This document shows, one piece after another, positions 1 through 42,852 of a DNA stretch of 42,852 nucleotides. The stretch is from a bacterium. GTDB taxonomy: Bacteria > Bacillota_I > Bacilli_A > RF39 > UBA660. The position numbers were made by a program, and so were the translations under genes. The stretch lies in NCBI GenBank assembly GCA_030524925.1, contig JAUNFS010000006.1, positions 1 to 42,852 on the forward strand. The letters run 5' to 3'. How positions within the stretch are numbered: the first letter of the stretch is position 1; every line of letters begins with the position of its first letter. The notes beneath the pieces were generated by a model. The model had not been told where the DNA came from, ran no database searches, and saw only the letters and a program-made list of their open reading frames with translations.

Positions 1-139
1 TAGATTTTATGCTATCTAGAGAATGTTTTTCTTATACAACTGTCAAAGTAGGGTGTTTTTGTAAAAAATTTAAATTTTTAATAATTTTGTATTGATTATG
101 AGTTATTCTTATGGTATATTTAATTTGTTCATTTGATAT

Positions 140-216
140 GGCGGTGTAGCTCAGTTGGCTAGAGCATCCGGTTCATACCCGGCAGGTCGGGAGTTCAAAT
201 CTCTCCGCCGCTACCA
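140..216 (+). tRNA. tRNA-Met (CAT), elongator type
   Basis: GGCGGTGTAGCTCAG...TTCATAC anticodon loop...GTTCAAATC...CGCCGCTACCA. Acceptor stem pairs, CCA is encoded, and it resembles the Bacillus elongator tRNA-Met. Confidence 0.95.
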
Positions 217-235
217 ATTTAATTTGAATAATTTA

Positions 236-261
236 AAGCGACTTGTTAGAGAGTCGTTTTT
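236..261 (+). terminator. Intrinsic terminator after tRNA
   Basis: AAGCGACT-loop-AGTCGTTT hairpin followed by a T run. Confidence 0.65.
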
Positions 262-284
262 ATTATATAATTTGAGTAGAAAAA

Positions 285-887
285 GTGAGTGTGTTAAAAA
301 TGAAAATAGATGATGTAATAACTAACATATATAATGAGGTAAAAAGAAGATGTGAATTACCTAGTAATGTTTATGGAATTGGTGCATGGGATCATCATAT
401 TAGAGTAGTGTATGAGCTAGCAAAAAAATATGCTGATGATTATGGTGCTAGTTTTGAAATTGTTTCTATTGCAGCTTTATTACATGATATTGCAAGTGTG
501 ACAGATGCTAAGTTTACTGAAGAACATCATATCATTGGTGCTTCTATTGCTGGAGAATTGTTAATAAAAGTAGGGTATCCAAAAGATAAAATAGATTTAG
601 TTAAAAAATGTATTTTAAATCATCGTGGAAGCAGATTAATGGAAAAGACAAGCCAAGAAGAAGTGTGCATTGCTGATTGCGATGCGATGGCTCATTTTTA
701 TAGTGTTCCTAGTTTATTAAGTATGGTTTATCGTGAGAAGAAATTGGGTATAGATGAAGGAAGCAAATTTGTTTTGGATAAACTTGAAAGAAGTTATAAT
801 AAAATGTCAGATAGAGGTAAGCAACTAGTTAAAAAGCAATATGATTCTGCAAAAGATATTTTGGGACCTCTTGATTTGAAATTATAG
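285..887 (+). CDS. HD-domain phosphohydrolase (start may be ATG at 300)
   Basis: HH...AALLHDI...HH...H...DxD pattern of the HD family. Confidence 0.85.
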   Translation: MSVLKMKIDDVITNIYNEVKRRCELPSNVYGIGAWDHHIRVVYELAKKYADDYGASFEIVSIAALLHDIASVTDAKFTEEHHIIGASIAGELLIKVGYPKDKIDLVKKCILNHRGSRLMEKTSQEEVCIADCDAMAHFYSVPSLLSMVYREKKLGIDEGSKFVLDKLERSYNKMSDRGKQLVKKQYDSAKDILGPLDLKL

Positions 888-903
888 TAAAGTTTTGTGA
901 TTC

Positions 904-932
904 TTGATTTTATTATAAATAGATGCTATACT
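904..932 (+). promoter_or_regulatory. SigA-type promoter for the T-box/proS transcript
   Basis: TTGATT-17 bp-TATACT with an extended TG. Confidence 0.65.
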
Positions 933-943
933 TTAAGTGTTTT

Positions 944-1150
944 AAATCGCTGAAAAAGGAATGTTATTTAGGAATGCATAAAAGTGAGCTTGGTATAGTG
1001 GGAACAAGTTATGTTGATAAATGACTCCTACCTTTTGAGAGAAATGAAAACATTTCCGGGTTGACCGTTATAGAAAATAAGTAAAAGTAAGGATGGTACC
1101 GTGCTTAGCACTCCTATGGTATCATCTTTTTGTTTGGAGGATATTATGAA
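944..1150 (+). promoter_or_regulatory. T-box riboswitch, Pro specifier
   Basis: Stem I closed by AAAAGG/CCTTTT with specifier CCT at 1027-1029. CCGTTA motif present. Antiterminator AGGA-TGGTACC-GTG...CAC-TCCT at about 1090-1115. Lies directly upstream of proS. Confidence 0.88.
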
Positions 1151-1203
1151 TTATTTTAAACGACCGAGTTTTTTATTTTTTAAATTAAGAAAGGAAGACG
1201 AGG

Positions 1204-2487
1204 ATGAAATTAAGTAAATTAAATATTAAAAAAATAAATTTTAATGATATTGATAGAAAGTATGCTGGGCAAGATATTTTAATGAAGTTGGGTGAATTAT
1301 ATCAATTTGAAAGTGGAATTTATGCTTATGGTAACGTTTGGACAAAATTGGAACAGAATATTGAAAAAATAATAATAGAAGAACTTGATAAAGCTGATTG
1401 TGTTCAAGTTGAATTTCCAAAGCTGCAACCAAAAGGAATATGGGAAAAATCTGATAGATGGCAATTATATACTACGGAAAAAGATATTATGTTTACTGTT
1501 AATAATAATTTAGGAGATTATGGACTTGCCCCAACTGCTGAAGAGTGTGCTGCACTATTTGCTGCTAACAGAGTAATTTCGTATAAACAACTGCCAACGA
1601 TTTATTATCAGATAGGTGAAAAATTTAGAAAAGAAATTAGAACTAGAGGTTATTTGTTTAGACCAAGAACTTTTGTGATGATGGATGCTTATTCATTTGA
1701 TAAAACAGAAAAGGATATGGTAGAATCTTTTAATAAAATGCATAGTGCTTATTTAAATATTTTTAAAAGAATAGGAATAGATGTTATTCCCACAATAAGT
1801 GATGGTGGAACTATTGGTGGCAGAGTATCTGAAGAATTTCAGGCAATTTTACCACAGGGTGAGGATGTTATTTTATATAATAAAGAAAATAATATAGGTA
1901 TTAATAAAGAAGTATTAGACTATGATGATAAAGATATTTTTATAAAAGAATTAAATGGATTGTCTTTAAATGAAATGAACGAAGTTAGTACTATTGAATT
2001 AGGAAATAACTTTAAACTAGGGACTAAATATGCAGAGACGATGAAATTGTATTTTCAAGATGAAAATGGAGAAAATAAGCCATTTTATATGGGTTGCTAT
2101 GGAATAGGTGTTGGAAGAATACTAGCGACTTTAATTGAAAATAACATAATTATTAAGGATAATCAGATTAAAGGTTTTTCAATACCATATGAGATAGCAC
2201 CATATAAAGTACATATAATCTATAATGAAGATAATAAGTTAAATGCATTTAAACTTTATGAAAATCTTTTAAATAATAAAATAGATTGTATTATTGATGA
2301 TCGAGAAAATTTATCTTTAGGAAATAGAATGAATGATGTATCTTTATTGGGTACGCCAAAGATGATTGTATTAGGTTCAAAATTTGACAATCAGAGTTAT
2401 GAAGTAGAGGACTTAAAAAGTGGTACAAAAGAATTGGTTAATATTGATAATATAGTTGAATATTTAAAAAATAGTAAGAGGCTCTAG
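1204..2487 (+). CDS. proS: Prolyl-tRNA synthetase, short bacterial type without the INS editing domain
   Basis: LAPTAEE, QIGEKFRKEIR, FVMMDAYSF, MGCYGIGVGR and a C-terminal anticodon-binding domain. Pro T-box upstream. Confidence 0.93.
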   Translation: MKLSKLNIKKINFNDIDRKYAGQDILMKLGELYQFESGIYAYGNVWTKLEQNIEKIIIEELDKADCVQVEFPKLQPKGIWEKSDRWQLYTTEKDIMFTVNNNLGDYGLAPTAEECAALFAANRVISYKQLPTIYYQIGEKFRKEIRTRGYLFRPRTFVMMDAYSFDKTEKDMVESFNKMHSAYLNIFKRIGIDVIPTISDGGTIGGRVSEEFQAILPQGEDVILYNKENNIGINKEVLDYDDKDIFIKELNGLSLNEMNEVSTIELGNNFKLGTKYAETMKLYFQDENGENKPFYMGCYGIGVGRILATLIENNIIIKDNQIKGFSIPYEIAPYKVHIIYNEDNKLNAFKLYENLLNNKIDCIIDDRENLSLGNRMNDVSLLGTPKMIVLGSKFDNQSYEVEDLKSGTKELVNIDNIVEYLKNSKRL

Positions 2488-2530
2488 AAAGCCTTTTATT
2501 ATTTTGGTAAAATATAGTTAGAGGTAGACT

Positions 2531-2737
2531 ATGAGTAAGTATGATAAATTGTGGAAATATGTTAAAGACGATAATAAAGAAAAATATGAACTTGGTTTTG
2601 ATGAAATAAAAGATATTTTAGGTTTTGAGATAGATCATTCTTTTTTAAAGTATAAAAAGGAGTTAGAAGACTTTGGATACAAAGTTGTTAAAATTAAACT
2701 TAAAGAAAAAAGTGTTTTGATTGAAAAGGTAAGTTAA
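2531..2737 (+). CDS. Small hypothetical protein
   Basis: 68 aa ORF with GAGGT RBS, apparently co-transcribed with tag. Confidence 0.7.
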   Translation: MSKYDKLWKYVKDDNKEKYELGFDEIKDILGFEIDHSFLKYKKELEDFGYKVVKIKLKEKSVLIEKVS

Positions 2738-2741
2738 AAAG

Positions 2742-3281
2742 ATGAATAGATGTAAGTGGTGTAATTTAGATAATCTTTTATATGTTAAATATCATGATGA
2801 AGAATGGGGAGTATTAAATACTAGTGATGCTTATTTATTTGAAATGCTAATTTTAGAAAGTTTTCAGGCAGGACTTTCTTGGGAGTGTGTTTTAAATAAA
2901 AGAGAAGATTTTAGAAAAGCTTATGATAATTTTGATATTAATAAAGTAGTCAAGTATGATGAATATAAAGTACTGGAGTTATTGAGTAATGAAAAAATTA
3001 TAAGAAACAAATTAAAGATAAAGGCAAGCGTTAGTAATGCTAGAATTTTTAAGGACATTGTAAAAGAATATGGGAGTTTTTATGATTATTTGTGTTTATT
3101 TACTCAAGGAAATATTATAGTGGAATGTGATAAAACTACTAATTATTTGTCTGATCAGATATCTAAAGATTTAAAAAAGAGAGGAATGATTTTTGTGGGT
3201 TCTACAATTATATATTCTTTTTTACAAGCAATAGGAGTTATCAATTCTCATGAAGATGGATGTTTTTTACATAAAAAATAA
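2742..3281 (+). CDS. tag: DNA-3-methyladenine glycosylase I
   Basis: RCxW...YHDEEWG, LESFQAGLSW, IIRNKLKI, FVGSTIIYSFLQAIG, HxxGC. Confidence 0.95.
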   Translation: MNRCKWCNLDNLLYVKYHDEEWGVLNTSDAYLFEMLILESFQAGLSWECVLNKREDFRKAYDNFDINKVVKYDEYKVLELLSNEKIIRNKLKIKASVSNARIFKDIVKEYGSFYDYLCLFTQGNIIVECDKTTNYLSDQISKDLKKRGMIFVGSTIIYSFLQAIGVINSHEDGCFLHKK

Positions 3282-3305
3282 TTAATTGCATTAATAGTTA
3301 TAAAG

Positions 3306-5777
3306 GTGATAGAAATGAATAAAGAATTAGAAGGGGTTTTTGAAGAATATAATGGTTTAAGTGAAGAAGAGGTTTTAAATTTAAGAGAAAATTATGGTGA
3401 GAATGTTTTAAAGCCTAAGAAAAAGCTACCTTTCATTTTTAGACTGCTAGCAGTTTTTAAAGAGCCAATGTTTTTACTTTTAATTATTACAGCAAGTGTA
3501 TATTTTATTGTTGGTGAGTATGCAGATGGCTGTTTAATGTTAGTTTTTGTTGTGGTAATTTCTATGATATCTTTTTTTCAAGAAAATAAGACAGAAAAAG
3601 CGTTAGAAGAACTTAGTAAGTTATCAGCAATTAATGTTAAAGTAATTAGAAATAAAATGGTAAAAACAGTTTCTAGTGAAGAATTAGTAGTTGGAGATTT
3701 GGTTATATTAGAAGAGGGAGACAGTGTCCCAGCTGATGGGATATTACTTTATGCGGAAGGTTTAGGCGTTAATGAGGCAATGCTTACTGGAGAATCTGCA
3801 GTTGTTTATAAAAACATTTTAGAAGATGATAAGAATCATTTTAAATTAAATATGGTCTATTCTGGAACTAGCGTAGTTGGTGGAGTAGGACTATTTAAAG
3901 TTAGTAGTGTTGGTACTATGACAGAAATTGGTAAGATTGGTTCTGAACTTGAAGAAATAAAAAAAGGAAAGAGTCCTTTAACAAAACAAGTAAATAAACT
4001 AGTTTATGTATGTACAATTATAAGTGTTTTAATTTGTGTTTTTACGATGATTATTAACTTTATTAATTTAGGAGATTTGAGTCTTAAAGAAAGAATTATA
4101 GAATCTATTTTAGCTGGCATTACAATAGCAATGGCAACAATACCGGAAGAAATACCAGTAATACTTACGGTGTTTTTAGCATTAGGAGCGTCTGGTCTTG
4201 CGAAAGAAAAAACACTTGTTAAGAATTTAAATGCTACTGAAACACTTGGTGCTATAAATGTATTATGTACTGATAAAACCGGGACATTAACTCAAAATAA
4301 AATGGATGTGGCTTTTGCTTATGAGAATAGTAAGTCTTTTGGTGAAAGTGCTGTTAGAGCTTCTTTAAAAATTTCAATTGATCCGATGGAAAAGGCAATA
4401 AAAAAGTATTTTAGTAATGTAAAGATTAAGCCCTTGGAGGTTTTAAGAGAATATCCTTTTTCTAATGTATCTAAAATGATGGGGATACTTTGGGCTGATG
4501 GGGTACTTTGTATAAAAGGGGCTTATGAAAGCGTGCTACCACTTTGCAAGATGACTGATGAACTTTATAAAAAGATGGTTAAAGATATTACTCATTACAT
4601 GAATGATGGATATAGAGTATTGGCAGTTGCTAGAGCTAGTAATGTTAAAGATAGTATAAATAATCTTAGTGATGTATCTTATGATTTTGAAGGTTTTATT
4701 GTTTTAGAAGATCCACCAAGAAAGAATGTATATAAGTCAGTGATGGCATGTAATAATGCTGGAATTAGGGTAATTATGATTACTGGTGATAATGGAAGTA
4801 CAGCACTTGGAATAGCTAATAAAATTGGTTTAATTAACAATGGCCATGTAATAACAGGTGAAGAACTAGAAAAAATGAACGATGATGAGTTGTTTATTAG
4901 TGTGCAGAATACAAATATTTTTGCAAGAGTTTATCCAAGTCATAAGATGAGAATAGTTGAAGCACTGCAAAAGAATAATAATGTAGTTGCTATGACAGGT
5001 GATGGAGTAAATGACGCGTCTGCTTTAAAGAAGGCTGATGTAGGAATTGCGATGGGATTAAGAGGTACTAATGTATCAAAAGAAGCAGCTGATATTATAA
5101 TTTTAGATGATAATTTTAATACAATTGTTAAAGGCGTATTTGATGCAAGAGGAATTTATAAAAATATTAAAAAAGCAATATCTTATATTTTTGTTATTCA
5201 TATACCAATAGCGCTCTTATCACTATTTGTTCCGCTTTTTAACTTACCACTGTTGTTAAAACCAATTCATATTCTTTTATTAGAATTACTTATTGATCCA
5301 ACGTCGTCAATTATTTTTCAAAGAATTAAAAATAGTAAGGATATTATGTATGAAAAACCTAGAAAGAAAGATGAAAATATTATTCATAGAAAAACAGTTG
5401 TAAGAAGTGTAGCTCAGGGTTTATTAATTTTCTTGGTAACTTTTTTAAATTATTATTTATTAATTCATTTAAATGTTATCACTAACAAAGCAATTACGAT
5501 AACTTATAGTACTTTAGTTTTGTCAATAATATTAGTTTCTTTTCAGCTTCGTACTTTAGATTCAACGTTTAAAACATTAGCTAATGCTTTAAAAGATAAA
5601 ACAGTTTTGATTGTTAATTTGGTTATAATTATGGGATTAATTTTGCTTGTTTATTTACCATATTTTAATAAGGTAGCTAATACAATGCCACTTAATATTT
5701 TAGAGTGGGGATATGTAGTTTGCATGGCAATAATATGTGTTGTTCCTTTTGATTTATTTAAGAAAAAGATTAAATAG
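3306..5777 (+). CDS. Cation-transporting P-type ATPase (Ca2+-type-like)
   Basis: TGES, PEEIP, DKTGT, MITGD, TGDGVND motifs and multiple TM segments. Confidence 0.93.
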   Translation: MIEMNKELEGVFEEYNGLSEEEVLNLRENYGENVLKPKKKLPFIFRLLAVFKEPMFLLLIITASVYFIVGEYADGCLMLVFVVVISMISFFQENKTEKALEELSKLSAINVKVIRNKMVKTVSSEELVVGDLVILEEGDSVPADGILLYAEGLGVNEAMLTGESAVVYKNILEDDKNHFKLNMVYSGTSVVGGVGLFKVSSVGTMTEIGKIGSELEEIKKGKSPLTKQVNKLVYVCTIISVLICVFTMIINFINLGDLSLKERIIESILAGITIAMATIPEEIPVILTVFLALGASGLAKEKTLVKNLNATETLGAINVLCTDKTGTLTQNKMDVAFAYENSKSFGESAVRASLKISIDPMEKAIKKYFSNVKIKPLEVLREYPFSNVSKMMGILWADGVLCIKGAYESVLPLCKMTDELYKKMVKDITHYMNDGYRVLAVARASNVKDSINNLSDVSYDFEGFIVLEDPPRKNVYKSVMACNNAGIRVIMITGDNGSTALGIANKIGLINNGHVITGEELEKMNDDELFISVQNTNIFARVYPSHKMRIVEALQKNNNVVAMTGDGVNDASALKKADVGIAMGLRGTNVSKEAADIIILDDNFNTIVKGVFDARGIYKNIKKAISYIFVIHIPIALLSLFVPLFNLPLLLKPIHILLLELLIDPTSSIIFQRIKNSKDIMYEKPRKKDENIIHRKTVVRSVAQGLLIFLVTFLNYYLLIHLNVITNKAITITYSTLVLSIILVSFQLRTLDSTFKTLANALKDKTVLIVNLVIIMGLILLVYLPYFNKVANTMPLNILEWGYVVCMAIICVVPFDLFKKKIK

Positions 5778-5837
5778 TTATATTGTTTTTTAGGGTTAAG
5801 TATGCTAAAATTATTTTAGAATAGGAAGGTGTAGTTT

Positions 5838-7304
5838 GTGAAAAAATATTTATTATTTGCATTTTTATTGTTACTTCCTTGCAAGGTTTTGGCTTTTGCA
5901 TTTGATTGTCCTAGTTCAGTAACTAGTGGAGAAGAGATAAGATGCACAATTATACCGGGAGATAACCTAAATAAAATAAATGGTAATGTTGGATTTGATG
6001 ATGCGTTAGTTTTTTATGGAATATCAGGTAGCGGATTTACAAATGTAAGTAGTGGAACAAGCGTTACTTTAAATAGTGTTAAAACAAATGCAGAGATTTA
6101 TTTGAAATTTAAAGCACCAAGTGTTACTACAAAAAAAGAGTATGCGATAACATTTACAAATTTTTCGTATGTTACTGGAGATAATCGGACAAATCTTTAT
6201 GAAGCAAAATTATTTAAAGTAAATGTTGTTCCTAAGACAACAACCACAACTACAACAAAAGCAAGCGTTTTTAAAATCACTTTTGATGCTAATGGTGGAA
6301 CTGGGACTTTTAATGAATTATCTTGTACTAGCAAAAATGGAGTTTGTAATGTTGATTTAAGTAGTGTAGGAGTTCCTGTTAAAGATGGTTTTACATTTAA
6401 TGGCTGGGGAACTGTTAGAAGTTGTACTACTTCTGGGAATAAGAATGTTTATAAGGCTAAAAAGAGTACGACTTTATATGCTTGTTATACAAAAAATGGT
6501 GATACAACTACAACGACCACGACTACAAAAGTAACAACTACTACTAAGACAACGTCTACGACTACAGCTAAGACTGATATAAAATTATATTTAAAAGATT
6601 TAAGTGTTGAAGGTCAAAATATTGATTTTAGTAAGTTTAAAACAAATTATGAAATTAAGGTTTTATATGAGGTTGAAAGTATTAAAATTAATGCTGAAGC
6701 AGCTAGCGAGGGTATAAATACTGATTATCAAAATGAAGTAAATTTAGAAGTTGGTGAAAATGAAATCCCAATTACGCTTAGTGATGGGACGACTTCATCA
6801 GTTTATACTTTAAAGGTAATAAGGCTTAAAGAAGGCGAAGAAATTAAAGATGCTTCTAATGATGCTACTTTAAAGTCTTTAGTACTTACTGGTTATAATA
6901 TTGGATTTAATTCTACAGTAACAAGTTATGAACTAACTGTTAAATATAACGTTAGCAATATTGAGGTAAAAGCTACACCTAATGATGAGAATGCTAAGTT
7001 TGTTATTACTGGTAATAGTGATATTGCAAATGGAAGTGTTATAAAAGTTGATGTGCAGGCTGAAGATGGAACACTTATGTCTTACAAAATAAATATTGTA
7101 AAGCAAAACTTTTTTCAGACTTATAAAAATTATTTTTTAATGGGTGCAGGAGCGGTATTACTTATTTTAATAATTTTAATTATTGTTGATAAGAAGAAAA
7201 AAGTAAAAAAAATACCGAAAACTACTGTTGTAAAGAAATCAAGTAATATTAAATCTAGTGGTTCTAGCAATAAATCAAATGGAGTTGAAGTTTTAAAGAT
7301 GTAA
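5838..7304 (+). CDS. Membrane-anchored surface protein with an InlB B-repeat-like domain, cadherin-like beta-sandwich domains and Thr-rich linkers
   Basis: Signal peptide, ITFDANGG...GFTFNGW repeat, SNDATLKSL...VQAEDG cadherin-like motif, C-terminal TM with a basic tail. Confidence 0.75.
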   Translation: MKKYLLFAFLLLLPCKVLAFAFDCPSSVTSGEEIRCTIIPGDNLNKINGNVGFDDALVFYGISGSGFTNVSSGTSVTLNSVKTNAEIYLKFKAPSVTTKKEYAITFTNFSYVTGDNRTNLYEAKLFKVNVVPKTTTTTTTKASVFKITFDANGGTGTFNELSCTSKNGVCNVDLSSVGVPVKDGFTFNGWGTVRSCTTSGNKNVYKAKKSTTLYACYTKNGDTTTTTTTTKVTTTTKTTSTTTAKTDIKLYLKDLSVEGQNIDFSKFKTNYEIKVLYEVESIKINAEAASEGINTDYQNEVNLEVGENEIPITLSDGTTSSVYTLKVIRLKEGEEIKDASNDATLKSLVLTGYNIGFNSTVTSYELTVKYNVSNIEVKATPNDENAKFVITGNSDIANGSVIKVDVQAEDGTLMSYKINIVKQNFFQTYKNYFLMGAGAVLLILIILIIVDKKKKVKKIPKTTVVKKSSNIKSSGSSNKSNGVEVLKM

Positions 7305-7309
7305 TGTTT

Positions 7310-7333
7310 GAAAGATGAGAAATCATCTTTTTT
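7310..7333 (+). terminator. Intrinsic terminator
   Basis: AAAGATGA-GAAA-TCATCTTT followed by Ts. Confidence 0.75.
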
Positions 7334-7426
7334 GTATGGTAAAAAATAATATTTGAGCTGTCCTATTTTTGACAAAGTGAAAAATTTCTAGAAGCAACTT
7401 CTCGTCAGAGTTTTCCACACTCCTAG

Positions 7427-7454
7427 TTGACACGGGGGGGGGTTGTTATATAAT
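7427..7454 (+). promoter_or_regulatory. Consensus SigA promoter with a G9 tract in a 16-bp spacer
   Basis: TTGACA (7427-7432), G9 (7434-7442), TATAAT (7449-7454). Confidence 0.85.
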
Positions 7455-7477
7455 AAAAGAAGAAAATAGGTGGTAGA

Positions 7478-9712
7478 GTGATAAAAAAATATAGGAAACG
7501 CATACTAATTCTGGCGTGTTTGCTACTGATAACCGTGCTTCTAGCCGGGGTATCTTATGCTGTGTTTAATAGTTATGCATCTCAAAATAGTACTAATACA
7601 TTAGCGGCAACTTGTATAGAACTAGAATTTAGTGGAGAAGATTCAGTTAATTTAATAAATGTATATCCAATAAGTGATAGTGAGGGATTAAAAACTACGC
7701 CATATAAATTTAAAATAAAAAACAAGTGTAAGAACTATTTAGAATATATGGTGATAGCTTCAGCAATAAATATTACTAATCCCTTAGATTCAAAATATGT
7801 AAAAGTAAATTTAAGTGGAGATAATGAAATGGAACCAGTGTCACTATCATCATTAAAATCTATCCAAACACCATCTTCATTATCAGGTTATAGTATTAAG
7901 GAAAATTATGTATTGAAAGATAATGATGGAATACTAAAAGATGAAGAGAGAAACTTTGAATTTAGAATGTGGTTAGATGGAGAAAATGAAGAGACTTGGA
8001 CAAGTGAACAGGTAGAAAGTAAAAACTATCAAGTAAAAATATCTGTAATTGGTACAGTAAAAATTGAACCAAAGAGTGATATATATATAGCAGCTTTAAT
8101 AGATGGAGAGGAAAGTCTTACATTTCCAACAACAGCCGATTATATGGCAAAAGTAAACTGTACTAGAGGCGGTAAAAAGGTAGATACAAATGCGAGTATA
8201 AAGTGGACAGGTGCAAGATGGGCACTAACTACAACTATTACTGATGGTAATACTAGGTGTAATGTTTCTTTTGTTGCGGAACCGGCTCCAGATGGTTGGT
8301 ATGCTGCTGAAGATGGGACACTACTTGCGGCAATAAAAAGCGATAATGAATTAGAGCCAACTATAACAACGCCAGGGACAGCGACAAGTTATAGCTTAGC
8401 AGATAAAATACCAGATTGGATATTTAATGTGGATGCATATTATACATATGGAGATACATATAAAGTGAATAGTGATGGGACGTATACTATTGAAAATCCA
8501 AAGAAGATAAAATATAGTGATGAATTAAGTATTTTAAAGGGAAAGTATATGGTTAGTTCACAAGATAATTATTCAGATGCTTTTTCTTCTAATGATGAAT
8601 TACTTGATACCACAAATAAGAAACAATTACTGTTGATTAGAGATACGGCTAGTGATGGTTTTACGTATAGTAAAATATCTGGTGGAATGAAAACTTTTCC
8701 TAAAGAAACTGAAGCAGTAATGGCTACTACGGCAGATGATTATGGGACTTCATATTACTTTAGAGGTGCTGTTGAAAATAATTATATAGAGTTTGCTAAT
8801 AAGTGCTGGAGAATAGTAAGAGTAACCGGTAATGGTTCAATAAAACTGGCACTATTTAATAATAATGCGAATAGTAGTACTAATCCATGTGCGGAAGTTA
8901 ATGATAGTAAAGAGGCTGCTACTGTGGGGTCAAGTATGTTTAATTATGCTCATGGTGATAATGCTTTTGTTGGATTTATGTATGGAAATGCTGGTTGTTC
9001 TAATGGAACCTCAATTAATAAAAATGAATGTACCAGTGCTGGAGGCACGTGGAACGCTTCAACGTCATATGCAAATGCGCAGGCCAATGTTAATAAAAGT
9101 ACAATATTAAAGTATTTAGAAGAGTGGTATAATAATAATTTAGCTAGTTATGATAGTTATATAGCAGATACTATATGGTGTAATGATAAGAGTACAGTAA
9201 AAGATACGTCATTTAATCCATGGGGATGGACGCTAGGAACGAATTATGGATATGGGTTTAATTCAAATTATTATAGTGCTAATAAAAGATTGCTGCAGAA
9301 TGATGAGTATGGGTTAATGCTTGCTGGTAATCCATCGCTAATTTGTCCAAATGATAATAATGGAGGAAAGTTATCTAAGTTTACAGTAAGCGATACCACT
9401 AATGGCAATGGAAATTTAGATAAAAAGATTGGATTACTTACTGCTGATGAAGTAGTGTTTGCGGGAGGTGGTGAGGTAAATTACAGCTTTTATTTAATAA
9501 AAAATACTTATACGTGGTGGTGGACTATGTCTCCTGGTGATCTAGGAAATGTTGGAACTAGTATGTGGGGAGTAAGTGGCGACCACAGTATTGTTGGTAT
9601 TTATCTTACTATACGAAGCAGAGCTGTAAGGCCATCAATATCACTAGTTTCTACAGTGCGAGTCACATCGGGAAATGGAACTAGAAATAATCCTTATAAA
9701 ATAACTGTATAA
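7478..9712 (+). CDS. Exported or N-anchored surface protein with a C-terminal WWxxSP...VRP (CLec-like) domain; paralog of the 40990 gene
   Basis: N-terminal hydrophobic helix ending SYA, YYFRG...WRIVR, IGLLTADE, WWTMSP...AVRPSISL...GNGTxxNPY. Confidence 0.8.
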   Translation: MIKKYRKRILILACLLLITVLLAGVSYAVFNSYASQNSTNTLAATCIELEFSGEDSVNLINVYPISDSEGLKTTPYKFKIKNKCKNYLEYMVIASAINITNPLDSKYVKVNLSGDNEMEPVSLSSLKSIQTPSSLSGYSIKENYVLKDNDGILKDEERNFEFRMWLDGENEETWTSEQVESKNYQVKISVIGTVKIEPKSDIYIAALIDGEESLTFPTTADYMAKVNCTRGGKKVDTNASIKWTGARWALTTTITDGNTRCNVSFVAEPAPDGWYAAEDGTLLAAIKSDNELEPTITTPGTATSYSLADKIPDWIFNVDAYYTYGDTYKVNSDGTYTIENPKKIKYSDELSILKGKYMVSSQDNYSDAFSSNDELLDTTNKKQLLLIRDTASDGFTYSKISGGMKTFPKETEAVMATTADDYGTSYYFRGAVENNYIEFANKCWRIVRVTGNGSIKLALFNNNANSSTNPCAEVNDSKEAATVGSSMFNYAHGDNAFVGFMYGNAGCSNGTSINKNECTSAGGTWNASTSYANAQANVNKSTILKYLEEWYNNNLASYDSYIADTIWCNDKSTVKDTSFNPWGWTLGTNYGYGFNSNYYSANKRLLQNDEYGLMLAGNPSLICPNDNNGGKLSKFTVSDTTNGNGNLDKKIGLLTADEVVFAGGGEVNYSFYLIKNTYTWWWTMSPGDLGNVGTSMWGVSGDHSIVGIYLTIRSRAVRPSISLVSTVRVTSGNGTRNNPYKITV

Positions 9713-9784
9713 TTTATGAGTAAAATGTAATAACTTTACATTTTTTCTTTTTTTTGTTAAGATTTTTTTAGGAGTGATGCGGGG

Positions 9785-10552
9785 ATGGGAAGAAAATATT
9801 TTTTAGCGTATTATGCTGATAATGAGAATTATGTTGCAATAGATTTAAAGAAACTTCCTTATTTTAGTGGAAGGAATGCTGGTAATGCTTATGATATTAT
9901 TAGTTTTTATAATGAGTTTGATGATCAGCAAGATTTGTTTCTTTATTTAAGACAAAAGGGGTTAATTCCAAGAAATACGGAGGAAATATGTTTGTGTATG
10001 CAGCAAAAGAATCAAAATGGAAGTACGACTTTGAAAGCTTTGCCACATAGCGAAGAACCTTTAGTAAAATCTAGTTCTAAATTTTTTAGAAAAGATTATC
10101 TTATTGATTATTTAAGAAAAAATTTATTAGATAATAAATTTGTGGATGCTGTAAGAAGAGAGTTTGGTTTTTATCGTATTTATGAGTATGACGGAATTAG
10201 TTTAGAGTCTTGCTTAAATAATATTGTTTATTTTAATAATTTAAAAAAGGGGCATAATTTGGATAATGCTAGTGCAACAGAATTAGAACATAAAATTGAT
10301 ATGGTTGTAGTTGGTTTGACTAACGGGGTAAAAACATTTATTACTACGGCACTATTTTGTAATTATTATGCTGGGTTAGGAAAGCATGGACCAGTTAGTA
10401 AAGATGAAGTACGGGATGTAAGTTATGATAGTGAAGAGTTTTTGGAGTTAAATGATATAGTAAAGTATAATGTAGGTTTATCTGGTAAGGCGTTAGAAGA
10501 AGCTTTAGAAGATGAAGAACTTGCAAGTGAAAAGGTATCTAAGAAATTTTAG
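9785..10552 (+). CDS. Hypothetical protein
   Basis: 255 aa ORF with RBS; no recognised motif. Confidence 0.7.
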   Translation: MGRKYFLAYYADNENYVAIDLKKLPYFSGRNAGNAYDIISFYNEFDDQQDLFLYLRQKGLIPRNTEEICLCMQQKNQNGSTTLKALPHSEEPLVKSSSKFFRKDYLIDYLRKNLLDNKFVDAVRREFGFYRIYEYDGISLESCLNNIVYFNNLKKGHNLDNASATELEHKIDMVVVGLTNGVKTFITTALFCNYYAGLGKHGPVSKDEVRDVSYDSEEFLELNDIVKYNVGLSGKALEEALEDEELASEKVSKKF

Positions 10553-10611
10553 ATATTTTTTTATTGAACAATTTTTTCTTTATATTGTATAATTTAAGTG
10601 GTAGTGATGAT

Positions 10612-11502
10612 ATGAAAGATAATATTAATAAATTTTTAGATTATATTGCTTATGAGAGAAAATATTCGGATAAAACTGTTAGAAGTTATGAAAATGATTT
10701 ATATAAGTTAGAAAATTTTTTAAACAAAAAGAAACTTAATTATTTACATTTAGAATATGAAAATGTTAGTGAGTTTTTGATGTTTTTGCAAAAGAGTGGG
10801 TATAAGAGTGGGTCAATAAATAGAATGATTAGTGCATCAAGGTCTTTTTATAATTATTTGATGCTTTCTGATATAGTAAATGATAATCCTTTTATGTTAG
10901 TTTCTAATTTAAAAAGAGAAAAGATGCTTCCTACATATTTTACTTATAATGATTTTGAGAAGATGTTAGATAGTGTTACTTTGGATGATGAATTAAGTGT
11001 AAGAAATAGATTAATTTTAGAACTACTACTAGCGACAGGAACAAGAGTTAGCGAACTTGCAAATATTAAGATTAGTGATATAGATTTTAAAAATAATGAA
11101 ATTAAGATTTTTGGTAAGGGTAGTAAAGAACGAGTGGTATTTTTTGGAAATCACGCTAGAGAAAAGATGTATTATTATTTAAAAGATGCTAGGCCAAAGC
11201 TTTTAAATGGGAAGTTTAGTGAGTTTTTATTTATAAATGATAAGGGAGGAAGACTTACTGATAGAGGGGTAAGATTTATTATTGATAATATAATGAAGAA
11301 ATGTCAGTTAAAAGTAAAGGTTACTCCACATGTTTTTCGTCATACTTTTGCGACGATGCTTTTAAATGAGGGATGTGACGTTAGAAGTGTCCAGGAGCTA
11401 CTTGGACATGAAAATTTAGGTACTACAAGTATATACACTCATTTGACTAATGAAACTATTAGAAAGACATATTTAAATGCACATCCTCATGGAAAACGCT
11501 AG
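10612..11502 (+). CDS. xerC: XerC/XerD-family tyrosine recombinase (ATG 10612 preferred over 10564)
   Basis: TGTRVSEL, GKGSKER, TPHVFRHTFAT, VQELLGH, TTSIYTH catalytic set and an N-terminal SAM-like domain. Confidence 0.85.
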   Translation: MKDNINKFLDYIAYERKYSDKTVRSYENDLYKLENFLNKKKLNYLHLEYENVSEFLMFLQKSGYKSGSINRMISASRSFYNYLMLSDIVNDNPFMLVSNLKREKMLPTYFTYNDFEKMLDSVTLDDELSVRNRLILELLLATGTRVSELANIKISDIDFKNNEIKIFGKGSKERVVFFGNHAREKMYYYLKDARPKLLNGKFSEFLFINDKGGRLTDRGVRFIIDNIMKKCQLKVKVTPHVFRHTFATMLLNEGCDVRSVQELLGHENLGTTSIYTHLTNETIRKTYLNAHPHGKR

Positions 11503-11541
11503 ATTTTTTGATTGCTAATTGTTATAATTAAGTAGTAGGCT

Positions 11542-12225
11542 ATGGTGGTTAATATGGAAGAAAATAACGAGAAAATTTTAAAAAAAGTTTTTCTGATTGG
11601 AGTTATAGTAATACTTTTAATTATTTTGCTATATTTAATTGATAATACACTTTCTGTTAATAGATATAGTTATGAACTGCCAAAGACTACAAGTGCTGTA
11701 CAGGATAAAAGTATAAGAATTATAGATGATAATTTGAAAAAAGAGTATAATGCTAAGCTTAATGATAATTTGTTTTTAACAGCGTTATATAATGCACTAG
11801 GCAGTAATTTATCAGTTAGTGATGTTAATTTATTGCAGTCTGAAGCAAGTAAGTTTATTTTTGTTTATACTAAAGAAATGTATGATACTCCTACGGAGAC
11901 GATGGATTCAGCAGCAATAAACTTAGCTATTGGTAATATTTTTGGGGTATCAATTGATTATGAAAGTATTAAGGATTACAAAATAGATGATAATTATAAA
12001 TATGAAATTAATTTTGCTAATCCTAGATATTGTTTGAAGGCATCAAAGTTAAAGGAAGAAAATGATAAGTTGGATGTCTATTTAGATTTAATTGATTATA
12101 ACTCTTTGAGCTGTGGTAGTGATGAGCTTTCTTATAGTGATGATATAGTTGCTATGAAAGCGGTACTTTCAGTAGATAAGAGTAATAATATATATTTTAT
12201 AAATTCATTTATGAGAATCGACTAG
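11542..12225 (+). CDS. Hypothetical N-terminally anchored membrane protein
   Basis: Single N-terminal TM helix. Confidence 0.7.
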   Translation: MVVNMEENNEKILKKVFLIGVIVILLIILLYLIDNTLSVNRYSYELPKTTSAVQDKSIRIIDDNLKKEYNAKLNDNLFLTALYNALGSNLSVSDVNLLQSEASKFIFVYTKEMYDTPTETMDSAAINLAIGNIFGVSIDYESIKDYKIDDNYKYEINFANPRYCLKASKLKEENDKLDVYLDLIDYNSLSCGSDELSYSDDIVAMKAVLSVDKSNNIYFINSFMRID

Positions 12226-12241
12226 AAAGGAAGGAAATTTT

Positions 12242-14863
12242 ATGAAATATGTTTATTTGTTTTCTGAAGGAAACAAGGATATGAAGAATCTTTTAGGGGG
12301 TAAGGGTGCTAATTTAGCAGAGATGACTAAGTTAGGGTTACCGGTTCCACAAGGTTTTACTATAACAACTGAAGCTTGTACTAAGTATTATGACGATGGC
12401 CAAAAGATTAGTGATGATATTCAAAAAGAGATTTTTGAGAATATTGCTAAAATGGAAGAGATTACCGGTAAGAAGTTTGGTGATTTAGAAAATCCACTAT
12501 TAGTTTCTGTTAGAAGTGGTGCTAGGGCATCTATGCCAGGAATGATGGATACAATACTTAATCTTGGTTTAAATGAAGATGTAGTTGATGTTCTTGCTAA
12601 GAAGAGTAATAATCCAAGATGGGCTTGGGATTGTTATCGTAGATTTATTCAAATGTATTCTGATGTTGTAATGGAAGTTGGAAAGAAATATTTTGAAACT
12701 CTTATTGATAAAATGAAAGAGAAAAAGGGTATTACTTTAGATACTGAACTTACTGCTGATGATTTAAAAGAACTTACAGTAGAGTTTAAAAATGAATATA
12801 AAAATAAAGTAGGTAGTGATTTTCCTACTGATCCTAAAGAACAATTAATGGGAGCAATTAAGGCTGTATTTAGATCTTGGGATAATCCTAGAGCTAATGT
12901 TTATCGTAGAGATAATGATATTCCTTATTCTTGGGGAACAGCTGTAAATGTTCAAATGATGGCTTTTGGTAATATGGGAGAAACTTCTGGTACTGGGGTA
13001 GCATTTACTAGAGATCCAGCAACGGGTGAAAAACATTTAATGGGTGAATTTTTAATGAATGCTCAAGGAGAAGATGTTGTAGCTGGGGTTAGAACTCCGC
13101 AACCGATTGATCATTTAAAAGAGGTTATGCCTGAGGTTTATGAAGAGTTTACAAAGATTTGTAAGACTTTAGAAGAGCATTATCATGATATGCAAGATAT
13201 GGAATTTACTATTGAGGATAAACATTTATATATGCTTCAAACTCGTAATGGTAAAAGAACTGCTAAGGCTGCTTTAAAAATTGCCTGTGATTTAGTTGAT
13301 GAAGGAATGATTACTGATAAAGAAGCAGTAATGATGATTGATCCTCGTAATTTAGATACACTTTTACATCCTGCGTTTGATGCTAGTTTATTAAAGGATG
13401 CTAAGTTAGTTGGTAAAGGACTTGCGGCTTCACCTGGTGCTGCTGCTGGACAAATTGTATTTACTGCTGATGATGCTAAACGTGCAAAAGAGAGTGGTAA
13501 AAAGGTTGTTCTTGTTAGATTAGAAACTTCTCCTGAAGACATTGAAGGAATGAAAGCTAGTGAAGGAATACTAACTGTTCGTGGTGGTATGACTAGTCAT
13601 GCTGCTGTTGTAGCGCGCGGAATGGGAACTTGTTGTGTTTCTGGGTGTCAAGAAATTGTTATGGATGAAGAAAATAAAGTATTTACTTTAGGTGGAGTAA
13701 CTTTTAAAGAATTTGATGAGATTTCTATTGATGGAAGCACTGGTAATATTTATGCAGGATTAATACCTAAAGTTGATGCAACTATAACAGGTGAATTTGA
13801 AAGAATTATGGCTTGGGCTGATAAATATAGAAAGTTAAAGGTAAGAACTAACGCTGATACTCCTAGAGATGCTAAGAAAGCTAGAGAACTTGGTGCTGAG
13901 GGTATTGGATTATGTCGTACTGAGCATATGTTCTTTGATAAAGAAAGAATTGCGGCTATTAGAGAGATGATTTGTTCTGATACTGTTGATGAAAGAGAAA
14001 ACGCACTTGCTAAGTTAGAGCCAATGCAACAAAAAGATTTTGAAGCACTTTATGAAGCTATGGAAGATTATAGTGTTACGATTAGATATTTAGATCCTCC
14101 TCTTCATGAGTTTGTTCCTACTGAGGAAGCGGATATTGAACTTCTTGCTAAGACTCAAGGAAAGAGTGTTCAAGAGATTAAAGCAATTATTGCTTCATTA
14201 CATGAATTTAACCCAATGATGGGACACCGTGGATGCAGACTTGCAGTTACATTCCCTGAGATTGCTAAAATGCAAACTAGAGCAGTAATTAAAGCGGCTA
14301 TTGAGGTTTCTAGAAGAAAGAATATTAAGATAGAACCAGAGATTATGATTCCATTAGTTGGTGAAGCTAAAGAGCTTAAGTATGTTAAAGATATTGTTTG
14401 TAGTGTTGCTGATGAAATTCTTAAGAAAGAAAACTTTGAAATGAAGTATCATGTTGGTACCATGATTGAAATTCCTAGAGCGGCACTTACTGCTGATGAG
14501 ATTGCTAAGGAAGCTGACTTCTTCTCATTTGGTACAAACGATTTAACACAAATGACATTTGGCTTTTCAAGAGATGATGCTGGTAAGTTCTTATCTTCAT
14601 ACTATGATAAAAAAATTTATGAAAATGATCCTTTTGCAAAACTTGATCAAAAGGGTGTAGGCAAACTTGTTAAAATGGCAGTTAGTTTAGGAAGAGAAGC
14701 AAATCCTAATATTCATTTAGGTATTTGTGGTGAACATGGTGGAGATCCTTCTTCAGTTGAGTTCTGCCATAATGTAGGACTTGATTATGTTTCTTGCTCG
14801 CCGTATAGGGTTCCAATTGCAAGGCTCTCTGCTGCGCAAGCTGCAATTAAATCAGAAGAATAG
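12242..14863 (+). CDS. ppdK: Pyruvate, phosphate dikinase
   Basis: LLGGKGANLAEM, SVRSGARASMPGMMDT, GGMTSHAAVVAR, GICGEHGG. Confidence 0.98.
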   Translation: MKYVYLFSEGNKDMKNLLGGKGANLAEMTKLGLPVPQGFTITTEACTKYYDDGQKISDDIQKEIFENIAKMEEITGKKFGDLENPLLVSVRSGARASMPGMMDTILNLGLNEDVVDVLAKKSNNPRWAWDCYRRFIQMYSDVVMEVGKKYFETLIDKMKEKKGITLDTELTADDLKELTVEFKNEYKNKVGSDFPTDPKEQLMGAIKAVFRSWDNPRANVYRRDNDIPYSWGTAVNVQMMAFGNMGETSGTGVAFTRDPATGEKHLMGEFLMNAQGEDVVAGVRTPQPIDHLKEVMPEVYEEFTKICKTLEEHYHDMQDMEFTIEDKHLYMLQTRNGKRTAKAALKIACDLVDEGMITDKEAVMMIDPRNLDTLLHPAFDASLLKDAKLVGKGLAASPGAAAGQIVFTADDAKRAKESGKKVVLVRLETSPEDIEGMKASEGILTVRGGMTSHAAVVARGMGTCCVSGCQEIVMDEENKVFTLGGVTFKEFDEISIDGSTGNIYAGLIPKVDATITGEFERIMAWADKYRKLKVRTNADTPRDAKKARELGAEGIGLCRTEHMFFDKERIAAIREMICSDTVDERENALAKLEPMQQKDFEALYEAMEDYSVTIRYLDPPLHEFVPTEEADIELLAKTQGKSVQEIKAIIASLHEFNPMMGHRGCRLAVTFPEIAKMQTRAVIKAAIEVSRRKNIKIEPEIMIPLVGEAKELKYVKDIVCSVADEILKKENFEMKYHVGTMIEIPRAALTADEIAKEADFFSFGTNDLTQMTFGFSRDDAGKFLSSYYDKKIYENDPFAKLDQKGVGKLVKMAVSLGREANPNIHLGICGEHGGDPSSVEFCHNVGLDYVSCSPYRVPIARLSAAQAAIKSEE

Positions 14864-14879
14864 TTAAAATATATTATAT

Positions 14880-14908
14880 AAGGCTGACGCAAATGCGTTG
14901 GCTTTTTT
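14880..14908 (+). terminator. Intrinsic terminator after ppdK
   Basis: AAGGCTGACGCA-AA-TGCGTTGGCTTT plus a T run. Confidence 0.8.
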
Positions 14909-15088
14909 CTAACAATTTTGGTTATTGCAAATTATATTTTTAGCAAAATTTAAGGTCAAATTTGATAATACTTTGTATCGTATGGAAATATGCTTTTTTT
15001 TATAGTATAATTTTATTGTATACTTGGAGAGTTAAACAATTCGCGAAAAAAACATATTCTACTACGAATATAAAAAGGAGAAAGAAGT

Positions 15089-15763
15089 ATGAAAAAAATA
15101 GATAGTGAAATACCAAAAAAAGGGGAATTAAATAATTTAAAAGATGAAAAGATTGCCCAAAGAAAAGATGAACAAAAAAATTCAAGTATATTGTCAAAAA
15201 TTATTGCGATGTCTGCTATAATTTTAGTAGCAGGAGTAGTGATTCTATTAGTAAATGGTAGTAAAGATGGAAATATAAAAAGTAATGCCAAAATTTCTTT
15301 GGATAAAATTGTTGAAAAAAGTGATTTAGAGACTGCAAATATTACATATAATGTAATTGCAAAGAAATGCAAGAATGAAGAGGAATGTGATTTAAAATCA
15401 AATAATATAGCTGATTTTAAATATGTGGTATCATGTAAAGGAACAATTACTGCGGGAATTGATTTTAGTAAAATTAAGATAGAACAAATTGATAAAGAAA
15501 AAAAGTTAATTATTACTATGCCTGAAGCAACATTAAAAGGTGAACCTACAATTGGTTCAACAAAATTTCTAAATGGAACAGATATATCCGCAAATGAGTT
15601 ACCTGAAGCTAGAAAATTATGCCAAGAAACAGTTAAAGAAAAAAGTGAAAAAGATAATAAATTGTTGCCAGCTGCGAAAGAACAAGCGAGAGTTGTTTTA
15701 GAAGAATTTTATACTCAATGGATTAAAGCGTACGATTCTGATTATAAGGTAGAGGTTAGGTAA
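15089..15763 (+). CDS. DUF4230-like membrane-anchored protein
   Basis: N-terminal TM, GTITAGIDFSKI...ITMPEA, AKEQAR pattern. AAGGAG RBS. Confidence 0.7.
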   Translation: MKKIDSEIPKKGELNNLKDEKIAQRKDEQKNSSILSKIIAMSAIILVAGVVILLVNGSKDGNIKSNAKISLDKIVEKSDLETANITYNVIAKKCKNEEECDLKSNNIADFKYVVSCKGTITAGIDFSKIKIEQIDKEKKLIITMPEATLKGEPTIGSTKFLNGTDISANELPEARKLCQETVKEKSEKDNKLLPAAKEQARVVLEEFYTQWIKAYDSDYKVEVR

Positions 15764-15779
15764 GGTAGGTGGTAATAGC

Positions 15780-16376
15780 ATGAAAAAAATAGTGTTTAAT
15801 GTTGGAATAATTTTAGCAATATTTGTACTTACTGGTTGTAGTAAAAATGGAGATTACGAATCATTATCAGAAAATGTTAAAAGATTAGAACTAACAGGGA
15901 ATTTAGTTACATATGAAGCCTATTATCATAATGTGCTTGAGTTTGAAAAAGAAGCAGGTAAAGGAATAACGCACGTTTTTGAAAAAGATAGAAAATTATT
16001 TGCAGAATATACTGGAACAATAAAGTTAGGAATTGATTTAAATAAAGTAAAAATTGAAATTAATGGTAAAGAAATAAATGTAAAAATACCTGCAGCAAAA
16101 ATAATTGGACAACCTAATGTGGATAAAGATGATTTTAAAAAAGAAAAATTTATTGAGTCTGAAGAAGGTTTTATTAATAAAAATCGAATAAATGGCGATG
16201 ATATATCAAAAGCTTTTGATGATGCTCAAGCTGCAATGAAAAAATATGCTGAAGATGATGAAGAGTTGCTTGCGATTGCGCAAAAGAGAGCTAAAATTAT
16301 TATTGAAGAAAACATAAATCAATTTAGTGGTATGAAACCCTCTGATTATACTATTAATTGGGAATATGAATCATAA
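15780..16376 (+). CDS. DUF4230-like lipoprotein
   Basis: Lipobox LTGC, YTGTIKLGIDL...VKIPAAKI, AQKRAK. Confidence 0.75.
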   Translation: MKKIVFNVGIILAIFVLTGCSKNGDYESLSENVKRLELTGNLVTYEAYYHNVLEFEKEAGKGITHVFEKDRKLFAEYTGTIKLGIDLNKVKIEINGKEINVKIPAAKIIGQPNVDKDDFKKEKFIESEEGFINKNRINGDDISKAFDDAQAAMKKYAEDDEELLAIAQKRAKIIIEENINQFSGMKPSDYTINWEYES

Positions 16377-16482
16377 CGTTGAAGTTTTCTTTTGCTTTTT
16401 GATAGATTTTGATATATATGAAAAGATTATCAGAATAGTATAGTATAAATTATAATTGAATATACTAATAATGGTATACTAA

Positions 16483-16511
16483 TTGACATTTTTATAAAAA
16501 TATAGTATATT
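16483..16511 (+). promoter_or_regulatory. SigA promoter upstream of the repeat RNA
   Basis: TTGACA-17 bp-TATATT. Confidence 0.75.
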
Positions 16512-16534
16512 TATTTTGCACTGAAAAGTGTGAA

Positions 16535-16632
16535 AATGTTTTTCGCTTCTGGATGGTGCGAATAATAAATGATTCCAGGCGACAATGTTTTTCGCTTCCA
16601 GGTGGCGCGACTAATAAATGATCCTGGTTGAA
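16535..16632 (+). ncRNA. Two tandem 49-nt pseudoknot repeats; putative type III TA antitoxin RNA (CptI-like)
   Basis: Copies at 16535-16583 and 16584-16632. TCGC/GCGA stem interleaved with CTGGA/TCCAG (copy 1) or CCAGG/CCTGG (copy 2), with an A-rich TAATAAATG loop. Confidence 0.8.
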
Positions 16633-16642
16633 AATATAAAAT

Positions 16643-16680
16643 AACTTCATCAAACGGTGGAGTTTTCTTTTCTTTTATTT
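16643..16680 (+). terminator. Intrinsic terminator after the repeats
   Basis: AACTTCATC-AAAC-GGTGGAGTT followed by a long T-rich tract. Confidence 0.75.
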
Positions 16681-16707
16681 TATGCATAGATTATGCATTG
16701 AGATGAT

Positions 16708-16829
16708 ATGATACACATTGAAATTTATATTATATTAAAGATGAATATTTTGATGTCGTAGACGATGATAGTTTAAAAAAGAAAATGTTAGATGAAATAA
16801 AAGTAAGTTATTTAGTTCTTATTTGCTAA
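16708..16829 (+). pseudogene. Frameshifted, truncated type III toxin (CptN/ToxN-like) N-terminal fragment
   Basis: ATG at 16708 is out of frame with NLYYIKDEYFDVVDDDSLK, which resembles the YxIKDEYF N-terminus of type III toxins. Position is right after the repeat terminator. Stop at 16827-16829. Confidence 0.6.
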
Positions 16830-16849
16830 ACTTTAAAAAGAGCAGTTTA

Positions 16850-18015
16850 TTAATTGCTCTTTTTGAATATTTCAAATTTTTTAGTTTGAATAAGTGAATA
16901 GATATATTTATATGTGCCTGAAACTAATTGACCGATATATGTGCAAAAACCTGTTGGTAAAAATGAACATAATAATCTTAAAATTCTACAAGTTATATAT
17001 GATATGTTGTGTTTTTGATTGTTATCTTTTATTTGTAAATAATTCCATTTGATTATAGCCGGTACATTTAAAACCATGTCTATAATTTGGATTATAAATA
17101 TTATAATATAAATCTTTAAATCTGGTTTATAGAACCAATATAAACTGATATTCATCATTATAATAGATATCAAAAGAAGACCTAATAATTTGTATGCGTC
17201 TTTTAAAGATTTTTTGTAATTAAAATTATCTTTAGAAATATCAATTTTGGATACAGTACTAATGCTGGATAACATATCCCATTGGGTGTCAGATGTTAAA
17301 CTATCAAAATTTATAGCTGTTAAATATTTTGTTCCATAAGATACACTGTTTTGAATGCCAGTTAAATAAATAAGTAACATTCCAAAATTACCAATAATAT
17401 TGAAAGAAACATTTTTTATATTCTTCTTAAACATTAAATTTGGCTTAACAAGCTTAACATTTTTACAATAATAATAGGCGATTAGAATGGCGTCTATTAG
17501 GATAGTTAATATAACTGATAAACAGTTTTTAATTATTAATGATAGTATTACAATACAACTTAGATTTGTTATATTAAAACATGTATTCATTTTGTTTGAT
17601 AAAGTGTTTTTATTTTCATAATAAAGTTTTTGCGATATAAGTTGCATTAAGAATCCGAAAAACATAAGAAATACTGAGTATATAGCGTAATAGTGATAGA
17701 CGCTTGTTTCTAAATTAAAAAATAATAAATATTTATCAATGTTTATAGTTAATATAATAGTAATTAAAAGTACAAGGACAGTTCCAAAAAGCATATTGGA
17801 ATATACAATGTTTTTAATATTATTTTTACTATCAGTTATGTTTGGACCTACAGAAAATATCTCCGTAAAGATCATATAAAAAATTGTAAGGGGTAAGTTA
17901 TTATTAGGACGTTAGATATTTCTTTATTAATTATTAAACCTAAAGCTATCCATATTATAATGGGACATATAGATGTTAGGAAAATGTCTAAACTTATTTG
18001 TAAGAGTCTTTTCAT
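16850..18015 (-). pseudogene. Polytopic membrane protein (MATE/flippase-like) split by a 1-nt frameshift
   Basis: ORF from ATG 18015 (MKRLLQ...YPLQFF) and ORF 17875..16850 join in frame if the T6 run at 17878-17883 gains one base. Many TM segments. Confidence 0.65.
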
Positions 18016-18153
18016 ATAGGCGTATCCTTTCAAAAATATTATTACTAGTATGATTATAATAAAGAGATATGGCAAATGCAATGTATAAACATTACAAAAA
18101 TGAAATATTTAATATTTTAAGTTTGTGTTAAAATAGTGGCAGAGGGATGATTT

Positions 18154-18831
18154 ATGGATAAAATTTTAATAGCTGAAGATGATGAGAAGTTAAGAAATGA
18201 ATTAGAGATATTTTTAAATAATAATGGATATGAAACTATTGGTTTAAAAACGTTTGATGATACTTTAAATGATATATTAAAGATAAATCCTAGATTGCTA
18301 CTTTTAGATATCAATTTGCCGGGAGCTGATGGTGAATATATTTGTAAAGAGTTAAGAAAAAAGTCTAATATGCCAATTATTATAATTACTAGTAGAGATA
18401 ATGAAATAGATGAATTATTAAGTATAAATAATGGTGCTGATCATTATGTTACGAAACCATTTAATATTCATATTTTACTTGCTAAGATTAATTCACTTTT
18501 AAGAAGAAGTAATATGGTTAGTGATAAAGTAGTAATTGATGCTGGAGATTTTGTACTTAATGTAGATAAAAGTACTATAGAAAAAGATGGCAATGTGTTA
18601 GAACTTACTAAAAATGAATTTAGAATATTAAAGTTTTTAGTTCAAAATATGGATAAAATTGTTACTAGAGAAGAGATTATGATTTGTTTATGGGACAGTG
18701 ATAGTTTTATAGGTGATAGTACTCTTACGGTTAATATGACTAGGCTTAGAAATAAATTAGATGAAATGGGACTAGAAAATCTTATTGAAACTAAAAGAGG
18801 ACAAGGTTATATTTTAAAAAGGAGAAGGTAA
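18154..18831 (+). CDS. OmpR-family response regulator, BceR/GraR-like
   Basis: ILIAEDD, LLDINLP, GADHYVTKPF, LTVNMTRLR, TKRGQGY. Confidence 0.93.
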   Translation: MDKILIAEDDEKLRNELEIFLNNNGYETIGLKTFDDTLNDILKINPRLLLLDINLPGADGEYICKELRKKSNMPIIIITSRDNEIDELLSINNGADHYVTKPFNIHILLAKINSLLRRSNMVSDKVVIDAGDFVLNVDKSTIEKDGNVLELTKNEFRILKFLVQNMDKIVTREEIMICLWDSDSFIGDSTLTVNMTRLRNKLDEMGLENLIETKRGQGYILKRRR

Positions 18832-19853
18832 TGATGAGTTTTTGGATGCTTCTAAAAGAAAAACTTGTACAGATAGTTTTGTTAGTATTTGCAGTTGTTA
18901 CAATAGAGATTTTTTTAATGATATATTCATTTGATAGCTTTATTAAAATTTATATTCCAGTGATAATTTTTGGTTTATATATGGTTGGTTTTATTTATGA
19001 GTATCTGATAAAGAAAAGATACTATGATGAATTACAAAAAACAATTGATGGACTTGATGAGAAGTACTTAATTACTGAAATTATGAAAACGTCAAATTTT
19101 GTTGAGGGCAAAATTTTAAACGATATTTTAAGCCAAGTTGATAAATCTATGCATGAGCAGGTTAATAAATATAAATATTTACAAGAGGATTATAAAGAGT
19201 TTATAGAACTATGGATTCATGAAGTTAAATTGCCACTTGCTACTAGTAAAATGATTATTGAAAATAATAAGAATAAAGTTACTAAAAGTATTGAAGAAGA
19301 GTTAGATAGTATAGAAAATTATATAGAGCAGGCTTTGTTTTATGCGAGAAGTAGTGCGGTTGAAAAAGATTATAGTATAAGAAAATGTAATTTAAAGGAT
19401 ATTGTTAGTGAAAGTATTAAAAAAAATAAGACTAGTCTTATTGAGGAAAAAGGGGAAATTAATATTCACGATTTAGATAATGTAGTTAGTACTGATAGTA
19501 AATGGATTGTTTTTATTCTTAGCCAAATTATTCAAAATAGTGTTAAGTATAGAAATAAAAAATTGTTATTAAATATTGAAATTTATAGTGAGCCTAAAAA
19601 AGATAATACCGTACTTTATATAAGAGATAATGGGATTGGTATAAAAAAAGGAGAAATTTCTAGAGTATTTGATAAAGGGTTTACTGGGACTAATGGAAGG
19701 TTAGCAGGTAAAAAATCAACAGGAATAGGTCTATATTTATGTAAGAAGCTATGTGAGAAACTTGGGGTATCAATAAATGTGATGTCTACTGAAGGGGATG
19801 GGACACTTATAAGTTTGGTTTTTCCAAATAGTAGTTTTGTGAGACTAAAATAA
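18831..19853 (+). CDS. Intramembrane-sensing histidine kinase, BceS/GraS-like
   Basis: Two adjacent TMs, WIHEVKLP H-box, DNGIGI, FDKGFTG, STGIGLYL. Confidence 0.93.
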   Translation: MMSFWMLLKEKLVQIVLLVFAVVTIEIFLMIYSFDSFIKIYIPVIIFGLYMVGFIYEYLIKKRYYDELQKTIDGLDEKYLITEIMKTSNFVEGKILNDILSQVDKSMHEQVNKYKYLQEDYKEFIELWIHEVKLPLATSKMIIENNKNKVTKSIEEELDSIENYIEQALFYARSSAVEKDYSIRKCNLKDIVSESIKKNKTSLIEEKGEINIHDLDNVVSTDSKWIVFILSQIIQNSVKYRNKKLLLNIEIYSEPKKDNTVLYIRDNGIGIKKGEISRVFDKGFTGTNGRLAGKKSTGIGLYLCKKLCEKLGVSINVMSTEGDGTLISLVFPNSSFVRLK

Positions 19854-19856
19854 ATG

Positions 19857-29320: not shown

Positions 29321-29967
29321 GTGATATGAGTAATACAATTTTGGAAGGGTTAGTTAAAGAAAAAGATTTTACTTTTAAGAAGCTGTTATTCAAAATTGTA
29401 AAAAGTTTTAAGTTAGATGTTAATGAACTTTTATTACTCGTATACTTTATAAATGAAGATAAGCCTTGTCTAGATATTAAGAGAATAGCACTTATTACTT
29501 ATATGGATGATAAAGATATTATGGGTGCTTTTTCTTCATTGAGCACTAAAGGGCTAATTAAGCTTTCAGTCATTAAGGAGTCTGGTAAAATAACTGAGAT
29601 AGTTGATATTAGTAATACTTATAAAGCAATGGTAAGTGATATTAATATTAAGATTAAGAAAAAAACTAATGATGATGTGTTTTCTACTTTTGAAAAAGAG
29701 TTCGGTAGACCATTATCTCCGATGGAATATGAAATTATAAGAGCTTGGATAGCTAGTGGAATGAGTGAAGAACTACTTATTGGTGCTTTAAAAGAAGCTA
29801 CATTTAATGATGTTCGTAATTTAAGATATATTGATAAAATATTATTAGAATGGGCTAATAAGGGCTTTAAGACTATGGAAGAGGTAAATAATCATCTTAA
29901 AAAAAGAGTAAAAAAAGAGGAGAAGAAGGAACTGTTTGATTATGACTGGCTTTCAGATGGCGAATGA
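29317..29967 (+). CDS. dnaD: DNA replication initiation protein DnaD
   Basis: FEKEFGRPLSPMEYE, ALKEA, RYIDKILLEW, YDWL. Upstream of nth. Confidence 0.92.
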   Translation: MSDMSNTILEGLVKEKDFTFKKLLFKIVKSFKLDVNELLLLVYFINEDKPCLDIKRIALITYMDDKDIMGAFSSLSTKGLIKLSVIKESGKITEIVDISNTYKAMVSDINIKIKKKTNDDVFSTFEKEFGRPLSPMEYEIIRAWIASGMSEELLIGALKEATFNDVRNLRYIDKILLEWANKGFKTMEEVNNHLKKRVKKEEKKELFDYDWLSDGE

Positions 29968-30571
29968 TATATATAAAAAGTTAGATTATTATATTCCTAA
30001 TCCAAAGTGTGAACTTAATTATAATAAAGACTATGAGTTATTGATAGCGACGGTTTTAAGTGCTCAGTGTACTGATAAAAGAGTAAACATGGTTACTAGT
30101 GAGTTATTTAAAAATAGAGATTTAAAAGATATAGCTAATATGAGTTTAAGTGATATTAAAATGATAATTCATAGTCTTGGTTCTTATGAAAGAAAAGCAG
30201 TTTATGTTAAAGTTATTGCAAGCAGATTAGTAAATGATTTTAATTCTTCAGTTCCAAATAACAGAGGCTATTTACTTAGTTTACCTGGTGTTGGGACAAA
30301 GACGTGCAATGTGGTGTTAAAGAATCTTTTTAATGAACCTTCTATTCCAGTGGATACGCATGTTATGAGAGTTTGCCAAAGATGGAAAATAGCAAGTCTT
30401 AGTGATAGTCCTCAAGTGATAGAAAGAAAATTACAGAAACTTATTCCAGTAGATAAGTGGAATAGAGTAAGTGAACAAATACTTTTATTTGGTAGATATT
30501 TTTGTACTTCTAGAAATCCAAAGTGTGCAAACTGTTTATTTAAAGAAAATTGTCAATATAAAAAGAAGTGA
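29957..30571 (+). CDS. nth: Endonuclease III
   Basis: LSAQCTD, LPGVGTKT, VDTHV, C-x6-C-x2-C-x5-C. ATG 29957 preferred. Confidence 0.95.
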   Translation: MANDIYKKLDYYIPNPKCELNYNKDYELLIATVLSAQCTDKRVNMVTSELFKNRDLKDIANMSLSDIKMIIHSLGSYERKAVYVKVIASRLVNDFNSSVPNNRGYLLSLPGVGTKTCNVVLKNLFNEPSIPVDTHVMRVCQRWKIASLSDSPQVIERKLQKLIPVDKWNRVSEQILLFGRYFCTSRNPKCANCLFKENCQYKKK

Positions 30572-30596
30572 TTTTTTGTAAGTCACTTCTTTTTTA
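30561..30596. terminator. Bidirectional terminator between nth and ponA
   Basis: AAAAGAAGTGATT...AGTCACTTCTTTT inverted repeat with A/T tails. Confidence 0.75.
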
Positions 30597-33356
30597 ACAA
30601 CCACTTGTAAGGTTTCTATTTAAAGTTTTAGTTTTTCCATTATAGGTTACGATATGCATTACTTGATAACTATCATTGCAACTTAGGGTTTTACAATCAA
30701 CTTCATTATTGTTTTGATAACATTCGTCAGTTACAGTCGCACTTGATGTAACGTCATATCCATTGTCTAAAACTTTTACTAATTTGTTATTACTTTTTAA
30801 ATCGTAATATTCTGAAACAGTTATTGAACTACTTCCGTTTAATTGTGGCGTCCAATTATTAGTAGGTTCAGGAGTAACACTTCCTTCAGGATTAACTGTT
30901 ACAGTTGTTCCGCTAGACATATTATTTTTAAATATTGAGTAAGATGATTTTACTGTAAATGTAGTTTTTCCAGTTAGAACACCAGTATATGTATATTTAT
31001 TATTGGTTGTAAAGCCTAGGTCGGTAGTATTTCCATTTGTTGTAACGTAGATGTGATAACCAATATTACCGATATTTGCACGGTTGTATTCTAATCTTTG
31101 ATTATAATATTTTTCACTCCATGGTTTGTAGCCTTCATCAAAGTAAGATTTTAAGAATGTTTCATCAATGGCTTGTGGAGTAGCTATATTGTTCCAAGAT
31201 AACTCAACAGCGCCTTGTAAGTAATCGGCTTTTAAATTTGTGGGATTATCCAGTTGTTTAAAACGATATGATTCTTCATCAGGTACTGTACCTTTTTTGA
31301 AATATTCTGTACTTCTTAGTTTTGCTGGTGTTGCAGCACTCGCTAGAGCTAAAGGTTCAGTTTCTAATTCTATTTCAGCTTGAACAACACTTGATGGTTG
31401 AGTCCATCTTGAGTTAGGTTCCATAATATTTTTAATAAGTAATTTTACCATTGGTTTTTTGATTTTACCGGCATCTTCGTTAAGTAAGTGAGTTTCTTTT
31501 GTTGTTTCTTTATATCCAATCCAAAGACTGATTGTATAATCTGGTGAGTAGACCATTTGCCAAGAGTCACCAATAACGTTTCCTTTGATACCTTCATTTT
31601 TTAAATAGTTTGAATCTACTGTTGATGTTCCAGTTTTACTTGCAATGTCAGTTCCAGATTTTGATCCAGCTGCTACATAGTTACTAGTAACAGCATTTTT
31701 TAAAATCATATTTATCATAAATGCGGTAGCTTCACTCATTACAGTTCTTTTTTCAGGAGTAACAGTATAAACTTCACCAGTATCTAGATATTCTAAACTG
31801 GTAAATGAATATGGCTCTATGTAAACACCACCTCTTGCAAATGTTGCATAAGCAGCTGCCATTTCTAATGGGTTTGTTCCTGAGAAACCACCAATACTAT
31901 GTGATTCGTTGATGTAGCCATTTTCATATTCAGGAGTAATCCCTAAATTTGTAACAAATGTTTTGATTTGATCTTGGGTAAGTGCTTGAAAAGCTTGAAG
32001 AGCTGGGATATTTCTTGATGTTCCTAGGGCAGTATTTATAGTCATAATTCCCATATATGTATTATTCCAGTTTTTTAAATATCCACCACCAGAATATGTA
32101 TATTTGTCATCTATAATCATTTTACCAGTAGACCAGTTTAAGTATTCAATAGCGGGACCATAATCAAATATTGGTTTAGCAGTTGATCCTGGATGTCTTT
32201 TAATTTGGGTAGCATAATTATATTCTAATAGTCTTTTACGGTTTCTACCAGCGCCGATAGCACTTATTGAGCCGTTATCATTATCTATTACTACCATAGC
32301 AGCTTGAACTGTATCGTTTATCCATTTGTATTCTTTTCCATTATATATATCATTAATAGCATCTTGTTTGGTAGGGTTTAAAGTGGTTTTTATTTGCATT
32401 GAAATTTCATAAGGGTTTTTCCCAGTTCTTTTCTTAACTTCTTCAACTACGGTATCAATAAATCCTTGGTATTGATTAGCAGTACTAGAACTTTCAATTA
32501 ATAAGCTTTTTAGTGGAATAGATTTAGCAATTTCACATTCTTGTTCACTAATATAGCCATGTCTTTTCATTAAGTTTAATACTTGGTTACGACGGCTTTC
32601 AGCTTTTTCTGGATAGTTAAATGGGTCATAAGCAACAGGTGCTTGGAATAAACCAGCAATAGTAGCAGCTTCAGGAAGCGATAACTGACTTACGGATTTT
32701 CCAAAGTATACTTGGCTTGCTTGTTCAATACCCCAAGAACCACCTCCTAAGTAAGGTATATTTACATAATACTCAATTATTTGTTCTTTTGAATACTGTT
32801 TTTCTAAAACAAATACAGAAAGATATATATCAGTAAACTTTCTAATGATTCCTTTGATACCAGTTGCTTCATTGTTAGTTAATCTTTGTTTAGCAACTTG
32901 CATGGTTAGAGTAGAAGCACCACCAGCACCGCTTTGACCTAAAACTTGACCGATTGTAGCTTTTAAAAATCTTGCCATATCAACACCACTGTGTTGAAAG
33001 TATCTTGAATCTTCGGTAGCTACTAGAGCGTCAATAAATACCTCAGGTAGTTCATCATAAGTGACTTTTTGTCTATTTTCAGTTCCTAATCTAGCAAATT
33101 CTTCACCATTTTTATCTAGCAAAATAGATGCTTCTTTAGTGTAAAGACTTTCTACATCAAACTTTGGGGCTTTAATAACAACATAAGCAAAGAACACCAA
33201 AGCAAGAGCAAAGCCAGCAACTAGAAATAACATTATGATAATTAATATTTTTTCAGCGATGTTACCTTTTTTAAAAGTTTTCTTAAACTGACTTATAGTT
33301 TTATTATCTTCTTTTGGTGTTTTTTTTGTTCTTTTTTTAATTTTTATCTTTTTCAT
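30594..33356 (-). CDS. ponA: Class A penicillin-binding protein 1A
   Basis: EDSRYFQHSG, GASTLTMQ, STAK, SRN, KTGT and a C-terminal FN3-like region. Confidence 0.93.
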   Translation of the reverse strand: MKKIKIKKRTKKTPKEDNKTISQFKKTFKKGNIAEKILIIIMLFLVAGFALALVFFAYVVIKAPKFDVESLYTKEASILLDKNGEEFARLGTENRQKVTYDELPEVFIDALVATEDSRYFQHSGVDMARFLKATIGQVLGQSGAGGASTLTMQVAKQRLTNNEATGIKGIIRKFTDIYLSVFVLEKQYSKEQIIEYYVNIPYLGGGSWGIEQASQVYFGKSVSQLSLPEAATIAGLFQAPVAYDPFNYPEKAESRRNQVLNLMKRHGYISEQECEIAKSIPLKSLLIESSSTANQYQGFIDTVVEEVKKRTGKNPYEISMQIKTTLNPTKQDAINDIYNGKEYKWINDTVQAAMVVIDNDNGSISAIGAGRNRKRLLEYNYATQIKRHPGSTAKPIFDYGPAIEYLNWSTGKMIIDDKYTYSGGGYLKNWNNTYMGIMTINTALGTSRNIPALQAFQALTQDQIKTFVTNLGITPEYENGYINESHSIGGFSGTNPLEMAAAYATFARGGVYIEPYSFTSLEYLDTGEVYTVTPEKRTVMSEATAFMINMILKNAVTSNYVAAGSKSGTDIASKTGTSTVDSNYLKNEGIKGNVIGDSWQMVYSPDYTISLWIGYKETTKETHLLNEDAGKIKKPMVKLLIKNIMEPNSRWTQPSSVVQAEIELETEPLALASAATPAKLRSTEYFKKGTVPDEESYRFKQLDNPTNLKADYLQGAVELSWNNIATPQAIDETFLKSYFDEGYKPWSEKYYNQRLEYNRANIGNIGYHIYVTTNGNTTDLGFTTNNKYTYTGVLTGKTTFTVKSSYSIFKNNMSSGTTVTVNPEGSVTPEPTNNWTPQLNGSSSITVSEYYDLKSNNKLVKVLDNGYDVTSSATVTDECYQNNNEVDCKTLSCNDSYQVMHIVTYNGKTKTLNRNLTSGC

Positions 33357-33371
33357 AAATAAAATTCCTTT

Positions 33372-33929
33372 CTAAAATAATTTATCTATTTCTTTTAAAT
33401 AATCTAGAGTAGGGCTATAGTTTAATTTAATTTCTATACCATGATCTTTAATAAAATCATAAGGAATACTTTTTCTAGAATTACTATTGATAAATTCTAA
33501 TAATATTTTACCATCTAATATAAAAAATTGCGAGTTAATTTCTATTAATAAAAATGAGATGCCTCCATTATCAATGATTCTTTCTATGTGTTTTAACTGA
33601 TGACTATGAATATTTGAAAGAGCAAAGCTGGTTTTACTTTTGGTGCTTTTAGCATCAAAATCTAAATATTTGCCTTTATATACGCCGACATAATCTAATG
33701 TAGATTTTTGTTTTAATACGCCTTCAATATATTCCGTTTTACCTTTGTAAGTAACTTTTTTAATATCTACTGGAGTAGGCTTTTTATAAATTATTGCTAG
33801 ATTTTCTTTTATATAATAATCGTTTGCTTCATTTATTAAGTTTTCTAAGTCCATACCACGGTTAGCGTAATTTATAAATTTTTGATATTCCTTTTTTGCT
33901 TTGCCTGGATATAACAATGTAATCACCAA
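33372..33929 (-). CDS. recU: Holliday junction resolvase RecU (start may be TTG 33917)
   Basis: NRGMDLE, KKPTP, DYVGVYKG, FDAK, HQ. Upstream of ponA. Confidence 0.95.
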   Translation of the reverse strand: MVITLLYPGKAKKEYQKFINYANRGMDLENLINEANDYYIKENLAIIYKKPTPVDIKKVTYKGKTEYIEGVLKQKSTLDYVGVYKGKYLDFDAKSTKSKTSFALSNIHSHQLKHIERIIDNGGISFLLIEINSQFFILDGKILLEFINSNSRKSIPYDFIKDHGIEIKLNYSPTLDYLKEIDKLF

Positions 33930-34032
33930 TTTGATTATACTAGATTATTATGGGGTAATGCTATAAATAATGTTGAAGGTTTGCATTTTTTGACACTATT
34001 TTATATAATAAAGTTGTAGAAAAGAGGAACTT

Positions 34033-34626
34033 ATGAAAATTGATAGTTCAAATTTAAGTACAATTGCGGTTAGAACAAGTCAGTATCCTACTGATAATAA
34101 GCCAGAATTTTTACTTGTTGGTAGAAGTAATGTTGGTAAAAGTAGTTTTATTAATACACTTTTGGGAAGAAAGAATTATGCTAAAACCAGTGCAACACCT
34201 GGTAAAACTCAAACTTTAAATTTTTATATTTGTAATGATGAATTTTATTTAGTAGATGTACCAGGTTATGGATATGCTAATACAGATAAAAGTACGCAGA
34301 AGAAACTTGGATTAATGATAGAAGATTATTTAAAAACTAGAACTAATTTGGTGAGAGTTTTTATGTTAGTTGATGGTAGAATGAAACCTACAGAAAATGA
34401 TGTTTTGATGTATAATTATTTAAAGTATTATAATGTACCAACAACTGTTGTTGCTACTAAATATGATAAATTAAAAGCTAAGGATAGGGATAAGAATATT
34501 AAAAATGTTTCGTTAGTACTCAATTTAAATGATGATGATAAGGTTGTAGCTTTTTCTAATGTTACTAAAAAGGGTAAAGAAGAGGTTTTAAATATTATTT
34601 TAGAAGGGCTTAATAATGAAGAATAA
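34033..34626 (+). CDS. engB: Ribosome biogenesis GTPase YsxC/EngB
   Basis: GRSNVGKSS, TPGKTQ, DVPGYGY, TKYDK. Confidence 0.95.
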   Translation: MKIDSSNLSTIAVRTSQYPTDNKPEFLLVGRSNVGKSSFINTLLGRKNYAKTSATPGKTQTLNFYICNDEFYLVDVPGYGYANTDKSTQKKLGLMIEDYLKTRTNLVRVFMLVDGRMKPTENDVLMYNYLKYYNVPTTVVATKYDKLKAKDRDKNIKNVSLVLNLNDDDKVVAFSNVTKKGKEEVLNIILEGLNNEE

Positions 34627-35041
34627 AAAAGGGTTTACGCTAGTTGAACTTCTAGCAGTTATTTCAGTTTTAGCGATTGTAATGGTTATAGTTATTCCGG
34701 CAGTAAGTAATAATAGTAAGACTGCAAAAGAAGGAATTTTAAAAACTAAATTAGATTTAATTGTGGATCAATCTATTATATGGGGGCAAGATCATATTAA
34801 CTATTTTGTAAATGAATCTGAACCACTGGAAGAGTGCACGACTAGTGATGATTTGGTTAGCTGCAAGATTAGTTTTGGTGCTTTAGCTAAAGAAGGGTAT
34901 GTAAAGTACGATGAAGGTGAAATAATAAGTGATCCAACTAAAAGAAGAGATAATTTAAATAATGAAAAAATAGATATTGTTTATGATAAGAAGAAAAATG
35001 ATGTAAGTGCTACTTATGATAGTAGTCATTTGTTTGATTAA
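34616..35041 (+). CDS. Type IV prepilin-like protein
   Basis: KKGFTLVELLAVI class III signal. Confidence 0.85.
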   Translation: MKNKKGFTLVELLAVISVLAIVMVIVIPAVSNNSKTAKEGILKTKLDLIVDQSIIWGQDHINYFVNESEPLEECTTSDDLVSCKISFGALAKEGYVKYDEGEIISDPTKRRDNLNNEKIDIVYDKKKNDVSATYDSSHLFD

Positions 35042-35110
35042 ATTCCCATTTATGGGTTTTTATTTTGTCTATTTTATGGTAAAATTAGTGAGAAAAAAGA
35101 GGTGTTTTGC

Positions 35111-36427
35111 GTGAGAAAGACTGTTTGTTTAATTGGTAGACCAAATACTGGGAAGTCAACGTTATTTAATAGATTAATAAATGAAAAGAAAGCTATTATA
35201 GATGATATGCCAGGTGTTACGAGAGATAGAATTTATGGGATTGTTAATTATAAGGATAAAAGTTTTAATTTGATAGATACTGGTGGTATAGATTTAGCAA
35301 AAGAAGATTTTAATGAAAATATTAAGATGCAGGCAGAACTAGCGATAGATGAGTCTGATGTTATTGTTTTTGTCATTGATGGAAAAACTGATGTTACGAG
35401 TAATGATATTTTGATTTCTAAGATGTTAAAAAAGGCTGATAAAAAGGTAATTGTTGCAGTAAATAAATTAGATGAAACACATCAAAATGATTTAATGTAT
35501 AATTTTTATGAACTTGGTTTTGATTTGATTTTGCCGATAAGTGCTGAACATAATAAGGGAATAAATGCACTTCTTGATGAGATAACTAGTGATTTTAATG
35601 CTTATACGACAGAAGAGGATGAGGCAATTTTAAAATTTTGTATTATTGGTAGACCTAATGTTGGTAAAAGTTCTTTAATTAATGCTTTACTAAACGAAGA
35701 TAGAGCAATTGTTTCTAATGTTGCTGGAACAACAAGGGATGCAGTTGATACAAGATTTACTTATGATAAAAATGATTATATAGTTATTGATACAGCTGGA
35801 ATGAGAAAAAGAGGAAGAGTTTATGAAAATATAGAAAAATATAGTCTTCTTCGTAGTATGAAAGCAATAGATAGATCTGATGTATGTGTGCTAGTAATTA
35901 ATGCTGAAGAGGGTATTATAGAACATGATAAACATATAGCGTCTTATGCACTTGATGCTGGGAAAGCAATGGTTATTGTTGTTAATAAATGGGATTTGAT
36001 TGAAAATAAGGATGAACAGATGAAATATTGGATAAAGAATATTAGGGCTAATTTTCAGTTTATTCCGTATGTTAATATAGTATTTTTATCATCTAAGACA
36101 AAGGCAAGAATTCATACTTTAATGCCAGAAATTATTAAAGCTTATGAAAGTGCTAGAAGAGAAATTAAGACTAGTGTTTTAAATGATGTTGTTAGAGAAG
36201 CCATTATGCTTCATGAACCACCTAGTTATAAGGGCAAGAGACTAAAGGTTTATTTTGTTAATCAGTGTGATACTAAACCACCTAAGTTTGAGTTTTCAGT
36301 TAATAATAAGAAACTTATTCATTTTAGTTATGAAAGATATTTAGAAAATCAAATAAGAGCTAATTTTGATTTGACTGGTACGCCAATTATTTTGAAGTTT
36401 ACAAATAAGGGTGATAAAGGTGAATAA
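35111..36427 (+). CDS. der: Ribosome biogenesis GTPase Der/EngA
   Basis: Two G domains (GRPNTGKS, GRPNVGKS) and a C-terminal KH-like domain. GTG 35111 follows GAGGTG. Confidence 0.96.
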   Translation: MRKTVCLIGRPNTGKSTLFNRLINEKKAIIDDMPGVTRDRIYGIVNYKDKSFNLIDTGGIDLAKEDFNENIKMQAELAIDESDVIVFVIDGKTDVTSNDILISKMLKKADKKVIVAVNKLDETHQNDLMYNFYELGFDLILPISAEHNKGINALLDEITSDFNAYTTEEDEAILKFCIIGRPNVGKSSLINALLNEDRAIVSNVAGTTRDAVDTRFTYDKNDYIVIDTAGMRKRGRVYENIEKYSLLRSMKAIDRSDVCVLVINAEEGIIEHDKHIASYALDAGKAMVIVVNKWDLIENKDEQMKYWIKNIRANFQFIPYVNIVFLSSKTKARIHTLMPEIIKAYESARREIKTSVLNDVVREAIMLHEPPSYKGKRLKVYFVNQCDTKPPKFEFSVNNKKLIHFSYERYLENQIRANFDLTGTPIILKFTNKGDKGE

Positions 36428-37313
36428 GAAAGTTACTTTAATTTCTATTTTAATATTGTTATTGATTGCTGGTGGGGTGTTTGCTCTCGTTAAAATAATA
36501 GATAATAAAAAAAGTGATGTTACTACTTTAAAAGTTATTGTTACTGAATCTTATAAAGGGTATGCTCTTGCTCAGGTAATTGGTGATAGTGATTTAGATA
36601 TTGTTGAGGTACCAGTAGATGGGTTAAATGTAGGTGATGAACTTATTTTGGATGTTAAAGAAATTATGGAGATTTATCCGCCTAAGGTCCTTTTAAATTC
36701 TTATGAGATTGTAAATGATAAATTTGAAGATACAACAACTACTAGTACGACGACAACAAGAGTAGTAGAGAGTGATGTTACTACAACTAAAAAAATTACT
36801 ACAACAAGTAAAGCAACTACAAAGCAAACTACGACGGTAAAAGTTGCAGAAAAGGCTTATAAAAATGCCGATGATAGTGTCTTAAAAACTACTTCTGAAA
36901 TGTTAAAAGATAAAAATAGGAATGTAATAAAAGAAAATTTTATAAAAATAGTTGACTTTATCTTTTATGATAGAGATATTAATGGCTATTATTTTAAAGA
37001 TTTAACTAATGGAGCTAAACTAAAAGTTATTTACTATGCTACGATGTTAGATAATTTAATTGATAAAGAATTTCCTTCTTATAAAGAGAACTTAAGTGAG
37101 ATGTATAATAATATGAAAGCAAAGCTTGTTAAACTTTATTTAGAGAAAAGTTCAGAATATTGCAAGGATAATGAAAATGTTTGTAAACAAGCAAAGAGTG
37201 ACTTTACAGTTTTAAAGAAGAGTTTAAATATTACCTTTGGTTTTATAAAAGGACTTTGTCAAGATGGAACACAAAAACTAAAAGAATGGTATGAGATTTA
37301 CAGTGGAAAATAA
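36411..37313 (+). CDS. Hypothetical membrane-anchored protein with a Thr-rich linker
   Basis: N-terminal TM, Thr-rich linker, helical C-terminal domain with Cys residues. Confidence 0.7.
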   Translation: MIKVNKKVTLISILILLLIAGGVFALVKIIDNKKSDVTTLKVIVTESYKGYALAQVIGDSDLDIVEVPVDGLNVGDELILDVKEIMEIYPPKVLLNSYEIVNDKFEDTTTTSTTTTRVVESDVTTTKKITTTSKATTKQTTTVKVAEKAYKNADDSVLKTTSEMLKDKNRNVIKENFIKIVDFIFYDRDINGYYFKDLTNGAKLKVIYYATMLDNLIDKEFPSYKENLSEMYNNMKAKLVKLYLEKSSEYCKDNENVCKQAKSDFTVLKKSLNITFGFIKGLCQDGTQKLKEWYEIYSGK

Positions 37314-37926
37314 GATTTTTTTAGATGGTGAAGTAATTACTTATGTGGTTATAAGAAAGAGAATAAAAAATGCTTATTTTAGGTTTAAAGATGGAAAACT
37401 TGTGGTAAGTGTAAATTATTTAGTTAGTGATAAAAAGATAGAGAAAATGCTTCATGATAATGCTAAGGCTATTTTGAAACTTCAAGATAGAGTAAAACAA
37501 AGAAGTGAAGAGACGCTTAGTTATTTAGGAAATGATTTAAATTTAATAATTAGAGATGATAAACCAAAAATGATTGGTGATGTTATTTATGCTAGGTCAT
37601 TTGATGAAGCTAAGAATTATATCTACTCTTTGGCTTTAAAAGTATTTGAGTCAAGACTAATGCAAGTTAGATGTAATTTTGATGATTTACCAGATTTTAA
37701 ATTAAAAAGTAGATTAATGAAGACCAAGTGGGGAGTATGCAATATATCTAGTATGAGTGTTACGCTAAATACCAGTTTGATAATGAAAGATGTACATTTA
37801 ATTGATTATGTTTTAGTACATGAGTTATCACATTTTAAATATATGAATCATTCTAAGGATTTTTGGAATTATGTTGGGGAGCATTATCCATATTATAAAC
37901 AAGCTAGAAAGGAACTTAATTATTAA
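37291..37926 (+). CDS. YgjP/DUF45 (M48-like) zinc metalloprotein
   Basis: MKTKWGVC, DYVLVHELSH, NHSKDFW. Confidence 0.88.
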   Translation: MRFTVENKIFLDGEVITYVVIRKRIKNAYFRFKDGKLVVSVNYLVSDKKIEKMLHDNAKAILKLQDRVKQRSEETLSYLGNDLNLIIRDDKPKMIGDVIYARSFDEAKNYIYSLALKVFESRLMQVRCNFDDLPDFKLKSRLMKTKWGVCNISSMSVTLNTSLIMKDVHLIDYVLVHELSHFKYMNHSKDFWNYVGEHYPYYKQARKELNY

Positions 37927-38639
37927 TGATAACATCTATAAATAATGAAAAAATAAAAGAGTATGCTAAATTAAATGATAAAAAATATAGGGATTTATCT
38001 AGTCTTTTTATAGCTCCGGGTGAACATTTAGTTGAAGAAGCAATAAATGCTAATTTAGTTAAAGAGATATTTGTTCTTGATGGTGAAGAAAAATTTGGAG
38101 GAACAATTGTTAGTGAAAACGTGATGAAGAAGTTATCTGGACTAACTAGTGCTCCTAAAGTTCTGGCAATTGTTTATAAGAAGGAGAATAGAGTTGATGA
38201 TGGTAATGTTCTTATTTTAGATGGAATAAGTGATCCAGGAAATATGGGGACAATTATTAGATCTGCCTTAGCGTTTGGCTATAAAAATATTATAATAAGT
38301 GAAAATTCTTGTGATGTTTATAATTTAAAGTGCATTAGAGCTAGTGAAGGGATGATTTTCAAAGTTAATATTTATATAGGAGATATTATTTCTAAAATAA
38401 ATGAATTAAAAGATAAAAATTATGTTATTTATGGAACTGATGTGGTTAAAGGTAGTAAACCGGCTAGAGAAAAAAATAAACATGCGATAATAATTGGCAG
38501 TGAAGCTAAAGGAATGCGTGACGAAGTAAAAAAAGGATGCACAAAATTTTTACATATACCAATGAGCGATGAGTGTGAAAGTTTAAATGCGGGAGTTAGT
38601 GCTAGTTTGCTTATGTATATACTAGGTGAAAATGTATGA
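37926..38639 (+). CDS. TrmH/SpoU-family RNA methyltransferase
   Basis: DPGNMGTIIRSA, IGSEAKG, ESLNAGV. Confidence 0.92.
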   Translation: MITSINNEKIKEYAKLNDKKYRDLSSLFIAPGEHLVEEAINANLVKEIFVLDGEEKFGGTIVSENVMKKLSGLTSAPKVLAIVYKKENRVDDGNVLILDGISDPGNMGTIIRSALAFGYKNIIISENSCDVYNLKCIRASEGMIFKVNIYIGDIISKINELKDKNYVIYGTDVVKGSKPAREKNKHAIIIGSEAKGMRDEVKKGCTKFLHIPMSDECESLNAGVSASLLMYILGENV

Positions 38640-39331
38640 AAATGGATTTTTTATTAAAACAAAAATTTGTAAATAAGGGAGTTTATAATAATAAAAATGT
38701 AATAGAAAATACGTTGCCAGCGTTTGATTTAGCTATTAAAAGTAATTTTGGAATATGGTTTAGAGTTAGATGTACAAAAGATAATAAAGTAATAGTTTAT
38801 GATGATGAAAACTTTGCTAGATTACTTAAAGTAAAAGATAATGTCGGAAGTGTTAATTATGATGACATAGCTTATCTATCTTCTTATCATGTTCCCTTAT
38901 TAGAAGAGGTATTAAATTTTATTAATGATAAAACGCCAGTTATTATTAATTTAGCTGGTGTGTATGATAAAAAAATGACTAAGGAAATAATAAATATCTT
39001 AGATAAATATCATGGAAGATTTGCAATTGTAAGCAATAATTCTAAAACTATTAGTTATTTTAATAAAGTAAGAGAAAATTATATTCTTGGAGAAATTGTT
39101 AGTAAGCAAAAACTAAGTATTTATTCTTTAGGTAACTTTATAGCACATTATATGATTAAGACAGTTTTTAAAAGTGTGAATATAAAACATTATAATTCTA
39201 GTGAGTTATTAAATTTTAAGAAGTTAGAAGTTCCATTAATGGGGTATTTGATTACTGATCAAGGACAGCTAAATAGTTATAATGATTATTTTGATAATAT
39301 TGTGGTGGATGGAAATATTTTTAATATGTAA
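38636..39331 (+). CDS. Glycerophosphodiester phosphodiesterase-like protein with a degenerate active site
   Basis: ENTLPAFDLAI, TKD, VPLLEEVL scaffold. HRG, ExD and HD motifs are replaced. Confidence 0.7.
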   Translation: MKMDFLLKQKFVNKGVYNNKNVIENTLPAFDLAIKSNFGIWFRVRCTKDNKVIVYDDENFARLLKVKDNVGSVNYDDIAYLSSYHVPLLEEVLNFINDKTPVIINLAGVYDKKMTKEIINILDKYHGRFAIVSNNSKTISYFNKVRENYILGEIVSKQKLSIYSLGNFIAHYMIKTVFKSVNIKHYNSSELLNFKKLEVPLMGYLITDQGQLNSYNDYFDNIVVDGNIFNM

Positions 39332-39342
39332 GAAGGATTGTT

Positions 39343-39822
39343 ATGAAAGATAAATTATGGATAGGTAAAATTGTAAATTATTTTGGTATTAAGGGAGAAC
39401 TGAAGGTAGTTTCTGATTTTGAGATGGCTGATAGGGCCTTTAAAGAAAATAATATAATATATATTAATAATGAGAAACATTTAGTAACCGGTTGTAGGTT
39501 TCATCATCATAATTATTTAGTTAAGATTGATCATATTAATGATATTAATCAAATCACTAAGTATATAGGTTATGATATTTATATTGATAGAGATACTTTA
39601 AGCTTAAGTGATGATGAATATTTGCTTGATGATTTGGTCGGTTTAGATGTTTGCGATGGTGATGAATTGGTAGGAAAGGTAGAATCTGTTAATAAAAATA
39701 AGGTTAATCCATTAATAAAAGTTAAAGGGTTCTATATTCCGATATATGGAAATTTTATTGTTAAGGTAAGTTTAAGCGAGAAAAAAATATATTGTAAAAA
39801 TATAAGTGGTTTAATGTTGTAG
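39343..39822 (+). CDS. rimM: Ribosome maturation factor RimM
   Basis: IGKIVNYFGIKGELKV, DDEYLLDDLVGL. Upstream of trmD. Confidence 0.9.
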   Translation: MKDKLWIGKIVNYFGIKGELKVVSDFEMADRAFKENNIIYINNEKHLVTGCRFHHHNYLVKIDHINDINQITKYIGYDIYIDRDTLSLSDDEYLLDDLVGLDVCDGDELVGKVESVNKNKVNPLIKVKGFYIPIYGNFIVKVSLSEKKIYCKNISGLML

Positions 39823-39832
39823 GTGATGATTA

Positions 39833-42852: not shown

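Follow-up and report, generated by a model that had tools for sequence, protein, structure and literature searches.

A G9 tract in the promoter spacer of a putative surface-protein gene from an uncultured gut bacterium: a candidate phase-variable promoter within a portable cassette

The poly-G promoter and its gene

The window, the whole 42,852-base stretch of DNA analysed here, is contig C16 of assembly G000 (905 kb in 38 contigs, 29% G+C, rated 85% complete). It carries on its forward strand a gene with a GTG start (7478–9712) whose 744-residue product belongs to no named family. Directly upstream, reading of the sequence and a consensus scan place a consensus −35 hexamer, TTGACA (7427–7432), and a consensus −10 hexamer, TATAAT (7449–7454), on either side of a 16-bp spacer (7433–7448) made up of C7433, nine consecutive Gs (7434–7442) and TTGTTA (7443–7448), exactly the arrangement that the original prediction had described over 7427–7454. 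This G9 homopolymer is the length-variable element of the promoter, being represented by runs of G4 to G10 in other copies of the same cassette. The short conserved leader that follows (7455–7477) includes the ribosome-binding site AGGTGGT (7468–7474), which lies between TATAAT and the GTG start 23 nt after it, and transcription would be expected to begin at about position 7461. A further conserved motif, AGTTTTCCACA (7409–7419), is situated 7 nt 5' of the −35 box and is present in all six cassette copies that reach that far.

Among 20 promoter-like sites returned by the consensus scan between 6800 and 10000, the poly-G promoter is the sole 12/12 match; shuffled sequence yielded 17.4 sites on average, counting matches of every quality. 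On either strand of the window, runs of G7 or longer amount to this one G9 (three overlapping matches), compared with a mean of 0.32 matches in window shuffles, of which 1 in 100 reached three. With no second G or C run of at least 7 on either strand, the G9 tract is unique in the window, in line with the original prediction. The paralog near 40990, described in the original prediction as having an ordinary 17-bp spacer, does indeed read by eye as TTGAAA (40912–40917), a 17-bp spacer without a G run and TATAAT (40935–40940). A search of positions 7000–7800 against Rfam matched no RNA element at E up to 1. Within AGTTTTCCACA, a 9-mer is one mismatch from the DnaA-box consensus; TTTTCCACA occurs 23 times genome-wide, six of these in cassettes, against about 11 estimated from base composition, and we left the DnaA-box reading as a curiosity. 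On C21, near 4127 on the minus strand, the replication origin may be marked by a TTATCCACA/TTTTCCACA pair.

The gene is flanked by two terminator-like hairpins. The one after the upstream gene (7312–7333; 7-bp stem, GAAA loop and T run) was not listed by our hairpin scan because it is AT-rich and the scan requires three G-C pairs, while the one after the gene itself (9722–9756) is formed by AAAATGTA and TACATTTT and followed by a T run. Lying between these putative terminators, the gene looks monocistronic. Its upstream neighbor (5838–7304) has an ordinary promoter and encodes a 488-residue product, likely another surface protein: it combines a Listeria-Bacteroides repeat and cadherin-like beta-sandwich domains with poly-threonine linkers, and has a signal peptide as well as a hydrophobic anchor at its C-terminus. 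Two genes downstream lies a Xer-like tyrosine recombinase gene (10564–11502) whose product scores 313.6 bits against the XerC model (below the cut-off of 335) and 281.4 bits against PRK00283 (above the cut-off of 279). This recombinase is 90% conserved in the sister species G017, which lacks the poly-G module at this site (see below), so it is probably a housekeeping enzyme and not linked to a switch.

The 744-residue product has a K/R-rich N-terminus, one hydrophobic helix (residues 4–27 of the model), a GVSYAVF motif and beta-rich domains. Searches of Pfam and NCBIfam gave nothing above cut-off, and DUF6273 (PF19789), against which the relative P0102 scores 22.8 bits (cut-off 23.5), did not match the 744-residue protein at E up to 10. 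Unnamed homologs numbered 4,344 at E up to 0.001 among 7,999 scored candidates. The AlphaFold model of the product is beta-rich with a mean pLDDT of 59.3, and Foldseek against the PDB returned weak, generic matches to beta-sandwiches, pilins and adhesins with a query TM-score up to 0.15. Both the SipW-dependent signal model TIGR04088 (10.3 bits, cut-off 19) and the archaellin/pilin N-terminal model (14.9 bits, cut-off 20) scored below their cut-offs. The GVSYA-VF motif is reminiscent of the region in which the SipW-dependent signal peptides of proteins such as TasA and CalY are cleaved. The genome encodes two SipW-type signal peptidases on C34, each scoring 77.9 bits against TIGR02228 (cut-off 51.85), and these are candidates for processing the protein family; both are of the archaeal/SipW-type signal peptidase I class, and their genes (2945–3403 and 8898–9332; L053 and L054) lie 5.5 kb apart.

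These N-terminal features recur behind the poly-G promoter in relatives. In all 23 assessable loci of the genus the downstream protein opens with a K/R-rich segment and one hydrophobic helix, and the strict motif [ST][YF]A[FYWV][FYWI] was seen by eye in at least 11 of the 23. A motif of the form [ST][YF]A[FYL][FYW] was present in 8 of the 10 assessable loci among 12 further ones, 11 from other genera and one from G010 of the same genus. No lipobox cysteine is conserved in the family: the C26 paralog lacks the Cys found at residue 14 of the product. In the public gene call, P0001, the product comprises 725 residues, 19 fewer than the frame that starts from the GTG behind the conserved ribosome-binding site, so that most of the N-terminal helix is lost from the public call. 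The product had been predicted to be a surface protein. The N-terminal hydrophobic helix and the beta-rich domains agree with this and the family searches add no match, which makes a secreted or surface protein a plausible and reasonable reading of the sequence.

Gain, loss and exchange of modules

Alignment with G017 delimits a discrete unit at this locus. Window positions 3000–7305 align to G017:C26:3660–7950 at 88.7% and positions 9722–9880 to G017:C26:7941–8098 at 89.9%, with nothing between both blocks in G017. At the G017 junction the stop codon of the upstream gene runs directly into the hairpin that in the window comes after the 744-residue gene, and a 10-mer that is present twice in the window is present there once. 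The two copies in the window form a 10-bp direct repeat: the left copy, AAGATGTAAT (7296–7305), shares bases with the stop codon that ends the upstream gene, while the right copy, AAAATGTAAT (9722–9731), is identical to it at 9 of 10 positions. Because the intervening segment (7306–9721) is missing from the syntenic G017 site while the flanks are kept, the promoter-plus-gene unit is a module that has been gained or lost.

The gene's closest relative (85.7% nucleotide identity, likewise behind a G9 tract) lies at a different G017 locus, adjoining mutL. At the mutL-adjacent locus, the gene behind the same cassette is of type C in G000:C28 and of type A in G017:C27, and the downstream DNA is 94.8% identical; over G000:C28:1–6000 and G017:C27:1–6000 (L076), the 3' part of the gene shares 78–81% identity. 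Since homology is restricted to the 3' part and the downstream DNA, the 5' part of the gene appears to have been replaced by recombination. The position of the nearest relative at another locus, together with the different gene types beside mutL, indicates that modules or 5' gene parts have been exchanged between loci. In addition, the sequence upstream of one and the same gene falls into different classes in L012, L021 and L022.

A portable cassette with a variable G run

The assembly contains seven G or C runs of at least 7, six of which occupy this same promoter position, and ten of at least 6, of which seven do. Seven copies share the layout AGTTTTCCACA-(7 nt)-TTGACAC-Gn-TTGTTATATAAT-leader-AGGTGGT-start, and the genes behind them are dispersed over at least six contigs. 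Three copies have G9 and a 16-bp spacer (the window copy, C26 and one on C38), two have G7 and a 14-bp spacer (C24 and C28), and one is interrupted as G-A-G6 with a 15-bp spacer (C36). The second C38 copy has at least G7, the contig end falling inside the run. Type A and type B copies agree at 97–100% over the 35 nt after the run, and the type C copy (C28) has an indel there, whereas the coding sequences of these gene types fall to about 30% identity within 60–120 nt. Flanks so alike and coding sequences so unlike argue that promoter and leader make up a unit whose conservation does not depend on which gene it drives.

The blastp census recovered 31 paralogous open frames in the genome. The original prediction had proposed that other family members be scanned for the same promoter, and that scan places the cassette, with a G run of at least 6 within 90 nt upstream, before 7 of the 31; the remaining 24 have G3 at most over the same distance. 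The 31 paralogs, 416–744 residues in length, make up one secreted-protein superfamily that we estimate to occupy roughly 6% of the 0.9-Mb genome. An IS3-like element ends about 12 nt 5' of AGTTTTCCACA in C26 (26367–26407) and C28 (1–37), which accounts for the contig breaks there, the element being multi-copy, and most breaks near the cassette in this assembly have this origin. The opposite end of the element is seen at a further four contig ends, giving six contig ends for both ends together (C27, C32, C36 and C37 are among the contig ends involved). The body of the element is not in the assembly, while its orfA and orfB are visible in locus L012 at about 1000–2390 in cassette orientation.

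Run length varies across relatives as well. A scan of the genome collection for the exact cassette returned six stretches, of which five are real (four in G017, one in G015) and one, lacking any G run, matches by chance. The four exact copies of G017 have G8, G9, G9 and G4, and a fifth copy in that genome has the variant box TTGACGCGC followed by G9, with an 18-bp spacer. A metagenome scan returned 13 stretches, comprising three chance matches and ten real copies with G9 (four), G4 (two) and G5, G6, G8 and G10 (one each); four of these ten duplicate G017 copies and hence are not independent. Orthologs about 90% identical over 0.6–1 kb differ by one G in two of three groups (G8 versus G7, and G9/G9 versus G10), the third group being G9/G9/G9. 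The metagenome scan returned no near-identical copy of this locus, and the protein cluster of the 744-residue product has one member on one contig, the next best match being 83% identical over 42% of the query. Tract length thus differs between members of the cassette family (G4 to G10 within identical flanks), and this locus itself has no near-identical copy for comparison.

Searching the read archive identified four runs of one study, each with 0.18 of the sampled words, that contain a relative at about 90–96% identity. Its Logan contigs have G9 in the majority, with single contigs carrying one additional G (runs X1 and X4) or one G fewer (X4); because the cassette is multi-copy, these ±1 G contigs are not assignable to a locus. 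The bin containing the cassette reaches about 8 times the flank depth, contigs start or break inside the run, and assembled contigs drop rare variants. We consider the ±1 G contigs compatible with a switch and do not count them as support for it.

A looser pattern (TTGAC, 0–4 nt, G6 or more, 0–12 nt, TATAAT) was used to follow the cassette beyond close relatives. It is present in 15 of the 24 genomes of the genus at up to 30 copies per genome (30 in G010, 22 in G005, and 19 each in G004 and G009) and in 21 of 301 genomes of the order sample, with 43 copies in G116 and 38 in G240. Outside the family, 4 of 349 genomes of the class match, with a single copy each. The reversed pattern gave 0 in every genome of the genus, order and class scans. 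Some other genera have modal spacers of 12 bp (G135), 15 bp (G240), 19 bp (G063) and 20 bp (G233), of which the 12-, 19- and 20-bp modes are unexplained by a simple model of −35/−10 spacing. These odd geometries may reflect long runs that were collapsed or mis-assembled, or a different type of promoter. The apparent 12-bp spacer of G135 is seen on C15, C19, C26, C53 and C67, spacers of 20–21 bp occur in G233 with TGTTATAAT, and runs of G14–G17 fill nearly the whole spacer in G314 (C11, C12, C19, C25 and C29).

Spacer length, slippage and related systems

Spacer length is conserved within the genus. By a hand count from match lengths among the 144 copies listed outside G000 (31 further copies lie beyond these), 109 have a 16-bp spacer, the others having 15 bp (14 copies), 17 bp (12), 18 bp (3), 19 bp (3), 14 bp (1) and 13 bp (2). 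The 16-bp mode holds for G7, G8 and G9 variants, in which the non-G part of the spacer is 10, 8 and 7 nt, respectively. Total spacing that stays constant while the run varies indicates that the G run acts as an adjustable filler and supports spacer length as the functional variable. As 16 bp is the strongly preferred poly-G length in the genus, G9 represents the standard state of the family. Ordinary promoters of this genome that lack poly-G peak at 17 bp (6, 7, 21, 5 and 4 at 15, 16, 17, 18 and 19 bp with the pattern TTGAC[AT]...TA[TAC]AAT; reversed sequence gave 3, 5, 3, 2 and 5), placing the poly-G promoters one base below the general optimum.

The original prediction held that G10 would restore the optimal 17-bp spacing and that G8 would be weak or off. 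The first part agrees with the 17-bp peak of ordinary promoters, so that G10 may be stronger; the implied ranking of G9 has to be revised, since 16 bp is the poly-G norm in 109 of the 144 listed copies. The G9 state here is probably an expressing state and not a sub-threshold one, 16 bp being read as active because both hexamers are perfect. Spacers of 14–15 bp are read as weak or off, and the G7 copies, with 14 bp, are probably silent.

We assign a probability of about 0.7 to the reading that the G9 tract is the slippage-prone spacer of a phase-variable promoter within a portable promoter-plus-leader cassette. The promoter would be of the housekeeping-sigma type (sigma-70/sigma-A), with RNA polymerase presumably using the two hexamers described, and the cassette would be one that this bacterium and its relatives put before numerous members of a single large family encoding secreted or membrane-anchored proteins. 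Replication slippage would add or remove one G, altering the distance and angle between the −35 and −10 boxes and thereby raising or lowering transcription of the single downstream gene (7478–9712), and each family gene would switch independently of the others. A G run that varies within 97–100% identical flanks of the cassette, orthologs that differ by one G, and a design repeated up to 30 times argue for the phase-variable switch originally predicted, whereas for this locus itself there is no near-identical copy to compare. Rapid, reversible switching within populations and its effect on expression are what we infer from these sequence patterns. mutS is present in 24 of 24 genomes of the genus and mutL in 23 of 24, with both in G000, so there is no mutator background, a candidate explanation that we ruled out on these grounds.

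The main rival, owing to the uniform lengths within many genomes, treats the G run as a fixed design element of the cassette, a protein-binding or DNA-shape feature near the −35 box that spread by duplication and gene conversion and whose length drifts slowly, with no switching in populations. We regard it as unlikely. Spacers of 16 bp are found in 25 of 30 copies in G010, 18 of 22 in G005 and 10 of 12 in G016 (hand count), a uniformity equally expected of a fixed design and of a switch under selection; intact mismatch repair, the ortholog group that is invariant at G9 and the modal spacers of 12, 19 and 20 bp, which a spacing switch leaves unexplained, also favor a fixed element. A site of fixed length is difficult to reconcile, however, with a spacer total that stays at 16 bp with G7, G8 or G9, as expected of a length filler, and with runs of G4 to G10 in identical flanks in this genome and its sister. 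The A that interrupts one copy is what a locked run would be expected to look like, and homopolymers of 8 or more are intrinsically slippage-prone.

Still less probable is that the cassette serves mainly as a homology anchor for the recombination of modules or 5' gene parts, the G run being incidental. In favor of this reading are the module absent from G017 (7306–9721) and bounded by a 10-bp direct repeat, the type C and type A genes (G000:C28 and G017:C27) beside mutL with their 94.8% identical downstream DNA, and the gene found behind different upstream classes in L012, L021 and L022. An anchor gives no account, however, of why a G homopolymer always sits in the spacer across cassette variants that otherwise differ, and it could hold alongside the switch reading without displacing it; the cassette probably serves as a recombination anchor as well. 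We find it very improbable that the length differences are homopolymer errors of sequencing or assembly. Long G runs are error-prone on short-read platforms, five of the seven copies have a contig end no more than about 110 nt away, the run itself is cut by a contig end in one case, and Logan contigs too break at it. Yet most runs have assembled, conserved sequence on either side, the C26 and C28 breaks are explained by the end of the IS3-like element, differences of 2 to 5 G (G4, G5 and G7 versus G9) exceed usual miscalls, and independent assemblies agree.

Beyond the slippage-prone promoter itself, we can sketch a more speculative picture, possible although on balance doubtful, in which bacteria of this genome-reduced gut family run a genome-wide combinatorial dimmer. 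From 7 to about 40 portable poly-G modules per genome of about 1 Mb would each drive one member of a huge family of secreted proteins with TasA-like signal peptides and be held by selection one base short of 17 bp, so that a +1 slip would boost and a −1 or −2 slip would silence expression. Modules would be gained, lost and recombined between loci, and vlp-style surface variation would have evolved independently, with poly-G, in common commensals of the human gut.

The proposed mechanism has well-described counterparts. The opc gene carries a poly-C promoter tract of the same kind as that of porA. The porA gene of N. meningitidis has a poly-G tract between its −35 and −10 boxes and graded expression (11G > 10G > 9G), the surface level being high with 11G, about 2-fold lower with 10G and about 13-fold lower with 9G (PMC3639595). 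The promoter described here resembles porA in its G homopolymer between the −35 and −10 boxes, and the porA product is host-exposed. By contrast, porA is just one porin gene, in a Gram-negative pathogen, and its switching has been shown experimentally; here the element is a portable cassette with a modal spacer of 16 bp in an uncultured, Tenericutes-labelled gut bacterium, present at 7 genes in this genome and at up to 30–43 in relatives.

Homopolymers also lie in the promoters of the vlp surface-protein family of M. hyorhinis. Similarly, each of the M. bovoculi paralogs vpbA–E has its own homopolymer promoter, which was read as independent, combinatorial phase variation (PMC3931370). The present family is like the Mycoplasma families in having paralogs with their own homopolymer promoters in small-genome, host-associated relatives. 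The Mycoplasma tracts are poly-T or poly-A and precede lipoprotein genes in one array, whereas here sense-strand poly-G precedes dispersed genes, no lipobox cysteine is conserved and the cassette is found at only 7 of 31 paralogs. Poly-G upstream of the tpr paralogs, which encode outer-membrane proteins, affects transcription in Treponema pallidum; the placement upstream of paralogs is as here, and the host of that system is a spirochaete pathogen. In gut commensals, invertons switch surface structures on and off stochastically, and these elements need promoter-flanking inverted repeats and an invertase, whereas only weak, AT-rich inverted pairs are found here. We rejected an inverton at this locus, as all 21 inverted pairs in 6900–10700 are AT-rich and 70–93% complementary and none closely brackets the promoter.

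A limited literature search found no report of this system. We conclude that a known mechanism of the porA/vlp type is extended to a new lineage, with no new principle involved, and that the switch interpretation is right in kind and unproven at this locus. Metagenome assemblies of these organisms are affected in how they are read, given that contigs break at the poly-G sites. The interest lies mainly in the scale of the system in a common uncultured gut lineage: if the interpretation is true, common uncultured gut bacteria with small genomes would vary their exposed proteins cell by cell, as mucosal pathogens do, and this would be relevant to their survival in the face of IgA, phages and differences among hosts.

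Follow-up and report, generated by a model that had tools for sequence, protein, structure and literature searches.

We consider it likely that the gene located at positions 7478 to 9712 of the window (gene 1; the window is a stretch of 42,852 nt that represents the entire contig C16) belongs to a family of modular secreted binding proteins whose members vary by means of a DGR, a poly-G promoter and recombination. The product of gene 1 would be composed, in this order, of a SipW/TasA-like signal, a TasA-like module N1, an Ig-like module N2, an insert of 104 aa and a lectin-like domain. A single chromosomal DGR would act in trans on about 10 paralogs and rewrite, now or in the past, the 39 codons at the end of their lectin-like domain, and the second gene of the family in the window (gene 2, 40990 to the end) would be among the copies diversified in this way. 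Slipped-strand changes of the G run (G7 to G10) would shift the promoter spacer between 14 and 17 nt and so turn transcription off or on, and exchanges at the module borders would reassort the insert and the modules of both the N-terminal and the C-terminal part. Gene 1 itself is probably a former DGR target that has decayed and that would now be placed under the poly-G switch. Each of these mechanisms is of a known kind and the novelty resides only in their combination; the undescribed system proposed in a preliminary description of this DNA therefore holds for the combination found in one family, but not for the mechanisms taken separately.

The paralogy is directly observed. At least 29 paralogous ORFs were detected in the source genome, where they represent 51,117 of 905,118 nt (5.65% of the assembly); this host genome is of a small gut type, with about 1 Mb and 29% GC. 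Within the genus, 18 of 23 genomes contain family matches, versus none of 17 genomes from other genera, and the family is confined to the genus. Fourteen of the 23 same-genus genomes display 10 to 54 matches each, so the multi-copy repertoire that had been supposed from the window is real. Genes 1 and 2 are collinear, as described before, and are separated by 33.5 kb. They display 55% identity over aa 3-306 and 51% over aa 411-733 of gene 1 (tblastn), and the identity by module is of 68% for N1, 40% for N2, 63% for C1 and 37% for the last module, which bears out the divergence announced for the WxxSP...VRP segment. The strongest divergence is localized in the final 117 nt. The identical 32 nt reported previously are exact, represent the longest exact word common to both genes and encode the most conserved motif of the family. 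The extra segment of gene 1 is present too, but it comprises 104 aa from 8396 and not about 106 aa from 8390 (both ending at 8707). This insert, which gene 2 lacks, is present in nine of the 29 paralogs, gene 1 included. In agreement with the preliminary description, there are thus more than two copies, the identity between modules is not uniform (37-68%) and mosaicism is present.

The likely start of gene 2 is the ATG at 40990, with GGAGG upstream, and the recorded protein begins there too. Its 3' end is missing because the window is the complete contig, which ends 42 nt past the VR. The protein cluster of gene 1 has one member. When the contigs of one sequencing run (0.05 word share) were compared with positions 7300-9712, fragments of family genes from relatives were recovered, the longest of which has 680 nt with 68 differences. 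With Rfam, the only match within the window is a tRNA, and the DGR locus gave none. Elsewhere in the window, a 49-nt tandem repeat (16532-16629) folds no better than shuffled sequences (z -0.29). The coordinates of the features are given in Table 1.

Table 1. Position of the features of genes 1 and 2, of their promoter regions and of the TR. Positions refer to the window, except for the TR on contig C25.
Feature	Position	Strand	Remarks
Promoter and 5'-UTR cassette	7409-7477	+	From AGTTTTCCACA.. through core promoter to RBS; seven paralogs
Core promoter	7427-7454	+	-35 TTGACA 7427-7432, 16-nt spacer, -10 TATAAT 7449-7454
Poly-G tract G9	7434-7442	+	Inside promoter spacer
RBS AGGTGG	7468-7473	+	4 nt ahead of GTG start
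Gene 1	7478-9712	+	744 aa; predicted modular secreted protein; not a current DGR target
N-terminal signal or anchor	7478-7564	+	Ends ..GVSYAVF
Module N1, beta-sandwich	7565-8062	+	aa 30-195; predicted structure
Module N2, Ig-like beta domain	8063-8395	+	aa 196-306; predicted structure
Insert module, small, beta-rich	8396-8707	+	aa 307-410 (104 aa); model pLDDT mostly about 84-90
Enlarged C-type-lectin-like domain, C-terminal	8708-9709	+	aa 411-744; predicted structure
32-nt block	9344-9375	+	Identical to 42505-42536; encodes ..CPNDNNGGKLS..
VR-equivalent segment of gene 1	9518-9634	+	39 codons like the TR, without TR relation
Putative terminator	9722-9756	+	AT-rich hairpin (9-bp stem 9722-9730 / 9736-9744), then T run
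Gene 2 promoter-like site	40912-40940	+	TTGAAA, 17 nt, TATAAT; no repeat tract
Gene 2	40990-42852	+	VR-bearing paralog; 3' end cut by contig end
Gene 2 VR	42694-42810	+	39 codons; matches the TR
Candidate IMH	42799-42809	+	GC-rich VR 3' end GGCGTGCGTCC, common to the TR; flanks diverge after it
TR	C25:392-508		34 A, 12 AAC codons

Profile searches against Pfam and NCBIfam gave no match for gene 1. Its N-terminus resembles what we take to be a SipW/TasA-type signal. The best fold match of the N1 model is the TasA fibre subunit 8aur_A, with a middling score (Z 7.8, rmsd 3.2, 129 residues aligned), and TasA/camelysin was also the atlas lead for this module (score 0.87). PF12389 matches the N-terminus of the paralog C6:45863 (24.1 bits for a cut-off of 22.5), and no HMM match of this profile was found in gene 1. 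Contig C34 contains two SipW-type peptidase genes as well as small TasA-like genes. The module N1 may be TasA-like, on the basis of this middling Z score and of the HMM match in one paralog. The N1 fold, the PF12389 match and the SipW-type genes recall the TasA/camelysin proteins (Peptidase_M73) of Bacillus subtilis with SipW, whereas the gene 1 protein is three times longer than TasA and lacks PF12389. In the N2 region, gene 2 has a weak match to DUF5979 (E 0.005), which is below the cut-off.

The lectin-like fold of the C-terminal domain is seen directly in the predicted structure (pLDDT 86.9, pTM 0.89), according to which this domain is an enlarged C-type lectin fold. Its best structural match is 9qa6_A, residues 33-304 (Z 13.1, rmsd 3.6, 201 aligned, Foldseek E 3e-4, 17% identity), and further matches are Lcl (8q4e, Z 6.5) and TvpA (2y3c, Z 5.1); the remaining chains among the matches listed are mostly CTLDs with Z 4-5. 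The structure 9qa6 is the N-terminal domain of the IgA peptidase of Thomasclavelia ramosa, in which the C-type-lectin-like core is about twice the usual size (PMC12237041). Unlike the domain of gene 1, this one accompanies a metallopeptidase as an N-terminal accessory domain that the enzyme does not need for its activity, and the available part of the same article (PMC12237041) reports no VR or DGR link for it. PF19789 (DUF6273) matches 11 of 35 aligned homologs (best E 7.5e-13), and the paralog C26, outside this 35-protein alignment, has a precomputed PF19789 match. As gene 1 has no match to this profile at E <=0.01, it is at most a distant relative of DUF6273 and is not assigned as a member. 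A conserved lipobox Cys is absent across the paralog alignment, and the Cys in the N-terminus of gene 1 (..ILAC..) is not conserved. The product would be a binding protein that may act as adhesin or in ligand binding, and the family proteins would be displayed at the surface. Downstream of gene 1, the putative terminator was not reported by the terminator scan because the criteria of the scan demand at least three G-C pairs.

Mosaicism is also directly observed. The module N1 of gene 1 is 92% identical to that of the paralog C26 and at most 33% identical to that of most other copies. The insert of gene 1 (75% identity) and its C1 (76%) are instead close to those of the copy C20:12647-14665, whose N1 displays only 33% identity. 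Likewise, N1 of gene 2 is 96% identical to that of C25:2548-4554, and C1 of gene 2 is 89% identical to copies in which N1 is 26% identical or absent. Max-chi-square values of 190-380 were obtained in four triplets, with 0 of 500 permutations reaching the observed value in each. These data show recombination among the family copies. The breakpoints were mapped in or near N2 and at the N2/C1 junction (about 8288 in gene 1 and about 41871 in gene 2). Gene conversion through conserved blocks, as put forward at the outset, is consequently supported by the mosaicism but not by the location of the breakpoints, which lie away from the 32-nt block; this block was rejected as a recombination site.

Contig C25 contains the DGR, whose elements follow one another as TR, MutS-like gene, Avd-like gene and RT; two tandem paralogs come next, and only the second of them carries a TR-like VR. 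The RT gene is the only one in the assembly (RVT_1 at C25:1447-2544, 56 bits for a cut-off of 29.6). Its translation contains IGNMTSQ and YMDD, the SQ motif being presumably a mark of DGR RTs. The Avd-like gene occupies the position expected, directly upstream of the RT gene, and gives matches below the cut-offs with PF22296 bAvd (E 6.7e-5, 23.8 bits for 40) and NF033474 (27.4 bits for 80). The MutS-like gene displays a weak match to MutS_I (E 2.7e-6), under the curated cut-off. Twelve RT loci of the genus were fetched, and in each of them homologous AAC-rich repeats precede the RT gene by about 1 kb.

The TR matches the C-terminal VR of about 10 paralogs, and the differences are mostly at TR adenines, a pattern that is directly observed. 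The copies form a graded series. In the best one, 19/34 A positions and 1/84 non-A positions deviate from the TR, and this VR is the only canonical one; then come a copy with 26/36 and 5/89, gene 2 with 23/36 and 8/89 (wider TR alignment; Fisher p = 8e-10, not clean), a copy with 22/34 and 8/84, and others up to 26/34 and 16/85. In the VR core of gene 2 (117 nt), the mismatches are at 21/34 A and 7/83 non-A positions, and gene 2 can be classed as a DGR target from this adenine pattern. The part of the preliminary description that saw one copy as a DGR target is upheld; that the targeting is recent is uncertain given the seven non-A mismatches, and gene 2 may no longer be rewritten. Two of its non-A mismatches equal the TR of a sister genome, which suggests drift of the TR rather than decay of the VR. 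The VR of gene 2 has a frequency of C at the third codon position (C3) of 0.51 and a GC content of 0.61, versus 0.04 and 0.34 in the remaining gene; this NNC bias is not due to chance and mirrors the AAC-rich TR located on another contig. The adenine pattern is consistent with an ongoing DGR mutagenesis.

The equivalent segment of gene 1 indeed lacks a strong NNC bias (C3 0.10 and GC 0.44, versus 0.04 and 0.33 in the remaining gene). It differs from the TR at 22/34 A and 38/83 non-A positions, or at 18/37 and 41/99 in the wider TR alignment, and judging by these alignments gene 1 does not belong to the present DGR targets. The segment may nevertheless be a decayed former VR. The IMH is the site where mutagenic homing starts. 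The candidate for this role is the GC-rich 3' end of the VR, which is conserved in the 10 VR-bearing paralogs with 0-4 changes over 11 nt; these copies have GGCGTGCGxCC + TCTCTATCACTT in common, and the Arg codon of the candidate IMH is CGN in all 10, versus AGA or AGG in most non-targets. The segment of gene 1 lacks such a GC-rich 3' end and closes with GCTGTAAGGCC, where DGR targets have GGCGTGCGTCC.

The poly-G tract belongs to a conserved cassette, whose core is TTGACAC-G9-TTGTTATATAAT. The promoter of gene 1 displays a 12/12 match to the sigma-70-type consensus. The cassettes are about 90% identical although the downstream proteins are only 16-37% identical, and in the other cassettes an ATG or GTG start is found at a similar distance after the RBS. 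Only seven G/C runs of at least 7 nt were detected genome-wide, six of them inside the cassette; the seventh cassette has an interrupted G run. The spacer length corresponds to n+7, hence 14 nt for G7, 16 nt for G9 and 17 nt for G10. Among 14 distinct instances with identical flanks (copies and relatives), the tract is G7 in three (one of which is cut by a contig end), G8 in one, G9 in nine and G10 in one. Two near-orthologous pairs differ only in the tract, one with G7 and G8 (91.8% identity over 1500 nt) and the other with G9 and G10 (93.2% over 781 nt). In the sequencing run mentioned above, no indel at the poly-G run is listed among the contigs of relatives, which is uninformative on the phase state, the strain and the habitat.

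Where the tract lies, how rare it is and how its length varies are thus directly observed, and from this anatomy we infer an ON/OFF switching by the poly-G promoter; since G9 gives a 16-nt spacer, the tract length of the ON state is a guess. Gene 1 had been proposed to be an ameliorated or non-target copy under promoter switching, and only the switching remains conditional. The cassette occurs in 0 of 10 VR copies versus 7 of 19 other paralogs (Fisher p = 0.06, not significant alone), and upstream of the 10 VR paralogs there is no G/C run of at least 5 nt and no A/T run of at least 9 nt. The exact cassette is present in only three of 24 genomes of the genus; in several other genomes of the genus, G runs of at least 9 nt are located upstream of family genes, according to a coordinate comparison only. 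Promoter inversion was considered and rejected: none of the 25 longest inverted repeats (the best 25 of 174 pairs) flanks the promoter. The gene at 10564-11502 scores as XerC/XerD (313.6 and 291 bits, with NF001399 above the cut-off) and is read as a housekeeping Xer and not as an invertase.

Three other explanations have to be weighed against these readings. The DGR could be a relic, in which case the VR-like segments would be drifting fossils of past homing and gene 2 would no longer be diversified. The graded non-A mismatches of the VR-like copies (1/84 to 16/85) go in this direction, and so does the lack of variant alleles of gene 2, whose protein cluster is a singleton and whose best match in a sister genome is just 78-84% identical. 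We nonetheless find a relic unlikely: the RT frame is open over 366 aa, retains the catalytic motifs and displays 96% identity to that of a sister genome, one VR combines 19 changed A with a single non-A mismatch, and AT pressure would erode the high C3 that the VR of gene 2 still displays. It is doubtful, to a lesser degree, that gene 1 was never a target, with a C-module from a non-target lineage and a VR acquired by recombination in C20:12647-14665. Gene 1 is the sister of this VR-bearing copy with a support of 100/100, and the copy just upstream of the TR, here and in a sister genome, has the same C-module type as gene 1. Its segment comprises the same 39 codons as the TR with a GC content above that of the remaining gene, about half of its non-A differences are changes of third-position C to T or A, and a remnant GGCGACCACAG persists in it, with 10 of 11 letters as in the TR. 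Against this descent from a target, the VR status requires 2-4 changes on the C1 tree, mosaicism is widespread, and the excess of differences at A positions (22/34 against 38/83) would fit any hypervariable binding loop.

Regarding the tract, the poly-G run could be an invariable part of the promoter, or its lengths could differ through sequencing or assembly noise, without any phase switch. Nine of the 14 instances are G9, homopolymers are error-prone, and an unrelated contig of the genus starts with a G run of 48 nt, apparently an artefact. The runs of the cassette, however, are internal, are always located at one position of a 12/12 promoter and are found again in independent assemblies; comparable runs are nearly absent elsewhere in this genome of 29% GC, and one interrupted run is expected if uninterrupted runs are unstable. 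A fixed or artefactual tract is in our opinion quite unlikely, and the phase-variable promoter is the reading that we retain.

The published systems are compared here from the available parts of the cited articles. In Treponema denticola, one chromosomal DGR serves TvpA and seven remote paralogous targets in trans, and the VR is carried by a C-terminal domain with a C-type lectin fold, as in the present family (PMC5758913). The same article, a 2017 survey, gives a maximum of seven non-adjacent targets per DGR (PMC5758913), a number that later surveys or supplements may exceed. Unlike in T. denticola, the genome of about 1 Mb described here contains at least 29 paralogs, about 10 of which are VR-like copies, the predicted scaffold, a DUF6273-related enlarged CTLD, is not of the FGE type, no conserved lipobox is present, the accessories are MutS-like and Avd-like, and other paralogs have poly-G promoters. 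The MSL-type DGRs of Legionella pneumophila and of the Bacteroides pilus tip contain a small MutS-domain-I protein beside avd and RT (PMC5758913; 10.1101/2024.11.15.621889). A MutS_I-like gene adjoins the avd-like gene and the RT here as well, but in another host lineage, with another target family and in the order TR, MSL, avd, RT. Thiohalocapsa PB-PSB1 also displays duplication of CLec targets with domain shuffling, diversification in trans and uneven VR activity, with nine DGR loci and intracellular conflict-system sensors as targets (PMC10907252). In contrast, one DGR, predicted secreted targets and SSR promoters are found here.

Phase variation by homopolymer-tract promoters is known, for example from porA and opc in Neisseria and from vlp in Mycoplasma hyorhinis. 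As in these systems, a mononucleotide run between -35 and -10 fixes the spacer length and a multigene surface-protein family has a common conserved promoter cassette; here, however, the lineage is another one, the proteins are non-lipoproteins, a DGR serves this family as well, and the switching is deduced from the anatomy only. Full-text literature searches, within the portions of articles that they gave access to, recovered no paper in which one gene family combines a repeat-tract promoter with a DGR.

A reduced, uncultured bacterium thus devotes 5.65% of its assembly to one variable, secreted lectin-like family. All stages in the life of a DGR target appear to coexist in one genome, from a canonical VR through graded drifting VRs to fully decayed copies, and a second, unrelated switch, the poly-G promoter, sits on non-target copies. 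With about 10 VRs for one TR, this natural gradient lends itself to the question of which features a site needs for homing. A further idea becomes testable as well, namely that hypermutation and phase variation share labour inside one repertoire. As a speculation to which we give little credence at this stage, the family might generate variants and then store them: the DGR would evolve the tips, copies losing the homing site would freeze, gain the mobile cassette by recombination and be kept ON/OFF-switchable, and shuffling would re-pair tips and stalks. If this were true, a single family would combine hypermutation with a phase-variable archive in a genome of about 1 Mb.

Gene 1 (7478-9712, 744 aa) and gene 2 are located in a window that spans all of contig C16, in an assembly of 905 kb (38 contigs, 85% complete, about 29% GC). 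The two genes are collinear paralogs, as the preliminary description had proposed, with 55% identity over aa 3-306 and 51% over aa 411-733. The extra segment that it placed in gene 1 (about 106 aa at 8390-8707) does exist, with the size and position corrected in the table, and the identical 32 nt that it reported (9344-9375 = 42505-42536) are the longest exact word common to both genes. The identity is uneven along the genes, with 68% for module N1, 40% for N2, 63% for C1 and 37% for the last module (C1 and the last module being C-terminal). The divergence that it reported for the end segment is also observed: the last 117 nt of gene 2 have a C frequency of 0.51 at codon position 3 and a GC content of 0.61 (0.04 and 0.34 in the remainder of the gene), whereas the equivalent stretch of gene 1 (9518-9634) displays values of 0.10 and 0.44.

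Features of the two genes and of the locus of the diversity-generating retroelement (DGR), located on contig C25 of the same assembly (RT, reverse transcriptase; TR, template repeat)
Feature	Position	Strand	Remarks
Extra segment, 104 residues	8396-8707	+	in gene 1, absent from gene 2
Breakpoint, gene 1	near 8288		max-chi-square
Gene 2 start	40990	+	likely; ORF runs past contig end
Breakpoint, gene 2	near 41871		max-chi-square; just before conserved DDYGTSYYFRG block
Avd-like ORF	C25, upstream of RT		profile scores below curated cut-offs
Small ORF with MutS domain I	C25, upstream of RT		weak profile match, below curated cut-off
TR, AAC-rich non-coding repeat	C25:392-508		upstream of RT; reads WWALSPNDFNGNNANVW..NNNNGVRP

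A six-frame search detected 29 family ORFs over 17 contigs, summing to 51,117 nt (5.65% of the assembly); the repertoire is thus multi-copy and not limited to the two window genes. Many of these ORFs are located at contig ends. Contig C25 starts inside a further paralog (C25:1-57, its final 19 codons, directly upstream of the TR), and contigs C16 (42811-42852) and C7 share ..GVRPSLSLSSGVKISAGD as their terminal sequence. The assembly is thus interrupted at repeats of the family, which makes the copy number a lower bound. Matches to the C-terminal domain of gene 1 occur in 18 of the 23 further genomes from the genus (14 of them with 10-54 matches) and are absent from all 17 genomes of other genera. 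In a large protein collection, 6840 of 8000 scored candidates were homologs, with no named protein among the 120 listed. Gene 1 matches no family of Pfam or NCBIfam; DUF6273 was matched in 11 of 35 aligned homologs.

The single RT of the assembly (C25:1447-2544) displays the motifs IGNMTSQ and YMDD, and the TR contains 34 adenines and 12 AAC codons. The MutS-like and Avd-like accessory genes fit the MSL-plus-avd class (MSL, MutS-like) known from the available text of a DGR survey (PMC5758913). All 12 RT loci retrieved from the genus carry a homologous AAC-rich repeat some 1 kb upstream of RT; this shared position argues that the pairing of DGR and family is old. A GC-rich hairpin (C25:185-245, GTGGCAACTGCT..AGCAGTTGCCAC), a candidate terminator or DGR RNA element, lies between the stop codon of the upstream paralog and the TR.

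The TR was compared with the corresponding stretch in each of the 29 paralogs, counting mismatches at A, then at non-A positions. The values were 19/34 and 1/84 for C18:25887-27551, 26/36 and 5/89 for the C7 copy (contig end), 23/36 and 8/89 for gene 2 (Fisher p = 8e-10) and 22/34 and 8/84 for C20:12647-14665; six further copies have up to 16/85 non-A mismatches. The remaining copies, including gene 1 (18/37 and 41/99), have no relation to the TR. These counts support the assignment of gene 2 as a DGR target and of gene 1 as a non-target. With a threshold of less than 20% non-A mismatches, chosen by us, ten copies bear a variable region (VR); a limit of 10% leaves four. The GC-rich end GGCGTGCGxCC, with TCTCTATCACTT behind it, is common to all ten. 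At the same end gene 1 reads GCTGTAAGGCC, and most non-targets have AGA or AGG as Arg codon. Two non-A mismatches of gene 2 are identical to the TR of a sister genome; part of this noise thus represents drift of the TR since the last homing.

Gene 1 is probably a former DGR target. The copy that is its sister bears a VR, and its own segment spans 39 codons like the TR, has a GC content raised relative to the remainder of the gene, retains a GGCGACCACAG remnant and departs from the TR in many cases by a change from C to T or A at the third codon position.

Gene 1 is in the poly-G group. Its promoter (TTGACA, 16 nt, TATAAT; 12/12 consensus) contains a G9 tract in the spacer (7434-7442). Of the seven G/C runs of at least 7 nt in the genome, six (three G9, two G7, one cut by a contig end) are inside a conserved cassette of promoter and 5'-UTR upstream of family members; in a seventh cassette the run is interrupted. 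Genes with 16-37% identity at protein level share about 90% identity in the cassette. Fourteen distinct instances with identical 12-nt flanks were counted across this genome, two sister ones and four contigs from metagenomes: three have G7 (one of these truncated at a contig end), one has G8, nine have G9 and one has G10, with a single-G difference within two near-orthologous pairs. With a spacer of n+7, the canonical 17 nt correspond to G10 and 14 nt to G7. Of the promoter switching proposed for gene 1, the tract-bearing promoter is thus observed, and the switching itself we infer. No sign of promoter inversion was seen at gene 1 among the 25 longest of 174 inverted-repeat pairs, and the nearby recombinase, considered as a candidate promoter invertase, scores as XerC/XerD. 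This XerC/D-like gene (10564-11502) follows a 255-aa ORF (9785-10552), directly downstream of gene 1, that has no match in Pfam or NCBIfam.

The cassette is absent from all 10 VR-bearing copies and present in 7 of the other 19 (p = 0.06); gene 2 is preceded by TTGAAA, 17 nt, TATAAT, without tract. Within the genus, 3 of 24 genomes contain the exact cassette and 12 of 24 contain G runs of at least 9, several of these runs lying just upstream of family genes as judged by coordinate comparison alone. A 48-nt G run opening a contig of a same-genus genome (G013:C22:1-48) probably reflects a sequencing artefact, in contrast to the cassette's short internal runs.

The mosaicism expected from gene conversion was recovered. 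N1 of gene 1 shares 92% identity with the C26 copy, but its insert (75%) and C1 (76%) resemble C20:12647-14665, whose N1 is only 33% identical. Similarly, N1 of gene 2 is 96% identical to C25:2548-4554 and its C1 89% identical to copies whose N1 is at 26% or missing. Max-chi-square values for four triplets (190-380) were reached in 0 of 500 permutations. In the C1 tree, the sister of gene 1 is the C20 copy with its VR (100/100), and 9 of the 10 VR copies form one clade (98/96).

The structure model of the C-terminal 340 aa of gene 1 (pLDDT 86.9, pTM 0.89) has its best match in the IgA peptidase of Thomasclavelia ramosa, namely in the N-terminal domain (Z 13.1, 201 aligned, rmsd 3.6; Foldseek E 3e-4), which its authors describe as a C-type-lectin-like core twice as large as usual (PMC12237041). 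Lower scores go to the C-terminal domain of Legionella Lcl (Z 6.5), to TvpA, a DGR protein of Treponema (Z 5.1), and to numerous CTLDs (Z 4-5). The model of the N-terminal part is less confident (pLDDT 70.8), and N1 has a middling best match to the fibre subunit TasA (Z 7.8). This TasA-like reading fits with an atlas lead (camelysin-family proteins, 0.87), a PF12389 match on one paralog and two SipW-type (archaeal-type) signal peptidase I genes (77.9 bits each, above cut-off) in a cluster on C34 (C34:89-12143). This cluster also contains several small TasA/camelysin-like genes (200-230 aa, N-termini ..GATFAYF..) and may represent the export and fibre machinery of the family. Some distant homologs have an N_methyl prepilin motif in place of the TasA-like signal. 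In the window, a small gene (34616-35041) has a type IV pilin-like N-terminus (..KGFTLVELLAVI..). Upstream of gene 1, 5838-7304 encodes a surface-type protein with a signal peptide, a Listeria-Bacteroides repeat, Thr-rich linkers, a cadherin-like beta-sandwich domain and a C-terminal membrane anchor. The intergenic region 16376-16850 includes a 49-nt tandem direct repeat (16532-16629, two copies, 78% identical) with no Rfam match and a fold no better than shuffles (z -0.29).

In the most probable scenario, the proteins would be exported and carry a lectin-like tip on a beta-domain stalk. In about ten copies, TR-derived cDNA with random bases at adenines (up to 34, including 12 AAC codons) would replace the last 39 codons. 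In seven others, slippage of the G run would alter promoter spacing and hence expression, and recombination at module borders would re-pair the parts.

Homopolymer-tract promoters are already described. Trans-acting multi-target DGRs, CLec targets, domain shuffling and unequal VR activity are reported in the available texts of PMC5758913 and PMC10907252, and MSL accessories in those of PMC5758913 and of the preprint 10.1101/2024.11.15.621889. Full-text literature searches found no DGR together with a repeat-tract promoter on one paralog family. The parts are thus known; what appears to be new is the presence of both mechanisms on one paralog family, with the poly-G cassette confined to copies that are not DGR targets.

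What the first reader, a model, noticed from the sequence alone, without database searches (positions are those of the whole stretch)
16483..16680. Tandem pseudoknot RNA with compensatory base changes: type III toxin-antitoxin antitoxin array
Seen: promoter, two 49-nt repeats, then a terminator. In each copy TCGC pairs with GCGA, while an interleaved stem changes from CTGGA/TCCAG to CCAGG/CCTGG, preserving pairing (H-type pseudoknot). An A-rich loop is conserved. Junctions read GAAAAT, GACAAT, GAAAAT. Known: this layout, with about two repeats of 45-50 nt, is typical of CptIN-type type III TA antitoxins, which the toxin cuts at A-rich junctions. Inference: an expressed structured RNA missed by ORF-based annotation.
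Basis: partly seen in the sequence, partly recalled or inferred. Interest (0 to 1): 0.8.

Follow-up and report, generated by a model that had tools for sequence, protein, structure and literature searches.

The report
Orphan CptI antitoxin RNA array
This is a two-unit pseudoknot RNA of the known CptIN toxin-antitoxin family, left with its own promoter and terminator after the toxin gene next to it was destroyed by deletions, so it is a correctly recognised but fairly ordinary relic.

Summary
Two 49-nt direct repeats lie at 16532-16580 and 16581-16629 and are 78% identical. They sit between a near-consensus promoter and an intrinsic terminator.

The interleaved stems are real. Across 87 distinct homologous units, 96.9% of cells pair, against 17-51% in slid controls, and 121 cells carry compensatory changes.

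The CptIN assignment is also right. In relatives the same array lies about 78 nt upstream of a 155-167 aa gene. That gene scores 152-159 bits on NCBIfam NF047359 (CptIN toxin, cut-off 90) and matches PDB 4RMO CptN. In a set chosen by the toxin alone, 71 of 71 loci with enough upstream DNA carry the array.

Its start codon is lost, there is an 8-nt gap near the start, and a 366-nt deletion lies between 10-nt microhomologies. No other cptN was found in the 85%-complete genome.

Toxin-less arrays are common in this genus: 19 of 38 arrays. They pair somewhat less well than toxin-linked ones, which favours decay over retained function. Transcription is not shown.

This is a new member of a known kind, of modest interest.

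The parts
16483..16511 (+). Sigma-70-type promoter: -35 TTGACA (16483-16488), 17-nt spacer, -10 TATATT (16506-16511).
   Evidence: 11 of 12 matches. The same TTGAC(A/T) ... TAGTATA(T/C)T layout stands upstream of the arrays in relatives.
16518..16531 (+). Leader hairpin GCACU-GAAA-AGUGU at the predicted 5' end of the transcript. It is probably a 5' stabiliser (inferred).
   Evidence: Predicted in the MFE fold. In 45 close relatives 90.6% of cells pair against 17-65% slid, but only 4 cells change on both sides. More distant loci carry different stems at this place, by eye.
16532..16580 (+). CptI unit 1 (49 nt). S1 is 16543-16546 with 16558-16561. S2 is 16549-16553 with 16574-16578. The A-rich loop is 16562-16573.
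   Evidence: 9 of 9 core pairs intact.
16581..16629 (+). CptI unit 2 (49 nt). S1 is 16592-16595 with 16607-16610. S2 is 16598-16602 with 16623-16627. S2 differs from unit 1 at three pairs, all compensated.
   Evidence: 9 of 9 core pairs intact.
16630..16680 (+). Third A-rich junction (GAAAAT), then an intrinsic terminator: stem-loop 16643-16664 followed by a T run.
   Evidence: (1 found, 0.1 expected). It is homologous to the terminator between array and toxin gene in relatives.
16723..16802 (+). Remnant of the cptN toxin gene. 16723-16776 matches N-terminal codons (about 7-24) and 16767-16799 matches the C-terminal codons. The two matches overlap in a 10-nt microhomology (16767-16776) that marks a 366-nt deletion. 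Upstream, ATG has become ATT and there is an 8-nt gap.
   Evidence: two HSPs to L003: 1743-1796 at 91% and 2153-2185 at 94%; alignment; translation; the only CptN-like match in the genome, E 0.14.

Best explanation
The 16483-16680 stretch is a CptI-type antitoxin gene of a type III (protein toxin / RNA antitoxin) toxin-antitoxin module of the CptIN family.

Its own promoter should give a precursor of roughly 150-160 nt: a 5' hairpin, two 49-nt units and a terminator. Each unit folds into an H-type pseudoknot with a 4-bp S1, a 5-bp S2 and a conserved A-rich loop.

In relatives that keep the downstream cptN gene, the CptN endoribonuclease is expected to cut the precursor at the A-rich junctions and to be held inactive by the resulting monomers. 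This is how the solved E. rectale CptIN 2:2 complex works.

In this genome the toxin gene has been destroyed by loss of the start codon, an 8-nt gap and a 366-nt microhomology-mediated deletion. No other cptN is found. The array is therefore an orphan. It is most likely still transcribed but has no target, and is a recent relic on its way to decay.

Shown here: the repeats, the pseudoknot covariation, the linkage to CptN in relatives, and the deletion. Inferred: transcription here, the cleavage position, RNA-toxin binding, and the lack of a present function.
For: Structure: 96.9% of cells paired, 121 compensatory cells, 0 of 500 shuffles reach the score.

Linkage to the toxin:
- 71 of 71 toxin-defined loci with at least 300 nt upstream carry the array in the same orientation. 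68 of them have two units, and the median gap to the gene is 78 nt.
- 16 of 17 loci in a second toxin-defined set carry it.

Toxin family: NF047359 at 151.9 and 159.2 bits against a cut-off of 90. PDB 4RMO CptN at E 1e-19.

Architecture: promoter, repeats, terminator and toxin gene are laid out as described for type III loci (PMC5086642 and PMC3401426, passages seen).

Likeness to E. rectale CptI: that RNA is a 45-nt H-type pseudoknot with an A-rich L2 (PMC4627078 passages). Read by eye from the primer printed there, its L2 and 3' tail share the short motifs AUAAAUG and UUGA with these units.

Toxin loss here:
- Two HSPs map a 366-nt deletion between 10-nt microhomologies.
- ATG has become ATT and there is an 8-nt gap.
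- The only CptN-like match in the genome is this remnant, at E 0.14.
- The family HMM finds nothing in G000.
- nhmmer and tblastn on the laid genome find no second array or toxin.

Decay reading:
- 19 of 38 arrays in 27 related loci lack a toxin, and 3 more sit next to broken toxin genes.
- Only 16 of 31 toxin-less units keep all 9 pairs, against 24 of 28 toxin-linked units and 184 of 201 in the toxin-defined sets.
- Other genomes show different deletion end points or a nonsense codon, so the losses are independent.
Against: Transcription is not demonstrated. All four RNA-library runs laid are contigs from relatives (90-99% alike). Three of them also cover the promoter region from 16461 or 16474, so DNA carry-over or read-through cannot be excluded.

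The genome is only 85% complete, so a cptN copy in the missing part is possible.

Both units here still have 9 of 9 pairs, and the promoter and terminator are intact. That is equally compatible with recent loss and with retained function.

The array is the best-conserved part of the locus across non-syntenic loci: 91-99% identity against 74-91% for the terminator and toxin remnant. G004 (93% complete) keeps a fully paired array with no CptN anywhere. Both facts could reflect selection on orphans.

Related genomes are not independent, so the 16 of 31 versus 24 of 28 contrast is only suggestive.

The cleavage site is inferred by analogy, not observed.
Confidence: 0.85

Rival explanations
1. Retained orphan antitoxin. 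After toxin loss the array is kept by selection because its RNA neutralises CptN brought in by incoming mobile elements or phages, giving anti-addiction or immunity to cptIN modules. Alternatively it has been co-opted for some other role.
For: The array is 95-98% identical to arrays that sit next to apparently intact toxins in other genomes (L005, L009). The RNA should therefore still fit those CptN variants (inferred).

The modules lie in non-homologous flanks in different genomes, which suggests mobility.

The promoter, terminator and all 18 core pairs are intact here.

G004 (93% complete) keeps a fully paired array with no CptN hit.

Phage-borne ToxI mimics that neutralise ToxN are known for the sister family (PMC5086642 passage).
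Against: Toxin-less units are less often fully paired: 16 of 31 against 24 of 28. Several are single, truncated or chimeric units (L006, L022, L028), as expected for neutral decay.

CptI antitoxins are reported as highly toxin-specific (PMC5086642 passage).

No expression or phenotype data exist.

Two literature searches and term searches in three of the papers they listed found no described orphan type III array with such a role.
Confidence: 0.12
2. Working toxin-antitoxin pair in trans. An intact cptN lies in the roughly 15% of the genome that was not assembled, and this array supplies or supplements its antitoxin.
For: The genome is 85.3% complete in 38 contigs. Several genus relatives carry 2-3 CptN loci. 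Repeats often break assemblies. In G017 the contig ends right at the array.
Against: No CptN match was found in 905 kb by three methods. In the relatives examined each intact toxin has its own array directly upstream (71 of 71), so a toxin elsewhere would be expected to bring its own. G004, G007 and G017 (90-93% complete) also lack any CptN hit.
Confidence: 0.05
3. Not an antitoxin: a chance repeat, a riboswitch or other cis-regulatory leader, or a small protein gene on the minus strand (ORFs 16492-16653 and 16511-16687).
For: Two minus-strand ORFs of 53 and 58 aa overlap the array. No Rfam family matches, so no curated RNA label exists.
Against: Compensatory changes keep RNA pairing in 7 of 9 pairs, which a coding constraint would not produce. 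Linkage to CptN is strict. The terminator lies between the array and the gene, as in type III loci. The array survives where no downstream gene is left to regulate.
Confidence: 0.01

Closest known systems
CptIN type III toxin-antitoxin system (Eubacterium rectale CptIN, PDB 4RMO; family named after Coprococcus catus)
   Same: Relatives' toxin is a full-length NF047359 member and matches 4RMO CptN.

The layout is the same: promoter, about two tandem repeats, terminator, toxin gene.

The RNA is an H-type pseudoknot with two short stems and a long A-rich second loop. The junctions are A-rich. By eye, short motifs in loop 2 and the 3' tail are shared with the E. rectale repeat printed.
   Different: - The unit is 49 nt against 45 nt, and against the 40-48 nt range tabulated in 2012.
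- There is a nearly invariant 4-nt UGGU linker between S2-5' and S1-3', and a 2-nt L1 against 1 nt in E. rectale.
- The two units are 78% identical here (median 80% in the clade), whereas passages in PMC12283969 call cptI repeats nearly identical.
- The host is an uncultured small-genome Bacilli gut lineage (record titles).
- The toxin gene is deleted in this window.
cptIN loci with full antitoxin arrays but shortened toxin genes (Blower et al. 2012, PMC3401426)
   Same: That paper reports loci with complete repeats and terminators but toxin ORFs of only 45-101 aa in several organisms (passage seen). That is the same kind of state as here.
   Different: Here no start codon remains and only about 27 codons of toxin-derived sequence survive. 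The deletion end points and their microhomology are mapped. The frequency of such states is measured in one genus: 19 toxin-less and 3 broken among 38 arrays.
ToxIN (ToxI/ToxN, AbiQ) type III systems
   Same: Same logic: a repetitive RNA is cut by its own toxin into pseudoknot monomers that inhibit it. Same operon layout with an internal terminator (passages).
   Different: - ToxI units are about 36 nt, with triplex-stabilised pseudoknots and heterohexameric 3:3 complexes.
- The toxin family is different. Pfam found no family for the relatives' toxin at E up to 1 apart from chance-level hits.
- No Rfam model matched the array.

Membership tests
CptIN type III TA, antitoxin CptI | Tandem direct repeats of about 40-50 nt, about 2-3 copies, directly upstream of the toxin gene | tested here: met
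   Two 49-nt units. The 2012 table gives 40-48 nt and 1.9-3.4 copies, so the unit is 1 nt over that range. Relatives: 68 of 71 arrays have two units.
CptIN type III TA, antitoxin CptI | Cognate toxin belongs to the CptN protein family | tested here: met
   For relatives' genes downstream of homologous arrays: NF047359 at 152-159 bits against a cut-off of 90, and 4RMO at E 1e-19. In the window itself only a remnant remains.
CptIN type III TA, antitoxin CptI | Each unit folds as an H-type pseudoknot with an A-rich second loop | tested here: met
   Covariation on 87 distinct units: 96.9% paired, with 7 of 9 pairs showing double changes. Positions A34, A36 and A37 of the loop are invariant. The three-dimensional A-minor twist was not tested.
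CptIN type III TA, antitoxin CptI | Own promoter upstream, and a Rho-independent terminator between repeats and toxin gene | tested here: met
   (promoter 11 of 12; terminator 1 found against 0.1 expected). The same elements are present in relatives.
CptIN type III TA, antitoxin CptI | The RNA is cut by the toxin into monomers, binds it and neutralises it | not testable with these tools
   Needs co-expression and processing assays. It is inferred from E. rectale work (PMC4627078 passages).
Functional toxin-antitoxin module (any type) | An intact toxin gene is present with the antitoxin | tested here: not met
   Start codon lost, an 8-nt gap and a 366-nt deletion. No other CptN in the 85%-complete genome.
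Any Rfam RNA family | Match to a curated covariance model | tested here: not met
   No plus-strand match over the units at E up to 10. Across the whole window at gathering scores, only a tRNA matches.

The most novel reading that the evidence does not exclude
Orphan CptI arrays are not mere debris. They are kept in these small gut Bacilli genomes as stand-alone RNA 'vaccines' that disarm incoming cptIN modules or CptN-dependent abortive infection by neighbours' elements.

A related possibility concerns the systematically non-identical unit pair: unit 1 and unit 2 have different, individually compensated S2 helices in 90 of 119 arrays. This may encode two distinct pseudoknots that occupy the two RNA positions of the 2:2 CptIN complex, or that prevent misfolding between units.
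Probability: 0.12. Interest if true: 0.6.

Novelty: new member of a known kind. Interest (0 to 1): 0.35.

Why it matters
The finding shows that a reader working from raw sequence can correctly recognise a type III antitoxin RNA that gene callers and Rfam miss.

The follow-up adds a clade-wide data set: 143 arrays, of which the covariation alignment holds 87 distinct units from 45 sources. It gives covariation support for a CptI pseudoknot outside the single solved example.

It also documents in what order such modules fall apart. The toxin goes first, by independent deletions and nonsense mutations, and the RNA gene lingers. Half of the arrays in one genus are toxin-less.

This matters for annotating toxin-antitoxin and defence loci in uncultured gut bacteria, and for building an RNA family model. 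It does not change what is known about how these systems work.

Tried and rejected
- Tandem Repeats Finder at score 30 did not list the 49-nt repeat. The repeat finder did.
- Rfam at E up to 10 gave only chance-level hits. The miRNA-like hits fall on the 16833-16868 hairpin, and a minus-strand BSnc120 hit has E 6.1.
- Pfam found nothing for the 35-aa remnant at E up to 10. It gave no credible family for the relatives' toxin either.
- The NCBIfam scan of the remnant failed because one of my two references held stop codons. I did not repeat it.
- A first fuzzy 10-nt core search was too permissive in this AT-rich DNA. I replaced it with blastn and nhmmer.
- Two extra pairs, columns 11-33 and 17-51, were tested and dropped.
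- RNAalifold predicted no consensus for the leader hairpin. The named-structure count gave only modest support.
- MAFFT misplaced the C-terminal remnant. Local HSPs resolved it.
- Sequencing runs: no run holds half of the words of 16300-17000 (best share 0.47). The flanks 16300-16460 and 16684-17000 had no cover in the four RNA runs laid. This says nothing, because those organisms are relatives with other flanks.
- The nearest relative, G017, could not settle whether the deletion is shared. Its contig ends at the array. The next contig starts with 57 unrelated bases before joining the window's sequence at 16827.
- The archetypal E. rectale locus could not be fetched as DNA. The one genome-contig scan returned only the 80 closest loci. 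The comparison with CptI of E. rectale is therefore by eye, from a primer printed in a paper.
- Supplementary tables of the cptIN papers were not seen. They may list more truncated-toxin loci.

Full report
**1. What is in the sequence**

- The repeat finder reports two head-to-tail 49-nt copies, 16532-16580 and 16581-16629, 78% identical.
- The unit junctions read GAAAAT, GACAAT and GAAAAT.
- A promoter-like site TTGACA-17-TATATT (16483-16511) matches 11 of 12 positions.
- A terminator-like stem-loop at 16643-16664 is followed by a T run.

The terminator is unlikely by chance: 1 was found against 0.1 expected. Promoter-like sites as such are not rare in this 28% G+C DNA, with 6 found against 5.2 in shuffles. 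The promoter call therefore rests on match quality and on conservation in relatives.

In each unit TCGC pairs with GCGA. An interleaved 5-bp stem changes from CTGGA/TCCAG to CCAGG/CCTGG. A nested MFE fold cannot show this pseudoknot. It does predict a 5' hairpin and the terminator (-39.6 kcal/mol, z -2.0).

**2. Relatives, and what follows the array**

The window lies in a 905-kb genome of 38 contigs, 85% complete, and the array is unique in it.

A DNA search of 60 related genomes found strong matches (E of 1e-9 or better) in 16 of 23 other genomes of the genus. It also found them in 4 of 13 other genera of the family that were sampled.

In 27 fetched loci I found 38 arrays:
- 18 are followed within about 70-100 nt by a homologue of one gene. 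Of these, 14 are open at 155-167 aa, 3 are broken and 1 is cut by a contig end.
- 19 have no such gene.
- 1 is at a contig end.

That gene is a CptN toxin. NCBIfam NF047359 'type III toxin-antitoxin system CptIN family toxin' scores 151.9 and 159.2 bits against a cut-off of 90, over the whole profile. PDB 4RMO 'CptN Toxin' matches at E 1e-19. Pfam has no family for it.

**3. The converse test, from toxin to array**

The family HMM finds CptN in 17 of 121 genomes (one per genus of the family), 14 of them above the cut-off. It finds none in 14 control genomes.

Of 19 such places fetched, 17 had upstream sequence. Of these, 15 show two or more units, one shows one unit and one shows none.

A scan of species-representative genomes with a toxin alignment gave 394 confirmed loci. 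The best 80 are nearly all titled as uncultured Bacilli MAGs from animal and human guts. Among those 80, all 71 with at least 300 nt upstream carry the array in the toxin's orientation. 68 of them have two units, and the median distance is 78 nt. Six of the nine loci with shorter flanks still show two units.

**4. The pseudoknot**

From the window and 44 loci I collected 106 units, 87 of them distinct, and aligned them.

For the nine core pairs, 96.9% of 781 cells are standard pairs. S1 is alignment columns 12-15 with 29-32, and S2 is columns 18-22 with 46-50. Sliding the partners by 1-3 columns gives 17-51%. Seven pairs and 121 cells change on both sides, and no shuffle of 500 reaches the covariation score.

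All five S2 pairs covary. For example, pair 22-46 is GC in 50 units and AU in 34. S1 covaries at two pairs: 12-32 is UA in 72 and CG in 14, and 14-30 is GC in 84 and AU in 2.

Two additional pairs that I tried do not hold.

The loop between S1-3' and S2-3' is A-rich and carries invariant positions. A UGGU linker between S2-5' and S1-3' is nearly invariant.

The topology is the one described for E. rectale CptI: a 45-nt H-type pseudoknot with a very short L1 and a long A-rich L2 forming an A-minor twist (PMC4627078, passages; PMC5086642, passages). Reading the repeat from a primer printed by eye, loop 2 shares AUAAAUG and the 3' tail shares UUGA with the present units. I could not fetch that locus as DNA, so this comparison is not a computed alignment.

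**5. The toxin gene in this window is dead**

Downstream of the terminator, frame 16722-16829 translates to an N-terminal CptN-like stretch joined directly to a C-terminal one.

Local alignments to the G032 locus (L003) give two pieces. Window 16723-16776 matches L003 1743-1796 at 91%, and window 16767-16799 matches L003 2153-2185 at 94%. They overlap in a 10-nt microhomology present at both places in L003, which means a 366-nt (122-codon) deletion.

Further upstream, the start codon reads ATT and the alignment shows an 8-nt gap.

The only CptN-like match in the genome is this remnant, at E 0.14. The HMM finds nothing, and neither does tblastn or nhmmer on the laid genome.

Other genomes lost the gene in other ways:
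- a different deletion in G007 (L006);
- complete absence in G004 (L008);
- a TAA nonsense codon in G032 (L003);
- split frames in L016 and L019.

In the genus, 11 of 24 genomes have a CptN match, 10 of them over the cut-off. G004, G007 and G017 (90-93% complete) have an array but no CptN.

**6. Relic or retained?**

The array is the best-conserved segment between loci whose flanks are not even homologous. Identity to the window is 91-99% for the array, against 77-100% for promoter and leader, 79-91% for the terminator and 74-87% for the toxin remnant. This shows strong constraint on the RNA where a toxin is present, and suggests that the module moves.

Toxin-less units are less often fully paired. 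16 of 31 have 9 of 9 pairs, against 24 of 28 for units next to open toxin genes and 184 of 201 in the toxin-defined sets. Some are single, truncated or chimeric.

Relatedness among genomes weakens this comparison, but its direction fits relaxed constraint after toxin loss. The window's two units are still 9 of 9, and the promoter and terminator are intact. That fits a recent loss. I therefore favour 'recent relic', and I keep a retained anti-addiction or immunity role as the main rival.

**7. Expression**

No run holds half of the sampled words of 16300-17000.

Contigs of all four RNA-library runs laid (four studies) cover the array at 90-99% likeness: 16474-16671, 16461-16671, 16474-16636 and 16531-16628. 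They are contigs from relatives. Three of them include the promoter region, so they do not prove transcription or give transcript ends.

**8. Comparison with what is known**

The cptIN family, its repeat-terminator-toxin layout and loci with full arrays but shortened toxins are all in print (PMC3401426, passages including Table 2).

Two literature searches and term searches in three papers ('orphan', 'solitary', 'standalone' and similar terms, 0 occurrences) found no description of toxin-less type III arrays as a class. Supplements were not seen.

Features that differ from the published picture:
- The unit is 49 nt.
- The two units are systematically non-identical. 90 of 119 parsed two-unit arrays differ in the S2 5' strand, and 80 of those keep at least 4 of 5 pairs in both units. 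The median identity between units is 0.80. 49 arrays share exactly the window's CTGGA and CCAGG combination. Passages in PMC12283969 call cptI repeats nearly identical.
- Orphan arrays are frequent.

**9. Verdict**

The added result is that the toxin partner has been deleted. This is a new member of a known kind, and the interest is modest.

Noticed in passing
window 16518-16531: A 5' leader hairpin (GCACU-GAAA-AGUGU) begins about 7 nt after the -10 box. Relatives keep a hairpin here with different stem sequences. It is possibly a 5' stabiliser of the antitoxin precursor.
   Followed up: partly
L009, L011-L014, L018, L019, L021, L026, L028 (downstream of the toxin gene); 7 of 77 loci in L050-L129: A second, toxin-less CptI array or single unit often sits right after the toxin gene, giving an array-toxin-array arrangement. 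In L026 it is followed by a C-terminal toxin remnant, which suggests decayed tandem modules.
   Followed up: partly
all two-unit arrays (window, L003-L129): Unit 1 and unit 2 usually carry different, individually compensated S2 helices (90 of 119 parsed arrays). 49 arrays share exactly the window's CTGGA and CCAGG combination. The reason is unknown: it could be avoiding misfolding between units, avoiding repeat deletion, or filling two distinct positions in the 2:2 complex.
   Followed up: partly
window 16635-16636 (run X14): A contig from a metatranscriptome (depth 48.8) stops at 16635/16636, just after the last A-rich junction, and continues into sequencing-adapter letters. This hints at a defined fragment end in a relative. 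It is unexplained.
   Followed up: no
window 16531-16628 (run X16): A 128-nt contig from an RNA library reads units 1 and 2 and then the start of unit 1 again. This is either a three-unit variant, as in L010, or a loop in the assembly graph.
   Followed up: no
window 16454-16467 and 16503-16516: A 14-nt inverted repeat (86% complementary) brackets the -35 box and overlaps the -10 box. The TATACTA-like words upstream of -35 recur in relatives. It is possibly an operator. Not tested.
   Followed up: no
window 15089-15763 and 15780-16376: Two adjacent DUF4230 paralogues (E 5e-18 and 9e-23) lie between the pyruvate phosphate dikinase gene (12242-14863) and the array. In G032, G063 and G144 the array follows the dikinase gene directly.
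   Followed up: partly
window 16833-16868: A perfect 15-bp hairpin with a 4-nt loop, flanked by A and T runs, lies between the toxin remnant and the convergent 341-aa membrane-protein gene (16850-17875, minus strand). It is likely a bidirectional terminator. It drew chance miRNA hits in Rfam.
   Followed up: no
G017 contigs C26 and C4 (L131, L130): In the closest relative the contig ends exactly at the end of the array. The next contig begins with 57 unrelated bases before matching the window from 16827 at 96.6% identity. What lies after the array there is unknown, and no CptN is found in that genome.
   Followed up: partly
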